This document shows, one piece after another, positions 1 through 64,000 of a stretch of DNA of 64,000 nucleotides. A model generated the notes under the pieces. It was not told the origin of the DNA and searched no databases. It worked only from the letters and a program-made list of their open reading frames with translations. This DNA comes from a virus. The stretch covers positions 116,566 through 180,565 of the IMG/VR virus record IMGVR_UViG_3300048694_001005. The stretch is one strand, 5' to 3'. Position numbers and translations under genes: made by a program. Position 1 is the first letter of the stretch, and each line of letters opens with the position of its first letter.

Positions 1-274
1 GTAAGTTGAGACTGACACCAGGATACAAAGCATCTAGAGAATTAATTATTTCTAAATTTTGCCTAGCTCGTCTGGTGCGCCCCTTGGCAGCTATTTTTTC
101 AAAATACTCTTTAAGTTCGTTTTTGGTCATAAGTGATTTACTGGTAATTTGTGATTAAAAGTATTTAAGATAAAATATGTCTAATTATATACGTAGTTTA
201 TACCTGATATAAGTAGACACCAGAAAACCCGTCATCAAATAAATATTAATGTATCCTTTTAAGGAGTAACAAAA

Positions 275-892
275 ATGTCAGTAGCAAGTTTAACTAAATT
301 TACAGTACCACTAGCAAGTGATCAAAGCGCCAGCAGCCAGGGCCTGTTAATGCCCAAACTGCAATATCGTTTTAGAGTGACCTTTGAAAACTTTGGTGTC
401 AGTACTCCACGTACAGAATTAACAAAGCAAGTTAACGATTTTAAACGTCCCACAGTTAGCTTTGGTGATATCGTAATTGATACTTACAACAGCAAAGTAA
501 AGCTAATTGGTAAGCCAGAGTGGCAGGATGTTACAGTAACCTTCCGTGACGACATGCAGGGACAGGTCAGCAAACTGATTGGTGAACAGCTACAGAAACA
601 GTTTGATTTCATGGAACAGGCCAGTGCATCTTCTGGTATTGACTACAAGTTCATCACACGTTGCGAAATGCTGGATGGCGGCAATGGTGCAAGCACTCCC
701 ACTGTATTAGAAACTTGGGAACTGTATGGTTGCTTAGTGAGTCAAGTAGATTACCAAACAGTAGACTACAAAAGCAATGATCCAGTTACAATTCAAATGA
801 CCATTAAGTTTGACAACGCAGTGCAAACGCCAGTTGGCACAGGTGTTGGTGCTACAGTAACTCGTGCATTAGGTACTGTAGTAACTGGTTAA
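275..892 (+). CDS. Tail tube protein (T4 gp19-like)
   Basis: 205 aa; KLQYRFRVTF...RPTVSF...W..VTVTFRDD...WELYGC pattern typical of T4-like tube proteins; late-promoter motif upstream, terminator downstream. Confidence 0.8.
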   Translation: MSVASLTKFTVPLASDQSASSQGLLMPKLQYRFRVTFENFGVSTPRTELTKQVNDFKRPTVSFGDIVIDTYNSKVKLIGKPEWQDVTVTFRDDMQGQVSKLIGEQLQKQFDFMEQASASSGIDYKFITRCEMLDGGNGASTPTVLETWELYGCLVSQVDYQTVDYKSNDPVTIQMTIKFDNAVQTPVGTGVGATVTRALGTVVTG

Positions 893-912
893 TAATAACT
901 ATAAGAAATCTT

Positions 913-941
913 AAGCCCGGCTTCAAAAACCGGGCTTTTTC
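913..941 (+). terminator. Rho-independent terminator
   Basis: AAGCCCGG / CCGGGCTT hairpin followed by T-run. Confidence 0.85.
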
Positions 942-959
942 TTATGCATAAATATCTAT

Positions 960-2003
960 ATGTCCATATTAGATAGCATTCTTAAACCTATAACCGGTCT
1001 CACTGGCAGTGGCTTATTAAAGAGCCTGGGCCAAAGCGAGAATATGCGTGATTACCAACATGCTAGTAAATTGTTTGTATCAAATGGTTACGAGCTGTCG
1101 CCAAAAACACAATTTCTTTATCATGTATACTTCAATATTAATTCATCAGCTAGGTCACTGGTTCAAAATTGGGATAGCTTAAAAAAATTAGAAGTAGGAA
1201 TGTTAGTAAAAAGTGTGGACCTTCCCAAATACAAACTTAACACCAAAGTGTTAAATGCTTATAACCGCAAACAGATTGTGCAGAGTAAACTGGATTACGA
1301 ACCGGTACAGTTAGTAATGCATGACGATTCACAAAACGTAGCTCGTGATTTATGGCAAGCTTATCTTAAATATTATTACAGAGATACAGACTATGGCGTT
1401 GACAAGTATAAAGTTATAAACACATATGATCCTAGAATTACTGATCAGTGGGGATATACAATACGTGGTGATACCGGTGCTGCGCAAAACTTTTTTACAA
1501 GTATAAAGATTTACAGCCTTAGTTTGAAAAAATACAGTTTATATGAATTAATTAATCCCAAGATTGACGGTTTTGAACATGGTAGGCACGATGTAAGTCA
1601 GGGCACAGGCACAATGGAACATACCATGCGTGTAAGTTATGAAACTGTGAAGTATAGTCAGGGATATGTAGGCAGTGGTAATGTAAGCGGATTTGCACAA
1701 CAGCATTATGACACACAGCCAAGTCCATTAAGTCCCTTGGGTGGTGGAACAAAAAGTATATTGGGTCCAGGTGGCCTTATTGATAGTGCCGCAAACATTG
1801 CAGATAATTTGGGAGAAGGTAACTTTGGTGCTGCTGCGTTGGGTGCACTACGTGCTAGTCAAAATCTTAAAAACTTTGATTTTAAAGCCGTGGCCAAACA
1901 GGAATCTATAGACAGCATTCGCAATGTTATACGTAATACTGCTAATGGCCCATTTAAATTTCCCAGCCCTAACAGTGAAAAACCTAATCAAGCTACTCCA
2001 TAA
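960..2003 (+). CDS. Tail-tube-fold baseplate/tube initiator-like protein
   Basis: 347 aa; VKSVDLPKY...YNRK...YEPV.L..HDD tube-like motifs; ATAAATA at 948-954. Confidence 0.55.
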   Translation: MSILDSILKPITGLTGSGLLKSLGQSENMRDYQHASKLFVSNGYELSPKTQFLYHVYFNINSSARSLVQNWDSLKKLEVGMLVKSVDLPKYKLNTKVLNAYNRKQIVQSKLDYEPVQLVMHDDSQNVARDLWQAYLKYYYRDTDYGVDKYKVINTYDPRITDQWGYTIRGDTGAAQNFFTSIKIYSLSLKKYSLYELINPKIDGFEHGRHDVSQGTGTMEHTMRVSYETVKYSQGYVGSGNVSGFAQQHYDTQPSPLSPLGGGTKSILGPGGLIDSAANIADNLGEGNFGAAALGALRASQNLKNFDFKAVAKQESIDSIRNVIRNTANGPFKFPSPNSEKPNQATP

Positions 2004-2006
2004 ACT

Positions 2007-2372
2007 ATGGCCAACTACAGCAATTTACCAGTAATAGACAAACCAGAAACACAGAGATATTTTGAAGAATATTTTGTGAAAGAACGTGGAGTCAGTCAGA
2101 ATTTCTACGACAGTGCTATAGCTTTTTTTGAACAACAAACTAATGGCAACAAGTTGGCCGCAGCTAATATTGTTGCTGCATTAATTGAAGTAGTTAAAAC
2201 ACAAAACTTAGACCCAAACGAACTATTAGATAATTTTAGGACCATGAGCATGCAAGACATTAATATGTTCATGGTTACCGCACTAAATTTCAATAGAAAA
2301 AACACAAGCTTTTTGGGATTTAGAACAGTACGTCGCAGCAATGCATTAGTAGATAGAACACTTTTGCCCTAA
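2007..2372 (+). CDS. Hypothetical virion-module protein
   Basis: 121 aa ORF, tightly packed between structural genes. Confidence 0.6.
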   Translation: MANYSNLPVIDKPETQRYFEEYFVKERGVSQNFYDSAIAFFEQQTNGNKLAAANIVAALIEVVKTQNLDPNELLDNFRTMSMQDINMFMVTALNFNRKNTSFLGFRTVRRSNALVDRTLLP

Positions 2373-2809
2373 TGGCCAATAGATTTTTAAAGGGTGAATA
2401 TAAACTACAGAATCCAGAAAAGTATACTGGTACAAGAGCGCCTCTATATAGAAGTTCTTGGGAATATGGGGTCATGCGATTGTTTGATAATAATCCAGCG
2501 GTAATTGCCTGGGCCAGTGAAAGTGTAGTTATACCCTATATAGATCCACTAACTGGGCACAAGAAAAATTATATACCGGATTTTCTCGTAGTTTATCAGG
2601 ATCGCAAGGGTCAAAATCATGCGGAGATAGTGGAAGTCAAACCCAGCAAAGAAGCATCACTAACCGAAGCTAAGAGCATCAGAGACAAGGCCCTAGTAGC
2701 ACGTAATCAAGCTAAATGGCGTGCTGCCACTGCATTTTGCAAAGGTGCCGGCATGAGCTTTAGAGTAGTAACCGAAAACCAAATTTTTGGCGCTGCTCGC
2801 AAGCGGTAA
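2372..2809 (+). CDS. Head completion nuclease (T4 gp4-like, TnsA-type fold)
   Basis: YRSSWE, WASE, Y.PDFLV, EVKP, KW.AA motifs. Confidence 0.8.
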   Translation: MANRFLKGEYKLQNPEKYTGTRAPLYRSSWEYGVMRLFDNNPAVIAWASESVVIPYIDPLTGHKKNYIPDFLVVYQDRKGQNHAEIVEVKPSKEASLTEAKSIRDKALVARNQAKWRAATAFCKGAGMSFRVVTENQIFGAARKR

Positions 2810-2816
2810 ATACAGC

Positions 2817-3308
2817 ATGACCAAACATTTAGAAGAATTGTTCAACATACCACCAACTCCCACTCAGTTAGAAGAAAATTTACCCATAGAAGTATTGGAG
2901 GAAGTTGATGCAGCTTTGGATAAAATAGATAATGCATTGCCGCAAGTGCGAGCATTAGAGTCCAGTGACAGTGAACTAGACGAACTAGCTAATTTGGCCA
3001 AAGACAAGTTTAACGATCTCATGGATCTAGGAATGAATGTAGAACCGCGCATCAGTGGGCAAATATTTCAAACTGCTGGTGTGCTTTTAGGACATGCCAT
3101 AACTGCCAAACAGGCAAAGATAGACAAAAAACTGCGTATGGTACAGTTACAAATACAAAAAGCTAGGCTGGATAAAACAAATAATTCAGCACCGGCCGGG
3201 GCGCAACCTGCAGAACCAGAGGAAATTGAGGGCAAAGCTACGGTAATAGATCGTAATAGCTTGTTAAAAACTATACTTGCAGAAGCAAAAAAGAATGAAA
3301 ACGAATAA
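2817..3308 (+). CDS. Conserved hypothetical protein (helical)
   Basis: ATG at 2817 just after TAAATA; MTKHLEELFNI start. Confidence 0.6.
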   Translation: MTKHLEELFNIPPTPTQLEENLPIEVLEEVDAALDKIDNALPQVRALESSDSELDELANLAKDKFNDLMDLGMNVEPRISGQIFQTAGVLLGHAITAKQAKIDKKLRMVQLQIQKARLDKTNNSAPAGAQPAEPEEIEGKATVIDRNSLLKTILAEAKKNENE

Positions 3309-3330
3309 ATATTGTGATAGGATAAAGACA

Positions 3331-3924
3331 ATGAAATCACTAACCCATTACCTAACCGAAAGTGCAAGAACCTACAGTTTTAAAATAAAGATTGCTGTAG
3401 ATAGCCTAACTGATGAACAAATTGATGCTATAGAGCAACAACTACAGGCATACAAATTGGTCAACATAAGCAAACCAAAACGACTGCCCATTCAACAAAA
3501 TCCCTTGGGTTTTGAACATTTGGGTGCTGTTACTGTACAAGCTATGGAAGCTGAACTAGCTTACCCAGCAACTGATGTACAGGTAAAAGAAGCTGTAAGA
3601 CTGGGTTGCAAATGTGCTGGCAATCACATTTATGTTGGTAGCGAAGCGCAAGAGCAAGATACTGTTCGTTTAGACCTGGACGAAAAAGATGGCAAGCCCA
3701 TACTAATGCAGGATTATGATAAAAGTGATCCCAAAGTAAAAGAACTTTATGGTGATGAAAACATTAAGATCATACTAAAAGATTTTGACAGCAAGAAACG
3801 CAAGTATGAATTTGAAGTAGTTAACAACACCGAAGCAAAAAGCACGAATGATTTACCGCAGGGTAAGATGAGTCCTGTTGGCAGTACGCAAAACAAGATT
3901 CCAGACCCATATAAGAACCGTTAA
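3331..3924 (+). CDS. Putative virion protein
   Basis: ATG at 3331 after ATAAATA; N-terminus MKSLTHYLTES. Confidence 0.55.
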   Translation: MKSLTHYLTESARTYSFKIKIAVDSLTDEQIDAIEQQLQAYKLVNISKPKRLPIQQNPLGFEHLGAVTVQAMEAELAYPATDVQVKEAVRLGCKCAGNHIYVGSEAQEQDTVRLDLDEKDGKPILMQDYDKSDPKVKELYGDENIKIILKDFDSKKRKYEFEVVNNTEAKSTNDLPQGKMSPVGSTQNKIPDPYKNR

Positions 3925-3935
3925 GGACCTGTACC

Positions 3936-5594
3936 ATGAAAATGATAAACGTATTGAACAAGCTAACTGAACTAAGCAAAGAAAACACCAGTCCCGATGT
4001 CAAACAGGCCCTGGAAAGTACACGTAAGATAAATGGTGATGCTAACCTACAGGTCATTGAAGAACACATCGTGGAAGGTCGCATTGACGATTTGAACGAT
4101 CGTCGCGCAGCTAAAAAACGCAAAAGCAAAAAGCACAAAGACAAAGCTGGCACCAAGGAAAAGCCACGTATGGTCAAGGGTCATCGTTATGGTGGTAGCA
4201 AACAAAAAGATGATGATGACAGAGAAGATTTGGATGAAAGCGATGAGCTAGCACGCCGCGCTGATTTACGCGCCAAGTCTGGTGAAGGTATTTTGACTAA
4301 GAGAAAATATGGTCCTGAATACAAAGCTCACATGCGCAATAAAAAGAATTTAAAGCAGGATCCTTACAAGATTGCTGGACCAAAAGGTGCATTGCCCGAA
4401 TCAGAAGTGCAAGAAGTAATCACTAAGAAAACACCTGCTGGTGAGATCATTAGTGATTTCCAAAAGAGCAAGAACCCAAAGTTTAAGGGTAAGAGCAAAG
4501 CCAAGCGCAAGGACATGGCGCTGGGAGCATACTATGGCATGCATCCCGAAAAAAGCAAAGTTAAAGAAACAGCAATGACACCCAAGCAAAAGAAATTCGC
4601 AGCATTAGCAAAGCCTACGAACAAAATTACCTATGCTGACAAAATTGCTGGCGCACGTAAGAACACTGGAGTAAAAGAAACTAAACTAACACCCAAGCAA
4701 ATGAAGATTGCTAAAGCAGCCAAGCCAACCAATGCAATTACCGGTGCTGATTTTGCAGCATTGCGTAAGGGACGTAAAGTTGAAAGCGCATTAGTTCGTG
4801 AAGGTACTGAGCGCAAAGCTAAAAACCTAACTGAAAGCAAAATGATCACAGAGACCAATGATTTGGTTGACTTGAGAAAACTAGCTGGCTTAAATGAATG
4901 CGGCATGATGGGTACCACAATGGGTGCACATACACCAGCAAACATCAGTATTAATGCAAGTGCAGCCAGCGGCAGTGAAGTAGCCAGCATGATGCGTGAC
5001 TTGATGCGTTTAGCCGGTGGCGAAACTTCGGCACATGTGCCCGAGATTGCAGTAATGGATGGTGCAGCCTGCGGTGGTATGGAAGAAATGGTGGATGAAA
5101 GCGAACAAGACGGACACTTTGCTGATGCTACCACAGAACCAGCAGAGCAAGTATTTGACGAGAATCCAGTTGTTTCAATGACTGGTAAACAAGTGCAAAC
5201 ACCCAATGGTAATGCACGTCAAAACGACAATCCACTAGAAGAAAGTCTTTGGAAAAAATACCAAGCACAGGTAAACGAAGGATTCGATCCTGAAAGTTTT
5301 GAAGGCAGCACAGATGTAACTTGGATTGGTGACGATGGTGAAGAAGTGGAGGGATATGTAAATTATATCGCTACACCTGATCCACAAACCGGACATTTAC
5401 ATGTTAAGTTAACTGGTGGTGCTGTAACTGGTAACAATATTGCTGCTAAAGTTGACGATCACATGATTCAGTATCTAATCACTGATCCAGACTACAGTGC
5501 GGAATATCAACAGGCTGCTGAACAGGATGCACAAGCACAGTGGGACTCACGTGACGCTAAACAGCACGACTTGGGCGATCCAGCAGCTATGTAA
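3936..5594 (+). CDS. Putative internal head protein, modular/repetitive
   Basis: 552 aa, Lys-rich segments separated by hydrophobic-x-E sites; two VKET..TPKQ.K.A..AKPTN.IT.AD repeats. Confidence 0.55.
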   Translation: MKMINVLNKLTELSKENTSPDVKQALESTRKINGDANLQVIEEHIVEGRIDDLNDRRAAKKRKSKKHKDKAGTKEKPRMVKGHRYGGSKQKDDDDREDLDESDELARRADLRAKSGEGILTKRKYGPEYKAHMRNKKNLKQDPYKIAGPKGALPESEVQEVITKKTPAGEIISDFQKSKNPKFKGKSKAKRKDMALGAYYGMHPEKSKVKETAMTPKQKKFAALAKPTNKITYADKIAGARKNTGVKETKLTPKQMKIAKAAKPTNAITGADFAALRKGRKVESALVREGTERKAKNLTESKMITETNDLVDLRKLAGLNECGMMGTTMGAHTPANISINASAASGSEVASMMRDLMRLAGGETSAHVPEIAVMDGAACGGMEEMVDESEQDGHFADATTEPAEQVFDENPVVSMTGKQVQTPNGNARQNDNPLEESLWKKYQAQVNEGFDPESFEGSTDVTWIGDDGEEVEGYVNYIATPDPQTGHLHVKLTGGAVTGNNIAAKVDDHMIQYLITDPDYSAEYQQAAEQDAQAQWDSRDAKQHDLGDPAAM

Positions 5595-5608
5595 TTTCAA
5601 AGCAATGA

Positions 5609-6046
5609 ATGATTGTTTATTCAAATTCTGTGGACACCTACGTTTTAAGTCGGTTGTCTGAACTCAAACGAATCCGCCGTGGCTATCATGCCACGGCAGT
5701 GCCCTGGTACTATCAATGCAATGTGAACAACTGGGATTGCCTTAGTGGGTTTCCAGTTGACATCACTAGTGTTAAACTAGTCAAAGTATCAGCAAAGCTA
5801 TACAAAAAAACGGCAGTTAATTCTCTCACCTTGGCCAAGACTGAAGCCCTGGACTTTGACTGTGTTCGTATTGCGATACCACTTAGCGATCAAGGGCATT
5901 ATGAGCTGCATGCTGGTGCTGACACCGTGTCGCTAAAATATGGGCGTGTTTATGTGTTCACAGCAGTGGATACTATGAAATTATCAGTTAAAAAACTCAG
6001 CAGTAAAGACTATTACCTATTGATGATTGATTGCATATTAGTATAA
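5609..6046 (+). CDS. Hypothetical protein
   Basis: 145 aa ORF filling the gap between late genes. Confidence 0.5.
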   Translation: MIVYSNSVDTYVLSRLSELKRIRRGYHATAVPWYYQCNVNNWDCLSGFPVDITSVKLVKVSAKLYKKTAVNSLTLAKTEALDFDCVRIAIPLSDQGHYELHAGADTVSLKYGRVYVFTAVDTMKLSVKKLSSKDYYLLMIDCILV

Positions 6047-6071
6047 ATACTGATATCCTGAGGACAGAAAC

Positions 6072-8786
6072 ATGCATGTATTAGATTTATTTGGTGAAGA
6101 GTCGCAGCCGTTAAATGAGGGTTCGGTAAAGAATAGAGATATCGAGCGTCAAGACTATGAAAACATGTCAGGACGAGAATTTTTGGCGGCTTATAAAATG
6201 GGCAAAGCAGAATGGGCGCTTAAAAACCCTGACATTGTGCCAAAAAAATCTAAACCCAAAACCACCAACGAAGCTAAACCTGTGGCACATAGTATTGAAC
6301 ATGCTGTTTGGAGTAAAAAGTCCCCTGATGAACAAAAGTTTTTGAAACAGTTGCATCCCGACTTAAAAATCAAAAACGTACCACCAGCACCACGTCCTGA
6401 GCGAGTTAAAAAGACACCAATTGATTACGCCGCTATTGCGCGTAAAGCCGAGAATGTCTGGGGCAATATATTTCCTGATGGCGATCCCGTAGATTGGATG
6501 TATCCGTATTTAAAACGCATGGGTATTCCTGCTGAAAAGCAATACAAGGTATTGGATCGAGCTATTAGATTGCATGTAGACAAAAAAGGTTATGATCATT
6601 GGTTGGAATCAAGCTGGGATCAAGTAGCTGACGACAATATGATGCCAGGTACGGTTACTCGTGAAAATAATCCATGGCGAGTTTCTGAAGGTGTGACAGA
6701 AAATAGCGGAGACACAAGGGCTAAACTGGCCAAAATCATTGCACGTGAAATGAAGACAGCAAAGTCCAGTGAGTTGACAAAGACACAACGCAAACACGCA
6801 TTCGCGGTACTAACACGCGCCAAAGAAGCTAAACGTATGTTGGATGCTGGTGCAGATGAATCCACAGCATGGGCACACTTCCAAGGTACCAAGCAGGAAA
6901 TGGCGGAAGGCAAATGGTTCCGCACCACTTATGGTTGGGCCGGTGGTGAGAAGCCTGGTGGCGGCAAATATGTTCATCCTGAGGTCGCAGCCGAACGTCG
7001 CCGTGAAAAAGCCAAGAAAAAGCGTGAACAGGAACGACAAGCAAAGTCAGGTACAGGTGCCAAACCTACTACCAGTACACATTGCCCGGGCTGTTACAGT
7101 ACCGATATCAAAACCTACAGTGATGGTGAGAAAGAATGCCATCAATGCGGTAAAACTTGGCATGTTTTTGGAAATAGAATTTTTATAGATCATCAGGGCG
7201 AATGGGAGGAGAAAATCAGTAAAGTTTGGCCAAGATCACAGATAGAATACTCCGGCGAAGATATGTATGCCGCTCGTCTAACAAATGGTTATCTCGTAGG
7301 AGCATTCAAAATAGATCAAGGTGGTTGGATAGAAAAGCCAAGGAAAGGTGTGGCGGAAGGCTCCAAAACTCCTTGGAAAGATTTAGATAAACCTTTTGAC
7401 CGAGATGTTAAAAAAATGAAAAACCAAGGCAGCGCCAATCCATTGTACAAAAAGAAGGTTGGTGAGCAAGGTGTGGCGGAAGGCTCGGCGTATCAACATC
7501 ATGTTGTATCAAAATTAGATGGCAATGTATTGGCTTCTTATAAGACGCGAGAAGAAGCTCAGAAAAATGCTCATGGTAATCCAGTTGTTTCTGGTTCTTT
7601 AGAGACCATTGGTGATAGACAATATACCAGAGAGCAAGGTGTGGCGGAAGGCTATTGGCAAGATGCCATACAGGATGTGGAAGCAGCACGTAAAGCACGT
7701 AAAGGCAAACCGTTTGAAAAGAATCCGCTAAGCCATGATGAACAGGGAGTTTACATCGGTGATAAGGATTTAGCTGGCAATCCTGTACCTAAACCCAACG
7801 AAAAGGACGTGGCAGAAGCTAAGCCAGGACTGTATGCCAATGTACAGGCCAAGCGCAGGAGAATCAAACAGGGATCTGGGGAGCGTATGCGCAAGCCTGG
7901 AACTAAGGGCGCACCCACTGCACAAGCTTGGCGCGATGCAGCAAAAACAGCTAAGAAGGAAAGCATGGAGGAAAACATGAAACTTGTTGAATATTTGACA
8001 CGTCCCGGAGAATCATTTGACGCAATTTTAGGTCTTAATGTTTTCGCTGATCTAGTAGGTGATGTTCAAGACATGGATGAAATGTTTGGAGAAAGTAGAG
8101 AATGGCGCAGGATTAGAAAGAAATACACCAAGATAGCCAAATACTATATTGATCTAGTTAACCAAATTTCCGCCACAGGTAGAAAGCTGACAAAGGAAGA
8201 GTCAGACGCTATTGAAATTTGGTGGTATGATGGCAATGATATGTATGATGATGAAGAAATGTCTGGATTGGCGGAAACATACGATGGCCAACTTAAATTA
8301 GTTGAAAGACTAATTGGATCAGGACAATCGGGAGTGACCGAAGATTTGATGAATGAACTGTCCCGAGACACGCTAAAGAGTTATTTTGGTAAACGCATGG
8401 CATCAGCCACGTCCATGGACAAACGCAAAAATTTTAAAAAGGCTACTAAAATCATCAAAACTAATTTACCACTTGCTATGAAAAAACTTAAAGATCCAGC
8501 GTATGGTAAAGCTACGCCCAAATTAGTTGATGAAGCTGCCTTACCAGAAGAACTGTTTAAGACTACATCAGAAATCAATAACCCAACTGATGCCGTAAAA
8601 ATGGATATCCCTCTACTGATTAGAATTATGGAATACGCACGTGAAGATGCCAAAACTGACTTAGAGCTGCATGATGTAGCAGAACGATTAATTAGTTTGG
8701 GCAAGGCAGGTAACACATTAAGCATGCGTGACTATGATAAGATTGTTGGCACTGATGCAAAGGCAATGATCAATAACAAACTATGA
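6072..8786 (+). CDS. Putative internal head polyprotein with GVAEG-type junctions
   Basis: 904 aa after TATAAATA (6042-6049); repeated V[AT]E[GADN] junctions between unrelated short modules. Confidence 0.6.
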   Translation: MHVLDLFGEESQPLNEGSVKNRDIERQDYENMSGREFLAAYKMGKAEWALKNPDIVPKKSKPKTTNEAKPVAHSIEHAVWSKKSPDEQKFLKQLHPDLKIKNVPPAPRPERVKKTPIDYAAIARKAENVWGNIFPDGDPVDWMYPYLKRMGIPAEKQYKVLDRAIRLHVDKKGYDHWLESSWDQVADDNMMPGTVTRENNPWRVSEGVTENSGDTRAKLAKIIAREMKTAKSSELTKTQRKHAFAVLTRAKEAKRMLDAGADESTAWAHFQGTKQEMAEGKWFRTTYGWAGGEKPGGGKYVHPEVAAERRREKAKKKREQERQAKSGTGAKPTTSTHCPGCYSTDIKTYSDGEKECHQCGKTWHVFGNRIFIDHQGEWEEKISKVWPRSQIEYSGEDMYAARLTNGYLVGAFKIDQGGWIEKPRKGVAEGSKTPWKDLDKPFDRDVKKMKNQGSANPLYKKKVGEQGVAEGSAYQHHVVSKLDGNVLASYKTREEAQKNAHGNPVVSGSLETIGDRQYTREQGVAEGYWQDAIQDVEAARKARKGKPFEKNPLSHDEQGVYIGDKDLAGNPVPKPNEKDVAEAKPGLYANVQAKRRRIKQGSGERMRKPGTKGAPTAQAWRDAAKTAKKESMEENMKLVEYLTRPGESFDAILGLNVFADLVGDVQDMDEMFGESREWRRIRKKYTKIAKYYIDLVNQISATGRKLTKEESDAIEIWWYDGNDMYDDEEMSGLAETYDGQLKLVERLIGSGQSGVTEDLMNELSRDTLKSYFGKRMASATSMDKRKNFKKATKIIKTNLPLAMKKLKDPAYGKATPKLVDEAALPEELFKTTSEINNPTDAVKMDIPLLIRIMEYAREDAKTDLELHDVAERLISLGKAGNTLSMRDYDKIVGTDAKAMINNKL
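7346..7653 (+). repeat. Dispersed direct repeats AGGTGTGGCGGAAGGCT (x3) encoding GVAEG
   Basis: Exact 17-mers at 7346, 7469, 7637; 22-mer GAGCAAGGTGTGGCGGAAGGCT at 7464 and 7632; partial copy at 6901-6911. Confidence 0.9.
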
Positions 8787-8944
8787 GCCCAAAAGAGCAG
8801 CGTAACGCTTATATTCAATACCTTTTAATGAAGGTTGAGCAAGCTGACTGGCATGGTGTAAGTGATGCCGCAAATGACCTGCGTGAACTAGAAGCTCGTT
8901 ACACTGCATTGCGCGATGAGGAAATAAACCTGAATAGATCATGA
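8783..8944 (+). CDS. Small hypothetical protein (53 aa, not in ORF track)
   Basis: MSPKEQRNAYIQYLL...; ATGA overlaps with both neighbours. Confidence 0.6.
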   Translation: MSPKEQRNAYIQYLLMKVEQADWHGVSDAANDLRELEARYTALRDEEINLNRS

Positions 8945-9447
8945 GCAACTATCAAATCTATCTACAGACCTGTAGAGAATTGGTAATTGAAGCGGAATCA
9001 TCAGCCCATCTTGATCTTAATGACAGCGTGAACGCATATTTGGTTGCATTGCTAGCCAAAAATTTTGACAAACCCAACTGTATACAATACAATTACGATC
9101 TATTAACTCGCACCACTAGCAAAGAAGACAGCTATCTAGCACGTACCGAATGTGTAGCGGCCGCGGAACAATGTTTAATGATTAGTGGCATTACACCATT
9201 TGTTGCAGAACGACGTGGCATTGAGCCCAAGCATTTCACTCAATGTGGTCGCACTTTTTATCACAGAGCAGCACATTGCACTAGACCACCTGATGATTTT
9301 ATGACTGAACTTGCTGGGCAATTTGCTGTTATGCGTGACATTGTAGGCACTGCATTTGACCGCGGAATTAAAACATTTGCGCAGCGTAGACAGCTTGTGG
9401 CGGCAGGAAGCTGTGCCATCAAACACTACTCTATAAATATCAAGTAA
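8941..9447 (+). CDS. Hypothetical protein
   Basis: 168 aa ORF coupled to upstream gene. Confidence 0.55.
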   Translation: MSNYQIYLQTCRELVIEAESSAHLDLNDSVNAYLVALLAKNFDKPNCIQYNYDLLTRTTSKEDSYLARTECVAAAEQCLMISGITPFVAERRGIEPKHFTQCGRTFYHRAAHCTRPPDDFMTELAGQFAVMRDIVGTAFDRGIKTFAQRRQLVAAGSCAIKHYSINIK

Positions 9448-9518
9448 TTTAGTTTTGCTCAAATTGCTAGATTTAATCATCACATTCATATACAATTTAA
9501 TTTCAAAGGAGACTTATA

Positions 9519-9779
9519 ATGAGTAACAGAGTAATCACTGCTGAACAAAAGGCCAAACTAAATCAGCTTTTCAATGAAGGGATTTCGGTCCTTACAGAAA
9601 TCGAGGATTTGACCGCTGGACTAAACGATACTATCAAAGCAGTGGCAGAAGAAATGGAAATTAAACCTGCCGTGCTAAAGAAGGCAATTAAAATTGCTAA
9701 GAAAAGCGAATTCGGCAAAGAAACCGAAGATCACGAATTGCTGGAAACCATTCTTACTACGGTGGGACGTACTGTTTAA
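9519..9779 (+). CDS. dsDNA-binding protein (T4 DsbA-like)
   Basis: 86 aa; strong SD AAGGAG; IK.VAEE.EIKP.VLKKAIK pattern; directly before polymerase. Confidence 0.6.
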   Translation: MSNRVITAEQKAKLNQLFNEGISVLTEIEDLTAGLNDTIKAVAEEMEIKPAVLKKAIKIAKKSEFGKETEDHELLETILTTVGRTV

Positions 9780-12439
9780 TGAGTTACGTTGATGCTTACC
9801 TAAACAAAGAAGAAGATCGTATATATGTAGTAGAACGCATAGATGGCAAAAGGATATTTACTGAATATCCTGCCGAATATAGGTTCTACTACGATGATCC
9901 ACGTGGAAAATTTCAAACTATCTATGGCACGCCGGTAAGCAGGTTCACAACACGTAACAGCAAAGAGTTCCATAAAGAGCTGCGCATTAACAGCAATAAT
10001 CGTATTTGGGAAGGTGACATCAATCCCGTATTGCGATGCCTAAGTGAGAACTATCTTAACGCAGCAGCACCACAATTACAAACCGCGTTTTTTGATATTG
10101 AAGTCGCGTTTGATCAGGATCGCGGCTTTAGTTCGCCCACAGATCCGTTCAATCCCATCACTGCAATCAGTGTGTATTTGGATTGGTTGGATCAGTTAAT
10201 CACACTGGTCATACCGCCCAATCATATTAGTGATGAATCTGCGGCTGAAATAGCCAACAAGTTTGAAAACTGTTTGGTTTTTAGGTCTGAGGCGGATCTA
10301 CTTAATACGTTCTTGGAAATAATTGATGATGCTGACATACTGAGCGGCTGGAACAGTGAAGGCTATGATATTCCCTACACTGTTAACAGAACTGTGCGCG
10401 TATTAAGCAAAAACGATATACGACGATTCTGTTTATGGGATCAAAATCCACGCAAGCGAACCTTTGAACGATTTGGTAACGAAGAAACTACCTTTGACTT
10501 GATTGGTCGTGTGCATTTGGACTACATGCAGCTATATCGCAACTATACCTATCATGAAATGCATAGTTATAGCTTGGATGCTATTTCGGAATATGAGCTA
10601 GGTGAGAAAAAGGTAGCTTATGAAGGCACACTGGATCAGTTATACAACAAAGACTTTCAAAAGTTCATAGACTATAACCGCCAGGATACCATGTTGCTGG
10701 CTAAACTAGACAAGAAGCTGAGATTTATTGATCTCAGTAATGAACTGGCACATGAAAACACGGTGTTGTTGGCAAAAACCATGAGCGCAGTGGCACTGAC
10801 TGAGCAAGCAATTATCAATGAAGCACATGCTCAGGGTTTAATTATTCCAAACCGCAAAGAATATGCCACAGATGACAATAGACCTGCTGCGGGTGCGTAT
10901 GTTGCATATCCCAAAAAGGGTATGCATGAGTGGATTGGTGCAATAGATATTAACTCACTGTATCCTTCGGCTATTCGCGCATTAAACATGGCTCCAGAAA
11001 CTATTGTGGGACAATTACGACCCATAATGACTGATAACTATATTCAGGAAAAGATCGATGGCGGCGCGCATTTTGCAGCAGCATGGGAAGGCTTGTTTGG
11101 TAGTTTGGAATATTCGGCCGTAATGAACCAGGAGCGCGGTACTGAGATTACTGTAGACTGGGAATCTGGTGACAGCACTACACACAGCGCAGCAGAATTG
11201 TGGCGACTGATCTTTGACAGTCACAATAAATGGACCCTAAGTGCGAATGGTACTATCTTTAGTTATGAACGTGATGGTATTGTACCGGGATTATTGGCGC
11301 GTTGGTATGCAGAACGTAAAGAACTACAGGCCAAAAAGAAAGATGCTACAGATAAAGCTGAAATAGCGTTTTGGGACAAGCGCCAGCTAGTAAAAAAGAT
11401 TAACCTAAACAGTTTGTATGGTGCCATTTTGAATCCAGGCTGTAGGTTCTTTGATGCCCGCATTGGACAAAGCACCACGCTAACAGGTCGTCAAGTAGTT
11501 AAACACATGAACGCCAAAATCAATGAGTTGGTGGCTGGCGAATATAACCACGTGGGTGTAAGTAATATCTACGCTGACACTGATAGTGCGTATTTTAGCA
11601 TTTGGCCTGTTATCAAAGAATCAGTTGAACGCGGTGACATGGTCTGGAATAAAGATGCTTGTGTTGAACTTTATGATGCCATAGCAGAGCAGGTTAACGA
11701 AAGCTTTCCAGCATTTATGGAACAGAACTTCCACTGCCCACGACGTTTAGGTGAGCTGATACGTGGTGGTCGCGAACTAATCGCTAGCAAGGGGCTATAT
11801 ATCACCAAGAAACGTTATGCGGTATTGATATATGACTTAGAAGGCAAGCGACTGGATGTCAATGGTGAGCAAGGTAAAACTAAAGCCATGGGACTGGACC
11901 TTAAACGCAGCGATACGCCAAAAATTGTGCAGGATTTCCTAAGCAAAGTATTGATGGAAGTGTTAACTGGTGCAGATCGCGAACAAGTAATAGACATGAT
12001 CAAGGAGTTTAAGGCTAAGTTTTCCGATCTTCCTGCCTGGCAAATGGGAACACCAAAACGTGTGAACAATTTAACCAAATTTACACGTGAAGAAGAACGA
12101 CTGGGCAAAGCAAATATGCCAGGGCATGTTCGAGCAGCTATGAACTGGAACAATTTGCGAAGAATGCATGGTGATAATCACAGCATGAAGATCACTGATG
12201 GCATGAAGACCATTGTTTGTAAGCTCAAAAATAATCCCTTGGGTTTAACAAGTGTGGGCTATCCTATTGATCAGCTAAACTTGCCAGAGTGGTACAAAGA
12301 GCTGCCTTTTGACAATGCGGAAATGGAAGATACTATCGTGGATCAAAAGATTGACAATCTTTTGGGCATATTGGACTGGAATCTACGTGATGCTACCACA
12401 ACTAAAACAAAAATTAACGATCTATTCAGCTTCGAATGA
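9779..12439 (+). CDS. gp43: Family B DNA polymerase (gp43-like)
   Basis: ExoI FFDIE, ExoII GWNSEGYDIPY, ExoIII YNRQD; motifs DINSLYPS, KINLNSLYG, YADTDS. Confidence 0.97.
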   Translation: MSYVDAYLNKEEDRIYVVERIDGKRIFTEYPAEYRFYYDDPRGKFQTIYGTPVSRFTTRNSKEFHKELRINSNNRIWEGDINPVLRCLSENYLNAAAPQLQTAFFDIEVAFDQDRGFSSPTDPFNPITAISVYLDWLDQLITLVIPPNHISDESAAEIANKFENCLVFRSEADLLNTFLEIIDDADILSGWNSEGYDIPYTVNRTVRVLSKNDIRRFCLWDQNPRKRTFERFGNEETTFDLIGRVHLDYMQLYRNYTYHEMHSYSLDAISEYELGEKKVAYEGTLDQLYNKDFQKFIDYNRQDTMLLAKLDKKLRFIDLSNELAHENTVLLAKTMSAVALTEQAIINEAHAQGLIIPNRKEYATDDNRPAAGAYVAYPKKGMHEWIGAIDINSLYPSAIRALNMAPETIVGQLRPIMTDNYIQEKIDGGAHFAAAWEGLFGSLEYSAVMNQERGTEITVDWESGDSTTHSAAELWRLIFDSHNKWTLSANGTIFSYERDGIVPGLLARWYAERKELQAKKKDATDKAEIAFWDKRQLVKKINLNSLYGAILNPGCRFFDARIGQSTTLTGRQVVKHMNAKINELVAGEYNHVGVSNIYADTDSAYFSIWPVIKESVERGDMVWNKDACVELYDAIAEQVNESFPAFMEQNFHCPRRLGELIRGGRELIASKGLYITKKRYAVLIYDLEGKRLDVNGEQGKTKAMGLDLKRSDTPKIVQDFLSKVLMEVLTGADREQVIDMIKEFKAKFSDLPAWQMGTPKRVNNLTKFTREEERLGKANMPGHVRAAMNWNNLRRMHGDNHSMKITDGMKTIVCKLKNNPLGLTSVGYPIDQLNLPEWYKELPFDNAEMEDTIVDQKIDNLLGILDWNLRDATTTKTKINDLFSFE

Positions 12440-13482
12440 CAATACAAATAAAAGACGCACAATTAAGGCAGCTGATTGAAACCGAGACAGAAATTAGTCG
12501 TATAATGGCCAAATTTCCAGTAATAACCACAAATGCTAGGCACGAATTTAGTGAGATGCTTGGTCAATTACATGATATATCTCCAGTCGCTCTTAAAAAA
12601 GAATTATACCCTATGCAAGGTCGCATAGATGAAATTTTCCATCTATCCGGCCAATTGCATTACGACTATAATGAGTTTTTACAGAAACTAAAAGCGGAAA
12701 TAAAGAGAATTAAATCAGAAAAACAGCTTTTGTTAGCGAAAAATCTCAATATTAAATCGAAATCTTTTACCAACTACCCACTATCTGGCGACCTAGACCC
12801 AAATACAGATAATGAATTGACTTTATTTTTACAAGGCTTATTGGACTACAATGTAAGTTTTAAATTTCCTGGTTTAATATTAGGAGGTGAAGTAGACCAA
12901 TGTCTAAATACTATGGTAGCTAATGATCCTTTGTATACCTGCGTAAATAATTCTAAAATGGAAAAATATCAAACCATGTTAAACAATGACTTTTATTTTT
13001 CCAAACGACTAAGAAAATATAATTATGACAACTTCAGTTTAGAAAGCTTGGACGCTTTACCTAAAGGACAGTTTGGGCTAATTGTTGCAACTGGTCATAT
13101 TGACATGTTGCCACGATATAATATACAAGCGTATATGACACAGATAGGTCAACTGTTGCGTCTGGGTGGTACTTTTATTTTTAGTTTCTTTGATATTGAT
13201 ATTTTAAAAGCTGCCGAGGCTATGGAATTGCATTTAATTAATGAAAATATCAAGCATCAAGCAGCTATCAACAGCGACCCTATTTGGTGGCATAAATTAG
13301 AACCATATCCCAGTTGTTTAACACTACATGACTATCTACCCATTATCAATTCTACTCAAATGAGGTTCATTAGTTACAATCAATTTGCATATCACAGTAT
13401 CGTAGTATGCAAAAGACTGGGCGATATTCAAACTATAAAATTATCACAGAATTTAGGCGAAATAAAATCTACACAAGACTAG
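12436..13482 (+). CDS. Hypothetical protein, possible degenerate SAM-methyltransferase fold
   Basis: C-terminal ...QLLRLGGTFIFSFFD resembles class I MTase post-motif region. Confidence 0.4.
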   Translation: MTIQIKDAQLRQLIETETEISRIMAKFPVITTNARHEFSEMLGQLHDISPVALKKELYPMQGRIDEIFHLSGQLHYDYNEFLQKLKAEIKRIKSEKQLLLAKNLNIKSKSFTNYPLSGDLDPNTDNELTLFLQGLLDYNVSFKFPGLILGGEVDQCLNTMVANDPLYTCVNNSKMEKYQTMLNNDFYFSKRLRKYNYDNFSLESLDALPKGQFGLIVATGHIDMLPRYNIQAYMTQIGQLLRLGGTFIFSFFDIDILKAAEAMELHLINENIKHQAAINSDPIWWHKLEPYPSCLTLHDYLPIINSTQMRFISYNQFAYHSIVVCKRLGDIQTIKLSQNLGEIKSTQD

Positions 13483-13527
13483 ATTTTTCTAAATACATGT
13501 AATACAATAATTCCATTGGAGAAAACT

Positions 13528-14262
13528 ATGAAAGACTATCTATCAGATCTAGTAGCACACACGCAGGGCTTGGGAAGTATTGGCTTTGTAAAAATCACAG
13601 GCAACACGAAAGATACAAAAATCGAAGCAGTGAGCGAAGATAAAGCAATTATTTTGCAGGGTGCTTTCAACGCGCCAATCGCAGAATTTATTGGTGTTTT
13701 TGGTATGCCAGATTTGAACAAGCTTAATATCATATTGAACATTAGTGAATATGAGGAAGATGCAGTAATCAGTGTAACTAAAAAGACAGTGGGCAGTGAT
13801 GAAGTACCCAGCGGTTTGCATTTTCAAAACAAAGCTGGTGACTTTGAGAACATTTATAGGTTCATGACTACAGATGTGGTTAACGAAAAACTTAAATTTA
13901 TCAAATTGAAGAATACGCCAAAGTGGAATATCACTTTTAATCCCAGTGTGGCTAGTATTCAGCGTTTCAAGTTTCAGAGTCAAGCGCACAGCGAGGAACC
14001 CTTGTTTACGGCCAAGACTGAAAAGAAGAACTTAGTGTTCCAGCTGGGTGATGTAAGTAGTCATGCTGGTAACTTTGTGTTTGAAAACAATTTCACTGGC
14101 AGCATTAGTAAACCCTGGAGTTATCCGGTACAGTCAGTGTTAAGCATCATGGGACTATTGGGCGACAAAACTATGATGTTCAGTGACGAAGGTCTATTGC
14201 AAATTACAGTAGATAGCGGCATTGCCAAATATAACTATATGTTGCCTCCACACACCAAATAA
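13528..14262 (+). CDS. Sliding clamp (gp45-like)
   Basis: 245 aa, beta-rich two-domain pattern, C-terminal QITVDSG..KYNY.LP; next to polymerase; ATG 13528 after GGAG. Confidence 0.6.
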   Translation: MKDYLSDLVAHTQGLGSIGFVKITGNTKDTKIEAVSEDKAIILQGAFNAPIAEFIGVFGMPDLNKLNIILNISEYEEDAVISVTKKTVGSDEVPSGLHFQNKAGDFENIYRFMTTDVVNEKLKFIKLKNTPKWNITFNPSVASIQRFKFQSQAHSEEPLFTAKTEKKNLVFQLGDVSSHAGNFVFENNFTGSISKPWSYPVQSVLSIMGLLGDKTMMFSDEGLLQITVDSGIAKYNYMLPPHTK

Positions 14263-16025
14263 TGCAAAATTTAACCAACTATCAAAGCGATTACTCGATT
14301 TTTCTGCCAGCTATGAGTGGTTTCTATACCACTTATATTGGCAGACAGCGCAGTGACCCCAATTATGTTGATGCCAATCGCATGCCCAAGGCATTTCCAC
14401 ATGGCATGGAAAGTCTCAATATTATAAATGACAAGCAAGCCATGTTTTATTATAAGTGGTTTTTGTACAGCGGTGGTCATGCCAACTTAAACATACATGA
14501 GGAAGATCCCTGCGAAGACATGATTCGCAAGCGTGATCGTAACACCAGCTTCATGTTGGCTGACTCTGGTGGCTTTCAGATAGGTAAGGGGGTATGGGCG
14601 GGTGAGTGGAATGATCCCACTGGTCCAGTAGTAGCACAACGCATGGCTGATTGTATGGCGCGAAAAACAGAAAATAGACCTGTCTTGGATAAGAATGGTA
14701 ATCCTGCTCTAGACAAGAATGGTAACCCTAAGGTTAAAGTAGTTGATCTTGTGAAGGAATATCAAGATAAACTGGATACTGTTGAGCGTCAACGTCGTTC
14801 TGTATTGGAGTGGATCGACGAATATGCGGATTACGGTATGATTTTGGACGTGCCTAGTTGGATCAGCAAAGACGCCTACGCAGTAAAGCAAACAGGTATC
14901 ACTAGTTTTGATGAAGCACTGTCAGCGACAGAATATAATAATGAATACTTTATCAAGCATAGAAAAGGCAAAGCCAAATTTCTAAACGTGCTACAGGGCA
15001 TGGACCACGGAACTGCCGATAAATGGTATGACGTGATGAAAAAATACTGTGATCCTAAACAGTATCCTGGGCGTCATTTTAATGGCTGGGCTATGGGTGG
15101 TCAGAATGGTAGTGATATTACACTCATACTTAGGCGTATAATTACTATGATGCATGATGGTTTGCTGGAACCTGGTGTGCATGATTGGATGCACTTCCTG
15201 GGAACTAGCAAGTTAGAAGTAGCATTGGTACTTACTGACATACAACGTGCGGTACGCAAATATCATAATCCAAATTTCACTATTAGTTATGACTGTGCGA
15301 GTCCCTTTTTAGCTACGGCTAATGGGCAGATCTACACAGATATTATCACTGAAAAAGATGGCAACTGGACCTATAGAATGTTACGTGGTCTAGACGATAA
15401 AAAATATGCTACCGATCAAAGAACCTATGCGGATGCGGTTATTCAGGATGACATATTTGAAAGTGGGTTCATGAGTAGCCCTATTACAGACGCGATCAAA
15501 GTGTCTGATGTATGTGTTTACAAGCCTGGTGACCTCAATAAAATTGGCAAGGAAGGTAGAACTAGCTGGGACAGCTTCAGTTATACACTGCAAATGGCAC
15601 ATAATATTTGGATGCATATCGTAGCAGTGCAGTCGGCCAATGCCAAATACGACAATAATGTTATACCAAAAATGTTAATTGACATGGAGGTAGAACGGAA
15701 AACCTTTCGTGATATGATTGAGCATGTTTTTGCTTTACAAGATAAAGATAAAGCTATACAATTTATCAACAGTGAAGAAAACATGACATTTTGGCAAAAA
15801 TTCAAAAGTAGTGTTGGTAATACCGGCAAAAATACGCATAATGCCGGTCCAGAGTACAACAAAAAATTTGAAGCTCAAGGTAACATTAAAATGGAAAAAT
15901 TGATGAAATCTGTAAGTAAAGTAATCAACACTGGACATCTTGATGTTCAAACAAACTATGAGACTAAAAAAACTGCCAAAAAACCACTCACCACAATTAA
16001 CAGCAGTATCGTAGAGGTAATGTAA
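14262..16025 (+). CDS. dpdA: 7-deazaguanine DNA transglycosylase (TGT-like DpdA family)
   Basis: TGT motifs ADSGGFQ, LDVP, LNVLQG, GWAMGG, HFLGTS, SYDCASP; clustered with folE/queD/queE. Confidence 0.8.
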   Translation: MQNLTNYQSDYSIFLPAMSGFYTTYIGRQRSDPNYVDANRMPKAFPHGMESLNIINDKQAMFYYKWFLYSGGHANLNIHEEDPCEDMIRKRDRNTSFMLADSGGFQIGKGVWAGEWNDPTGPVVAQRMADCMARKTENRPVLDKNGNPALDKNGNPKVKVVDLVKEYQDKLDTVERQRRSVLEWIDEYADYGMILDVPSWISKDAYAVKQTGITSFDEALSATEYNNEYFIKHRKGKAKFLNVLQGMDHGTADKWYDVMKKYCDPKQYPGRHFNGWAMGGQNGSDITLILRRIITMMHDGLLEPGVHDWMHFLGTSKLEVALVLTDIQRAVRKYHNPNFTISYDCASPFLATANGQIYTDIITEKDGNWTYRMLRGLDDKKYATDQRTYADAVIQDDIFESGFMSSPITDAIKVSDVCVYKPGDLNKIGKEGRTSWDSFSYTLQMAHNIWMHIVAVQSANAKYDNNVIPKMLIDMEVERKTFRDMIEHVFALQDKDKAIQFINSEENMTFWQKFKSSVGNTGKNTHNAGPEYNKKFEAQGNIKMEKLMKSVSKVINTGHLDVQTNYETKKTAKKPLTTINSSIVEVM

Positions 16026-16492
16026 TGTCGGATAAGATTGTAAGCATACTTGAGCAACGCAGGCAAGCGTTGCTGGAACGTGCGTCTAAAACCAAAGATA
16101 TCGCGGAACGTATGATATGGGTCACCTTCCGAAAGGAGGGTATTCACCAATATCCCGCGGCCTCCACTGATCCCGGCCTAGCAGATGTAAATTTTTTGGG
16201 TTATCCGCATAGACACATATTTCATTTTACTGTTTGGATTACAGTATGGCACAATGATCGTGACCTTGAATTCATACAATTCAAGCGTTGGTTAGAATCA
16301 CTATATGGTGATGGCATACTGGACCTAAATAATCAGAGTTGCGAAATGATGTCTGACGCACTCTATGACAAGATCACAGAACGATATCCAGATCGCAATA
16401 TTTGGATTGAAGTCAGTGAAGATGGTGAAAACGGCTGTTTAATCAAATATAAATTGCCGGAAGCACCTGTTAATCAACCTAAATATCGTTAA
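16025..16492 (+). CDS. QueD-like T-fold protein (paralog; possibly DpdL-type)
   Basis: EGIH..., HRHIFHF, EFIQFKR, SCEM, EVSEDGENG; distinct from the canonical queD at 21326. Confidence 0.65.
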   Translation: MSDKIVSILEQRRQALLERASKTKDIAERMIWVTFRKEGIHQYPAASTDPGLADVNFLGYPHRHIFHFTVWITVWHNDRDLEFIQFKRWLESLYGDGILDLNNQSCEMMSDALYDKITERYPDRNIWIEVSEDGENGCLIKYKLPEAPVNQPKYR

Positions 16493-16512
16493 TCAACTAA
16501 AGGAAACAAAAA

Positions 16513-16695
16513 ATGGCACAACCTGCTTGGCTCAAAAAATACCTCACCATGAAACCCGAGGTCGTTAAACTCTTCGAAACCATCGAAGCCTATCATGATT
16601 ACTGTAGGTTTGAATTGTTGCCGTTCGACCCTGCAGCCGTAAACAATAAACGAAGTAAACAGTGGAAAGAGTACGTTAAAAGTTTGGAAAATTAA
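16513..16695 (+). CDS. Small hypothetical protein
   Basis: 60 aa with SD AAGGA. Confidence 0.6.
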   Translation: MAQPAWLKKYLTMKPEVVKLFETIEAYHDYCRFELLPFDPAAVNNKRSKQWKEYVKSLEN

Positions 16696-17771
16696 TGAAG
16701 ATTTATATAGTTGGCCTAGAAGCTGTAGATACTCGATACACTGGTCAATGGAAAACTCATATCCCTGAACTTTTGTCTAATCATGGATACGATTTCCGTG
16801 TTATATCTGGATCAGAAGATATACCTACTGCTACTACACCCGGTGCTTTTTTAAACTTTGGTGGTACCAATGTTTACAAATCTACACAGGTTGAAGCTAT
16901 TGCTAGGCTCTTCTGTGCTGGACATGTAAAACCTGGTGATCACTTTATCTTTACTGATGCGTGGCACCCCGGTATCATTAATCTCAAATACATGAGTGAG
17001 CTATTGGGTACAAAAGTAGTCATTCATGCCTTGTGGCATGCGGGGTCATACGATCCACAGGACTTTTTGGGTAGACTAATTGGTGATGAACCCTGGGTTA
17101 GACACGCTGAAAAAAGTTTCTTCCATGCTATCGATCATAACTATTTTGCAACACAGTTTCATATTGATATGTTTTTTGAAAACTTACTTGAAGCCAATTT
17201 CAACACAGGATTCAATGTTGCAGACAAAATAGTTCGTACTGGTTGGCCCATGGAATATATGCCCAGCATCTTGCAGCAGTATTCACAGATTAAGAAACGA
17301 GACTTGATCTTATTCCCACATCGTATCGCACCAGAAAAGCAAGTGAATATTTTCCGTGATCTAGCACAGCAATTACCAGAGTATGAGTTTGTGGTATGCC
17401 AGGATCAGCAATTAACCAAGGATCAATACCATAATTTGCTAGGTACTGCCAAGATTGTGTTCAGTGCTAACTTGCAAGAAACTTTGGGTATTAGTTGTTA
17501 TGAAGGCGCATTGGTAAATGCAATTCCCATGGTTCCAGATAGATTGTCCTATTCAGAAATGTATTATGATGGGTTCAAATATCCCAGTCAGTGGACTGAA
17601 CGTTGGGACTCTTATATACAACATAGGCAAGAATTGTGCCATCATATTGTAGTGACAATGACACATTACGAAAAACGTCTGCAGCAACTACAAAATCAAA
17701 CAAATGATCTCACCAATAACTTTTTTAGTGCAAATGGATTATTGGGGCAATTGGCAAAATATAAATCATAA
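16695..17771 (+). CDS. Glycosyltransferase (GT-B-like)
   Basis: ILFPHRIAPEKQ and ETLGIS.YEG..VNAIP.VP motifs of GT4-like enzymes. Confidence 0.7.
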   Translation: MKIYIVGLEAVDTRYTGQWKTHIPELLSNHGYDFRVISGSEDIPTATTPGAFLNFGGTNVYKSTQVEAIARLFCAGHVKPGDHFIFTDAWHPGIINLKYMSELLGTKVVIHALWHAGSYDPQDFLGRLIGDEPWVRHAEKSFFHAIDHNYFATQFHIDMFFENLLEANFNTGFNVADKIVRTGWPMEYMPSILQQYSQIKKRDLILFPHRIAPEKQVNIFRDLAQQLPEYEFVVCQDQQLTKDQYHNLLGTAKIVFSANLQETLGISCYEGALVNAIPMVPDRLSYSEMYYDGFKYPSQWTERWDSYIQHRQELCHHIVVTMTHYEKRLQQLQNQTNDLTNNFFSANGLLGQLAKYKS

Positions 17772-17822
17772 AGCCTTGCGTCCACGATCTAAATAAAGTA
17801 ACATACAGTCTAAGGAGAATAT

Positions 17823-18500
17823 ATGGAAAACAAAAAAATTTCTGATGCAATACGACAAAGAATTAAGGAGGCTGGCGCATCATTTAATTGCAATGACAAT
17901 ATCAGTCGTTACGTCAAACGTGGTGAGCTTGATCGTTTGACTGCAGAAGTTGAGGCTAATTTACAAGCGGTATTGGACAGCTTGGTAATTGATACAGCAA
18001 ACGATCACAATACTCAGGAAACAGCACATAGAGTAGCAAAGATGTTTGTGCATGAGATCTTTGGCGGGCGTTATCAGCCGCAGCCTAAGATTACTGCGTT
18101 CCCAAACGTGACCGCATACGATCAACTTTATGTAACAGGACCAATTACAGTACGTAGCACATGTGCTCATCACATGATGCCTATTGTTGGTAAAGCATAT
18201 ATTGGCGTTTTTCCTGGTAAGAACGTAATTGGTCTAAGTAAGTTTAATCGTATTGCTGATTGGATTGCCAGTAGACCACAGATCCAGGAAGAAATGACCG
18301 TGCAGCTGGCCAATGAGGTTGAACGCGTCACAGAAGCCGAAGGTATCGCAGTGTTGGTACAAGCTGAACATTTTTGCTTAACGCATAGAGGAGTTCGCGA
18401 GCACGATAGCGATATGTCTACCAGTATTGTGCGTGGAATATTGCGCGAAGAACCAGCACTTAAACAGGAATTTTTCAGTATCGTTGGGAGAATGAAATAA
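17823..18500 (+). CDS. folE: GTP cyclohydrolase I
   Basis: STCAHHMMP, GLSKFNR, QIQE, HFC...RG Zn/GTP motifs. Confidence 0.95.
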   Translation: MENKKISDAIRQRIKEAGASFNCNDNISRYVKRGELDRLTAEVEANLQAVLDSLVIDTANDHNTQETAHRVAKMFVHEIFGGRYQPQPKITAFPNVTAYDQLYVTGPITVRSTCAHHMMPIVGKAYIGVFPGKNVIGLSKFNRIADWIASRPQIQEEMTVQLANEVERVTEAEGIAVLVQAEHFCLTHRGVREHDSDMSTSIVRGILREEPALKQEFFSIVGRMK

Positions 18501-18501
18501 C

Positions 18502-19062
18502 ATGACTGCCATGGTTCAAATTGGCTACCAAGAATATGTGGGATTGACTGCTGATCTATGCAGGCAAATCGCTAATACAACTTGGCGACCTGACTATATC
18601 GTAGGTATTGCACGTGGTGGGTTAATTCCTGCTGTTTACATGAGTCAATACTTTGATGTGCCCATGCATAGTCTCAAGGTCAGCTTACGCCACGGCGCTG
18701 AAGATACCGAAAGCAATCTTTGGATGGCCGAAGATGCTTTTGGTTATGTGGACAAGGAAGAACGCGGCGATGAAGTAACGTGGAGCGATATAGAACGTCG
18801 CAAAAATATATTGATCGTAGATGATATAAACGACACTGGTGCAACGTTTAACTGGATACGTGACGACTGGCAATCTGGTTGTTTGGGTGCAAGGGCCCAG
18901 GACATTTGGAATGGTATTTGGGGCGGCAACGTAAGATTTGCAGTGTTGGTTAATAATGAAGCAAGCAGTTTTAAGGACATTAACTTCTCGGCTAGAACTG
19001 TAAATAAAGCTGATGATCCACAATGGCTAGTCTTTCCCTGGGAAGATTGGTGGAAAAATTAA
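18502..19062 (+). CDS. Type I phosphoribosyltransferase (xanthine/guanine PRT-like)
   Basis: IVGIARGGLIPA and ILIVDDINDTGAT PRPP-binding loop. Confidence 0.85.
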   Translation: MTAMVQIGYQEYVGLTADLCRQIANTTWRPDYIVGIARGGLIPAVYMSQYFDVPMHSLKVSLRHGAEDTESNLWMAEDAFGYVDKEERGDEVTWSDIERRKNILIVDDINDTGATFNWIRDDWQSGCLGARAQDIWNGIWGGNVRFAVLVNNEASSFKDINFSARTVNKADDPQWLVFPWEDWWKN

Positions 19063-19074
19063 AAGGACATAAAC

Positions 19075-19491
19075 ATGGCTATTTGGAAAATCACAAACCT
19101 TGAAAAGAAAAATGCAGTAGAAAGACAGTTTTGGACTCGAGAAGGAAAAACTATAACTAGGGAAGATGGTTTTAGATGGGGTATTTGGACCTGCGAAAGC
19201 GAATCTAAACCCGATATCAATTTGGATAATCCTGATGGTTACCAAGTAGGTTTTGGTGAGTGTGATTGGGAAATGGAAGAGATGCAGGATGGGTGTTGGA
19301 GTGACATCACATACCCAGAAGATATGACGGACGAAGAACAAGAAGCATGGCAGACAGCATGGGACGAAGACTTTTTTGAAGGTGTAGAAAAATTGGGATG
19401 GATTAATGATGAAACAGAATATTGGATATATGGTCCCATACAATTGACAAATGAAGATACCGGAGAAACTTATGATGGACAGTCAAATTAA
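19075..19491 (+). CDS. Hypothetical acidic protein
   Basis: 138 aa with SD AAGGA. Confidence 0.6.
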   Translation: MAIWKITNLEKKNAVERQFWTREGKTITREDGFRWGIWTCESESKPDINLDNPDGYQVGFGECDWEMEEMQDGCWSDITYPEDMTDEEQEAWQTAWDEDFFEGVEKLGWINDETEYWIYGPIQLTNEDTGETYDGQSN

Positions 19492-19762
19492 AAAGATTAA
19501 TGAAATCTTAACAATCACACAGGAAGAATGTGCAGAAGTTATTCAAGTCATAAGTAAAATACATCGCTTTGGTATTGGACATGAGCATGTTAGTAGTCAT
19601 CGTGGAATCACTAATACAGAAAAGCTGGAAGAAGAAGTTGGTGATTTACTGGCTATGATTGATCTGTTAATTGAGAATAAGATCCTGGCTACTGACAAAC
19701 TAAACGAAGCCAAACAGAAAAAGATTGAAAAATTGCATGTTTGGTCAGATATTTTTAAATGA
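19472..19762 (+). CDS. MazG-like nucleotide pyrophosphohydrolase
   Basis: EECAEVIQ ... EEEVGDLL motif. Confidence 0.7.
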   Translation: MMDSQIKKINEILTITQEECAEVIQVISKIHRFGIGHEHVSSHRGITNTEKLEEEVGDLLAMIDLLIENKILATDKLNEAKQKKIEKLHVWSDIFK

Positions 19763-20196
19763 TTGTATTTTGGTTTTTCTTATGGACACTATGCCTATAT
19801 TTCGTACATAGATTGGCACATGCTATCCCATTCATACAGACTATACATAACGATCATCATGCCTTTATAGCAAACAATACTCCACCTGTGTGGCAGTGGA
19901 ACAATTTGCTTTTGTTCAATGATACCTGGCTAAGTACATTGGATCTCTGGCTTACCGAAGTGTTACCTACGATTATCTTTGCTTGGTTAACAGGACAGTG
20001 GTGGATTATGGTATTTTATTATTTTTGGGCCGCGCTGTTGCAAGAAAGAATAGAACACAATCCACAATTTGATATCTTTCCAATATTACCTAGTGGATGC
20101 TGGCATTTGTTGCATCATGATAATTGCAGGGTTAACTTTGGTCCTTTCGTTGTAATATGGGATATAATTTTTGGGACTTACAAATGCTCGCAATAG
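19759..20196 (+). CDS. Fatty acid hydroxylase/sterol desaturase family membrane protein
   Basis: His boxes HRLAH, HNDHH, HLLHH; hydrophobic. Confidence 0.7.
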   Translation: MIVFWFFLWTLCLYFVHRLAHAIPFIQTIHNDHHAFIANNTPPVWQWNNLLLFNDTWLSTLDLWLTEVLPTIIFAWLTGQWWIMVFYYFWAALLQERIEHNPQFDIFPILPSGCWHLLHHDNCRVNFGPFVVIWDIIFGTYKCSQ

Positions 20197-21068
20197 GTCA
20201 TAATGACTGGTTTCAAATTAGTTTGTCAAAAGGCGACATTTCTAATATTCAGTCCCCTTTTACAATTTCTTTCAATTTATCATCAAAAGTGCCTGACATG
20301 GATTTTAATTCTGCGGCTGACTATACTGCGCGGATAATTAATCAAAAATATAATAATTTACATCTATGTCTCAGTGGAGGCTTAGATAGTGAGTTTGTAG
20401 CTAAAGTGCTATTAAGAAACCAAATTCCTTTTACACCAGTGGTGGTAAATACGCCACACAATTCTGAAATCTGGTACGCACAAAAATTTTGTTATGAACA
20501 CAATCTTAAGCCTATAGTTTTTGATTTCTCTAGCAAAACGCAAGTGCAAAATAACTTTTATATGGGAGATTTAATTTGTTTAGCTTATGAAAAAGCTATT
20601 TCAATGAATTTACCAGTAGTTGAAGCACTTATATCTAATGTTATATCAAATTTATTACGGGATGACTCGATTAACTTAATAACAGGATTTGGAGACCCTT
20701 TGCCTATATCAAAAACATATGATGAACCCATGGGCGAAGTTGTAGAAATTAGTGATCACGATTATTATTTGGAATTGGAATATCAATCAAAACATCCCGG
20801 AGCTTTTTTCTCTTTTACTCCGGAACTCTTCAAATCAATGTTACAAAATATCGATACAACTCTCAATAGTCAGACAGCTAAGTCAAAGTTATATGACTTG
20901 CCGGTTAGACCTAAGTCTTTCTCATCTTTTGAATTTTGCAAGTACGTACTTGCGTCGCGAAATGCGGTCTATCAAAAAATAAATGAGAAGTTTCGTCGTT
21001 CCGACCAGTTGGCGTTTTTACAATTACCTAGATCAGAAGTTTATCAAATGTTGAGTGTCGATAAATAG
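20184..21068 (+). CDS. PP-loop (adenine nucleotide alpha hydrolase-like) protein
   Basis: LCLSGGLDSE motif. Confidence 0.55.
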   Translation: MLAIGHNDWFQISLSKGDISNIQSPFTISFNLSSKVPDMDFNSAADYTARIINQKYNNLHLCLSGGLDSEFVAKVLLRNQIPFTPVVVNTPHNSEIWYAQKFCYEHNLKPIVFDFSSKTQVQNNFYMGDLICLAYEKAISMNLPVVEALISNVISNLLRDDSINLITGFGDPLPISKTYDEPMGEVVEISDHDYYLELEYQSKHPGAFFSFTPELFKSMLQNIDTTLNSQTAKSKLYDLPVRPKSFSSFEFCKYVLASRNAVYQKINEKFRRSDQLAFLQLPRSEVYQMLSVDK

Positions 21069-21074
21069 ATGTAC

Positions 21075-21140
21075 AGCGGTCTTTTGGCGTCATCCCGCTT
21101 TACGAAATTCTGCCGCCTATGCTATAATCTAACATAGGAG
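21075..21140 (+). promoter_or_regulatory. Candidate pseudoknot / RBS-sequestering leader upstream of the queD unit
   Basis: AGCGG/CCGCT stem, loop GGCG pairs with CGCC (21114-21117), CCTATG/CATAGG hairpin covers SD. Confidence 0.45.
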
Positions 21141-21147
21141 AAATAAC

Positions 21148-21324
21148 ATGGCACAAGAACTAACTTACGAAGAATGGCGTTCTCTAAATACTGTAGTAAT
21201 TGATACAGGTGTGAGCGCAGCATTGAAACAACTGCACAACATCGATGCAGACGCTGAGGTTGAATCAGCAATGCGACGAGAATATGAAGCCTATCTCGCT
21301 CATGAAACATCTAAGGGAGATTAA
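21148..21324 (+). CDS. Small hypothetical protein (58 aa, not in ORF track)
   Basis: SD AGGAG at 21136-21140; MAQELTYEEW... Confidence 0.65.
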   Translation: MAQELTYEEWRSLNTVVIDTGVSAALKQLHNIDADAEVESAMRREYEAYLAHETSKGD

Positions 21325-21325
21325 T

Positions 21326-21802
21326 ATGGCCAAATACATCAGCACAAAAACCTACAGACAAATCGGACCAGTAGCCTACCGTCAGTGGCGCGCCGATAGT
21401 CATTGCAATCTCGTCCATGGATACGCACTGAGTTTCCACTTTGAGTTTGAATGTGATACTCTGGATGCTAGAAACTGGTGCATGGATTTCGGTGGTCTCA
21501 AACCACTCAAAGACAAACTGGAAGAATGGTTTGATCATACCCTGCTAGTGGCAGAAGATGATCCTCAGCGCGAAGAATTAATTCGACTAGGCAAGTTAGG
21601 ACTAGCCAAGATCACTGAAGTGGAAAAGACTGGTTGCGAAGGTCTAGCGGATTTTCTCTATGAGTATGTAAACACCATTTTCCTGCCGCAATACGGCGCA
21701 GCCGAAGCTGAACGTATTTGGTGCTGTAGAGTAGAAGTTCGTGAAACTGACAGCAACATGGCTATGCGGGTGGGTCATAGGTCGGACGCTGAGTTTGAAT
21801 AA
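21326..21802 (+). CDS. queD: 6-carboxytetrahydropterin synthase
   Basis: HC..VHGY, FDHT.L, GCE.LA, VEVRET motifs; ATG at 21326. Confidence 0.85.
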   Translation: MAKYISTKTYRQIGPVAYRQWRADSHCNLVHGYALSFHFEFECDTLDARNWCMDFGGLKPLKDKLEEWFDHTLLVAEDDPQREELIRLGKLGLAKITEVEKTGCEGLADFLYEYVNTIFLPQYGAAEAERIWCCRVEVRETDSNMAMRVGHRSDAEFE

Positions 21803-22007
21803 AGAGTTTGTTCTTAAGTGGCTGTCACATGCCATCATTGTGGCGGCCACAGTAGCCAATGCATTTGACTTTGTACCCTTAAACAAAGTATTATTTTTAC
21901 TTGGCTGCGTTTTATGGACTTGGGTAGGTTTGATTTGGCGGCAACCTAGTTTATGGACACTCAATATATTTTGTGGTTTGATTTACGTTATAGGATTAAT
22001 TAAATGA
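21795..22007 (+). CDS. Small membrane protein
   Basis: TTG start overlapping queD stop; about 3 hydrophobic segments. Confidence 0.55.
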   Translation: MNKEFVLKWLSHAIIVAATVANAFDFVPLNKVLFLLGCVLWTWVGLIWRQPSLWTLNIFCGLIYVIGLIK

Positions 22008-22297
22008 AATTGTTTGATCGATGGTTTATGAAAAAGTTTCGCTGGGCGTGGCAACATAGGCACGATGACGGTATTGAACCAGCAGTGCGTTCAACCGCAT
22101 CAATTGAAGAGGATAATCATAATCTAACTGATGGCGTAACCATTTACCTTAAACAAGTTATAGGTGGTAGATTAGTTTCTTTCCGCACTTACGATCGTAA
22201 GATGGATGAAAACAACACAAGAACCTATGTTATTACAGAAGATCAAAATTTTGAGCTGGAGTTAGGTAAGATTATTACACTGGAGAGCATGAGATAA
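22004..22297 (+). CDS. Hypothetical protein (paralog of next gene)
   Basis: GGRLVSFRTYDRKMDE motif. Confidence 0.6.
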   Translation: MKLFDRWFMKKFRWAWQHRHDDGIEPAVRSTASIEEDNHNLTDGVTIYLKQVIGGRLVSFRTYDRKMDENNTRTYVITEDQNFELELGKIITLESMR

Positions 22298-22617
22298 TGG
22301 GAAACTGGACTTTTACTGGTTGGTTTAGTAAAAACAAAAATAGGAATTTGGTTGGTTCCTCGTCGACAACATCACCTATGGTTTTTATGAATGCTCAAAC
22401 TGCGGGTCCAACGTCTGATAGAGATAAATTTATCAACGCTAATGGAATTACATTTACCGTTTACCCTGCAACTGGTGGTCATATTGTAGAATTTAGATCC
22501 TATGACTCTACAATGGATAGATTAACAACACGGTTGCATGTTATCCCAGAGGGCGAAGAATTCGCTCAACGGATAGCAGAAACTGTTACTTTGGAATGTT
22601 TGAGAGGAAAACAATGA
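22297..22617 (+). CDS. Hypothetical protein (paralog of previous gene)
   Basis: GGHIVEFRSYDSTMDR motif. Confidence 0.6.
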   Translation: MGNWTFTGWFSKNKNRNLVGSSSTTSPMVFMNAQTAGPTSDRDKFINANGITFTVYPATGGHIVEFRSYDSTMDRLTTRLHVIPEGEEFAQRIAETVTLECLRGKQ

Positions 22618-23459
22618 GCAAAATTAAGATTGCAGAGCTGTTCTACAGTATACAGGGAGAGGGCAGATACATGGGTGTGCCCAGTGTTTTCCTTAGAACC
22701 TTTGGTTGTAACTTTACTTGTAGTGGCTTTGGCATGCCGATTGGACAAAAGTCCACAGAGCGTGATGCGATTGCAGAACGTATTGATGAATATAAAAATT
22801 ATAATGAATTACCTTTGGTTTCTACAGGTTGCGACAGTTTCGCCAGTTGGGACGTGAGATTTAAACATCTTAGTCCAGTAATAGATACCAATGACATTGC
22901 AACAAAAATAATTGATATATTGCCCTACAAGGCCTGGCGTGATGAGCATTTGGTTATTACTGGCGGTGAGCCACTACTGGGTTGGCAGCGTAGCTATCCA
23001 GACTTGTTGAATCATCCATTAATGATCAACCTTAAAGAACTTACTTTTGAAACTAATGGAACGCAGCCCTTAAGTGACGAATTCGCACAGTATCTAATTG
23101 ACAAATGGTTGTATCGCAAAGACAGTTTGACTTTTAGTGTCAGTCCAAAATTGTCGGCATCTGGCGAATGTTGGTGTGACGCTATTAAACCTGAGATTGT
23201 AGTGGACTATGAGCGGCATGGTTACACGTATCTTAAGTTTGTAGTATCTACTGAAATGGATGTCAAAGAAGCATTGCAGGCAGTATCAGAATATCGTGCA
23301 GCGGGATTTACGGGTCCGGTATATTTGATGCCAGTGGGCGGAGTTGAAAGTGTTTATTCACTTAACAATAGGCGGGTTGCAGAGCTAGCTATGAAACATG
23401 GGCTACGCTACAGTGACAGATTACAAGTGCCGCTTTTCAAGAATGCATGGGGAACCTAA
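22614..23459 (+). CDS. queE: 7-carboxy-7-deazaguanine synthase (radical SAM)
   Basis: ELFYSIQGEG, LRTFGCNFTC...CDS, ITGGEPL, ETNG, SVSPK. Confidence 0.92.
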   Translation: MSKIKIAELFYSIQGEGRYMGVPSVFLRTFGCNFTCSGFGMPIGQKSTERDAIAERIDEYKNYNELPLVSTGCDSFASWDVRFKHLSPVIDTNDIATKIIDILPYKAWRDEHLVITGGEPLLGWQRSYPDLLNHPLMINLKELTFETNGTQPLSDEFAQYLIDKWLYRKDSLTFSVSPKLSASGECWCDAIKPEIVVDYERHGYTYLKFVVSTEMDVKEALQAVSEYRAAGFTGPVYLMPVGGVESVYSLNNRRVAELAMKHGLRYSDRLQVPLFKNAWGT

Positions 23460-23470
23460 AAGGAAAAATT

Positions 23471-24172
23471 ATGTCTTTAACTATTAAAATGATTACATTA
23501 TTGAAAAATCTTTTAAACACACAACAATCAGTAGCTACGCCGCCTAAAGCTGCGCCGGCTAAAGCTGCACCACCTAAAATTAGGAAAAAATCTAATAAAT
23601 TGACTAAGAAGCAAATAAGAATTATAGAATCATTAGAGGGACACCAATTGCCTATTAATATAGCAACTGGTGCAGATAATGCAGTTGGTCATTATGTTGA
23701 AAATTGGTTAGAAAATCAAGGCATCCCAATTGATAAATTTGCTGTTTGCGATTTGGCTGATGGCAAGGAGATCAAAACAAGGAAAAAAAGCAGCAGTGCC
23801 AAACACACCGTTGGGATTATGACATATGACAAAATTAATTGGTGTTCCTATGATACAAGCGATGTCAAGAAAAAACTTACATACCAAATAAGATTGGAAT
23901 GGAATGAACAGTTTTTTACCATAGACAAGGTTCAGTTCATGGATTTTAGAGATAAAGAAATACAGAAATTGCTTAAAAAAAGATATGATGCTTCTAAAGC
24001 AGCAGTAATTGCTGCTCAAAAGAATGGGTTTATCCGGCACAATTCATATGGTGATTTTGAGTATAAAGACGGTAACTGCTTTGCCTTTAGACTTCCAGAT
24101 GCGATTATGAAGCAAATTATTTCAATGTCAAAATCTTCTGGCTCGAGAAAAAATATATTTGATATCAAGTAA
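23471..24172 (+). CDS. Putative PD-(D/E)XK endonuclease (restriction-enzyme/MutH-like)
   Basis: GHYVE ... CDL.DG.EIKTR catalytic-like pattern. Confidence 0.5.
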   Translation: MSLTIKMITLLKNLLNTQQSVATPPKAAPAKAAPPKIRKKSNKLTKKQIRIIESLEGHQLPINIATGADNAVGHYVENWLENQGIPIDKFAVCDLADGKEIKTRKKSSSAKHTVGIMTYDKINWCSYDTSDVKKKLTYQIRLEWNEQFFTIDKVQFMDFRDKEIQKLLKKRYDASKAAVIAAQKNGFIRHNSYGDFEYKDGNCFAFRLPDAIMKQIISMSKSSGSRKNIFDIK

Positions 24173-24184
24173 AAAAGGATCCAA

Positions 24185-24526
24185 ATGTTTGACTATTTCA
24201 AAAAGCTATTTGGCAAGAAAACAAAAACCACAAAGGAACTGGCCACAGAACGTGGTGAGCCATATGTTAATGTATTAAGTGTGGATATTGATCCTAAAAG
24301 TCCCAAGACTGGTAGTTTTGAATTAGATTGGAATATTCACTTTATAGAACTGTTGCGTAAAAGTGGGTATGTAGGCAAAACGCAAGAACAAGTTATAGAT
24401 CAATGGTTTAACGACGTTTGCAGAAATGTGGTGTTGGAAAGCTATGAGCAAGAGCAAGCGGATCCTGCTAATCGCTCATTCGTTACCCGCAAACCTGTGG
24501 ATAAAAATCGTAGCGAAATTGGTTAG
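24185..24526 (+). CDS. Conserved hypothetical protein
   Basis: 113 aa; FELDWN..F...L...GY pattern. Confidence 0.6.
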   Translation: MFDYFKKLFGKKTKTTKELATERGEPYVNVLSVDIDPKSPKTGSFELDWNIHFIELLRKSGYVGKTQEQVIDQWFNDVCRNVVLESYEQEQADPANRSFVTRKPVDKNRSEIG

Positions 24527-24568
24527 ATTCTACTTGACTGCATAATTATATGCTGCTATTATAGCTGC

Positions 24569-25558
24569 ATGACTAGATACCTTATTGTTGACTTAGCGAA
24601 TACATTTTTCCGTGCCCGGCATGCCGCACATCGCAGTGCTGACATGTGGGATCGGTTAGGCTTTGCGGTACATGTGTCACTGGCTAGTATAGCCAAATGT
24701 TGGCGTGAGCAACGAGCTGATCATTGTGTAATTTGCTTGGAAGGTAGATCCTGGCGCAAGGACTTTTATAAGCCCTACAAAGCTAATCGTGCTGTAGCTC
24801 GCGCAGCCCTTACCGAAACAGAGCAGGAAGAAGATAAACTGTTTTGGGAAGCTTTTGATAATCTCAAAACATTCCTTGCTGAAAAATCTAACTGTACTGT
24901 ATTGCATCATAAAGAGCTTGAAGCTGATGATTTGATTGCAGGTTGGATTCGCAATCATCCCAACGATCATCACACCATTGTTAGCAGTGACAGTGACTTC
25001 CATCAACTACTTGCAGAAAATGTGAACCAATACAATGGTATTGCAGAAGAACTGCATACCCTAACAGGGATCTTTGATGATCGTGGTCGCGCAGTAGTTG
25101 ACAAGAAAACTAAAGAACCCAAGAAGATACCGGATCCCAAGTGGATTCTGTTTGAAAAATGTATGCGTGGTGATCCTACTGATAACGTGTTCAGTGCATT
25201 TCCTGGTGTGCGTGAAAAAGGCAGCAAGAACCGCGTTGGGTTACGCGAAGCATTTGCTGATAAAAACAGCAAGGGATTTGCTTGGAATAATCTCATGCTC
25301 CAACGATGGCTTGATCACAACAAAGAAGAACATCGCGTTTTGGATGATTACAATCGCAATGTGACATTAGTTGATTTGACCGCACAACCTGATGGTATTA
25401 AACTTAAGATTGATGAAACAATTCAAAACGTCCAGCCTAAGAATTCAAAAATGGTAGGTGCAAACTTTTTGAAATTCTGCGGCAAATATGAACTAAAACG
25501 CATCAGTGACCAAGTGGAAAGATATGTTGAATTTCTCCAAGCTGCTTACAAAAAATAA
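24569..25558 (+). CDS. 5'-3' exonuclease / RNase H (T4 Rnh-like, FEN family)
   Basis: IVDLAN, YKANR, EADDLI, SSDSDF.QL, GDPTDN motifs; sigma70-like promoter TTGACT(24534)-17-TATTAT. Confidence 0.9.
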   Translation: MTRYLIVDLANTFFRARHAAHRSADMWDRLGFAVHVSLASIAKCWREQRADHCVICLEGRSWRKDFYKPYKANRAVARAALTETEQEEDKLFWEAFDNLKTFLAEKSNCTVLHHKELEADDLIAGWIRNHPNDHHTIVSSDSDFHQLLAENVNQYNGIAEELHTLTGIFDDRGRAVVDKKTKEPKKIPDPKWILFEKCMRGDPTDNVFSAFPGVREKGSKNRVGLREAFADKNSKGFAWNNLMLQRWLDHNKEEHRVLDDYNRNVTLVDLTAQPDGIKLKIDETIQNVQPKNSKMVGANFLKFCGKYELKRISDQVERYVEFLQAAYKK

Positions 25559-26219
25559 ACGTAAAGACCTAAAATGGTTTGATGGTGAAGTGACGTGCGT
25601 CAATGCTGGTCCAGGCGCCGAAGAAAGTTTTTTTGAAAAGTTATTCAAACGACCTGCACCACTGATCCACAAAGATGATCGCAGGCTAGTGGGTAATTTC
25701 CTTAAACCCAATTTGGAACAAGGTCCCTGGATCGCAGGAGGTGCTCCGCTGCGTTGGTATCAAAACTTGTCTGTGGGTGATCATGATATTGATGTGTTTT
25801 TTGCCAACCAACAGCAGTTTGATGAACTATCAGAAATCGTTACTAAGCGACTGAGCGGATACATACTGTTCAATAGTGAACATGCACTAACGCTCAAGGC
25901 CTACGTAAATAATTTGGATTACAAGGTTCAATTGATCAAAAAATTCCGACCATCACTGGCTGATCTTTTGGATAATTTTGATATTACAGTATGCAAAATT
26001 GCCACAGATGGTGAATACTGGGTCAAGGGCCAAGACTTTGATCGTGATCTAGCTGCACGGGCATTGGTATTACACAATGAATTGAGGCCGGACAGCATTA
26101 AACGAGTGGTAAAATATATGCTGTATGGCTATGAGCCCAGCAATGAATTACTGGACCAAATTTACAACAACGCAGACCTACAGGTGAAATTTAGCGATGA
26201 TGAAGACTATAGAATGTGA
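25524..26219 (+). CDS. Nucleotidyltransferase (PolA/CCA head-domain-like)
   Basis: WIAGGAP ... DHDIDVFF ... FDITVC; start uncertain. Confidence 0.65.
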   Translation: MLNFSKLLTKNKRKDLKWFDGEVTCVNAGPGAEESFFEKLFKRPAPLIHKDDRRLVGNFLKPNLEQGPWIAGGAPLRWYQNLSVGDHDIDVFFANQQQFDELSEIVTKRLSGYILFNSEHALTLKAYVNNLDYKVQLIKKFRPSLADLLDNFDITVCKIATDGEYWVKGQDFDRDLAARALVLHNELRPDSIKRVVKYMLYGYEPSNELLDQIYNNADLQVKFSDDEDYRM

Positions 26220-26556
26220 TGAGCGGTATGGTGGTGTGTTGGCCTGGAGTCGCATCGACCCCAAACCCGTGTTAGTGCATGATACCAAGACTGGACAATA
26301 TATCACGTGTTGGAATGGTGCGGCCTTTCCCAGACGTGTTGGACTGGTATTAGCAGCCAAGTTTCTTTTTGGGTTGTACCCATCGCCGTCAGTGGTTAAG
26401 GAACTAGCCCAGGAATGTGCAGGTCTAAAGATGAAACTTAACCTTAGCAAAGTAGAGAATAGCATCGCCGCTGCCATTTTAATCTTGCGAAATAACACAG
26501 AGGATCGCAAGGATGTTTTGCGATGGTTTGATAAACGTAACGCAATGGAGGTTTAA
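26197..26556 (+). CDS. Hypothetical protein
   Basis: ORF in operon context. Confidence 0.45.
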   Translation: MMKTIECDERYGGVLAWSRIDPKPVLVHDTKTGQYITCWNGAAFPRRVGLVLAAKFLFGLYPSPSVVKELAQECAGLKMKLNLSKVENSIAAAILILRNNTEDRKDVLRWFDKRNAMEV

Positions 26557-26775
26557 ATGAACACACTGGAAGATCTGATAGTAAATTCTGATATTTTCGA
26601 CACCATCATGACGCGACGACTGGCAGAAGATATCAAATCAGTTAGTGATGATATCGCTCGCTTGCGTAAGATTAAACGACTGAAGCCATATCAGCAGGAG
26701 GATCTGGAAGCAAATCTGGAGATATTAGCAGCATTGAATCACGTTTATGACTATTATGGTGGACATCTGGAATGA
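26557..26775 (+). CDS. Hypothetical protein
   Basis: 72 aa with SD GGAGG. Confidence 0.65.
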   Translation: MNTLEDLIVNSDIFDTIMTRRLAEDIKSVSDDIARLRKIKRLKPYQQEDLEANLEILAALNHVYDYYGGHLE

Positions 26776-26942
26776 ATAGCTATGTAGTAGAGTTGGAAGA
26801 AGACGAATACGGTTACCTCATACTGCCATTGCCCGAAGATTTACTACGCAAAATGGGCTGGCGCGAGGGTGATACTATTAAATGGCATGACAATGGTGAT
26901 GGATCTTACAGTTTAACTAAAAAGAAGGCACAAGATGCGTAA
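26772..26942 (+). CDS. AbrB/MazE/SpoVT-like small protein (56 aa, not in ORF track)
   Basis: LILPLPEDLL.KMGW.EGD.I motif. Confidence 0.65.
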   Translation: MNSYVVELEEDEYGYLILPLPEDLLRKMGWREGDTIKWHDNGDGSYSLTKKKAQDA

Positions 26943-27486
26943 AGAATTTGATGAATTACTGTGCAGCAAATATCCCCTAATCTTCAAAGATAGGCATGGA
27001 GATATGACTAAAACAGCTATGGTCTGGGGGTTTGAATGTAGCGATGGATGGTTTACATTAATTGATAACCTTTGCCGCCAGTTGATGAATGATGTGACGC
27101 AATGTCAATATAGGCTTGAGCGCCAGGAACATATGGCCACCGTCACTGATAGGTCAGAATGGAATCAATGGCAGCTGGATAATTTCTCTGATGAGCAGTT
27201 ACAACTGGCGCGCACAGAATTAGCAGAAGCCATGGCCAAAGTACCAGTGGCAGTGCAGGTCAAGGAAAAATTTGGTGGTCTACGTTTTTATGTGCATGGT
27301 GGCACTGATAAACATCATGCCTTGATAAGTTTTGCAGAAGAGCTCAGCTACAAAATCTGTGAAGATTGTGGTGCGATGCAGGATACAAAAACTTATACGC
27401 AGGGCTGGAATAGAACGCTGTGTCCTACGCATGCGCTACAACATTATGGGGCTGATGCATTGGAACCTGAGGTAGGTCCAGTATGA
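26935..27486 (+). CDS. Conserved phage hypothetical protein
   Basis: CSDGWF, QVKEKFGGLRFY, CE.CG motifs. Confidence 0.65.
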   Translation: MRKEFDELLCSKYPLIFKDRHGDMTKTAMVWGFECSDGWFTLIDNLCRQLMNDVTQCQYRLERQEHMATVTDRSEWNQWQLDNFSDEQLQLARTELAEAMAKVPVAVQVKEKFGGLRFYVHGGTDKHHALISFAEELSYKICEDCGAMQDTKTYTQGWNRTLCPTHALQHYGADALEPEVGPV

Positions 27487-27905
27487 GCAACCTAGTTAAG
27501 CATGCAGAAAACGAACTCAAATCGGTGGGTATGTTAGACAGTGGCGAGGAAATGAATGAGTTCATGTGCAAGAATTTGCTGGACTTGATAAAAGTATTCT
27601 CAGAGCAGGGACATAGTGGCATGAGTGCTAGCTATTGCGTGGATATGTTTAGCAAATTGGCTAGATTTGAGCCGCTGGGTCCGTTAACTGGTGAGGACTG
27701 GGAATGGGTTGAAATCGCACAGCAAGATGGACCACTGTATCAAAATATTCGATGCAGCCATGTATTCAAGGATAATAACGGCGCATACGATATAGATGGC
27801 AAAGTTTTTATTGGAACATCTGGTGGGGCCTATACCAATAAGGACAGCAGAGTACCAGTGACCTTTCCCTATACACCCAAGACAGAGTATGTAAACGTAT
27901 TATGA
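27483..27905 (+). CDS. Hypothetical protein
   Basis: QGHSG.S, PLTGED.EW pattern. Confidence 0.6.
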   Translation: MSNLVKHAENELKSVGMLDSGEEMNEFMCKNLLDLIKVFSEQGHSGMSASYCVDMFSKLARFEPLGPLTGEDWEWVEIAQQDGPLYQNIRCSHVFKDNNGAYDIDGKVFIGTSGGAYTNKDSRVPVTFPYTPKTEYVNVL

Positions 27906-28261
27906 TTGATCATATTGTCATTACTGATCCGTTGCTTACCGCGTCACTGACGCCTAAGCCTTATATTTCTCAGCCAGCATATATAAATTCCCAACCCATG
28001 CGTAATGTAGTGGGCGAAGTCCATTACAACACTACCACTCAAATGATGGAAATCTTTGATGGACAGTCTTGGCGCTCAGTATCACAGGCCGTTACGCTTA
28101 ATGCAGGGCCTAGATTACATGCAGTAGTGAGCTGGGCCGAAAACAAGATGCGTGAAGAAGCAGAACTTGAAGCATTAATGGCAAAACATCCAGGGTTAAA
28201 AGAATCCAAGGAACGATTTGATATTATGCTGGCATTAACTAAAGAAACAACAAATGAGTGA
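27902..28261 (+). CDS. Hypothetical protein
   Basis: Overlapping start/stop with neighbours. Confidence 0.6.
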   Translation: MIDHIVITDPLLTASLTPKPYISQPAYINSQPMRNVVGEVHYNTTTQMMEIFDGQSWRSVSQAVTLNAGPRLHAVVSWAENKMREEAELEALMAKHPGLKESKERFDIMLALTKETTNE

Positions 28262-28520
28262 TAACAAAACCTGGAACGATTTGGTTCAAAGTATTTGGCC
28301 CAACGTAACTGCCGAACAAGCGGAGATATTGCTATGGGAAACCACTTGTTTTCCCATGGGCACAGCGGAGGACGTTGAGCGGCAATTACGAGAAAATTAT
28401 CAACGCAGCGGTGGCGATGTTGATCTAATTGTTAAGTTAGTGTATGCTGACATAGATCAACATATACAGGAGAATAGATTTTGGGAAGCACTAACAGATG
28501 ACTATGAAAACCGCAAATAA
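28254..28520 (+). CDS. Hypothetical protein
   Basis: Overlapping start/stop with neighbours. Confidence 0.55.
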   Translation: MSDNKTWNDLVQSIWPNVTAEQAEILLWETTCFPMGTAEDVERQLRENYQRSGGDVDLIVKLVYADIDQHIQENRFWEALTDDYENRK

Positions 28521-28989
28521 AGTAGACCCTATCACTAGTAATTGCAACATCAAATTGAAAGCAAAACCAGTCATAAACGACAGGTTTTGGATAGTGGACA
28601 ACGGTTCACAAAACGTTGGCACTATTGAAAAAACACAGGAAGGTGTAGTTTATTATTCTGGGCGCAAGCGTACCTTTTTTAAGAACATTAAAAGTCTTAC
28701 TAACGATCTAAATATTGTTATCAGCTACAGCGACAGCGCAAAAACTAAGCCAATTACTGATACTGGTAGTTTTCCTACAGCTACTAAACCACATAATGTT
28801 TTGTACGATGTAAAACATAAAACCTACGTGTTTACTAAAACATCTAAAAGCAAAAGTTATTATTGCGCTGGTTATTTTGCTGTACAATTAGCAGGCGTTT
28901 GGCAACAGGTATACTGCCCTAAGTTAATCACGATACAAAGATACCCATATCTTGGTCCATTTATGTCCGCTAAAGATATCAAAGTATAA
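28498..28989 (+). CDS. Hypothetical protein
   Basis: ORF in operon context. Confidence 0.6.
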   Translation: MTMKTANKVDPITSNCNIKLKAKPVINDRFWIVDNGSQNVGTIEKTQEGVVYYSGRKRTFFKNIKSLTNDLNIVISYSDSAKTKPITDTGSFPTATKPHNVLYDVKHKTYVFTKTSKSKSYYCAGYFAVQLAGVWQQVYCPKLITIQRYPYLGPFMSAKDIKV

Positions 28990-29198
28990 TGGGGTTACAT
29001 TTACAAAAGTTCAATCAACGACTACAAAATATGAATCAATCTGGTGGTCGAGAGCTGATATTGGGGGCTAAGGAAGCACGTGATCTACAGCATGAAATCT
29101 TTGCTTTGCTGGATCAAGTGTCAGAAATGGAGAAAAAACTTAAAAACCCTAATAATAACAGTACTGAACTAGCCGCAGATGGCGGTGGGTTCAAATAG
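28989..29198 (+). CDS. Hypothetical protein
   Basis: Coupled start/stop. Confidence 0.55.
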   Translation: MGLHLQKFNQRLQNMNQSGGRELILGAKEARDLQHEIFALLDQVSEMEKKLKNPNNNSTELAADGGGFK

Positions 29199-29226
29199 TT
29201 CATTAACTGATAGTATAAATATTAAT

Positions 29227-29526
29227 ATGTCTAGACCTAAACCAACCATATTAATTGAGCAAGTAAATAAAACCAATTATCGTTGCGATCAAATACTCAG
29301 TAGTGAAGGTATTTGGTCTGTAACTTTTGAAGGCAAGCCTATCAATTTGAAAAGTAGCAATATGCTAGTTAATTATCCTGGTCCAAAATACAAGAAAACC
29401 AGTTTCAGTAATCCAGGACATGCTATTAACCTAGCAAAAAAGTTAAATACGCAATTCAAAACTGACAAGTTTGAAGTAGTTTTATTGACGCACGGTGAAA
29501 AAATCTTTCCTAAAACGCAAGCATGA
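29227..29526 (+). CDS. Conserved hypothetical protein (MSRPKP start)
   Basis: ATG 29227 after TATAAATA (29214-29221). Confidence 0.6.
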   Translation: MSRPKPTILIEQVNKTNYRCDQILSSEGIWSVTFEGKPINLKSSNMLVNYPGPKYKKTSFSNPGHAINLAKKLNTQFKTDKFEVVLLTHGEKIFPKTQA

Positions 29527-29875
29527 TTATACAGATGCCTTTATTCGTGAGGCAGGTATAGATCCCAATTTACACACGGAAGTTTTTAATCGTTGGTGGT
29601 ATGCTCCTAAAGAACCTAATCTTAGATTAAGTGTACATGGATATGATTACCTAACCCAAGTGCTAAAGCTCACCAGTTACAAGATAGAACTGGGTGATGC
29701 GCAAAGCAAGTTGCTGTTACTGTTACAAAAGAAAATGGATAGCCCATACTATTTGCATCAACGGCGCAATTATGCGGTCTATTCGGATGTAAGTATTTTC
29801 GCCAGCAGTGATGCTACAATGATTCTCTTGGCTGACAATAACTTAGAGCGATACCTACGTGATATGAAAGGTTGA
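29495..29875 (+). CDS. Hypothetical protein
   Basis: ORF in operon context; start uncertain. Confidence 0.55.
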   Translation: MKKSFLKRKHDYTDAFIREAGIDPNLHTEVFNRWWYAPKEPNLRLSVHGYDYLTQVLKLTSYKIELGDAQSKLLLLLQKKMDSPYYLHQRRNYAVYSDVSIFASSDATMILLADNNLERYLRDMKG

Positions 29876-29906
29876 CAACATCAACCAAAACTGCTATACT
29901 AGCAGT

Positions 29907-30293
29907 ATGAAAAATATCCATTATAGGTATTTCAAAAACAGGTTTGCAGTTGATCGCAACTGGGGCAATGTCCACGAAGATTGCAGGGAAGCGATCTTTA
30001 ATTACCTTGCCTATGGTTATGACCCTGGTGGTTTTTTAACCGCAGTATTGACCAACGATCTCTACCGAGCTGCAGGAATTTCTGATTTTGAAAATAAAAA
30101 ACGCTTGGCATTTGTGGCTAACTTTGTGGCCATGAACCTGCCACTTGCATGTTACGGCACCGCAAAGAAAATGCGAGCTTGGATGGAATTGAGCAATGAA
30201 GATCGCGAAAAGATTATGACTGAAGCGCGGTTATTCCCAACATTGTTTGACATCATACGTGATCCCAACATGGAATCAGAGCCAAACTTTTAG
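29907..30293 (+). CDS. Hypothetical protein
   Basis: After TTGACA(29873)...TATACT promoter; GYDPGGFL.AVL.NDL motif. Confidence 0.6.
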   Translation: MKNIHYRYFKNRFAVDRNWGNVHEDCREAIFNYLAYGYDPGGFLTAVLTNDLYRAAGISDFENKKRLAFVANFVAMNLPLACYGTAKKMRAWMELSNEDREKIMTEARLFPTLFDIIRDPNMESEPNF

Positions 30294-30371
30294 TAATAAA
30301 TCAAGAATTTAGCGGTTGTTGACACAGCAGTAATTTGGTAGTATAATTGCTTTTTAACTTAGGAGTCTGGC

Positions 30372-30524
30372 ATGGAAAACTTTGTCATTGGTATCGACTA
30401 CGATCAACAAAATTTCAACTATCGTGCTGCACTGGCTGACGGTCAAGTAATTGAGCTTGATGCCGAATCCTATGAGGATGCGGTGTTGGAAGCTGACACG
30501 CTGGACCTTGAGCAGTATGCCTAA
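30372..30524 (+). CDS. Small acidic protein (50 aa, not in ORF track)
   Basis: SD AGGAG; promoter TTGACA(30319)-17-TATAAT. Confidence 0.6.
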   Translation: MENFVIGIDYDQQNFNYRAALADGQVIELDAESYEDAVLEADTLDLEQYA

Positions 30525-31305
30525 GGTAGATCTCGTTTCAGACCTGCATCTTGAATGCAAGGAACTCACGTTGCCCGGCGGTGATATTTTGGTCATCGCC
30601 GGGGACGCTATGGAGTTTAGGAATTATCTGCAGGCCTTTCACTCTACTAGGTCGCTGGGAGAACCTACAGATAGATTCCTACGTTTCTTTGAAGTAGAGT
30701 GCGCCAAGTATCAAACTGTTCTCTACTTGCCGGGCAATCACGAGTTTTATGGATCGGAGATTGAGTCCGTGTCACAGCGTATGCAGTCTGGCGTATTGCC
30801 TGACAACGTGCGAATACTTGATCGTTCAGTCTATGACGCTGGCGACGTTCTGTTTGTGGGTGCTACACTATGGACCAACTGCAACAATGGCGACTGGTAC
30901 ACTCACTATCACCTAAAACGCTGCATGAACGATTTCCATGTGATTAAGTATAAGGAAAAACGTTTTACCACTCATGATATGATTGATTTACACAATCGTG
31001 ACTTTAGCTATATCAAAACCGTAGTTGAGCAAAACGCTGATCGCAAGATCTTTGTGGCCACGCATCACACGCCCAGCTTCATTAACTGTGCAGCCAAATA
31101 CGCCAATGATAAGCTCATGAATGGTGGCTATCACACGGAATTGAGTGAGTTCATTTTGGATCACACCAACATCACACATTGGGCTTTTGGTCATACGCAT
31201 GAACCTTTTGATCATTACATTGGAACCTGCAGATTAGTATGCAATCCGCGTGGTTATTGGCCTCATGAAGGTAGCAAAGGCTACATGCCCAAGACCATAA
31301 TGTAA
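30517..31305 (+). CDS. Metallophosphoesterase (calcineurin-like)
   Basis: SDLH, AGD, GNHE, THH, GHTH motifs. Confidence 0.9.
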   Translation: MPKVDLVSDLHLECKELTLPGGDILVIAGDAMEFRNYLQAFHSTRSLGEPTDRFLRFFEVECAKYQTVLYLPGNHEFYGSEIESVSQRMQSGVLPDNVRILDRSVYDAGDVLFVGATLWTNCNNGDWYTHYHLKRCMNDFHVIKYKEKRFTTHDMIDLHNRDFSYIKTVVEQNADRKIFVATHHTPSFINCAAKYANDKLMNGGYHTELSEFILDHTNITHWAFGHTHEPFDHYIGTCRLVCNPRGYWPHEGSKGYMPKTIM

Positions 31306-31346
31306 TAAATACGTTACCCACTCGGAATGGGAAGGCGGTATTGATT

Positions 31347-31371
31347 AAGCCCTGAGAAATCAGGGCTTTTT
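31347..31371 (+). terminator. Rho-independent terminator
   Basis: AAGCCCTGA/TCAGGGCTT + T-run. Confidence 0.8.
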
Positions 31372-31680
31372 CATTATAGATTCTAGGTAAATACTGTGGA
31401 TCTATAATGAATAACTCTGTCGTAATACAACATAATCTTAACAGCACGTGACATAAAACCACTCTGTTCATAGAAGATCATTTAACTGAAATGATTCATT
31501 GGACTGAGTCGAATTGCAGAAGCAAGGTGCAATGTTTTGGAGTGCCAGGGGATAATAATGTGGTTGAATTTGTTTTTGAAAGCGGAGAAGACGCAGTGTT
31601 ATTTGCGCTCAAATGGAGTGGAAGTAGTTGCAATCAATAAATTTATAGTTTATACTTCGTAAATAACTCTTAAATAATAG

Positions 31681-33258
31681 ATGTGGTTTAATTTCTTAAC
31701 ATTAATCACCGCACTCACAATAAGTGGAGTAGCGGCCTATTACAGTATAATTGGCTTAACCGCCATCTTCGCTGCGGCGTTTTGGCCTATTGTTATTATG
31801 GGCAGCGTGTTGGAAGCTGGAAAAATTGTTACTAGTGTTTGGCTTAAGAAGTTTTGGCACAAAACAAGTTGGCAGTTAAAAACCTATTTGACTTTCGCAG
31901 TATCTATTTTAATGCTCATAACAAGTATGGGTATATTTGGCTTTCTTAGCAAAGCCCACATGGATCAAGGAGTACCTTCTGGGGATATCGCCGCACAGGT
32001 CAGTTTGATTGACGAAAAGATTAAGACACAGCGTGATAATATCGAAGCTAACCGCAAAGCACTGGCACAAATGGATGCAACTGTTGATCAAACTATCAGT
32101 CGCAGTAGCACAGAGCAAGGAGCCACCAACGCAGCTAATCTACGTCGTAGCCAACAGCGAGAACGTGGTGCATTGCAGAATGAGATCGCCACCGCACAAA
32201 AGGCTATAGCTAAGTTGAATGAAGAACGTGCTCCGGTGGCCAGCCAATTGCGCAAAGTTGAAGCAGAAGTTGGTCCCATCAAATACGTAGCTGCATTGAT
32301 CTACGGTGACAATCCTGATCAAAACCTATTAGAAAAGGCAGTGCGTTGGGTTATCATTATATTAGTTTTGGTGTTTGATCCTTTAGCGGTAGCTCTTATA
32401 TTAGCAGCAAACAGTAGTATGCGTTGGCAACAAGAAGCACCACAGCAAAGTAAAGAATCAAACACGGAACCTAAAATAGAAGCGGATGGTAATGATCTAG
32501 AAGATATAAATCAAAAGTTAGGTGCTATTCCGCAGCAGGTTGACGCCGAAGCGGAGGCTATTGCTAGTACTGTACAGGAAACAGCCCATAGCGATCTGCA
32601 GGTGGAGCGAGATAGATTATTTGTGGCACATAGCGCGGAGTTAACTAGAGCGGATCAATTACAAATTGCGTTGGATAATAAGCAGCAAGAGTTAAACAAT
32701 GCGCAAGAGCAGTTACTACAAAAAGAACAGGAACTATCAGAAATAGCTGATAAATTAACAGAATACTTGTCTTCAACACCGCAGACTGCTGAAACAGATG
32801 CTCAAACATTACAAAAAGAGTCGGAAATCTTTTTATTAAAAGAAACAATAAACCAGCAGCAAACAAAGATTGCTGACCTACAAAAACATATAGATGATTT
32901 AGAACAATTACGTGGACTTTACAAGTTAGTTGAGCAGATGCGTGGAGAACCAGAAGGAGTAGACCTTAATCAAAAAAACCAACCTAGCGAAGCAGGTTTT
33001 GGTTCAGATTTCCCCAACAATCCACGCAAGTCAGACATGTTTGTGCGAGTAGATATGTTGCCACATAAAGTATTTAAATTCAATGGTAACAAGTGGATAG
33101 AAGTAGACAAAAATTCAACTGACACATACATTTTTAATGATGAATACGTACGACATTTGGTGGATATGCTAGCACGTGGGGAAATAGAGTTGGACCATAT
33201 CAACGAAACCGAGCAGGCACAAATAAAAGCATTGCTGCGTAGAGAAAGTCGTGGCTAG
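31681..33258 (+). CDS. Membrane-anchored coiled-coil protein
   Basis: Several N-terminal TM segments, long heptad regions, further TM near FDPLAVAL. Confidence 0.7.
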   Translation: MWFNFLTLITALTISGVAAYYSIIGLTAIFAAAFWPIVIMGSVLEAGKIVTSVWLKKFWHKTSWQLKTYLTFAVSILMLITSMGIFGFLSKAHMDQGVPSGDIAAQVSLIDEKIKTQRDNIEANRKALAQMDATVDQTISRSSTEQGATNAANLRRSQQRERGALQNEIATAQKAIAKLNEERAPVASQLRKVEAEVGPIKYVAALIYGDNPDQNLLEKAVRWVIIILVLVFDPLAVALILAANSSMRWQQEAPQQSKESNTEPKIEADGNDLEDINQKLGAIPQQVDAEAEAIASTVQETAHSDLQVERDRLFVAHSAELTRADQLQIALDNKQQELNNAQEQLLQKEQELSEIADKLTEYLSSTPQTAETDAQTLQKESEIFLLKETINQQQTKIADLQKHIDDLEQLRGLYKLVEQMRGEPEGVDLNQKNQPSEAGFGSDFPNNPRKSDMFVRVDMLPHKVFKFNGNKWIEVDKNSTDTYIFNDEYVRHLVDMLARGEIELDHINETEQAQIKALLRRESRG

Positions 33259-33556
33259 CAAAATCAAATTAATAACACCTCCAGATTCTATCAATGATAG
33301 TGGGTGTAATGTATTGCTAATTAACATAACCATGGAAAATTTGACTAAATTAATTAATGATTTATGGGATCATGATCTTGCTTTAAACCTATATTTGTGC
33401 AATAATTTAGATGATGCTTGGCTGGATACAGTCTTACCAAAGATGTCTAAAATATTAGCATATGATGTAGCCGCATACAGTGCAAAATTATGCGATCATA
33501 TTGGATTCGCTAAATATCGAAACTATGAGGAAATACTAAATGAACTTTCAACGTGA
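33251..33556 (+). CDS. Hypothetical protein
   Basis: GTG start overlapping upstream stop. Confidence 0.5.
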   Translation: MASKIKLITPPDSINDSGCNVLLINITMENLTKLINDLWDHDLALNLYLCNNLDDAWLDTVLPKMSKILAYDVAAYSAKLCDHIGFAKYRNYEEILNELST

Positions 33557-33566
33557 AGATAACAGG

Positions 33567-33785
33567 ATGTGTAAGGGTTCCACAGTAGAAGTTAAAAATG
33601 ATAACTTTGAAAAGGCTGTACGTAAATGGAAGAAAAAGGTACAGGAAAGTGGATTAATGAATGATTTACGTGAGCGCGAAGCTTATGAAAAACCCACGGT
33701 GAAACGCAAACGTCTTAAAAATCTGGCACGTCGTCGTTGGCAAAAATGGTTACAAAGCCAACAGCTTCCAGCCAAAAATTATTGA
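33567..33785 (+). CDS. rpsU: Ribosomal protein bS21 homolog
   Basis: V.VKNDNFEKAVRKWKKKV ... REAYEKPTVKRKR signature. Confidence 0.88.
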   Translation: MCKGSTVEVKNDNFEKAVRKWKKKVQESGLMNDLREREAYEKPTVKRKRLKNLARRRWQKWLQSQQLPAKNY

Positions 33786-33881
33786 CAATTACGGGTATAT
33801 CCTGTATAAATACTATTGTAACAAATGCCCATGGTGGGGTTTGTTACAGTAAAATGTTCGCTTAATTTTAAGGAGACAATT

Positions 33882-34313
33882 ATGAACAAACTAACTACTC
33901 TTGATTTATCCCCCTTTTATCGCAATTCCGTTGGACTGGATCGACTGTTTGATACCATGTTGAACCGTGGTGACAACAACGTCAATGCAGGTTACCCTCC
34001 CTATAACTTGATCAAAAATGATGATGATCACTATGAAGTTCAGTTGGCTTTAGCTGGTTTTAAAAGTACCGAGATCGATGTCAGTGTAAAAGATGGTCAG
34101 TTAATCGTCAAGGCAGATCGTGCTGAAACTGAGGAATCTGGCGAATACATACATCGTGGTATTGGGGTACGTAGTTTTATACGCACCTTCCAACTAGGGG
34201 ATTATGTTGAAGTAGTGACCGCGCAGTTAGTTGACGGCATACTGAGCATTAAACTAGAACGTTTAGTGCCAGAAGGCTTGAAACCTCGCAAGATCACTAT
34301 TGAAACAAAATAA
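33882..34313 (+). CDS. Small heat shock protein Hsp20 (IbpA-like)
   Basis: GLDRLFD, YPPYNL, LAGF, YIHRGI..RSF, DGILSI. Confidence 0.95.
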   Translation: MNKLTTLDLSPFYRNSVGLDRLFDTMLNRGDNNVNAGYPPYNLIKNDDDHYEVQLALAGFKSTEIDVSVKDGQLIVKADRAETEESGEYIHRGIGVRSFIRTFQLGDYVEVVTAQLVDGILSIKLERLVPEGLKPRKITIETK

Positions 34314-34369
34314 GCGGTGTAAATACAGTGGGGGAGTAAAATCCCCCACACTAAAATGGCAGAAAGGCT

Positions 34370-34672
34370 ATGAGCGTAGAAATTAAAGAAGTGATTAAAG
34401 TCGATACAACCGTTACCCCTCCTGTAGATTTTAACGTAATTTACGAAAATGACGAAGTAACTACTCAGGATTTTGTTGTAGAAACGTTAGTATTAATTTT
34501 TAACCATGATCAACCTCATGCAGAAGAATTAACTATGCGTGTGCACACTGAAGGTCGTGCGGTTGTTGCAACATTGCCTTATGAGATAGCAGAGCAAAAA
34601 GGTGTAGAAGTTACTATGCTTGCTCGCAACAATGGATTTCCTTTGTCCATCAAATTAGAACCCAATACATGA
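34370..34672 (+). CDS. clpS: ATP-dependent Clp protease adaptor ClpS
   Basis: ENDEVTTQDFVV, VHTEGRAVV, AEQK, FPL motifs. Confidence 0.9.
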   Translation: MSVEIKEVIKVDTTVTPPVDFNVIYENDEVTTQDFVVETLVLIFNHDQPHAEELTMRVHTEGRAVVATLPYEIAEQKGVEVTMLARNNGFPLSIKLEPNT

Positions 34673-35160
34673 TTATTCAAAACGGCAAGGAACAGCGTGT
34701 TGGCTTTACGGCCAGCGCCTTTGATTTGCTTCATGCTGGGCATATAAGCATGTTACATGAAGCCAAACAACAATGCGATTATTTGATCTGTGGCTTACAA
34801 AACGATCCCACTGCGGATAGACCCACAAAGAATCGCCCAGTGCAAAGTGTAGTTGAACGACAAATCCAGCTTAAAGCCTGCAGGTATGTGGATGAAATTT
34901 GGGTTTACAACACGGAAAAAGAACTAGAAGACCTATTACTGACTTTGCCCATAGATATAAGGATCCTGGGTGTAGAGTATCAGGATAAGGACTTTACAGG
35001 TAAAAAGATCTGCGAACATAGAAATATTGATCTTTATTACAACAAAAGAGATCATAGTTTCAGCAGCAGTGATCTTAGGCGCAGAGTATATCAAGCTGAG
35101 TTTTTCAAAAACGCAACTGATCAAATTGATTTTGACGTAGATCCAGAAAACGTCGTATAA
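34669..35160 (+). CDS. Cytidylyltransferase (TagD-like)
   Basis: FDLLHAGH, ER..QL.AC.YVD, FSSS. Confidence 0.85.
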   Translation: MIIQNGKEQRVGFTASAFDLLHAGHISMLHEAKQQCDYLICGLQNDPTADRPTKNRPVQSVVERQIQLKACRYVDEIWVYNTEKELEDLLLTLPIDIRILGVEYQDKDFTGKKICEHRNIDLYYNKRDHSFSSSDLRRRVYQAEFFKNATDQIDFDVDPENVV

Positions 35161-35166
35161 TACACG

Positions 35167-35703
35167 ATGGATGTAACAATCGATTTAGAAACTCTGGACT
35201 TTAGGCCCACGTCAGTTGTATTGACGCTGGGTGCTATCAAGTTTGACCCCTATAGCAGTCGTGAGCCGGGCCCTGGTTATTATGTGAGATTTAATGTAGA
35301 CCAGCAGTTAGCTCTGGGCAGAACTGTGGATGATGCCACACTAAAGTGGTGGCGGCAACAGCCCGACCACATTCGTGATGAGGCTATGCAGGAACAGGAT
35401 CGCACAGACATAAATCAAGCATTGGATGAGTTATGCAAATTCCTAGTAGGTGTTGACAATATATGGGCGCAGGGCCCGGTGTTTGATATAGCTATGCTGG
35501 AGAATCTACTAAGTCAATTGAAGCGGCCCTATCCCTGGCAGTATTATCAAATACGTGACAGTAGAACACTGTTTGGCCTTGGCTGGGATCCGCGACGAGA
35601 GATGCGAACTGAAGCGCACAATGCACTGGCTGACTGTTATTATCAAAGCATCGCAGTGCAAAAGGTCTACGCAAAATTTGGTATCAAAAAGGATAGCAAG
35701 TGA
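35167..35703 (+). CDS. DEDDh 3'-5' exonuclease
   Basis: IDLETL, WAQGP.FDI, RD.RT, HNALADC. Confidence 0.8.
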   Translation: MDVTIDLETLDFRPTSVVLTLGAIKFDPYSSREPGPGYYVRFNVDQQLALGRTVDDATLKWWRQQPDHIRDEAMQEQDRTDINQALDELCKFLVGVDNIWAQGPVFDIAMLENLLSQLKRPYPWQYYQIRDSRTLFGLGWDPRREMRTEAHNALADCYYQSIAVQKVYAKFGIKKDSK

Positions 35704-36584
35704 GAAGTATTTTTGGTTTAATTTTATTTATTGGTTTTATCGCGCCGTTGCATGCACAAAATAACCTACAAATTGTGGTACCATTCGCTGCTGGTGGTCT
35801 CAACGACAGGTTGGCAAGACTGCTAGCATTGCAAATACCCAATGTTATCGTGGAAAATATCACAGGTGCTGGTGGGCTTGTGGGGGCAAATGCAGTAGCT
35901 AAAACAAATAAATTAGAAAATATGGTAGTGTTACACAGTGACGCTATTATGATTGCACCAATGCTTGCTACCGAAAAATTCTACACATTTCCGCAAGACT
36001 TTTCGTGCATTGCTGAAATAGGTGAAACTTACTTAGTTCTTTATAAATCTAAAAAAGCAAATTTCCCACCAAAAAACAACGAAATTTTGACCATTGCTGA
36101 TGGTGGCTTTGGTTCTACTGCTAATCTTGCAAGCACTTTATTAAAACAATATGTAAACGTCACACACATAAATTATAGAGGTGCTGCCCCCGCATTGGTT
36201 GGATTCTTGGCCGGAGATACTAATTTTTTAATGGAATTTGCTCCAATTGGAAAGGAACATGTTAATCGAGGAACAATAGATGTTGTTGCAGTGACTTCTC
36301 TTAAACGTCAAAGTGACTTTCCAACTGCGCCAACATTTCATGAACTAGGATATAAAAATGTCGTGGTAACTCCCACGATATTTGTTTTCGGCAATACGAA
36401 AATGTCGGTCCAAAGAAAACTAGAGTTAAATCAGAAATTAAATCAAATAATGGCATCTAATACAATGACTGCGCAGTTAGAACAAATTTCTGTTAAACAC
36501 ACAAGTTATGACTTAGAACAATGTCAAAATGCAGTAAGTCGAATTCACAGTAGATGGCAAAATGTCCTCAATGCCGTTAAATAA
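35700..36584 (+). CDS. Bug/TctC tripartite tricarboxylate transporter substrate-binding protein
   Basis: Signal peptide; VVPFAAGG..D..AR, VENITGAGG..G, YRGAAPA, PTF.ELGY. Confidence 0.85.
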   Translation: MRSIFGLILFIGFIAPLHAQNNLQIVVPFAAGGLNDRLARLLALQIPNVIVENITGAGGLVGANAVAKTNKLENMVVLHSDAIMIAPMLATEKFYTFPQDFSCIAEIGETYLVLYKSKKANFPPKNNEILTIADGGFGSTANLASTLLKQYVNVTHINYRGAAPALVGFLAGDTNFLMEFAPIGKEHVNRGTIDVVAVTSLKRQSDFPTAPTFHELGYKNVVVTPTIFVFGNTKMSVQRKLELNQKLNQIMASNTMTAQLEQISVKHTSYDLEQCQNAVSRIHSRWQNVLNAVK

Positions 36585-37710
36585 CCCTGATATCTTTGGA
36601 TATTATACGGTAGGTGGTTACAAAACCTATAGCAAATTAGAAGCCATTGAGTTACACACCAAAACTGGAATACACCCGTCTTGGCATTTTAACGATGAAG
36701 TTTTTAGGTCATACGATTGGACTAAAGAGCCCGATCTATCGCTACCCGAGTTGTACAAAATTAGAGCACAGCAAATCCGTGAAAAATACGACTACATAGT
36801 TTTGTTTTACAGTAGCGGTGCAGACAGTCAAAACGTACTGAATACCTTTATACAAAATGATATTCATTTGGATGAAATTTTAAGTTTATGGGCTAAGGAT
36901 GGTGATGGTAGTTATGACACCTTTTTTAATCGAGAGATTTATCATGATGCAATCCCCCAAGTACAGTCAATTTTAAAAAAAGATCCTACAGTTAAGCATC
37001 GATTAGTTGATTTGACATATATTATAGATAAACTTTATAATGACAAGAATATAAAATTTGATTTTTTATATGACATGAACGGAATGTTTAGCCCTAATAA
37101 CTATGCCAGAAGCTTTATTAGGGAATTAACACCTGAATTTAAAGATATTATTGATAGTGGCAAAAAGATGTGTTTTTTATATGGCAGCGAAAAACCCAGG
37201 ATTTATAAACAATCAGGCAAATATTGTCTTAAATTTTTAGATTTAATCGATAGTGTGGTTAGTCCAAGAACACAAAGACTAAATAGATCCTGGGAAAATA
37301 ACGAACTTTTTTATTGGTCACCAGACCTGCCGCAACTAATTATTAAACAAGCACATCTAGTTATCAACTTTCTAAAGTCAGCGAAAGTTGATCCTATTTA
37401 TTTTAGTGACACCCCGGTGTATGGTAACTTTGGCACAACCGAAATAGACGGTAAAATATATTATCTCACAGCTCATGGTGTTCATCAAATCTTATATGGT
37501 TTTATGAATCGCAATATTTACAAATCTCCCAGCGTAGTTTTCAGTAAGAGAGATTTTTGGTTTTTAAAAAACCCGCATCATTTAATTAGTGCCACAAATT
37601 ATATGAATGGTATCAAAAAACTATCCGATATTTTACCAAAATATTGGTTAAATGGCACTATTGATAAAGGAATAAAGGGTTGCATTAGTCAGCCCTATTG
37701 GTTAGAATGA
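36571..37710 (+). CDS. PP-loop protein (paralog of 58546-59661)
   Basis: LFYSSGADS; shares FG.Y.VG.YKTYSK.EAIE, ELFYWSPD.P with paralog. Confidence 0.6.
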   Translation: MPLNNPDIFGYYTVGGYKTYSKLEAIELHTKTGIHPSWHFNDEVFRSYDWTKEPDLSLPELYKIRAQQIREKYDYIVLFYSSGADSQNVLNTFIQNDIHLDEILSLWAKDGDGSYDTFFNREIYHDAIPQVQSILKKDPTVKHRLVDLTYIIDKLYNDKNIKFDFLYDMNGMFSPNNYARSFIRELTPEFKDIIDSGKKMCFLYGSEKPRIYKQSGKYCLKFLDLIDSVVSPRTQRLNRSWENNELFYWSPDLPQLIIKQAHLVINFLKSAKVDPIYFSDTPVYGNFGTTEIDGKIYYLTAHGVHQILYGFMNRNIYKSPSVVFSKRDFWFLKNPHHLISATNYMNGIKKLSDILPKYWLNGTIDKGIKGCISQPYWLE

Positions 37711-37976
37711 GCAAATACGAACCAAGAGTAAAAGAAATACGCGAGTTAGCTGACGCCATGAATTGGAAGATCAGTTGGCGCCGACGCGGTTCACGTGTCT
37801 ATGTAACTGTGATTACAAAGGATGGTAATCCGCTGTTGGGTGGGTATGATAATGTTCGAGAGTTTTTACAACGGTATTATAAAAATGTAGAAATAACCGC
37901 AGGTGGATATGGACGTTGGCATTTTTTGGTATATGACCTAATAGAATTACTAAAAGGAGAATGCAGTGCAGATTGA
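37707..37976 (+). CDS. Hypothetical protein
   Basis: Coupled ATGA overlap. Confidence 0.5.
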   Translation: MSKYEPRVKEIRELADAMNWKISWRRRGSRVYVTVITKDGNPLLGGYDNVREFLQRYYKNVEITAGGYGRWHFLVYDLIELLKGECSAD

Positions 37977-38394
37977 TCTAGAAAAATACAAAGAGTTTGT
38001 GGAGGCAGTAACTAGCGAGCCCAGTAATAACCTAACAGCTTTTATGAATCGCTGTGACGAACTGGATGCTAACTATGACAATGGTCAGCATGGACCGAAT
38101 ATCAATGTTCCATTATTGCTTACCGCATGCCTGGGTCTTGCAGCAGAATCCGGCGAGTTCATTGAAATTCCCAAAAAGATCTTCTTTCAGGGTAAACCAC
38201 TCAACGAAGAAAACGTATTCCATATGAAACGTGAATTGGGCGACCTTCTTTGGTATTGGGTCAATGCTTGCCGTGCATTAAATCTTGACCCCAATGATGT
38301 CATTGCAGAAAATGTGCGCAAACTGGAAGCGCGTTATCCCGGTGGTTCCTTTAACGTATATAACAGTGAGAATCGTAAAGATGGAGACATATAA
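37966..38394 (+). CDS. MazG-like nucleotide pyrophosphohydrolase
   Basis: GLAAESGEF..I.KK, KRELGDLLWY, N..KL..RYP. Confidence 0.85.
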   Translation: MQIDLEKYKEFVEAVTSEPSNNLTAFMNRCDELDANYDNGQHGPNINVPLLLTACLGLAAESGEFIEIPKKIFFQGKPLNEENVFHMKRELGDLLWYWVNACRALNLDPNDVIAENVRKLEARYPGGSFNVYNSENRKDGDI

Positions 38395-38737
38395 TTTAGG
38401 TGATGATCTGGCAAAATGCCAGTGGTTGGTTAACAAAGTGAAGACCAGCGAAACCTATGCGCAGAATCTTTATGCATCTCTTTGTAATATGCGGTGGCAA
38501 CGAGCCGAAGCTTGGCCCATATTAAAGGGCGAATTATGTGGCTATACTTGGCGCAGTGCCGGTGGTTTGATAGCTGATTTGCGCGAAGAAGGTGATTACC
38601 TCACGTGGTATTGCAGTGGTATTGGCGATGATAAACTTACACAGGGATATGTAGGCGAGGGAGTAGTTACTGATGAAATACGTGATGATCTAAAACGCTT
38701 GGGATGGTTCCCTGTTCCCTACGACGATGATCTGTAA
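38360..38737 (+). CDS. Hypothetical protein
   Basis: YAQNLYA.LCN, WR.AGG.IA motif; start approximate. Confidence 0.55.
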   Translation: MTVRIVKMETYNLGDDLAKCQWLVNKVKTSETYAQNLYASLCNMRWQRAEAWPILKGELCGYTWRSAGGLIADLREEGDYLTWYCSGIGDDKLTQGYVGEGVVTDEIRDDLKRLGWFPVPYDDDL

Positions 38738-38770
38738 AATCAAGCGGTTAGAAAATATTTCATCAAAATA

Positions 38771-38810
38771 ATAAAAAATGCTTGACCGCAGGTATAAATA
38801 AAGTTATATT
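38771..38810 (+). promoter_or_regulatory. Composite promoter of tRNA operon 1
   Basis: TTGACC(38782)-17-TATATT with embedded TATAAATA; 32 bp identical to 45857-45888. Confidence 0.8.
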
Positions 38811-38832
38811 AGATGCACAGTTAAACAAAGAG

Positions 38833-38934
38833 ATGAACATGAAAACCTATTTCAACAACCAAAGCAATCAGCAAAATCAGAGTGATAATAACTCTGATAG
38901 CGCACGGCTTTTGGGTGAAGGATGGGATGAATAA
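38833..38934 (+). CDS. Leader peptide rich in Asn/Gln/Ser/Asp (attenuator 1)
   Basis: MNMKTYFNNQSNQQNQSDNNSDSARLLGEGWDE*; codons 8-23 all N/Q/S/D. Confidence 0.7.
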   Translation: MNMKTYFNNQSNQQNQSDNNSDSARLLGEGWDE

Positions 38935-38957
38935 GTAACAACAGATTCCAACAAAGA

Positions 38958-38987
38958 CCCCAGAAGCCCAAAGCGACTGGGGTTTTT
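38958..38987 (+). terminator. Attenuator terminator 1
   Basis: CCCCAG/CTGGGG + TTTTT; left arm also pairs with 38906-38915. Confidence 0.8.
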
Positions 38988-38996
38988 CATTGCTGT

Positions 38997-39099
38997 ATGT
39001 GTGGCGCAACGCGGGCGCGGCAGGCACATTAAACATCTGTAAAAAGGGCGGCCTGGTGGATGAACTCCCTCTTGTGGGACGAAAAATACCAGCGTAATA
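38997..39099 (+). ncRNA. Unknown structured RNA, copy 1
   Basis: Aligns with 46120-46226 with compensatory changes in four helices. Confidence 0.7.
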
Positions 39100-39105
39100 T
39101 TTTGT

Positions 39106-39182
39106 AGGGGTGAGATGCGACGGGAAGCATACCAGCCTTTGAAGTTGGGTCTTAGTGGGTTCGAATCCCTCCACCCCCGCCA
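39106..39182 (+). tRNA. tRNA-Gln(TTG)
   Basis: Anticodon arm CCAGC-CTTTGAA-GTTGG; TTCGAAT; CCA. Confidence 0.85.
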
Positions 39183-39202
39183 AAATGTTAAGTGTTATTT
39201 GT

Positions 39203-39289
39203 TCCGGAGTACCCGAGTTGGTAGCAGGGGGCAGACTGTTAATCTGTTGCGCGGAAGCGCCATCGCTGGTTCGAGCCCAGCCTCCGGAG
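39203..39289 (+). tRNA. tRNA-Asn(GTT) with long variable arm, no encoded CCA
   Basis: GCAGA-CTGTTAA-TCTGT; acceptor TCCGGAG/CTCCGGA. Confidence 0.85.
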
Positions 39290-39303
39290 CAAATAACATT
39301 TAT

Positions 39304-39379
39304 ACCGTAGAGTCCACCGGGTGGTGATACCTGACTGTCTATCAGGTCGCGGCGGGTTCGAGTCCCGTCTACGGTGCCA
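39304..39379 (+). tRNA. tRNA-Asp(GTC)
   Basis: CCTGA-CTGTCTA-TCAGG; CCA. Confidence 0.88.
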
Positions 39380-39385
39380 AAATTT

Positions 39386-39472
39386 GGAGACGTGGCTGAA
39401 TTGGTAAAAGCGTCGGATTGCTACTCCGAAGACCGAAAGGTTGCGCAGGTTCGAACCCTGTCGTCTCCGCCA
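39386..39472 (+). tRNA. tRNA-Ser(GCT)
   Basis: TCGGA-TTGCTAC-TCCGA; long V arm; G73-CCA. Confidence 0.92.
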
Positions 39473-39509
39473 ATATCGCAATAAATACAGCATTAACAAG
39501 GAACATTCA

Positions 39510-40214
39510 ATGAAGCAAGTTTATGGCTGGTGGTTTCCTGACTGGGAACAACATTTTCAAGATTATTTCAAAAGCTTTTCTAAACAATGTAAAGAAATTC
39601 CCTGCCCCTATCAAAAGGCACAAAGAGATTTTGCATTACAATTTGTAAAGAAACATCGAAAAATAATAGATGTAGGCGGCAATGTAGGTACGTGGAGTCA
39701 TCCACTTAGTAAGATATTTGCAGAAGTTCATGCATTTGAGCCGCATCCAGAGAATCGTGAATGTTTTCAGCGCAACATGGAAGCAGTTAAAAACTACACT
39801 CTATATCCCTATGCGCTAAGTGAACGCGCTGGTCGTTTTCCACTCTATATACATGATACTAGCTGCGGTAATATAAGTTTAAACCTAACAGGAGTATTGC
39901 AGGGCCCTACTCCAGATATCAGCAAGCCTTCAATGGAACATATCAAAACTATTGAAGTTGAAGTACGAACCTTAGATAGTTTTAACTTTAGCGAAGTTGA
40001 TTTTATCAAGATTGATGTGCAAGGGCACGAGTTTGGTGTGTTGAAAGGTGCCACGGAATTATTGAGGATGCAAAGTCCAGCTTTAGTTATGGAATTAGCC
40101 ACACGAACACCTGAGGAGATTGCAGAAAAGAATTCTATCACCCAATGGTTACAGCAGTTTGGTTATGTGTTACGTGGCAATAGAAATAAAGAAACAGTTT
40201 ACACTAAACAATGA
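39510..40214 (+). CDS. FkbM-family methyltransferase
   Basis: IIDVGGNVG, AFEP, FIKIDVQGHE..VL.GA. Confidence 0.85.
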   Translation: MKQVYGWWFPDWEQHFQDYFKSFSKQCKEIPCPYQKAQRDFALQFVKKHRKIIDVGGNVGTWSHPLSKIFAEVHAFEPHPENRECFQRNMEAVKNYTLYPYALSERAGRFPLYIHDTSCGNISLNLTGVLQGPTPDISKPSMEHIKTIEVEVRTLDSFNFSEVDFIKIDVQGHEFGVLKGATELLRMQSPALVMELATRTPEEIAEKNSITQWLQQFGYVLRGNRNKETVYTKQ

Positions 40215-41029
40215 CAGTTAGCTGTTATTTGCAGGGCACAAGTAAGGGTGACAATATTGTTAGACTCTTTGCTGGTGGGTGTGCTGGCACTTTAGCTCGC
40301 ACCACAGACTACATACAGACGCGACTGCTACCAAGTACTCCGGTTTTTCTCTGGGGATGTTTGCGTGGCAGTGATTTAATACTCAAACAATGCCTAGCAA
40401 CAGGGCATGAATTTTACTATGCGGATAATTGTTATTACGGTAACACGGATTTTTTACGTATAACACGAAACGGACTGCAAAACACTAAGTTTATCCAACG
40501 CCACGGTGATAGGCTCAGTAATAACCCAGTCAAAATTAAAAGTTGGCGTCGCAGTGGTTCACATATTGTGATTTTGCCGCCAACAGAAAGCTTTGCTCAA
40601 TTGTTTGGCAAGCAAACCTGGGTGCAGGATACAGTAAATGAATTAAAGCAATACACCGATAGGCAGATCATTGTACGTTACAAGCCCAACGAAACGAAAA
40701 TAGGCTGGGAAAATGGTTACATGGTAAATGCTGGCGCTATAACAAGACAGGATGCTACGACACGTAGTTTACAGCAGGATTTAGCTGATGCTTGGGCAGT
40801 GGTGGCATTTCAAAGCAGTGCGGTCTGGGAAGCAATTGCGCAGGGTGTGCCGGCATTTGTTGATCCCATGAATGCTGCTAGTGTGTTAGGCAATACAGAT
40901 TTAAGCAAAATTGAAACGCCCGTGTATCCGGATCAGGAACCGTATTTTAGGCATATCAATTATTGTCAGTTTACAAGAGCGGAGATAGCAAGTGGCTTCG
41001 CTTGGCAGATTTTGAGCACAGCGGTATGA
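40211..41029 (+). CDS. Capsule-biosynthesis/GT-B-like protein
   Basis: YADNCY, IIVRYKP, VVAFQSSAVWEAI..GVPAF. Confidence 0.55.
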   Translation: MTVSCYLQGTSKGDNIVRLFAGGCAGTLARTTDYIQTRLLPSTPVFLWGCLRGSDLILKQCLATGHEFYYADNCYYGNTDFLRITRNGLQNTKFIQRHGDRLSNNPVKIKSWRRSGSHIVILPPTESFAQLFGKQTWVQDTVNELKQYTDRQIIVRYKPNETKIGWENGYMVNAGAITRQDATTRSLQQDLADAWAVVAFQSSAVWEAIAQGVPAFVDPMNAASVLGNTDLSKIETPVYPDQEPYFRHINYCQFTRAEIASGFAWQILSTAV

Positions 41030-41175
41030 ACGCTCACTCCTGTGGAGGTCGGATGGGAGTGTCTGGTGCGTGTGGGCGAGCCGACGTCAATCTACATTGC
41101 TTCTTTTGATGATAGGCCAGAAAGTGGGTGCAGGGGGTTCGAATCCCTCAATCCCACCTCAAATATAAATACGTG

Positions 41176-41625
41176 ATGCACATTACAGAAATAGAAGATC
41201 AGGAAGATAAAGTTGGTGAGGCCATGGAGAGTTGGTTTGAGATGTGGCAACCCAGTAAACAGATACCCATAATCTTATCTGCTCCTGAAGCAAAGGATTT
41301 TAAAACAGCTAATGCCGACACCATTTATCGCTGTTATGTTTTGACACGGGATGGTAAGATACGTGGTCAAAAGAAGAATTCAAAGGTGGCAGTTTATACC
41401 ATGGATCAGCGCATGGCTCATGAGTTTTATCATTCACTGGACATTGCAAACAAATATATTGTTGTGGCCAAGCAATTCCATCCCAAAGATTTGATACTGA
41501 ATTTCAGTGCATTTGCTAACAGCAAAGGTCGCAGTGGTGGCTGGGACGAAAAAGAGTTATGGATGAAACCAACTCCATACTATACTTCAGTGCAGCCCAG
41601 CGAAATCGTATTCAGAAGTAAATAA
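41176..41625 (+). CDS. Putative late virion protein
   Basis: ATG 41176 after TATAAATA (41164-41171); MHITEIED start. Confidence 0.55.
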   Translation: MHITEIEDQEDKVGEAMESWFEMWQPSKQIPIILSAPEAKDFKTANADTIYRCYVLTRDGKIRGQKKNSKVAVYTMDQRMAHEFYHSLDIANKYIVVAKQFHPKDLILNFSAFANSKGRSGGWDEKELWMKPTPYYTSVQPSEIVFRSK

Positions 41626-41627
41626 TT

Positions 41628-41719
41628 GGAGAGTTGGCAGAGCCCGGCTTATTGTACCGCATTGGAAGTGCGGAGGTGCGTTTACGTGCCCGCGAGTTCG
41701 AATCTCGCACTCTCCGCCA
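41628..41719 (+). tRNA. tRNA-Ser(GGA)
   Basis: CCGCA-TTGGAAG-TGCGG; long V arm; CCA. Confidence 0.92.
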
Positions 41720-41721
41720 AA

Positions 41722-42000
41722 TTATTTGTAACCAATACGATTAAGGATATTAATAGCTCTATTGCGCAGTTTAGTTTCAAACTGGCTTTCAGTTAATACA
41801 CCTTTTTCCGTGTTACATTTTCTGCAGGTAACTTGCAGATTAGCATATGATGTGGCACCACCCTGTGATTCAGGAACAACGTGGTCCAAGTGTACTTCAG
41901 ATTTATCCAAGTCCACACCACAATAAACGCAACGTAACCCATCGCGTTCAATTACCATGCGACGCAGGTTAACGGGGATTCGTTCTTTTGTTTTGGACAT
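41722..42000 (-). mobile_element. Free-standing HNH endonuclease
   Basis: RDGLRCVYCG...HLDHVVP...GG....NL...CRKCN; antisense, right after tRNA. Confidence 0.88.
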
Positions 42001-42171
42001 ATCGTTATTTACTTTGGTTGATGTACCAAATTAAGAATCTCCGCCTACAGGACGCTGTAGGTATGATAGCTGCGACTCCGATGGCACTGCGGGGTCTGGA
42101 AATACCGGATTTTAGTCTCCGGTGCAACCGTCAAGCCGGGAAAGAAACCATAACAGGTGTCAGCGAACAAT

Positions 42172-42243
42172 TGGGGTGAGACTGGGAGTCACACCTGCCT
42201 CTGAAGCAGGATGGAGTTGGTTCGAGCCCAACCGCCCCCGCCC
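42172..42243 (+). tRNA. tRNA-Gln(CTG)
   Basis: CCTGC-CTCTGAA-GCAGG; T arm GTTGG-TTCGAGC-CCAAC; ends CCC. Confidence 0.8.
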
Positions 42244-42266
42244 AGTGATTCAAGCTAAATACTGAC

Positions 42267-43442
42267 ATGAGATCCTACGAATTTTTAAACGAAAACATCA
42301 GTGATGATATGTACCTGCTGCATCTGGCCCGGGACCTAAAACAGGCGGTCTTCAAATGGTGGGTGATACACGGCAAGATAGATTCAAAAAAAAAGGTATT
42401 GGTTGGCAAAGTAAAAGATTTGGTCACGACCCCTTATCAGGGCGATAATCCCAATATACCAGAACTATTTAATACCAGAATTTATATTGGTGACCCCTAC
42501 TATGACTGGGAGGGGCGGCGAGCCGGCGCCTATGCCAGCTCTAGTGAAATAGTTTTACGTGATAAAGACAGAATAAGAGAAAAAACATTTGCACATGAAT
42601 TAAGGCATGTGTTAGATAGCATATCTTTGTACATCTATAAAGGAAATAGACAGAGAAAACGAGACCCAGAAAACACTTGGTCCAGTGATCTCGAGCTTGA
42701 TGCGATATTCACAGAAGTTTTGCATAGTATCTATGAACAGTTAATCTTCGATCAAGCGTACGGAAACCCAAGGAAAGAAACTCGTTCTAGTAATTTGATT
42801 CGAACCGTTGACAAGGCATTCAATTGGTTCGGTGATCGGATAACATCTTTGCAAAGTGGTGATGCTCGAGATCAAGCGCTCTATAAAAACTATCGGCGCA
42901 AGGCCATGACCTACGCAGTACATGTCTATGACAACGCACAATCTTATCTGGAGAAAAACCCAGTACAAATAAATTGGAATGAACGACAAAGACCCGCCTC
43001 AGGTTGGACACAAGGCTATGTACCAATAAACCTAAATGTGCGTTCGCTGGTGAGATTTTATCTCTGGGATCAGGCCCGGAAAAATCCCAGCCTATACAAT
43101 ATGTCGCTGGGTCAACTCAAGCAGTACATAATCAACTCTCCGGATGTGGGGGATTACGCGAAATACGGCGATGGTAAAACGCCAAAAGAAGACATCATCA
43201 AACTCATGAACTACAACCACAAAAATGCAACGTTGTTGAATCGATATGCAGGGGAATACTATGTTGATGATGAAAATGACAGTGAAGAGGACCAAGAATT
43301 CTATTCCGATATGGACCCTTATGAAATACAATTGGCCGATGGTACTAGGATGATAGTCCCCAGCACCATAATATCGTACACAAATCCCAACTATAACTAC
43401 GAATATGATGAACGAGGACGGAGACGTTATGAAAATACATGA
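42267..43442 (+). CDS. Putative virion protein with HExxH motif
   Basis: MRSYEFLNE start after TAAATA; FAHELRH. Confidence 0.55.
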   Translation: MRSYEFLNENISDDMYLLHLARDLKQAVFKWWVIHGKIDSKKKVLVGKVKDLVTTPYQGDNPNIPELFNTRIYIGDPYYDWEGRRAGAYASSSEIVLRDKDRIREKTFAHELRHVLDSISLYIYKGNRQRKRDPENTWSSDLELDAIFTEVLHSIYEQLIFDQAYGNPRKETRSSNLIRTVDKAFNWFGDRITSLQSGDARDQALYKNYRRKAMTYAVHVYDNAQSYLEKNPVQINWNERQRPASGWTQGYVPINLNVRSLVRFYLWDQARKNPSLYNMSLGQLKQYIINSPDVGDYAKYGDGKTPKEDIIKLMNYNHKNATLLNRYAGEYYVDDENDSEEDQEFYSDMDPYEIQLADGTRMIVPSTIISYTNPNYNYEYDERGRRRYENT

Positions 43443-44367
43443 AATCATAACTGAGCTACGACGCCACGCTGATAGATTCGAGCGTAAACCCGAATTGCAG
43501 GAACTTTTTGATTATTTGAGAAGTTTTGATCAAAGCCAATTACAAAACATGTTTGTTCACGCATCGGAGATTCCCAAAATTGGATTGAAACCAACTAAGC
43601 CAATAACTTATGCTGGTACCATAGAACCACAGGGAATCTATACTTATAGAGCAATCGATTATCTTTCGTGGATGAAAAAACATGGTCTGACAGGGTTTGG
43701 CGGCTCTTTTCCCTTTGTTACCGTGCTAACTGTAAAATCTGACACAAAGTTTCTCGACGCGGAACATTACGAACAAATAATCGAAAAGTTGAAATCTCAA
43801 AGTGCAGATCCTCCTGGCTCAAAAAATTGGAAGATCACCGCGGCGCAGGTAAACCACTATCTTCAAAGATTGGGATATGGGTTTGTACAAAGAAGATTGC
43901 CCGGAAACCGAGTATCAAGCGCCAAAGAATATGTTATATTAAGCCCAAAATATATTGACACTATGAAACAATTTGAGGTGCATAAATCACCAGCTAACGG
44001 TTCTTATCCTATTCGTGATTTTGATGCTACCGCTTGGATCGCGTCCAAGGAGTATAGAAAAAAACTAAAGCCATACCAAGATTTCGCAAAAACACACCCC
44101 GAATTAAGGGGTTTTGATTTTAATGAGATGTCGCCACGCAATATTTCAGCACTAAAGTTATTGATTTATGCACTCAAGAATAAAAAAGTATTGGATCGAC
44201 GTCAGGAAGAAGCATTGGTTGCTTATAGAACAGCTGACACCCCTTCGGACCCAGAATATACTCACGAACTCTTTGACATCTACAAAAAAGAAGTATTAGA
44301 TCCGCAGGGTCTCAAGCCTAAACTGACGCCGACGGAGTTGGCTAATGTGGCTAGGGTAGTAAATTAA
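43429..44367 (+). CDS. Putative virion protein
   Basis: MKIHEIITE start. Confidence 0.55.
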   Translation: MKIHEIITELRRHADRFERKPELQELFDYLRSFDQSQLQNMFVHASEIPKIGLKPTKPITYAGTIEPQGIYTYRAIDYLSWMKKHGLTGFGGSFPFVTVLTVKSDTKFLDAEHYEQIIEKLKSQSADPPGSKNWKITAAQVNHYLQRLGYGFVQRRLPGNRVSSAKEYVILSPKYIDTMKQFEVHKSPANGSYPIRDFDATAWIASKEYRKKLKPYQDFAKTHPELRGFDFNEMSPRNISALKLLIYALKNKKVLDRRQEEALVAYRTADTPSDPEYTHELFDIYKKEVLDPQGLKPKLTPTELANVARVVN

Positions 44368-44378
44368 CTAATCCATTT

Positions 44379-44468
44379 GGAGAGTTGGCAGAGCCCGGTT
44401 TATTGCACCTGATTCGAAATCAGACATACCGCAAGGTATCATAGGTTCAAATCCTATACTCTCCGCCA
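44379..44468 (+). tRNA. tRNA-Ser(CGA)
   Basis: CCTGA-TTCGAAA-TCAGA; long V arm; CCA. Confidence 0.9.
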
Positions 44469-44472
44469 TAAT

Positions 44473-45171
44473 TTACTCCTTGTTTCTTTTGCATCGATCA
44501 AAGTGCCAACGATTCATAATGGTATTTCCGCCCAAAAAACCACAATGCGGGCATTGAATCTTTGGTACTGTTCTCTTTCTATGAGTAATGGAAAGACATT
44601 TGTCACCATGCCACCGACTATAATTTCCAGCATCAACAATTTTGCTGCAATGTGGGCATTGTTTTTTGATTTTATTTTGAAAGTGATGTTTATTTCTTGA
44701 AACAAGTTCGTTCTGCACAGCCCTTGAAAGTGTGCCATCTAAAAAATTATGAGTTCCCTCCTCTACACGCCTTCTACTGGTTTCTCCTTGGATGCGTCCA
44801 CCCAAAAAATGGTGTGTTCCGGCTTTAACCGCATCACTTGCATGGCTAGTGCCGTCGGCTCTTCTGAGTAAATGATGAGATCCTTCGTTTACCAATCGCC
44901 TTGCCAAATCCTTGGCATCATTGCTAATTTCTTCGTGAGTCTTACTCATCCTATTATTAATCCGAAAACATGCTCCCCAATCTCCCTGGGAGAAATGTAT
45001 GTCATAATGTTTTTGAATTGTGACGCATTTCAAATTATTTGGGTCATTGTTATCATGATTGCCATCTAAATGATGGATCTCATAACTTCTACCGGTGTGA
45101 TCTTTCGGGATTTTACCAAAGTGATTTTGGTAAATTTTACGATATTTTTTGGTTCCGCAATAAATACACAT
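44473..45171 (-). mobile_element. HNH homing endonuclease with C-terminal Zn-finger repeats
   Basis: YEIHHLDGNHDNNDPNNL; CPHC...RWH..RC repeats; SD AAGGAG. Confidence 0.85.
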
Positions 45172-45235
45172 GCTGGTGCTCCTTTCAAGCATTAGAGTGG
45201 TCGAGAATTGATACTTCTGTGGACCACACTTATTT

Positions 45236-45685
45236 ATGCTGATAATGATTAATTCAATTTCCGACCCCCTATTGAGATACATTAAGGACGATCCCGTCAG
45301 ACCAAATTTATCTACTGAGTTTCGAGTAACTGATAATAGAATTGTGTTAGCTTTGGTGGATCAAGATGATTTAGATATTAAGGTACGAGCAATGTGCTGT
45401 GTAAGTTTTCATGATTCGGTCCCACAGAGATTGGATGACTTGCTACAAACATCTGATTCCCCATCTATTTGTCTTTTCTATACAATCTGGAGTTACGTTG
45501 CTGGTGCAGGTAGAACGCTGATATTTGAAGCAGTGCGGCATATACAGGAAACACGACCCAATATACATAGATTTGTCACGCTCAGTCCCAAAACAGATAT
45601 GGCACGACGTTTTCACATACGTAATGGTGCAGTAGTGTTTAGGGAAAATCCCGAAACAGTCAATTACGAATACGTTAACAGTTGA
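45236..45685 (+). CDS. Hypothetical protein (possible GNAT-like)
   Basis: FYTIWSY..GAGR.LI, VTLSPKT.MA..FH..NGA. Confidence 0.5.
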   Translation: MLIMINSISDPLLRYIKDDPVRPNLSTEFRVTDNRIVLALVDQDDLDIKVRAMCCVSFHDSVPQRLDDLLQTSDSPSICLFYTIWSYVAGAGRTLIFEAVRHIQETRPNIHRFVTLSPKTDMARRFHIRNGAVVFRENPETVNYEYVNS

Positions 45686-45718
45686 CATTTATTTTAGATA
45701 TATGTATTATAGGAACAT

Positions 45719-45812
45719 GGAGAGTTGGCCGAGTGGTCGAAGGCACCTTCCTGCTAAGAAGGCATACGGGCATAAACCTGTATCGAGAGTTCGAATCTCT
45801 CACTCTCCGCCA
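45719..45812 (+). tRNA. tRNA-Ser(GCT), second copy
   Basis: CCTTC-CTGCTAA-GAAGG; own promoter TTGACA(45682)-17-TATTAT. Confidence 0.92.
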
Positions 45813-45856
45813 TAAAGTTTTGATTTGGTTGACATAAATAAATTTAACCAAAAGAA

Positions 45857-45896
45857 ATAAAAAATGCTTGACCGCAGGTATAAATAAAAGTATAGT
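45857..45896 (+). promoter_or_regulatory. Composite promoter of tRNA operon 2
   Basis: TTGACC(45868)-17-TATAGT with embedded TATAAATA; duplicate of 38771-38802. Confidence 0.8.
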
Positions 45897-45933
45897 AGCA
45901 ACATAGGAATTTAACTTTTAAACGGAAACAAAG

Positions 45934-46053
45934 ATGCAACACTTAAGAACACATATAGAGTTTACATTGAAACCAGCGATGACCGCACCGGCCTCATATT
46001 GGCTCGTGATTGGACGCGGTGAATGTGGATTCAGGGAGTTTTTGCAGATGTAG
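45934..46053 (+). CDS. Leader peptide of attenuator 2
   Basis: MQHLRTHIEFTLKPAMTAPASYWLVIGRGECGFREFLQM*; all amino acids except Asn and Asp. Confidence 0.65.
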   Translation: MQHLRTHIEFTLKPAMTAPASYWLVIGRGECGFREFLQM

Positions 46054-46079
46054 CATCAAACAGATTTAATATGCAAAGA

Positions 46080-46110
46080 CCCCGAAGATCCCAAAGACTT
46101 CGGGGTTTTT
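46080..46110 (+). terminator. Attenuator terminator 2
   Basis: CCCCGAAG/CTTCGGGG + TTTTT; left arm also pairs with 46027-46046. Confidence 0.82.
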
Positions 46111-46119
46111 CATTGTAGT

Positions 46120-46226
46120 TAGTGTGGCGCAACGAGGGCGCAGTGGGCACTATAAACATCCACTAAACGGGCGGCCTTGGTGATCAACGTGCGGCGATAA
46201 CGCATTAGTAAAACCCAAGCGTAATA
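46120..46226 (+). ncRNA. Unknown structured RNA, copy 2
   Basis: Paralog of 38997-39099 with covariation. Confidence 0.7.
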
Positions 46227-46351
46227 AAGTAGATTCTTTAAGGTCTGGCCGTTACCAGCCTGGCAAAAACGGCGACAGAATCTACTTTATTACACACATT
46301 CTGGAACCAAATGGGAGTGAAATGTCCGTGGCGGAGTGTGTTAAACAATAT

Positions 46352-46426
46352 GTATCGGTGGCTGAAAAGTTAGGCATCCGCCTGCAAAGCGGATTTATGG
46401 GATGGCAGAATTCCTCCGATACTCCA
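46352..46426 (+). tRNA. tRNA-Cys(GCA), atypical T loop
   Basis: TCCGC-CTGCAAA-GCGGA; acceptor GTATCGG/CCGATAC, T73-CCA. Confidence 0.8.
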
Positions 46427-46432
46427 AACAAT

Positions 46433-46522
46433 GGCGGGTTCGCATAGCGGCGATTGCAGTGGTCTCCAAAACCACCGATGAATATACCATCCACGGGAGT
46501 TCGAGTCTCTCACCCGTCGCCA
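46433..46522 (+). tRNA. tRNA-Trp(CCA) with long variable arm
   Basis: GTGGT-CTCCAAA-ACCAC; extra arm GATG/CATC; G73-CCA. Confidence 0.82.
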
Positions 46523-47184
46523 TACATTGAGTCAAATAACTTTATTCGTTGATGTAGGTCACTTAACGTGATTGACGATTTGGCTCGCTTTTTTTGATTT
46601 TCTTTATGTCGAACTAATTTACAGTTCGCGGGATGTGCGAGTAGTTTTGGATCAATTTTATTTTTGAACCCATCGCTTACCGAATAAAGATGATCACGTG
46701 AGATACCGTTAGTATTTTTAATTCCGGATCTAGATCCAGGAGTGGAATACCAACCAAACTCTTTAATCATTTCGGATGCCCCAATAAACCAATTTGGATA
46801 TTGGGATATTGAAAAATTAAATCGGCATTGATATCCGTATTGATTTTTTGTTTCCTGCACAGAAGGATGAATAGTTTTTACAGTTGGTGAATACCACTGC
46901 TTACCTGAAATCTTGCAGGTACAAAGGTAAATTTTTGTAAATGGTTCAACAAAGGCAATTTTGGATTTAACTCGTTCTTGCGGATTGCGTCGTTGGTGCT
47001 CTCCAAATTGGTTTTTGATAGTAGTTTTTTTACCGATGGTATATTTGAGTTTTGCTAGGTGGTCGTCGGTAATAACACGACTGTTGGCACAGCGACGAGA
47101 ACAGAATTTTTTGTTACCCCATTTACTGTAACTATTGAATACGATATTGCATTTGGGGCAGATGGCTTGAATATATTTGTTCAT
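46510..47184 (-). mobile_element. Putative homing endonuclease (Zn-finger + HNH-like SRDH domain)
   Basis: CPKC...FCSRRCANSR; GISRDHLYSVSDGF...HPANC; stop overlaps tRNA-Trp 3' end. Confidence 0.7.
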
Positions 47185-47294
47185 GTTTGTTTCCCTTAAA
47201 TAGTGCTGTAGGGACAGTTCAGAGTTTCCCCTGAATTGATTTGTTGTTCTAGCAACAAATCTTACCTACTCAAGTATTTATACCAGTTAAATAT

Positions 47295-47770
47295 CGGCTC
47301 AGTGATCGTGCGCAAGCACACAGACGGAGGGACTGCTGGAGAAAGTGTCCTGGGCGTGATGCGCCCGTCGACCATTCGGGTCTAACTCCAAAGAGCGACC
47401 ATTGTCGCAATACCCTGTTGCCAGTAATGGCTAACAAATGAAAAGCGTCCTAAAACGATCGGCGGGGCAAAACTTGCGACATAAAAATTAAGCCAAATGG
47501 CTACGGAATAGCGGTCAGCGCCAAGAGAGAACGTGAGCCACCCAGTGGGATGGGAGTTGAAGGCTCTTGGGACTCAGCCCCGCCCCCAACAGGGCTAGAC
47601 GCCAGAGTTGAGTACGCGACGTGTGTCCGAGGTAAAGAATTATGGTTGCACACTGAGTGAAGATGCCTCCTCTGCGCGAGACAATCCAGTGAGTCCCCTT
47701 AGCGAGGGATAGCTGGGCGCCCAACTTTCAATGCCGGCGGTTTCGCGTGTAACTCCACGTGCCGGCTCCA
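47295..47770 (+). ncRNA. Candidate large structured ncRNA
   Basis: About 480 nt GC-rich, no credible + strand ORF, many helices including long-range CTCAGTG/CACTGAG. Confidence 0.5.
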
Positions 47771-47778
47771 ATTATAAT

Positions 47779-47858
47779 GCCTCTTTAGCTCAGTCTGGTT
47801 CTAGAGCGTCGTGTTGATAACGCGGGGGTCCTTGGTTCAAATCCAAGAAGAGGCACCA
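47779..47858 (+). tRNA. tRNA-Ile(GAT)
   Basis: Loop TTGATAA; canonical cloverleaf; CCA. Confidence 0.92.
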
Positions 47859-47866
47859 ATTTAAAT

Positions 47867-47944
47867 GCTGCGATGGCAGAGGCGGTCCTATTGCGCCGGT
47901 CTGAAGAACCGGATATGTCTGTTCAACTCAGACTCGCAGCACCA
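47867..47944 (+). tRNA. tRNA-Phe(GAA)
   Basis: CCGGT-CTGAAGA-ACCGG; CCA. Confidence 0.9.
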
Positions 47945-47954
47945 TTACATTTTT

Positions 47955-48031
47955 GTCCCTATAGATTACGTTGGTTAGATCGCTGGCCCTTCAAGCCGGA
48001 AGACACGGATCGTCGCCGTGTAGGGACGCCA
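47955..48031 (+). tRNA. tRNA-Glu(TTC)
   Basis: CTGGC-CCTTCAA-GCCGG; atypical T loop; CCA. Confidence 0.82.
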
Positions 48032-48038
48032 ATATTAA

Positions 48039-48128
48039 GGGCGATACTGCCTGCGGGCGCGGGCGAGTATCCTGGAGTAAGGATATTTACAGCAAACCAA
48101 CTAATTGGTTCAACTCCAATATCGCCCG
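48039..48128 (+). ncRNA. tRNA-like RNA with anticodon arm replaced by ATCCTG/AGGAT-TACAGCAA domain
   Basis: Acceptor GGGCGAT/ATCGCCC, T arm ATTGG-TTCAACT-CCAAT. Confidence 0.65.
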
Positions 48129-48141
48129 CCTTATACAATAC

Positions 48142-48216
48142 GGGGACAGCGAAAGGTCGCGGATCTGCCTTGCAAGCAGATTGTCTACAAGGGAGCGTTA
48201 CCCTTGGTCTCCACCA
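48142..48216 (+). tRNA. tRNA-Ala(TGC)
   Basis: TCTGC-CTTGCAA-GCAGA; G3:T70; A73-CCA. Confidence 0.82.
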
Positions 48217-48242
48217 AATTAAATAGTGCGATACGATTCAGT

Positions 48243-48329
48243 GAAGGGTCGGCGAAGATGGTGAGTGTCGCGGCGGTCTGTAAAACCGTTACTTAAGAAC
48301 CGTAGTTTGTTCGAATCAAACACCCTTCA
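48243..48329 (+). tRNA. tRNA-Tyr(GTA), no encoded CCA
   Basis: GCGGT-CTGTAAA-ACCGT; long V arm; acceptor GAAGGGT/ACCCTTC. Confidence 0.82.
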
Positions 48330-49260
48330 CTGAGTCGTATTGATTTACCATAGAGATTAAATCTTCATATTTAATTGATGATTTAGATTTTTTTACTCCG
48401 TTGAGCCTGTGGGGCATTAATTCACAATTGCATGGATGTGAGATATAATAAGGATCATAATTATATTTGATGGCGTCTGATATAGATACTTTGTGATCCC
48501 TTGATAATCCATCAAGATTCCATCTGCCAGTTTTGCCCCCTGGAGCATAAAATCCTACCCTTTTTAAGAGCTCTATGTCGAATAAATCTGGATAATCATA
48601 AACGTTAAAGCAAAATCTATATTGCGATCGTTTATTTGAATGGAATTTCCGGCATGGGTTACAAAATTGCAACTGCGTTCTGGCTATGAATAATCCCTTG
48701 CAGTTTTTACAAGAGCAATAACAAATTTTGGAAAATGGACCAGATGGATTTACATTGATTCTTTTGATTCTACTTCTTCTATGTTTGTCGGCGCAACAAA
48801 GTTTCGCATCTTTTCTATTTAGATGTAATGATTTACATTTCCTGCATTTGAACGTTTTAGTTTTCTTATTGGATTTAGATTTTAAGGTTTGAGAAATCTT
48901 ACTTTTGGTTGTTTGGGTTACATTATACCCGTTCTCTATACGTTTTTTATTGGATATTTTGGCAGCACACTTATGTGAGCAAAATCGATTTTTTCTTTTT
49001 GAGTAGATTAAAACCTCACAACAATTTTCGCATTTTTTTGGAGATCTGCTATAATCGTTAATCCTTTGTGTTTGAGATTTTTCTAATTGGTTCTTACGAT
49101 TTAATATGGATTTTTGAGATCCTAATGAACGTTTAACCCTATTAAAGCCATCTTTTGTATGTGACGCTAGATAATGTGAGTGAATTCCTTTTGCAGATCT
49201 TACATCTTTACAAATTACGCAAGAGCAAAGTGCTGAAAAATAAATATGGTTGCTGGACAT
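48316..49260 (-). mobile_element. Putative homing endonuclease (Zn-fingers + SRDH domain)
   Basis: Multiple CxxC; LSRDHKVSISDA...HPCNC, paralog of 46510-47184; overlaps tRNA-Tyr 3' end. Confidence 0.7.
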
Positions 49261-49337
49261 GATTCGTTCCTTTCGAATTGTGTTGATGTCTAGGGCCAGT
49301 AGATGTTGACGCATCGTGACTGGCACTAAATTATTTA

Positions 49338-49366
49338 GTCAGGTTCGAATCCTACCTGATCCACCA
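49338..49366 (+). pseudogene. Orphan tRNA 3' fragment (T arm + acceptor strand + CCA)
   Basis: AGG-TTCGAAT-CCT-AC-CTGATCC-A-CCA with no matching 5' half upstream. Confidence 0.6.
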
Positions 49367-49398
49367 ATTAAAATGTTGCAGCGCACATAAATATCAGT

Positions 49399-49575
49399 AT
49401 GGATCGCGAAGACTTATTAAACGAAATCACAGCAGGTTTGCCCAGTGACAATGCTCACATAGCACGTTGTCTTGAACTAGCGGCTAATGAACCTGATGAT
49501 CTCATACGTGCATTTGCTCGATTGTGGCTGGAACATAACTGTGTAGCGATTGCTCGCAGACTGTTAGAACAGTAA
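49399..49575 (+). CDS. Small hypothetical protein (58 aa, not in ORF track)
   Basis: After CATAAATA; MDREDLLNEI... Confidence 0.55.
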   Translation: MDREDLLNEITAGLPSDNAHIARCLELAANEPDDLIRAFARLWLEHNCVAIARRLLEQ

Positions 49576-49581
49576 TCTCTT

Positions 49582-49659
49582 CGGTATATAGCGCAGCCCG
49601 GTAAGCGCACAGGTCTGGGGGGCCTGGGGTCGAAAGTTCAAATCTTTCTATACCGACCA
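49582..49659 (+). tRNA. tRNA-Pro(GGG)
   Basis: CAGGT-CTGGGGG-GCCTG; CCA. Confidence 0.9.
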
Positions 49660-49670
49660 ATTTAATCAAT

Positions 49671-49746
49671 GGTGACTATAGTGTAGTGGTCTGCACCGAA
49701 CGCTGTGAACGTTCTAGTGAGAGTTCAATCCTCTCTAGCCACCCCA
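49671..49746 (+). tRNA. tRNA-His(GTG)
   Basis: GAACG-CTGTGAA-CGTTC; G-1:C73; CCA. Confidence 0.9.
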
Positions 49747-49901
49747 AGAATTTCCTAGGCAGGCTGAACACCTGCGACAAAGTACTTCGCTCAGGTTAAT
49801 GGCCCAAACTCTACCGGCAAACACTCAATAGCTGAGCAGCATGGGGCAGGTCCAAATCCGTGTAATGCGGAGCTCAGTGGCGAAGGAAAGGAAACAGTTT
49901 T

Positions 49902-50024
49902 AGGATGCCTACAGCAATCAAATTGCCTTCTAAGCCGTGGACGGGGGTTCGATTCCCTCCGCTCTCCCCAATAATCTCTATGGAGAGTGTAGCTTAATGG
50001 TAAAGCACCGTAACGTGCATCCTG
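49902..50024 (+). ncRNA. Circularly permuted tRNA-like RNA (Arg TCT loop) inside AGGATGC/GCATCCT stem
   Basis: 3' half (CTTCTAA loop, T arm, CGCTCTC-C-CCA) precedes 5' half (GAGAGTG, D arm). Confidence 0.65.
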
Positions 50025-50055
50025 TGTTTATATTAAAATGGATACTAAATACTGC

Positions 50056-50772
50056 ATGCGCCTTTATGAAATAGACGAAGCAGGACTAAAAAAGCAAATA
50101 CTTGCACGGATTAATCAATCTGGACTACAGATGGTGCCTTTTAGGCTGCGTGATAATAGTGTATCACCTATAGTTTATTGGTCACAAAGATTCTTTGCTC
50201 TTGTAAAGCTGGGCACTGTAAACATGCCTTTTTATTTGAGTTCTGGAGAAGGCGGTAAGAAAAATGTTCCTGCTGGTAAATGGTATCCATTTTTTGGAAT
50301 AGGAGCAGATGGCTGGCTCAACAAATCTTCTGAGCAAGATATTGTCGCGTATTATAACAGCCCAATGTTAAAAAAGGTATCGCAGCAGTTGGATCAAATT
50401 ACTGGAGATTTGAGACCATACACCAACGTATTTCCACTAATAAACTCTACAACATTATTGGATATGGTAAACAAAGATTTAAACCCCTTGACTTACGATT
50501 CTCCAGAAGATGTGTCAAAAAATATTACGGATACAATTGCTAAAATACAGGGCCAAAACACACAGCAAAATACACAAAATACGGTGCAACCTCAATTGGT
50601 AAAACCTATCATAGATAAACTTATACAGGATTATGCCGGTAGGAAAATTGCTTGGAATGACATGATTAAGCAAATTGAAGACTTAATCAAAAAACGCCCG
50701 GACATAAAAGATAAAATCGTGAGTTATTTTAATTCACATCCCAGTATTAAGTCTTATATTAAAAATAGTTAG
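50056..50772 (+). CDS. Putative virion protein
   Basis: ATG 50056 after TAAATA; MRLYEIDE start. Confidence 0.55.
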   Translation: MRLYEIDEAGLKKQILARINQSGLQMVPFRLRDNSVSPIVYWSQRFFALVKLGTVNMPFYLSSGEGGKKNVPAGKWYPFFGIGADGWLNKSSEQDIVAYYNSPMLKKVSQQLDQITGDLRPYTNVFPLINSTTLLDMVNKDLNPLTYDSPEDVSKNITDTIAKIQGQNTQQNTQNTVQPQLVKPIIDKLIQDYAGRKIAWNDMIKQIEDLIKKRPDIKDKIVSYFNSHPSIKSYIKNS

Positions 50773-50784
50773 TCAAAAATTTAT

Positions 50785-50861
50785 GCCCCTGTACGTCAGT
50801 GGACTAGACTACCTCGCTTCGAACGAGGGAGACGGAGGTTCGAATCCTTCCAGGGGTGCCA
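50785..50861 (+). tRNA. tRNA-Arg(TCG)
   Basis: CCTCG-CTTCGAA-CGAGG; CCA. Confidence 0.9.
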
Positions 50862-50869
50862 AAGTTTTT

Positions 50870-50979
50870 AGGATCCTTCCAGCAACTAAAATCCAAACCG
50901 CGATACGTTGGTTCGAATCCAACCTGCTGGCAACAGCAGTAGCCAAGTGGTTAGGCAGCGGTCTCAAAACAGGATCCTG
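50870..50979 (+). ncRNA. Circularly permuted tRNA-like RNA with tetraloop-closed acceptor stem
   Basis: ACCGC, T arm, CTGCTG-GCAA-CAGCAG, D arm, GCGGT; flanked by AGGATCCT x2. Confidence 0.72.
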
Positions 50980-50987
50980 TATTATAT

Positions 50988-51065
50988 GTTCCCATCGTCT
51001 AGTCTGGCTTAGGACACCCGCCTTTCACGCGGACAACACCGGTTCAAATCCGGTTGGGAACGCCA
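50988..51065 (+). tRNA. tRNA-Glu(TTC), second copy
   Basis: Loop CTTTCAC; CCA. Confidence 0.9.
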
Positions 51066-51129
51066 AAATTGAATGACGCTTGACTTTGTATGTCAAATGT
51101 ATACAATAGAATGCAAAGGTAAATTTATC

Positions 51130-51531
51130 ATGGAAATGATTAAAACATATAACGCCTTGCGCGGACCAGTGAACAAATTTGAAGATCTACTGGGACGCAC
51201 GTTATATCGTGTTTGGGAAAATGGACAAGAACTACACTTGTATCTAACTGATACTCATTATGTGCGATTTTATCACGCGCAGGATTGTTGTGAAACTGTT
51301 GAGATTGAAGATATCTGCGGTGATTTGACAGATTTAGTGGGAGAACCTTTGACCGAAGCTGAGGAAGTTTACGGTTATACAGGCCCAGAAACTCATGATG
51401 AATCCTATACCTGGACTTTTTACAGATTCGCAACGCGTCGTGGTGCTGTTACAGTTCGTTGGTACGGCAGCAGCAATGGCTATTACGGCGAAGGTGTAAA
51501 TGTAGACATCGTAGGAAATTATGAAGGTTAA
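51130..51531 (+). CDS. Conserved phage hypothetical protein
   Basis: H.QDCCE.V.IEDI.GDL.DLVG.P, YTWTFY, SNGYYGE. Confidence 0.65.
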   Translation: MEMIKTYNALRGPVNKFEDLLGRTLYRVWENGQELHLYLTDTHYVRFYHAQDCCETVEIEDICGDLTDLVGEPLTEAEEVYGYTGPETHDESYTWTFYRFATRRGAVTVRWYGSSNGYYGEGVNVDIVGNYEG

Positions 51532-51535
51532 AAAT

Positions 51536-51621
51536 GCCCCAGTGGTGGAATTGGAAGACACGCAAGTTTCAGAAGCTTGTGCCCACAAGGCCTAGGAGTT
51601 CGAGTCTCCTCTGGGGCACCA
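51536..51621 (+). tRNA. tRNA-Leu(CAG)
   Basis: CAAGT-TTCAGAA-GCTTG; long V arm; CCA. Confidence 0.9.
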
Positions 51622-51643
51622 TTTATTCAACGAGGAGTTTGAT

Positions 51644-52135
51644 ATGGCGCGACGCAAGGCAGATAAGCCTCAGGTAAAGCAATATGGCTACAAGATAGCT
51701 GTGGAAAGACACTGCGAAGATTCATATCACAGTGGCAAACAATACGGCGAGTGGCGCGAAAGCTACAGCAACCACTTGAGCTCCATTGCCACACACGATG
51801 ACGAATATCCTGATGTGGTTTCCATTCACAAAATTGAACCTGGACAAGCGGCATTGGTGGTATGGGTTGAATGGAGCACGGGTGATAGTTTTGGTCACTC
51901 TGATCGTGGTTGCACTGAGATCATTGGGCTGTTCCGTGATATGAAGTCTGCAGAATCTTTGCGTCAGCAGATTGAATCCTGGCGTCGTAACGATAAGGCT
52001 AAAAAGTGGGATGAGCAGCATTCGTATCACTTTAAAACTCCGGATGGTCAGGAATTTACTTCAGGCTTCGCACCCTGGTCCGGATACTTTGACAGTTTGG
52101 ATTCAGTAAACATTGACTCAGTAGGTGTATTTTGA
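51644..52135 (+). CDS. Hypothetical protein
   Basis: SD GAGGAG; 163 aa. Confidence 0.65.
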   Translation: MARRKADKPQVKQYGYKIAVERHCEDSYHSGKQYGEWRESYSNHLSSIATHDDEYPDVVSIHKIEPGQAALVVWVEWSTGDSFGHSDRGCTEIIGLFRDMKSAESLRQQIESWRRNDKAKKWDEQHSYHFKTPDGQEFTSGFAPWSGYFDSLDSVNIDSVGVF

Positions 52136-52249
52136 AATCAGCAGTGACAATGGCGGCGTGGACTCAACGGCAGCGTAGGATTCGTAAAACTGCGCGTCGT
52201 TGGGCCCGCAAAATGAAACATAGAAATTTAATTTATCAGGAGTAACACA

Positions 52250-52375
52250 ATGAAGGCAACGTATCGCAAGATCAACGATCGCACTCAAAACTCCAGCAAG
52301 TATCACAAGAAGGATGGCACCGCTGTTCGTGCCCAGCTTAAGGAACAGCTTCGCAAAGAAACTAACAAGGAGTAA
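52250..52375 (+). CDS. Small basic protein (41 aa, not in ORF track)
   Basis: SD AGGAG; MKATYRKINDRTQNSSKYHKKDGT... Confidence 0.55.
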   Translation: MKATYRKINDRTQNSSKYHKKDGTAVRAQLKEQLRKETNKE

Positions 52376-52466
52376 CATTATGAAAGCGAGTAAACCATAG
52401 TGTCACTTTAAGTCCCGTCGTTGGGTTTAAAGTTGGCACGGTAAATCAATTTTAAACGACAACGAT

Positions 52467-52544
52467 GGGGGTGTAGCAAATGTTGACTTTGCATCGGACC
52501 TTTAATCCGAATAGACGTGGGTTTGATTCCCACCGCCCTCACCA
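52467..52544 (+). tRNA. tRNA-Lys(TTT)
   Basis: TCGGA-CCTTTAA-TCCGA; CCA. Confidence 0.85.
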
Positions 52545-52549
52545 TTAAC

Positions 52550-52624
52550 TGGTCGCAAGCTTTAATGGTGAAGCAGTAGGCTCTTACCCTACAGAACACG
52601 GATCGTTACCGTGGCGACCAACCA
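52550..52624 (+). tRNA. tRNA-Lys(CTT)
   Basis: GTAGG-CTCTTAC-CCTAC; CCA. Confidence 0.88.
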
Positions 52625-52633
52625 TAATAGAGC

Positions 52634-52708
52634 CCGTTGTGTATGCTAAACGGTACAGCCCACGCAGTGGTGCGTTAGATGCTGGGTTCGAGTCCCAGCC
52701 ACAGCGGC
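52634..52708 (+). ncRNA. tRNA-like RNA lacking an anticodon loop
   Basis: CCGTTGTG/CACAGCGG stem, T arm CTGGG-TTCGAGT-CCCAG, ACGCA-GTGG-TGCGT tetraloop arm. Confidence 0.5.
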
Positions 52709-52731
52709 CTCTACTATGGTTTTTAAACAAT

Positions 52732-52808
52732 ACGCCTGTAGCTCAACTGGAAAGAGCGTTGGTCTACGAAGCCGAAGGTTGGGGGTTCGAATCCCTCCAG
52801 GCGTGCCA
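52732..52808 (+). tRNA. tRNA-Arg(ACG)
   Basis: TTGGT-CTACGAA-GCCGA; CCA. Confidence 0.92.
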
Positions 52809-52846
52809 ATTACATTTGACTAATATAAATATTAGTCATACAATGC

Positions 52847-53707
52847 ATGTTTATGACAGAACGAATTTTAATCATGGGCCTGCCCGGTGCTGGTAAAACC
52901 ACACTGGCTGCGGCACTAAAAGAATATATTGAAACTAATAGCAATCCTAACCACATGCGGTTAGAACAACTGATGTTTGCCGACGGTATACCCAGTGTTT
53001 GGCATGCTAAGGTGGACTGGTTTAACGCTGATGATGTCAGACGTAAATTCAACGACTGGGATTTCAGTAGTGAAGGAAGAATACGGCAAAGTCTACGCAT
53101 GTTTCAGTTTGCAGTGGCCTGTACCGGAGATTTTGTTATTTGCGATTTCGTTTGCCCGTTGCAGGAAATGCGTAACAATTTTAAAGCTGACTGGACAGTA
53201 TGGGTAGATACCATAGAGGCCAGCAGATATAGTGATACTAACAAAGCATTTGTTAATCCCACAGTCTATGACTTCAGGGTAACAGAAAAGAACGCAGATC
53301 ACTGGGCCGCATTTATTGGTGACCACATTTTACGCAACCAACGTAGACCAACCTTTGACTGGCGCAAGCCTACCGTGCAAATGCTAGGCCGTTGGCAACC
53401 CTGGCATCAGGGTCATAAAGCGTTGTTTGAACGACTGTTGAAGCGTACTGGACAAGTAGTAATTCAAATACGTGATTGCCAGGGCTGGAATGGCAGTAAT
53501 CCATTTGCCCTGGAACAGGTAAAGAGCTTTATACGTCGTGATCTTGATCCAAAATATCAAGGTCAGTATGAAATACAAGTAGTACCCAATATTGTTCATA
53601 TAGGTTGGGGGCGCGGTGTTGGATATACTTCAGGCGAGGAACAGTTTGACGAGTCTATTACTAGTATCAGTGCTACAGAGATACGCAAAGATCTGGGATT
53701 AACTTAA
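52847..53707 (+). CDS. Adenylylsulfate kinase-like P-loop domain fused to cytidyltransferase-like domain
   Basis: MGLPGAGKTT, NADDVR, DFVCP; C-terminal LGRWQPWHQGH, YGRG-like WGRGVGY. Confidence 0.75.
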   Translation: MFMTERILIMGLPGAGKTTLAAALKEYIETNSNPNHMRLEQLMFADGIPSVWHAKVDWFNADDVRRKFNDWDFSSEGRIRQSLRMFQFAVACTGDFVICDFVCPLQEMRNNFKADWTVWVDTIEASRYSDTNKAFVNPTVYDFRVTEKNADHWAAFIGDHILRNQRRPTFDWRKPTVQMLGRWQPWHQGHKALFERLLKRTGQVVIQIRDCQGWNGSNPFALEQVKSFIRRDLDPKYQGQYEIQVVPNIVHIGWGRGVGYTSGEEQFDESITSISATEIRKDLGLT

Positions 53708-54406
53708 GTGTTGACAGAATCACTGATTGTTTTCACCACACCAAGATCAGGATCAACTTTATTATGTGATTGGTTACGGGCATTTTTACCTGGACATTAT
53801 CATGGTTTGGAACCCGACAGAAATGATAAACTTAAACTTCTCACCACTTCAACTGGAAAATTTTGGACTAAAGAAAATTATGAAAAACTTTCAACGTACG
53901 AAAAGTTGCTTATTATCGAAAAGTACAGACCATTCGTAGTAAAAGTTTTCCCATATGATGCAGCCTTATGTAATTTGATGACTACTAGAAAAGTAATTTT
54001 ATTAAATAGAAAAGACATCAAAAAACAAACATTATCACATGCTATTGCAGCCAAAACTAATAAGTTTAACGGAGCCAGCACGAATACAATTAGTGATTTG
54101 ATGTTGAGCAAGGAAGAATTTTTTCAAGTAATTTTTAAGCAATTGGCATCCGTACGGGATTTTGATAACATGAAATCTCGTATATCATCACAAGTAATAC
54201 TAGAACTAAATTACGAAGATTTTGAAAATGATCTTAACAATTTATTTGTAGCATTGCAGCCAGTATTGGGTTTGACCGAAGAACATCGCAAACTTATACC
54301 TAATAACTACGTTAAACAAAATATTAATCACGAAAGCAAAATTGCTAATATTGAATTGTTCAATGATTTGTGGGAAAAACATAAACATATAAGTGGTAGA
54401 TATTAA
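53708..54406 (+). CDS. Sulfotransferase (Stf0-like)
   Basis: TTPRSGSTLL 5'-PSB loop; L.RKD..KQ.LS; YEDF. Confidence 0.75.
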   Translation: MLTESLIVFTTPRSGSTLLCDWLRAFLPGHYHGLEPDRNDKLKLLTTSTGKFWTKENYEKLSTYEKLLIIEKYRPFVVKVFPYDAALCNLMTTRKVILLNRKDIKKQTLSHAIAAKTNKFNGASTNTISDLMLSKEEFFQVIFKQLASVRDFDNMKSRISSQVILELNYEDFENDLNNLFVALQPVLGLTEEHRKLIPNNYVKQNINHESKIANIELFNDLWEKHKHISGRY

Positions 54407-54413
54407 ATATTCA

Positions 54414-55148
54414 ATGCACAATATACCAAGACAAGTACATGTTTGCTGGCATGACAAAAATATAGTAAACAATACATCACCACTTGTTCTGAACGGGATA
54501 CGTAATTTGATAGATCTTAATCCTACTTGGACTATAACTATCCATAACGATAATGATATAGACCTATATCTTAAACAGGAATTAGAAAACAGTGACTATG
54601 ATTTGGTCAAAGACAGTCACATAGTAGCACGTTCAGATGTTTGGAGATTGCTTAAACTATATCGCGAAGGCGGTTTGTATGTAGATATAGATCGTTTCTG
54701 TAATAAAAATTTAGATGTGGTAATTGGCGAGAAAAAATGTATTTTACCCATAATGAATGATTACGACTTTAGTCAGGATTTTATGGCCAGCGAACCACAG
54801 AATCCCATATATCTAACTGCATTGATTATGAACCTTGAACGTAGACGTCAGGGTCATACTAATACATATTTTTTGGGTGCGCAAACCTATATGCATGCAG
54901 TAACTAAAGAAGTATGTGGTGAAATTATCAACACAGATCCTGGGTCAGAAGTATTTGCTGAAATTCGACAACAATTGGCAATGATGAACTTTATAGGTAC
55001 TAGCACCGAATTACCGCCCTGGCATACTGTTATATATGAACATGTACAGGAAACTTGGCGTGGCTCCAGTGATTGTATGGACTGGGAACAGTTAAAACGC
55101 AATTTATATGCAGACTACAATGTTAAACACTGGACTGGAGAATGGTAA
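54414..55148 (+). CDS. DxD glycosyltransferase (OCH1/capsule-synthesis-like)
   Basis: IPRQVH, SDVWRL..LY.EGGLYVDID. Confidence 0.8.
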   Translation: MHNIPRQVHVCWHDKNIVNNTSPLVLNGIRNLIDLNPTWTITIHNDNDIDLYLKQELENSDYDLVKDSHIVARSDVWRLLKLYREGGLYVDIDRFCNKNLDVVIGEKKCILPIMNDYDFSQDFMASEPQNPIYLTALIMNLERRRQGHTNTYFLGAQTYMHAVTKEVCGEIINTDPGSEVFAEIRQQLAMMNFIGTSTELPPWHTVIYEHVQETWRGSSDCMDWEQLKRNLYADYNVKHWTGEW

Positions 55149-55813
55149 TGCACACTGCTAAAGTACCCCGAATCTTTCAACCATTCTATTGTCCCGATCT
55201 TATTAGATTGGGCAAAGATTATGATGGCGGTTATCTAGCCAACAAACAGGATATAACTGCCGCATTACTATTAGTGAGTTTAGGAGTTGGTACTGATATC
55301 AGTTTTGAACGTGATTTCACAGACCTTAACAATTGTGATGTAAAAGCCTGTGATAAAGAATTACACAATATTGATGCAGCTACACTGGAATATTTTACAG
55401 GCGGTCGTCAACTGTGTCAGCAGGAGATAACTGCTGGCACACTGTATAGTATGTTAGCTACCGACCACATATTTTTAAAATGCGACATAGAAGGCGCAGA
55501 ATACAGTATCTTGGATGAACTTATCCAACATGCACATAAATTTACTGGCATGGTCATAGAGTTTCATGATTGCAATAGACCGGAAAATTACAATTCATTA
55601 TTGAACTTTATTGCAAAGATACCACTGCGGTTGGTACATACACATGTGAACAATTATTTTTACTACAAAACCGATACTGGACCTATTCCGGATATTTTTG
55701 AACTTAGTTTCAGCGCAGGATTGAACGTATTATATAAAACACAATTACGATTACCACATGAATTAGATATGCCAAATAATCCACAAGACGGTGAATTTGA
55801 ATTGAAGTTTTGA
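55148..55813 (+). CDS. FkbM-like methyltransferase
   Basis: RLGK.YDGGY, SLGVG.DISFE, LKCDIEGAEY. Confidence 0.7.
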   Translation: MHTAKVPRIFQPFYCPDLIRLGKDYDGGYLANKQDITAALLLVSLGVGTDISFERDFTDLNNCDVKACDKELHNIDAATLEYFTGGRQLCQQEITAGTLYSMLATDHIFLKCDIEGAEYSILDELIQHAHKFTGMVIEFHDCNRPENYNSLLNFIAKIPLRLVHTHVNNYFYYKTDTGPIPDIFELSFSAGLNVLYKTQLRLPHELDMPNNPQDGEFELKF

Positions 55814-55905
55814 ACTACTTAGATTTGACATAAACGTCATAGCATGTTAGACTGTGTAAATAGTATGTAAGAAATAGGCAGTAGATAGTTACATAAAGAA
55901 TAAAT

Positions 55906-55980
55906 GGGGCCAAAGTGTTGTTGGGGGCACACAAGATTTGCATTCTTGAAGGCGGGATTCGAGCTCCCGTGGCTCCACCA
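55906..55980 (+). tRNA. tRNA-Ala(TGC), second copy
   Basis: CAAGA-TTTGCAT-TCTTG; G3:T70; A73-CCA. Confidence 0.85.
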
Positions 55981-56003
55981 GAATTCAGTAACAAAGGAAC
56001 AAT

Positions 56004-56075
56004 TGCGGGGTAGTGTACAGAGCACGTCAGGCTCATAACCTGGAGGACCGTGAGCATTTCCGGCGACCGCAACCA
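56004..56075 (+). tRNA. tRNA-Met(CAT), initiator-like, degenerate T arm
   Basis: TCAGG-CTCATAA-CCTGG; TGCGG/CCGCA; CCA. Confidence 0.6.
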
Positions 56076-56080
56076 AATTT

Positions 56081-56136
56081 AGGATGGCTACAGCAAATTA
56101 AAAACACACCTTGTAAATGTGAAAAAACCCATCCTG
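56081..56136 (+). ncRNA. AGGAT-TACAGCAA element enclosing an anticodon stem-loop (TGT)
   Basis: AGGATGG/CCATCCT stem; inner CACAC-CTTGTAA-ATGTG. Confidence 0.6.
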
Positions 56137-56161
56137 TAGATTTAAATGTAAATAGTATTAT

Positions 56162-56235
56162 GCGGGTATGATGTAATGGTAGCCTATAACCTTGCCAAGG
56201 TTGATGCGAGAGTTCGATTCTCTCTACCCGCTCCA
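56162..56235 (+). tRNA. tRNA-Gly(GCC)
   Basis: TAACC-TTGCCAA-GGTTG; T73-CCA. Confidence 0.92.
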
Positions 56236-56241
56236 AGATTT

Positions 56242-56318
56242 GCCCTGGTGACGGAACTGGCATACGTGCATGACTTAGGATCATGATTTTGTGGGTTCGA
56301 CTCCCACCTAGGGCACCA
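56242..56318 (+). tRNA. tRNA-Leu(TAG), short variable region
   Basis: CATGA-CTTAGGA-TCATG; 5-nt V loop; CCA. Confidence 0.88.
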
Positions 56319-56339
56319 AATTTAATAAAGGAGGCAGTT

Positions 56340-57008
56340 ATGTTGCGCATGCTGGAAATACGTGCCGCCGAAGGCGGTGAAGATAGTAAATTGTTTGTCA
56401 ACGATTTGGCGCAGGCTTATCTGCGTCTAGCACAGCGAGCTGGCTGAACTGCCCGCCTGCTGGACCAACGTTCGGGAATTTGCACAATGCAGATCTCTGG
56501 CGCTGATTTAGCAGGCTTAGATAATGAACCCGGTGGTCACAGAATACAACGAATACCACCAACAGAACGACGCGGACGAGTGCATACCAGCACCGTTACC
56601 GTAGCCATATTAGATCCCGACAGGCCACAGACCACGATACTGGATCGTGATCTACGTATTGAATGGTACAGTGGTACTGGTGCGGGCGGGCAACATCGAA
56701 ACAAGCACCAAAACAGTTGCAGGATTACTCACTTACCCACAGGTATCATGGCCACCGCGCAATGTCGCAGTCGTGAAAATAGTTTAACTGAAGCACGAAG
56801 CTCTATTGTGCAGCGTGTAACTGCGGCGGCGCAGAATCGTGTCAACACTGAGCAAGCCGAGGATAGACGTCAGCAAGTGGGATCTGGTATGCGTGGCGAC
56901 AAGATTAGGACGTATATGGTTAGATATAATTCTGTAAAGGATCATGCAACAAATAAAGAAATGAGATTTGATGATTTTATGAAAGGTAACATCAATAAAT
57001 TATGGTAA
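56340..57008 (+). CDS. Class I peptide release factor (RF1-like, lacking N-terminal domain) with in-frame TGA at codon 36
   Basis: SD GGAGG; EIRAAEGGEDS..F, TGA at 56445-56447, EPGGHRIQRIPPTERRGRVHTS, GAGGQHRNK. Confidence 0.85.
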
Positions 57009-57010
57009 GA

Positions 57011-57889
57011 TTACCATTTTATTTCTTTATTCTCTAATACCAAGAATACATTATATCCTAAATTTTTCAATGAATTTAACTTACAGGTATTTCTTTTTTC
57101 GATGTCTGATCCAGGCTTGTTATTATTCCAGGTCCAGTTAGATTTAATTTCAAAAATATTTATATCATCTATGATAAAATCAGGGAAACACATTCTATCT
57201 TGTTGCCGAGTTACATCAAAATACCAGAATCCTTTGCCGCGACGAACATGATTTTCAATTTCGCTGTTGAAAATATCGTATTGTTTATGCAAGAAGCTTA
57301 ATTCAAGAGACCCTTGATAATACAATGATGTATTTTTGTATTTGCACATTTTATATCCGCGAAACATACCTTTTCGCAATGCAGTCTCAAATTTTGTCAA
57401 CCCGTTTCTATCTATTTTATTCATAGTTTCTAATCGTCGGCGAATTGATGTTTCGTGGATTGTTAAACCGGTTTCTGCATTCATTGTATTTTTCTTTGTC
57501 TGACCTCCACGTTTTGCGGCGTCGCTTGAAAGTGAATCATTTCGTTTTGTTTTTGATATTTTATTAGCAGTATTTTCGGCGATAGTTCTACCATTTGGTG
57601 TTAAAGTATTTTTCTTGGTATCGTGTGCTTTATATGCTCTGGCTACATCTAATGGTAATCCGGTTTGTGCATCAATTTTGGTTGTCCTAGTTAATCTAAT
57701 TTTTTCGAGTCTGAGTTCATTTGATGTTTTGCCAGTAATCGGGTCTATTTTTTTAAAAGCATTTTTAATTGATAAACCGGTTTTCTTTGACTTTTCTGGG
57801 CAATTGTTGGCGTGCTTAGAACACCTCCATTTTTTGGTATTTTTAGAATAGAATTTTGCTTCTTTGCCGCATCCATGCTCGCATAACAT
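57011..57889 (-). mobile_element. Free-standing endonuclease (Zn ribbon, repeats, TnsA-like PD-(D/E)XK C-terminus)
   Basis: CEHGCG...CSK..N.CP; D..TG repeats; YQGSLE...PDF....FEIKS; own SD and ATAAATA on - strand. Confidence 0.75.
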
Positions 57890-57923
57890 AATGCTCTCCT
57901 TTGCATTATTTATGCCATAAATG

Positions 57924-58028
57924 ATTCGCACATATCGTTTTCAGGATGATGTGGTACAGGATCATAGAACGGGGCGTCGTGCGCAGGTCAGTGCTGTGAT
58001 GCGTGGTCAATTTGACAAGTTATGGTAA
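57924..58028 (+). pseudogene. Displaced original 3' end of the release factor gene
   Basis: IRTYRFQDDVVQDHRTGRRAQVSAVMRGQFDKLW*, homologous to the RF C-terminus at 56904-57008. Confidence 0.8.
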
Positions 58029-58073
58029 GATAATATTTGACCGTGCGGCGCCAAAATGCTTAAATAGATATAA

Positions 58074-58153
58074 CTCGGTGTCGGATAGCCAGGCTCATTC
58101 CACCTGCTTTGGGAGCAGGCACTACGTAGGTTCGAATCCTACCACCGAGACCA
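58074..58153 (+). tRNA. tRNA-Pro(TGG)
   Basis: CCTGC-TTTGGGA-GCAGG; CCA. Confidence 0.9.
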
Positions 58154-58157
58154 ATTT

Positions 58158-58416
58158 TCAACACTTGACTCCACGCGGGTTGCTGCAAGCAATCTGAGGA
58201 AGTTCAGGACAAGCGCCAGGAGCGTATGGGAGATTGGGGTGGGCAGCACAGCCGATAGGCATGCTAGCCGATAACAGACAACGCGGCCCTGATCATTAAC
58301 ACCAGCGTGATATAGCTTGCAAGCCAAACAGAATGTGATAACTCTTGGATTATACATTCGGGTAGGTGCATAGATGAATGTGGAGATAAAACAGAATCCT
58401 GGCTATGGAGTGTTGA
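58158..58416 (+). ncRNA. rnpB: RNase P RNA (compact bacterial-type)
   Basis: GAGGAAGTTCAGG, GCAAGCCAAA, CGGGTAGG, TAGATGAATG, ACAGAATCCTGGCT match bacterial RNase P conserved regions; P1 and P4 pair. Confidence 0.88.
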
Positions 58417-58424
58417 AATCTTTT

Positions 58425-58508
58425 GCCCCGGTGGTGGAATGGTATACACGACAGTTTGAGGGACTGTTGCCGCAAGGCTTGGGAGTTCGAGTCTCCCCCA
58501 GGGCACCA
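58425..58508 (+). tRNA. tRNA-Leu(GAG)
   Basis: ACAGT-TTGAGGG-ACTGT; long V arm; CCA. Confidence 0.92.
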
Positions 58509-58545
58509 ATAATTTTTGTCTGCAACGCGGTGCCGTAAATACAGT

Positions 58546-59661
58546 ATGATTCAGCACCCAGACAAGTTTGGATTCTATCGTGTTGGCGATTTCAAAACAT
58601 ATAGTAAAATCGAGGCTATAGAGCTATCCAGAAGATTAAAAAAAGAATCTACTTGGCATTTTAATGACGAAGTATTTGGCAGTTATGACTGGACCGTTGA
58701 GCCCAATATTGATTTGTGGGAATTATATAAACAACGTGCTAGGCAAATACGTGAGGCCTATGACTATGTAGTTTTGTGGTATAGTGGTGGCAGTGACAGT
58801 CACAATATTTTGCATTCCTGGTTAGCAGCTGATTGCAAGATAGATGAGATAGCAGTTACTTGGAATTATAAAGGTTCAAAAACAAGACAAAGTCATTACA
58901 ATGCTGAAGTTGATAGGGTCGTTTTACCTGATATTGAGGAATTAAAAAAACAGGGATATGATTTCAAATTTAGGCTAATAGATATTAGCCAACTAAGTTT
59001 GGATACTGTAAATGAATTTGGATATAATTTTGTCTATTATGTAAACAGGTCCATGTCTGTAAATAGTGCGGCCAAAAGTTTGTTGCGAGATAAAATAGAC
59101 GATTATAAGAGAATAATTGACAGCGGAAAGAAAATGTGTTTTGTTTGGGGTATAGAAAAGCCTTGTGTGTCTTTATTATCAAATCGTTATGTATTTAATT
59201 TCTCTGATGCAATAGATGGCGGTTCTATAAATCCTTATGTGCAAAATAGATTTTTTAATGGTTGGTATGATGAATTATTTTACTGGTCTCCAGATTTCCC
59301 GTTATTGCCAATTAAAGCTGCTCATGTGTTAAAAAATTTTTTACGTACATGTCATGATCCCAATTGTTATCAAGATAATCCTAGTTATTATGGGTTTAAT
59401 CAAATTTTACAGCAATATATTAAAGTAGAAACAGTTAAGACATTGATTTATCCTTACTGGAACAATAATATTTTTTGTGATGGCAAAAGTGAAAGTGTGA
59501 TGATGAGTAAACGCGATTCTTGGTTCTTTAATAGCAATTTAATAGAATCTCAAAAGTTCAAACAATCAATTTATACAACAATACGATCAATAGGATCTGA
59601 TTGGTTGTCTAATAAAAATTTACGAATTCAAACATCTCAAACATATTATTTGGAAAAATAA
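58546..59661 (+). CDS. PP-loop protein (paralog of 36571-37710)
   Basis: LWYSGGSDS; after TAAATA. Confidence 0.6.
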   Translation: MIQHPDKFGFYRVGDFKTYSKIEAIELSRRLKKESTWHFNDEVFGSYDWTVEPNIDLWELYKQRARQIREAYDYVVLWYSGGSDSHNILHSWLAADCKIDEIAVTWNYKGSKTRQSHYNAEVDRVVLPDIEELKKQGYDFKFRLIDISQLSLDTVNEFGYNFVYYVNRSMSVNSAAKSLLRDKIDDYKRIIDSGKKMCFVWGIEKPCVSLLSNRYVFNFSDAIDGGSINPYVQNRFFNGWYDELFYWSPDFPLLPIKAAHVLKNFLRTCHDPNCYQDNPSYYGFNQILQQYIKVETVKTLIYPYWNNNIFCDGKSESVMMSKRDSWFFNSNLIESQKFKQSIYTTIRSIGSDWLSNKNLRIQTSQTYYLEK

Positions 59662-59701
59662 ATTACAAGAATCAATGAGTTACTGTTTCTAAAAATAACT
59701 G

Positions 59702-59729
59702 TTGACAGCCTGATAAATTAGTGTATAAT
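59702..59729 (+). promoter_or_regulatory. Sigma70-type promoter of tRNA operon 3
   Basis: TTGACA-16-TATAAT. Confidence 0.8.
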
Positions 59730-59962
59730 ATTGAACATGTAGTTAATGCAGCTAGGTGGTGGTGAAGTAAAGCCTAGTCAGGACACAGAACGAGATAACT
59801 TCAAAGTTCGCACTGGTTTCGAATCCAGTCAGCTGCTGAGCTCTTTAAAAATTTGCGCCGATACCCATCGCGTTGTATTTGGGATCGCCCGGTGTCTTCC
59901 GGGAAGCAGGTAATAAGAAAACTAGGGATTGCGATTTCTAGTAGAAATAACTGTGGTGCAAA

Positions 59963-59976
59963 TGCTCTTTAACAAT
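59963..59976 (+). promoter_or_regulatory. rrn-type boxA antitermination site
   Basis: TGCTCTTTAACAAT matches the E. coli rrn boxA; second near copy GCTCTTTAAAAAT at 59840-59852. Confidence 0.75.
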
Positions 59977-60453
59977 ACGGCGTTATTCACATGCACACAA
60001 ATGCGTAGGCCACGCAGATAGAGGTGGGATCTAGCTTTGCCCCGTGATTGGAGCAAGGTTGGCAGGTTCAAGTCCTGTGAGTGTGCAGTTGAATAATGCT
60101 GTGACTATATTGAAACACATTAATGACAATTTAACGGGCAAGCAGTAATCATTCAATTGATTATTCCGTGTCATACCGAAGACTTGGTATAACGGTTAGT
60201 GTGTTTCAATATGGCGATGGCAACAGCATGAGCGTGGTTCGATTCTCGAGATAAGAGCCCGGACATGCGTTGGCTCAAAAGAGGAAGTCATGAGCCTCTT
60301 GAGCCAAAGATATTGGTTCGATTCCAATTTGCTGTCACCATATTAAATCACATTGAGGTGAGTTACCGCAGAGACGGCCGTCTTTGTAGTTGGCGCGATC
60401 CAACTTGGTTCCCTGGGTTCGATCCCCAGCAGTGTGATTTAATATGGTGACAG
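59977..60453 (+). repeat. Tandem long-stem units enclosing tRNA-like loops
   Basis: Inverted repeats 59977-59998/60080-60102, 60105-60123/60196-60214, 60332-60355/60430-60453. Confidence 0.75.
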
Positions 60454-60459
60454 AATTAT

Positions 60460-60537
60460 GCGGGTGGACAGGACAAGGGGCGTCCAGCGGATTTCCAATC
60501 CGCAGATCGCGGAGTTCAACTCTCCCCACCCGCTCCA
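60460..60537 (+). tRNA. tRNA-Gly(TCC)
   Basis: GCGGA-TTTCCAA-TCCGC; CCA. Confidence 0.88.
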
Positions 60538-60621
60538 GAACATGAGTCGAGGGTAGTGGCCTCAACACGTTGCCTAGGGTAGTTCACTGCTACCCAAAAC
60601 AGCGTGGACTCCCGATTATTT

Positions 60622-60707
60622 GCCTGGGTGGTGGAACGGTATACACAACGGACTTAAAATCCGTCGCCTTTACGGGCTTGAGGGTTCGAATCCCTCCCCA
60701 GGCACCA
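60622..60707 (+). tRNA. tRNA-Leu(TAA)
   Basis: ACGGA-CTTAAAA-TCCGT; long V arm; CCA. Confidence 0.93.
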
Positions 60708-60808
60708 TATTGAAACGTATTCAAAGACTGTGGCCACAGTCCAGCTGGCAGCAGGGTTCAGATATCTGACACGTTGGGTTCGATTCCCAGAGTATGTTTC
60801 AATATGGT
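60704..60808 (+). repeat. Long-stem unit enclosing tRNA-like loop
   Basis: ACCATATTGAAACGTATTC/GAGTATGTTTCAATATGGT 19 bp; inner T arm TGGG-TTCGATT-CCCA. Confidence 0.75.
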
Positions 60809-60821
60809 AACAAATGAATTT

Positions 60822-60917
60822 GCTCCTGTAGCATAATGGTCAATGCTCCAAGCTTATACCTTGGCGATGCCTCTAGATGAGGGGATGATGTAGGTTCGAA
60901 TCCTACCGGGAGTACCA
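60822..60917 (+). tRNA. tRNA-Ile(TAT) with long extra arm
   Basis: CCAAG-CTTATAC-CTTGG; extra arm CCTC/GAGG; A73-CCA. Confidence 0.82.
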
Positions 60918-60925
60918 GAATTAAT

Positions 60926-61002
60926 CTGCCTGTAGCTCAGTTGGACAGAGCACGAGCCTTCTAAGCTTGGGGTCGGGGGTTCGAATCCCTCCAGGCAGGC
61001 CA
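60926..61002 (+). tRNA. tRNA-Arg(TCT)
   Basis: CGAGC-CTTCTAA-GCTTG; CCA. Confidence 0.93.
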
Positions 61003-61019
61003 CAGTTAAATAGATATAT

Positions 61020-61095
61020 GCGTCCTTAGCGCAGCGGTAGTAGCATCGCCCTTACAAGGCGGAGGTCGTTGGTTCAATCCCAACAGGACGCACCA
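61020..61095 (+). tRNA. tRNA-Val(TAC)
   Basis: TCGCC-CTTACAA-GGCGG; CCA. Confidence 0.93.
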
Positions 61096-61101
61096 AATTA
61101 T

Positions 61102-61176
61102 GCCCCGATAGCTCAGTGGTAGAGCAACCGCCTTGTAAGCGGTAGGTCGTCTGTTCAATCCAGACTCGGGGCACCA
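61102..61176 (+). tRNA. tRNA-Thr(TGT)
   Basis: ACCGC-CTTGTAA-GCGGT; CCA. Confidence 0.93.
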
Positions 61177-61217
61177 ACTTAAACACAGGCATAAATAAAA
61201 TAAAAGGTGCTTGTGGT

Positions 61218-61649
61218 ATGAAAAAAGTAAATTACAGAAAATGGCAATGTTTAGAGTGTGGGACTACGCATGAAACACTACCATGGAAAACTGGAATGTT
61301 TTGCGATAATGCATGCCAAAGAAAATTCCAAAGAAAAGAAAGAATAGCACAGTGGTTAAATGAAGGAATCGATTGGAAAAATAACAGACGGGTTCCCGAT
61401 TGGGCGAGGCAGCATATAACTGAGCGAGATGGACATAAATGTTCCGTTTGCGGAATTAATACCTGGAATAGTAAAAGTATTGTTTTTGAAATTGAACATA
61501 AAGATGGCAACAGTGAAAATAATTTAGAAAACAATCTTTGTTTAATCTGCCCTAACTGCCATAGTCAAACGGATACCTATAAAAATAAAAACAAAGGCAA
61601 AGGGAGACACTTTAGGCGCGTTCGTTACGCAGAAGGTAAAAGTTTTTGA
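61218..61649 (+). mobile_element. HNH endonuclease
   Basis: CSVCG...EIEHKDGNSENN..NNL.LICPNCH; CATAAATA upstream. Confidence 0.88.
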
Positions 61650-61663
61650 AGCACCAAGTTTTG

Positions 61664-61738
61664 GGTGATATGGCCTAGATGGATGGGCACGGGTCTCATA
61701 AGCCTGCCAGGTTGGATCGTTACCAACTATCACCACCA
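61664..61738 (+). tRNA. tRNA-Met or Ile2 (CAT)
   Basis: CGGGT-CTCATAA-GCCTG; acceptor GGTGATA/TATCACC; CCA. Confidence 0.82.
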
Positions 61739-61912
61739 AGTTTCACTGCACAGTAAAAACAACGGAGAGGGTGTGCGGGTTCGAGTCCCGGCTGAGGCGG
61801 CTGGAAGGCCGGACTTGGCTGTCTCCCGGTGATTTAGGAGTACTCCTGGCGCCAGACTTCCCGATGCTGGCACAGGGAAGGGCAGTCGGGAAGCTGCCCG
61901 AGAGTTTTAGCA

Positions 61913-61986
61913 GCCCCCATAGTATAAAAGCATTACACGGCTTTGGTAAAGCTGAGACAGAGGAGCGTTACCTCTTGGGGGCACCA
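61913..61986 (+). tRNA. tRNA-Thr(GGT)
   Basis: CGGCT-TTGGTAA-AGCTG; CCA. Confidence 0.88.
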
Positions 61987-61993
61987 CAAATAT

Positions 61994-62081
61994 GGAGAGT
62001 TGGTAGAGCGGCCGATTACACCGGTCTTGAAAACCGGAGAACCGCAAGGTTCCGTGAGTTCGAATCTCACACTCTCCGCCA
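61994..62081 (+). tRNA. tRNA-Ser(TGA)
   Basis: CCGGT-CTTGAAA-ACCGG; long V arm; CCA. Confidence 0.93.
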
Positions 62082-62099
62082 AATTAAAGGAAATAAAAA

Positions 62100-62312
62100 T
62101 TGTTTAAAGTTTATTGGACCACGAACACCGGCGCGGTGCACGGTCAAGAGATAGCGGAATTAACCGCAGCATTACAAAGAACACAAGAATTGCGAAACAG
62201 TGGCTTAGCACGATTTGTCACTGTGATAGCAGAAGATCCCAACTGCACCAGTTTACCGGGTGCAGTAGTAATGGATCAAGCGGATTATCACTGGCGGAAA
62301 CGTCGTCGATAG
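62100..62312 (+). CDS. Small hypothetical protein
   Basis: SD AAGGA; TTG start. Confidence 0.5.
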   Translation: MFKVYWTTNTGAVHGQEIAELTAALQRTQELRNSGLARFVTVIAEDPNCTSLPGAVVMDQADYHWRKRRR

Positions 62313-62321
62313 TTAAGCAAT

Positions 62322-62398
62322 GCCCTGGTGACGGAATTGGCATACGTGTCAGACTCAAAATCTGAATTCTGTGGGTTCGAGTCCCACCTGGGGCACCA
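62322..62398 (+). tRNA. tRNA-Leu(CAA), short variable region
   Basis: TCAGA-CTCAAAA-TCTGA; 5-nt V loop; CCA. Confidence 0.88.
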
Positions 62399-62419
62399 AA
62401 TTATATCAAAGGAGAAGCA

Positions 62420-62614
62420 ATGCGCAAACCAAGTCGTGGTACGGATTTAGATCGTCAAAAATGTGTAGCTGAAGCTGGTGGCAATCAATTTGATCTAGTA
62501 TTATTAGCAGCAGCACGAGCACGGCAATTAATGACAGAACGCAGTGACGCCGACAATTGTAACTCACCCATGACTGCGTTGTTAGAAATTCAGTCGGGCG
62601 AGTTGAAGAAATAG
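62420..62614 (+). CDS. rpoZ: RNA polymerase omega subunit-like protein
   Basis: GNQFDLVLLAAARARQL ... ALLEIQSG matches the omega signature; SD AAGGAG. Confidence 0.7.
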   Translation: MRKPSRGTDLDRQKCVAEAGGNQFDLVLLAAARARQLMTERSDADNCNSPMTALLEIQSGELKK

Positions 62615-62689
62615 CGCGGGTAGCTCAGAGGCAGCAGCATCTGCACGACATGCAGAAGGTCGAGATTTCGAAATTCTCTCCGCGTACCA
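62614..62689 (+). tRNA. tRNA-Val(GAC)
   Basis: TCTGC-ACGACAT-GCAGA; CCA. Confidence 0.82.
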
Positions 62690-62695
62690 AAATAT

Positions 62696-62769
62696 GCCCC
62701 TGTAGTTCAATGGTAGAACAACTGTTTCGTAAACAGTAGACGCCCGCTCGATTCGGGTCGGGGGCTCCA
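62696..62769 (+). tRNA. tRNA-Thr(CGT)
   Basis: ACTGT-TTCGTAA-ACAGT; CCA. Confidence 0.85.
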
Positions 62770-62777
62770 CTCATTAT

Positions 62778-62855
62778 GCGATTGTATGCCGCCACGGTCC
62801 TAACGTGGAGAAAGCTAATGGACACATGGAGGTTCGAATCCTCTCAATCGCGCCA
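62778..62855 (+). ncRNA. Atypical tRNA-like RNA (Arg CCT loop) without D arm in the normal place
   Basis: Acceptor GCGATTG/CAATCGC, G73-CCA, T arm, CCACG-GTCCTAA-CGTGG. Confidence 0.55.
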
Positions 62856-62919
62856 ATATCACCAAATAACTCAGACATTTATGTTGTCTTATGTTATACT
62901 AGGATATAACAAAGGAGAC

Positions 62920-63462
62920 ATGAATATGCCGTATTATGCACCAAACGTAACATTCGCATTTCGCGAGGGAGATGAAGAACCATCACAAGGTGGTTGCCCA
63001 ATTGGTGGCGTTTTTGTAAACAAAACTAGCCATGAACTATTTGCTGGAAAACGTGTAATTATTTTCAGCTTGCCGGGCGCATTTACTCCCACTTGCTCAA
63101 CTTATCAATTGCCAGGCTTTGAAGAAAAATATGATGAATTTAAATCTCTGGGCATTGACGAGATCTATTGTGTCAGTGTAAACGACGCATTCGTAATGAA
63201 TGAATGGGCACGACAGTTGGGTATCACCAAGGTCAAGATGTTACCTGATGGCAATGGTGACTTTACACGCCTAATGGGTATGTTGGTCAGCAAGAGTCAA
63301 CTGGGCTTTGGTATGCGCAGTCATCGTTATGCTGCAATTTTGACTGATTGTGTACGTGACAAGTTATTCGTTGAAGAAGGTCGTGAGGATAATTATGCCA
63401 GCGATCCCTATGGCGAATCCAGTCCGGAAAAGGTCCTTGAATATTTAAAGCAAGCACAGTAA
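62920..63462 (+). CDS. Peroxiredoxin (Prx5-like)
   Basis: FSLPGAFTPTCS, VSVNDAFVM.EW, LPDGNG.F, RYA; SD AAGGAG. Confidence 0.92.
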   Translation: MNMPYYAPNVTFAFREGDEEPSQGGCPIGGVFVNKTSHELFAGKRVIIFSLPGAFTPTCSTYQLPGFEEKYDEFKSLGIDEIYCVSVNDAFVMNEWARQLGITKVKMLPDGNGDFTRLMGMLVSKSQLGFGMRSHRYAAILTDCVRDKLFVEEGREDNYASDPYGESSPEKVLEYLKQAQ

Positions 63463-63570
63463 AATTATATGGGCGGGAAACTGCCCATATAAATAAAATT
63501 GCAGGGTGGTCCTGCAACCAATGGTCTTTAATTTAGGCACTTAGACCATGTGCCGTAAAAGGAGAAAGTA

Positions 63571-64000
63571 ATGATGTACAGCGAAAAATTATGCGCCGCC
63601 ATAAAATCAAACGGCAAAATCCTCAGAGAGTTCAAAGATACAGTAATGATCCCATTTGGATCTGAATACACGGTCTACCTCAAAAACCTTAATACAGTAC
63701 GTGCATTAGTGAATATTACAATTGACGGCACCGATGTTGCACCAGGTGGTTTGGTATTGAATGGTAATCAAACACTGGATCTTGAGCGATTTATCAAGAA
63801 CGGTAATCTCAGCGAAGGCAATAGATTCAAGTTCATTGAACGTACCGCCAATATAGAGCAGCATCGTGGCATTGGTGTGGAAGATGGCTTGATTCGTGTG
63901 GAATACGAATTTGAGCGTATAGTGCCGCTAACTAATTGGTATGACAATACTTGGCATCCACATAAAATATACGGCGGCGGAACGCTGCGTGGCGTCAGTG
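63571..64000 (+). CDS. Conserved hypothetical protein (runs off window end)
   Basis: SD AAGGAG; open frame MMYSEKLCAAIKSNGKILRE... Confidence 0.6.
   Translation, partial: MMYSEKLCAAIKSNGKILREFKDTVMIPFGSEYTVYLKNLNTVRALVNITIDGTDVAPGGLVLNGNQTLDLERFIKNGNLSEGNRFKFIERTANIEQHRGIGVEDGLIRVEYEFERIVPLTNWYDNTWHPHKIYGGGTLRGVS

Follow-up and report, generated by a model that had tools for sequence, protein, structure and literature searches.

The window analysed here, 64,000 nt in full length, is the final 64 kb of a 180,565-bp IMG/VR viral record with a CheckV completeness of about 51%. The source is a large T4-like phage. The family-B DNA polymerase of the record is 41–49% identical to those of 350–490-kb cultured jumbo phages (Sinorhizobium phage Phosso, Agrobacterium phage Atu_ph07 and the Eneladusvirus group), and the nearest cultured relatives of the window phage are phages of bacteria. 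Between 39 and 63 kb of the window ARAGORN finds 36 tRNA genes, + strand throughout, of which 34 encode the CCA and about 31 have a U at position –1; Rfam at gathering score misses six of these genes. Three tRNAs are long for their class: tRNA-Asn (88 nt, 39203–39290), tRNA-Trp (90 nt, 46433–46522) and tRNA-Ile-UAU (96 nt, 60822–60917). Insertions or long variable arms may be present in these, a point relevant to the idea, raised in a preliminary description of this DNA, that the phage has atypical tRNAs.

Inside the array, flanked by tRNA-Pro(UGG) and tRNA-Leu(GAG), lies what is, as judged from sequence, a genuine gene encoding a bacterial-type RNase P RNA in miniature (Table 1). RNase P RNA is the ribozyme that trims new tRNAs. 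The gap between the end of tRNA-Pro and helix P1 of the RNA is 2 nt and that between the 3′ end of P1 and the start of tRNA-Leu is 6 nt; an RNase P cut at the 5′ end of tRNA-Leu would, because of this short distance, trim the 3′ tail of the ribozyme too. A promoter and terminator scan gave no convincing sigma-70 promoter or terminator upstream of the RNA gene.

Table 1. Coordinates of the compact RNase P RNA, its parts and its neighbours (window positions), and of the phage rnpA gene discussed in the text
Feature	Coordinates	Strand	Evidence
tRNA-Pro(UGG), CCA encoded	58074–58153	+	ARAGORN, Rfam, sequence
Whole compact RNase P RNA, P1 to P1′, 263 nt	58156–58418	+	RF00373 match, P1 finder, helix check
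P1 5′ strand, 11 bp with 58408–58418	58156–58166	+	helix check, family self-versus-cross test
P2 5′ strand CTCCAC, pairs with GTGGAG 58380–58385	58169–58174	+	
P3 hairpin, 9 bp, GCA loop	58176–58196	+	
Block 1 GAGGAAGTTCAGG	58196–58208	+	
CR-I: J3/4 GAGGAA and P4 5′ strand (58201–58203, 58205–58209)	58196–58209	+	
P5 5′ strand CAAGC, pairs with 58315–58319	58210–58214	+	
P6 pseudoknot, J5/7 strand CCAGGAG, 7 bp with P16/17 loop 58342–58348	58216–58222	+	
Reduced specificity region	58223–58314	+	helix assignment inferred
Block 2 GCAAGCCAAA	58319–58328	+	
J5/15 (C58320, A58321, A58322), P15 5′ strand 58323–58325, L15 5′ side AAACA	58320–58330	+	
P16/17 hairpin, 6 + 4 bp, bulged G58337, loop 58342–58348 in P6	58331–58359	+	
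Block 3 CGGGTAGG	58359–58366	+	
L15 3′ side GGGTA (58360–58364) and P15 3′ strand 58365–58367	58360–58367	+	
Block 4 TAGATGAATG	58371–58380	+	
J18/2 TAGATGAATG, identical to E. coli 327–336	58371–58380	+	
P2 3′ strand GTGGAG	58380–58385	+	
Block 5 ACAGAATCCTGGCT	58391–58404	+	
CR-V: J2/4 ACAGAA (58391–58396) and P4 3′ strand 58397–58404	58391–58405	+	
P1 3′ strand	58408–58418	+	P1 finder, helix check
tRNA-Leu(GAG), CCA encoded	58425–58508	+	ARAGORN, sequence
rnpA equivalog	LR756502.1 525189–525473 (L139:1435–1803)		TIGR00188

The RNA is homologous to RNase P RNA. The preliminary description had recognised five conserved RNase P RNA blocks in the right order; all are present, and the resemblance is far beyond chance. 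It had also proposed Rfam covariance models as a check, with the lack of any significant match as part of a refutation. That outcome did not occur: RF00373 (archaeal RNase P) matches exactly 58158–58416 (model positions 1–288, 39.6 bits, E = 4.9e-10) in a permissive-filter search of 58100–58480 (381 bases), which corresponds to an E of roughly 1e-7 for the whole window. The match is significant but lies under the gathering score of every Rfam model, that of RF00373 being 84. RF00373 is the best Rfam match within its clan, cmscan giving only the top model per clan. An Rfam scan of the window at gathering scores returns tRNAs only, and RF00010 (bacterial class A; gathering score 100 bits) has no match in the window or the 180-kb record, even at E ≤ 10. 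A blastn search of the element against 50,697 GenBank phages gives no match, megablast with 12 kb around it gives tRNA matches only, and minimum free energy folding by itself is uninformative (z = –1.06). The ORFs that overlap the stretch were set aside; they also traverse tRNA genes, and the covariation described below has the pattern of an RNA.

The retained parts are P1–P6, P15–P17, the bulged U of P4, the GGU of L15, the A248-equivalent of J5/15 and J18/2. P1 closes the RNA, as had been described, and has 11 bp (58156–58166 with 58408–58418), which extends the RNA from the about 259 nt first given to about 263 nt. The proposed continuation of P1 through CTCCA and TGGAG is the weaker reading. 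TGGAG is present twice, making that extension possible on paper, but CTCCAC pairs with the internal GTGGAG as P2, an assignment made because every relative pairs the equivalent 5′ strand with the strand that follows J18/2. P4 is a long-range helix of 8 bp (58201–58203 and 58205–58209 with 58397–58404), with T58204 as the bulged T equivalent to E. coli U69, and the helix check agrees with the earlier statement that A-T stands in place of E. coli G-C, at two pairs. P15 is formed by 58323–58325 with 58365–58367. A58321 is the equivalent of E. coli A248, and G58361, G58362 and T58363 are those of the CCA-binding nucleotides G292, G293 and U294.

The specificity domain (S-domain) has been cut back most. 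The full domain (P7–P14, with the CR-II/CR-III T-loop-reading modules) is absent; 58223–58314 is an unaligned insert in the Rfam and R1 alignments (R1 being the family model introduced below), without P8–P14 and without the J11/12–J12/13 modules. What is left amounts to a P7-like TGG/CCA stem of 3 bp (58227–58229 with 58302–58304) and one expanded hairpin (base 58232–58239 with 58287–58294), both inferred assignments, together with the family-conserved GGGAGA at 58228–58233. J18/2 comes directly after the P15 3′ strand, at 3 nt, and P18 is therefore absent. The reduced specificity domain and short P15–P19 region first noted are thus accurate: P18 is gone, while P15–P16/17 with the L15 GGU and P6 are kept.

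The E. coli sequence used for comparison is the real rnpB gene (L035:317–693, minus strand), encoding M1 RNA (377 nt, RF00010). Identities are 11/15 in CR-I, 12/14 in J5/15, 8/10 in L15/P15, 10/10 in J18/2 and 13/16 in J2/4-P4. The two RNAs share the order P1, P2, P3, P4, P5, P6, P15, P16/17, J18/2, J2/4, and the L15 GGGTA and J5/15 GCAAG motifs are kept in the phage RNA. They differ in that the phage RNA is 114 nt shorter, is devoid of P18, P8–P14 and the CR-II/CR-III modules, and is virus-encoded within a tRNA array. In P4 the phage RNA replaces C71-G356 and G74-C353 of E. coli by A-U, and the 67/68 positions are G-C and U·G, where G and U stand for E. coli A67 and G68, each with a matching change in the opposite strand. 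A67 and G68 are metal-binding sites in E. coli, and their exchange is a point against catalysis by the phage RNA. The best-scoring Rfam model, archaeal type A (RF00373), leaves the S-domain unmatched; its score is probably due to archaeal type A RNA also being without P18 and P13/14. Archaeal type A RNase P RNA is not known to have P13/14.

The window RNA belongs to a family. Two IMG/VR motif scans, one with the CR-IV/CR-V pair and one with CR-I plus AAACAG, yield 33 loci, 25 of them with an element of the same block order; L005, L011, L013, L016, L027, L030, L031 and L033 were rejected as chance matches in coding sequence. The contigs of these loci reach 470 kb, and about 30 relatives in large viral contigs are found in all. 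Only two members exceed the RF00010 gathering score (L007, 145.8 bits; L006, 118.5 bits), the remainder scoring 28–50 bits or being missed. A window-specific motif has zero matches in viral contigs and three in metagenomes, the closer relatives L129–L131. The specificity region of L130 has the layout of the window RNA and the S-domain of L131 is much more bacterial-like, so that the family ranges from a near-complete to a minimal S-domain. One copy, L008:3527–3686, is decayed: only the 3′ half, from J5/15 onward, is present (52 bits), the 5′ half being replaced by seemingly coding sequence.

A covariance model, R1, was built from 14 phage sequences with the window excluded, and covers CR-I to the end of P4 in 153 positions and 26 pairs. 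It matches the window at 58196–58405 over its full length (1–153) with 84.1 bits and an E of 2.8e-18, the sole match in the window and in the whole 180-kb record. The family signature GAGGAAnnTCAGGACA (58196–58211) and the complementary TCCTGG in P4 (58397–58402) are present in the window as well. With a consensus-like member as query, blastn finds copies in the GenBank huge phages LR756502.1 (642 kb; R1 score 126.5 bits) and LR756511.1 (595 kb; 113.3 bits), and matches in the cultured Microbacterium phages Zooman and Big4. The Zooman copy (OK040793.1, ~89338–89558; L136:1396–1616) is not annotated, fills the space from tRNA-Arg(ccg) to tRNA-Arg(cct) and scores 70.2 bits on R1; on RF00010 it reaches 53 bits, below the gathering score, with 0 nt aligned in the P18 segment. 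Big4 (ON637770.1) is a candidate carrier on a blastn match alone, weak at E 0.7 and the same as that given by Zooman. Phosso, Atu_ph07, fHe-Yen9-04 and Serratia BF, the four cultured jumbo phages nearest to the window phage, have no copy.

The family is virus-specific and almost absent from cellular genomes. In viral contigs 16 of 22 motif matches are true members. A search of 185,579 prokaryote species (one genome each, 596 Gb) with the CR-I motif gives 75 matches, a single one of which is a true R1 member, on an 845-bp contig binned into a MAG; the other 74 are chance matches and not family members.

The fold is supported by covariation. RNAalifold recovers de novo P4 with the bulged U, P5, a P7-like helix, P15 and P16. 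Among 30 distinct sequences aligned to R1, 95.2% of cells are paired, compared with 70.6% in shuffles, a percentage that is inflated because the alignments were fitted to the model structure. Double changes occur at 24 of the 26 core pairs (30 sequences; 0/500 shuffles), and the covariation score is 0.612 versus 0.168 shuffled (0/500) and at most 0.092 in slid registers; both the slid-register control and the variety of pair types speak for a genuine fold. Six of the eight P4 pairs co-vary, as do P15 and P16. R1 does not cover helices P1, P2 and P3, which a script identified in every member, in unrelated sequences; these three, like P6, co-vary as well. Each strand pairs better with its own partner than with those of other members, both in P2 (self versus cross 16.3 versus 9.1, 0/5000 permutations) and in P1 (20.9 versus 8.9, 0/5000). 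The P2 test is unbiased and the P1 test is not, since the P1 ends were picked by complementarity. A search for P6, prompted by work on catalytic-domain RNAs (PMC5839562), shows that the J5/7 strand of each member pairs with its own P16/17 loop, in at least nine different P6 sequences. The self-versus-cross scores are 12.7 and 8.5 (0/5000 permutations).

The RNA is under purifying selection. Across 22 sequences the invariant columns comprise GAGGAA, the bulged U with the C after it, the L15 GGU, the AGA..AU of J18/2 and ACAGAA, which in bacterial RNase P make up the universal core and the CCA-binding nucleotides. That the locus encodes, as first claimed, a compact RNase P RNA of the phage within its tRNA array is backed by the covariance-model match, by a leave-one-out model and by covariation in every core helix. 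The same data make it very improbable that the RNA is a decaying relic of a captured host rnpB with no present function. The large deletions relative to cellular RNase P RNA could be read in that way, and the half copy in L008 means that decay does occur. However, in about 30 divergent copies compensatory changes preserve all core helices and the catalytic nucleotides do not vary, and the type is virus-specific, unlike any host copy.

The reading preferred here, to which we assign a probability of about 0.7, is that the compact phage RNA is a functional RNase P catalytic subunit; its catalysis, expression, partner and benefit are inferred. The fold would comprise a complete catalytic domain (P1–P6, P15–P16/17, J18/2, J2/4) and a vestigial specificity domain. 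Precedents lend support, by analogy, to activity without S-domain and without P18 (PMC5839562, PMC3579882). The catalytic domain (C-domain) of E. coli RNase P RNA is catalytic alone, P18 is dispensable for it and a P6-type contact matters; removal of the elbow-binding S-domain elements and P18 from the E. coli RNA lowers efficiency (PMC5839562). The phage RNA has neither P18 nor the S-domain elements that bind the T-loop/D-loop elbow of tRNA. It is thus similar to the engineered C-domain-only RNAs (Eco CP RPR and the Pfu C-domain), which consist of the catalytic domain with little or no S-domain, have P18 absent or dispensable, contain P6 or a P6-mimic and are active in vitro with and without protein (PMC5839562). 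In contrast with these laboratory truncations, the phage RNA is natural and selected, and keeps a small module of P7, GGGAGA and hairpin.

A natural counterpart is the type T RNA of the Thermoproteaceae (Pyrobaculum), which likewise keeps the C-domain, has lost most of the S-domain and was missed by standard models until a dedicated model was made (PMC3579882). The resemblance is one of architecture only: type T RNA comes from archaea, functions with archaeal proteins and represents another sequence lineage, whereas the phage RNA has a bacterial-type L15/P15–P17 and J18/2. Another virus-encoded look-alike of RNase P RNA, that of camelpox virus, is expressed and shows no pre-tRNA processing in vitro (PMC3001073). 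This case is a warning, by analogy, that a viral look-alike can be inactive. It differs in coming from a eukaryotic virus and in lacking a covarying family, whereas the phage family is large and its catalytic nucleotides are conserved.

The protein partner is less clear. The earlier statement that the window has no rnpA extends to the whole 180-kb record, about 51% complete, which has no PF00825 (RnpA) match. PF00825 is likewise not found in Zooman, LR756511 or five related records, one of these records being a complete genome of 469,617 bp that has terminal repeats. On sequence evidence alone, one huge-phage lineage encodes both RnpA and the compact RNA: LR756502 has an rnpA equivalog (TIGR00188, 51.8 bits against a cut-off of 38.35) in which the RNR-motif region is present. 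Relatives of this RnpA are found on four IMG/VR viral contigs, two of which also carry the RNA, one scoring 111.5 bits (476 kb, 97% complete, the sole near-complete contig) and the other 54.9 bits (a fragment). Most carriers would thus need host RnpA or no protein, while this one lineage has both subunits. For the window phage the partner is most likely either host RnpA or a phage RnpA whose gene lies in the half of the genome that is not assembled, both being inferences.

The want of RnpA in most carriers would also fit a non-catalytic decoy or regulator, whose RnpA- and tRNA-binding core soaks up host RnpA or pre-tRNAs and so throttles or redirects host tRNA maturation. P2–P3, J18/2 and J2/4 are the RnpA-contacting regions in bacterial holoenzymes, and all are retained in the phage RNA. 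The camelpox RNA, expressed yet inactive, would be a parallel (PMC3001073). Nevertheless, such a role is unlikely: the bulged U, the L15 GGU and the J2/4 ACAGAA, invariant in very divergent phages, are needed for chemistry or docking and not for protein binding, the phage's own tRNAs bear the matching CCA and U(–1) signals, and the presence of rnpA as well in one lineage is sensible for an enzyme and not for a sponge.

As a catalytic subunit, the RNA would act in the following steps. It would be transcribed within the same-strand tRNA array of the phage, its expression being inferred, and would probably be released by ordinary tRNA processing of the flanking tRNA-Pro and tRNA-Leu. Co-transcription and release by tRNA processing are inferred to be likely because members adjoin same-strand tRNAs; 15 of the 22 members lie within 25 nt of one. 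The RNA would then cut the 5′ leaders off the many pre-tRNAs of the phage, catalysis again being an inference. Substrates would be read through the acceptor end rather than the tRNA elbow, with the L15 GGU contacting the 3′ CCA and the J5/15 adenosine contacting U(–1). The encoded CCA and the U(–1) of the window tRNAs match these two retained readers. The first suggestion that such a catalyst is tuned to odd phage tRNAs and borrows host RnpA is likewise an inference. The presumed benefit is extra or host-independent processing capacity for the burst of phage tRNA precursors.

The same genomic arrangement raises the question of whether the ribozyme acts mainly in cis, on its own polycistronic transcript, cutting the tethered downstream tRNA and its neighbours without being a diffusible enzyme. 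A same-strand tRNA starts 3–16 nt past P1 in 11 of the 22 members, at 6 nt in the window, as such a module would have it. Yet in half of the members the RNA is not directly followed by a tRNA, ORFs coming next in some, and nothing in the fold tells cis from trans action; a restriction to cis seems quite improbable. The diffusible catalytic subunit is the reading kept here. It extends, with somewhat less assurance, to the view that large phages have their own working minimised bacterial-type RNase P RNA, which would function in vivo without the elbow-reading domain, that some lineages have a full viral holoenzyme with phage RnpA, and that maturation of the tRNA array would thereby be host-independent and possibly more permissive.

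RNase P RNA is considered a ribozyme confined to cells and organelles. The literature searched, which excludes subscription journals, has no account of an RNase P RNA encoded by a phage. RNase P is unmentioned in the study of Al-Shayeb et al. 2020 (PMC7162821), the Rfam analysis of megaphages by Lui et al. 2021 gave tRNAs and one tmRNA only (PMC8172020), and the papers on Bcheck and P finder say nothing of phages. The compact RNAs score under the gathering thresholds, which is why megaphage Rfam surveys gave only tRNAs and tmRNA (PMC8172020). The present analysis adds the P6 test, the CCA/U(–1) substrate match, the finding that cellular genomes almost never have the RNA, a lineage with rnpA as well, and a carrier that is in culture. 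If the interpretation is true, a widespread, selected and virus-specific form of the RNA adds tRNA 5′ maturation to the translation functions of huge phages. It would give a natural minimal bacterial RNase P with which to study to what extent the specificity domain is required in vivo, and would account for unannotated gaps of roughly 200–260 nt in phage tRNA arrays. The cultured carrier Zooman and the rnpA-carrying lineage make the idea directly testable.

Some features of the surroundings deserve mention in their own right. The downstream 381-aa ORF has no conserved synteny with the RNA, which none of 18 related loci carries. In two of our loci, L111 and L113, a permuted tmRNA lies just upstream of the homologue of this ORF, in the place held in the window by the cluster of tRNA-Pro, RNase P RNA and tRNA-Leu. 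Other features of related phage tRNA arrays are tmRNA genes, standard or permuted, and a group I intron-like match of 32 bits, which is under the gathering score; the intron-like and tmRNA sites are L002:9612–9801, L009:1020–1390, L010:6227–6645, L111/L113:3515–3861 and L128:449–849. Between the tRNA blocks of the window, at 52847–55813, genes with weak to moderate Pfam matches resemble an APS-kinase-like P-loop protein, a sulfotransferase, a DXD glycosyltransferase and an FkbM methyltransferase, and may form a glycan or sulfation module.

Directly upstream of the RNA/tRNA cluster is a release-factor-1-like gene (56340–57008, + strand), with a TIGR00019 prfA match at 56349–57002 (182 bits, prfA positions 115–342). 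It is without the N-terminal ~115 residues of RF1 and contains one in-frame TGA, while under code 11 the other long ORFs of the window stay open. The TGA presumably falls at the site of a conserved Trp in RF1/RF2; read-through as Trp and an autoregulatory stop are both possible.
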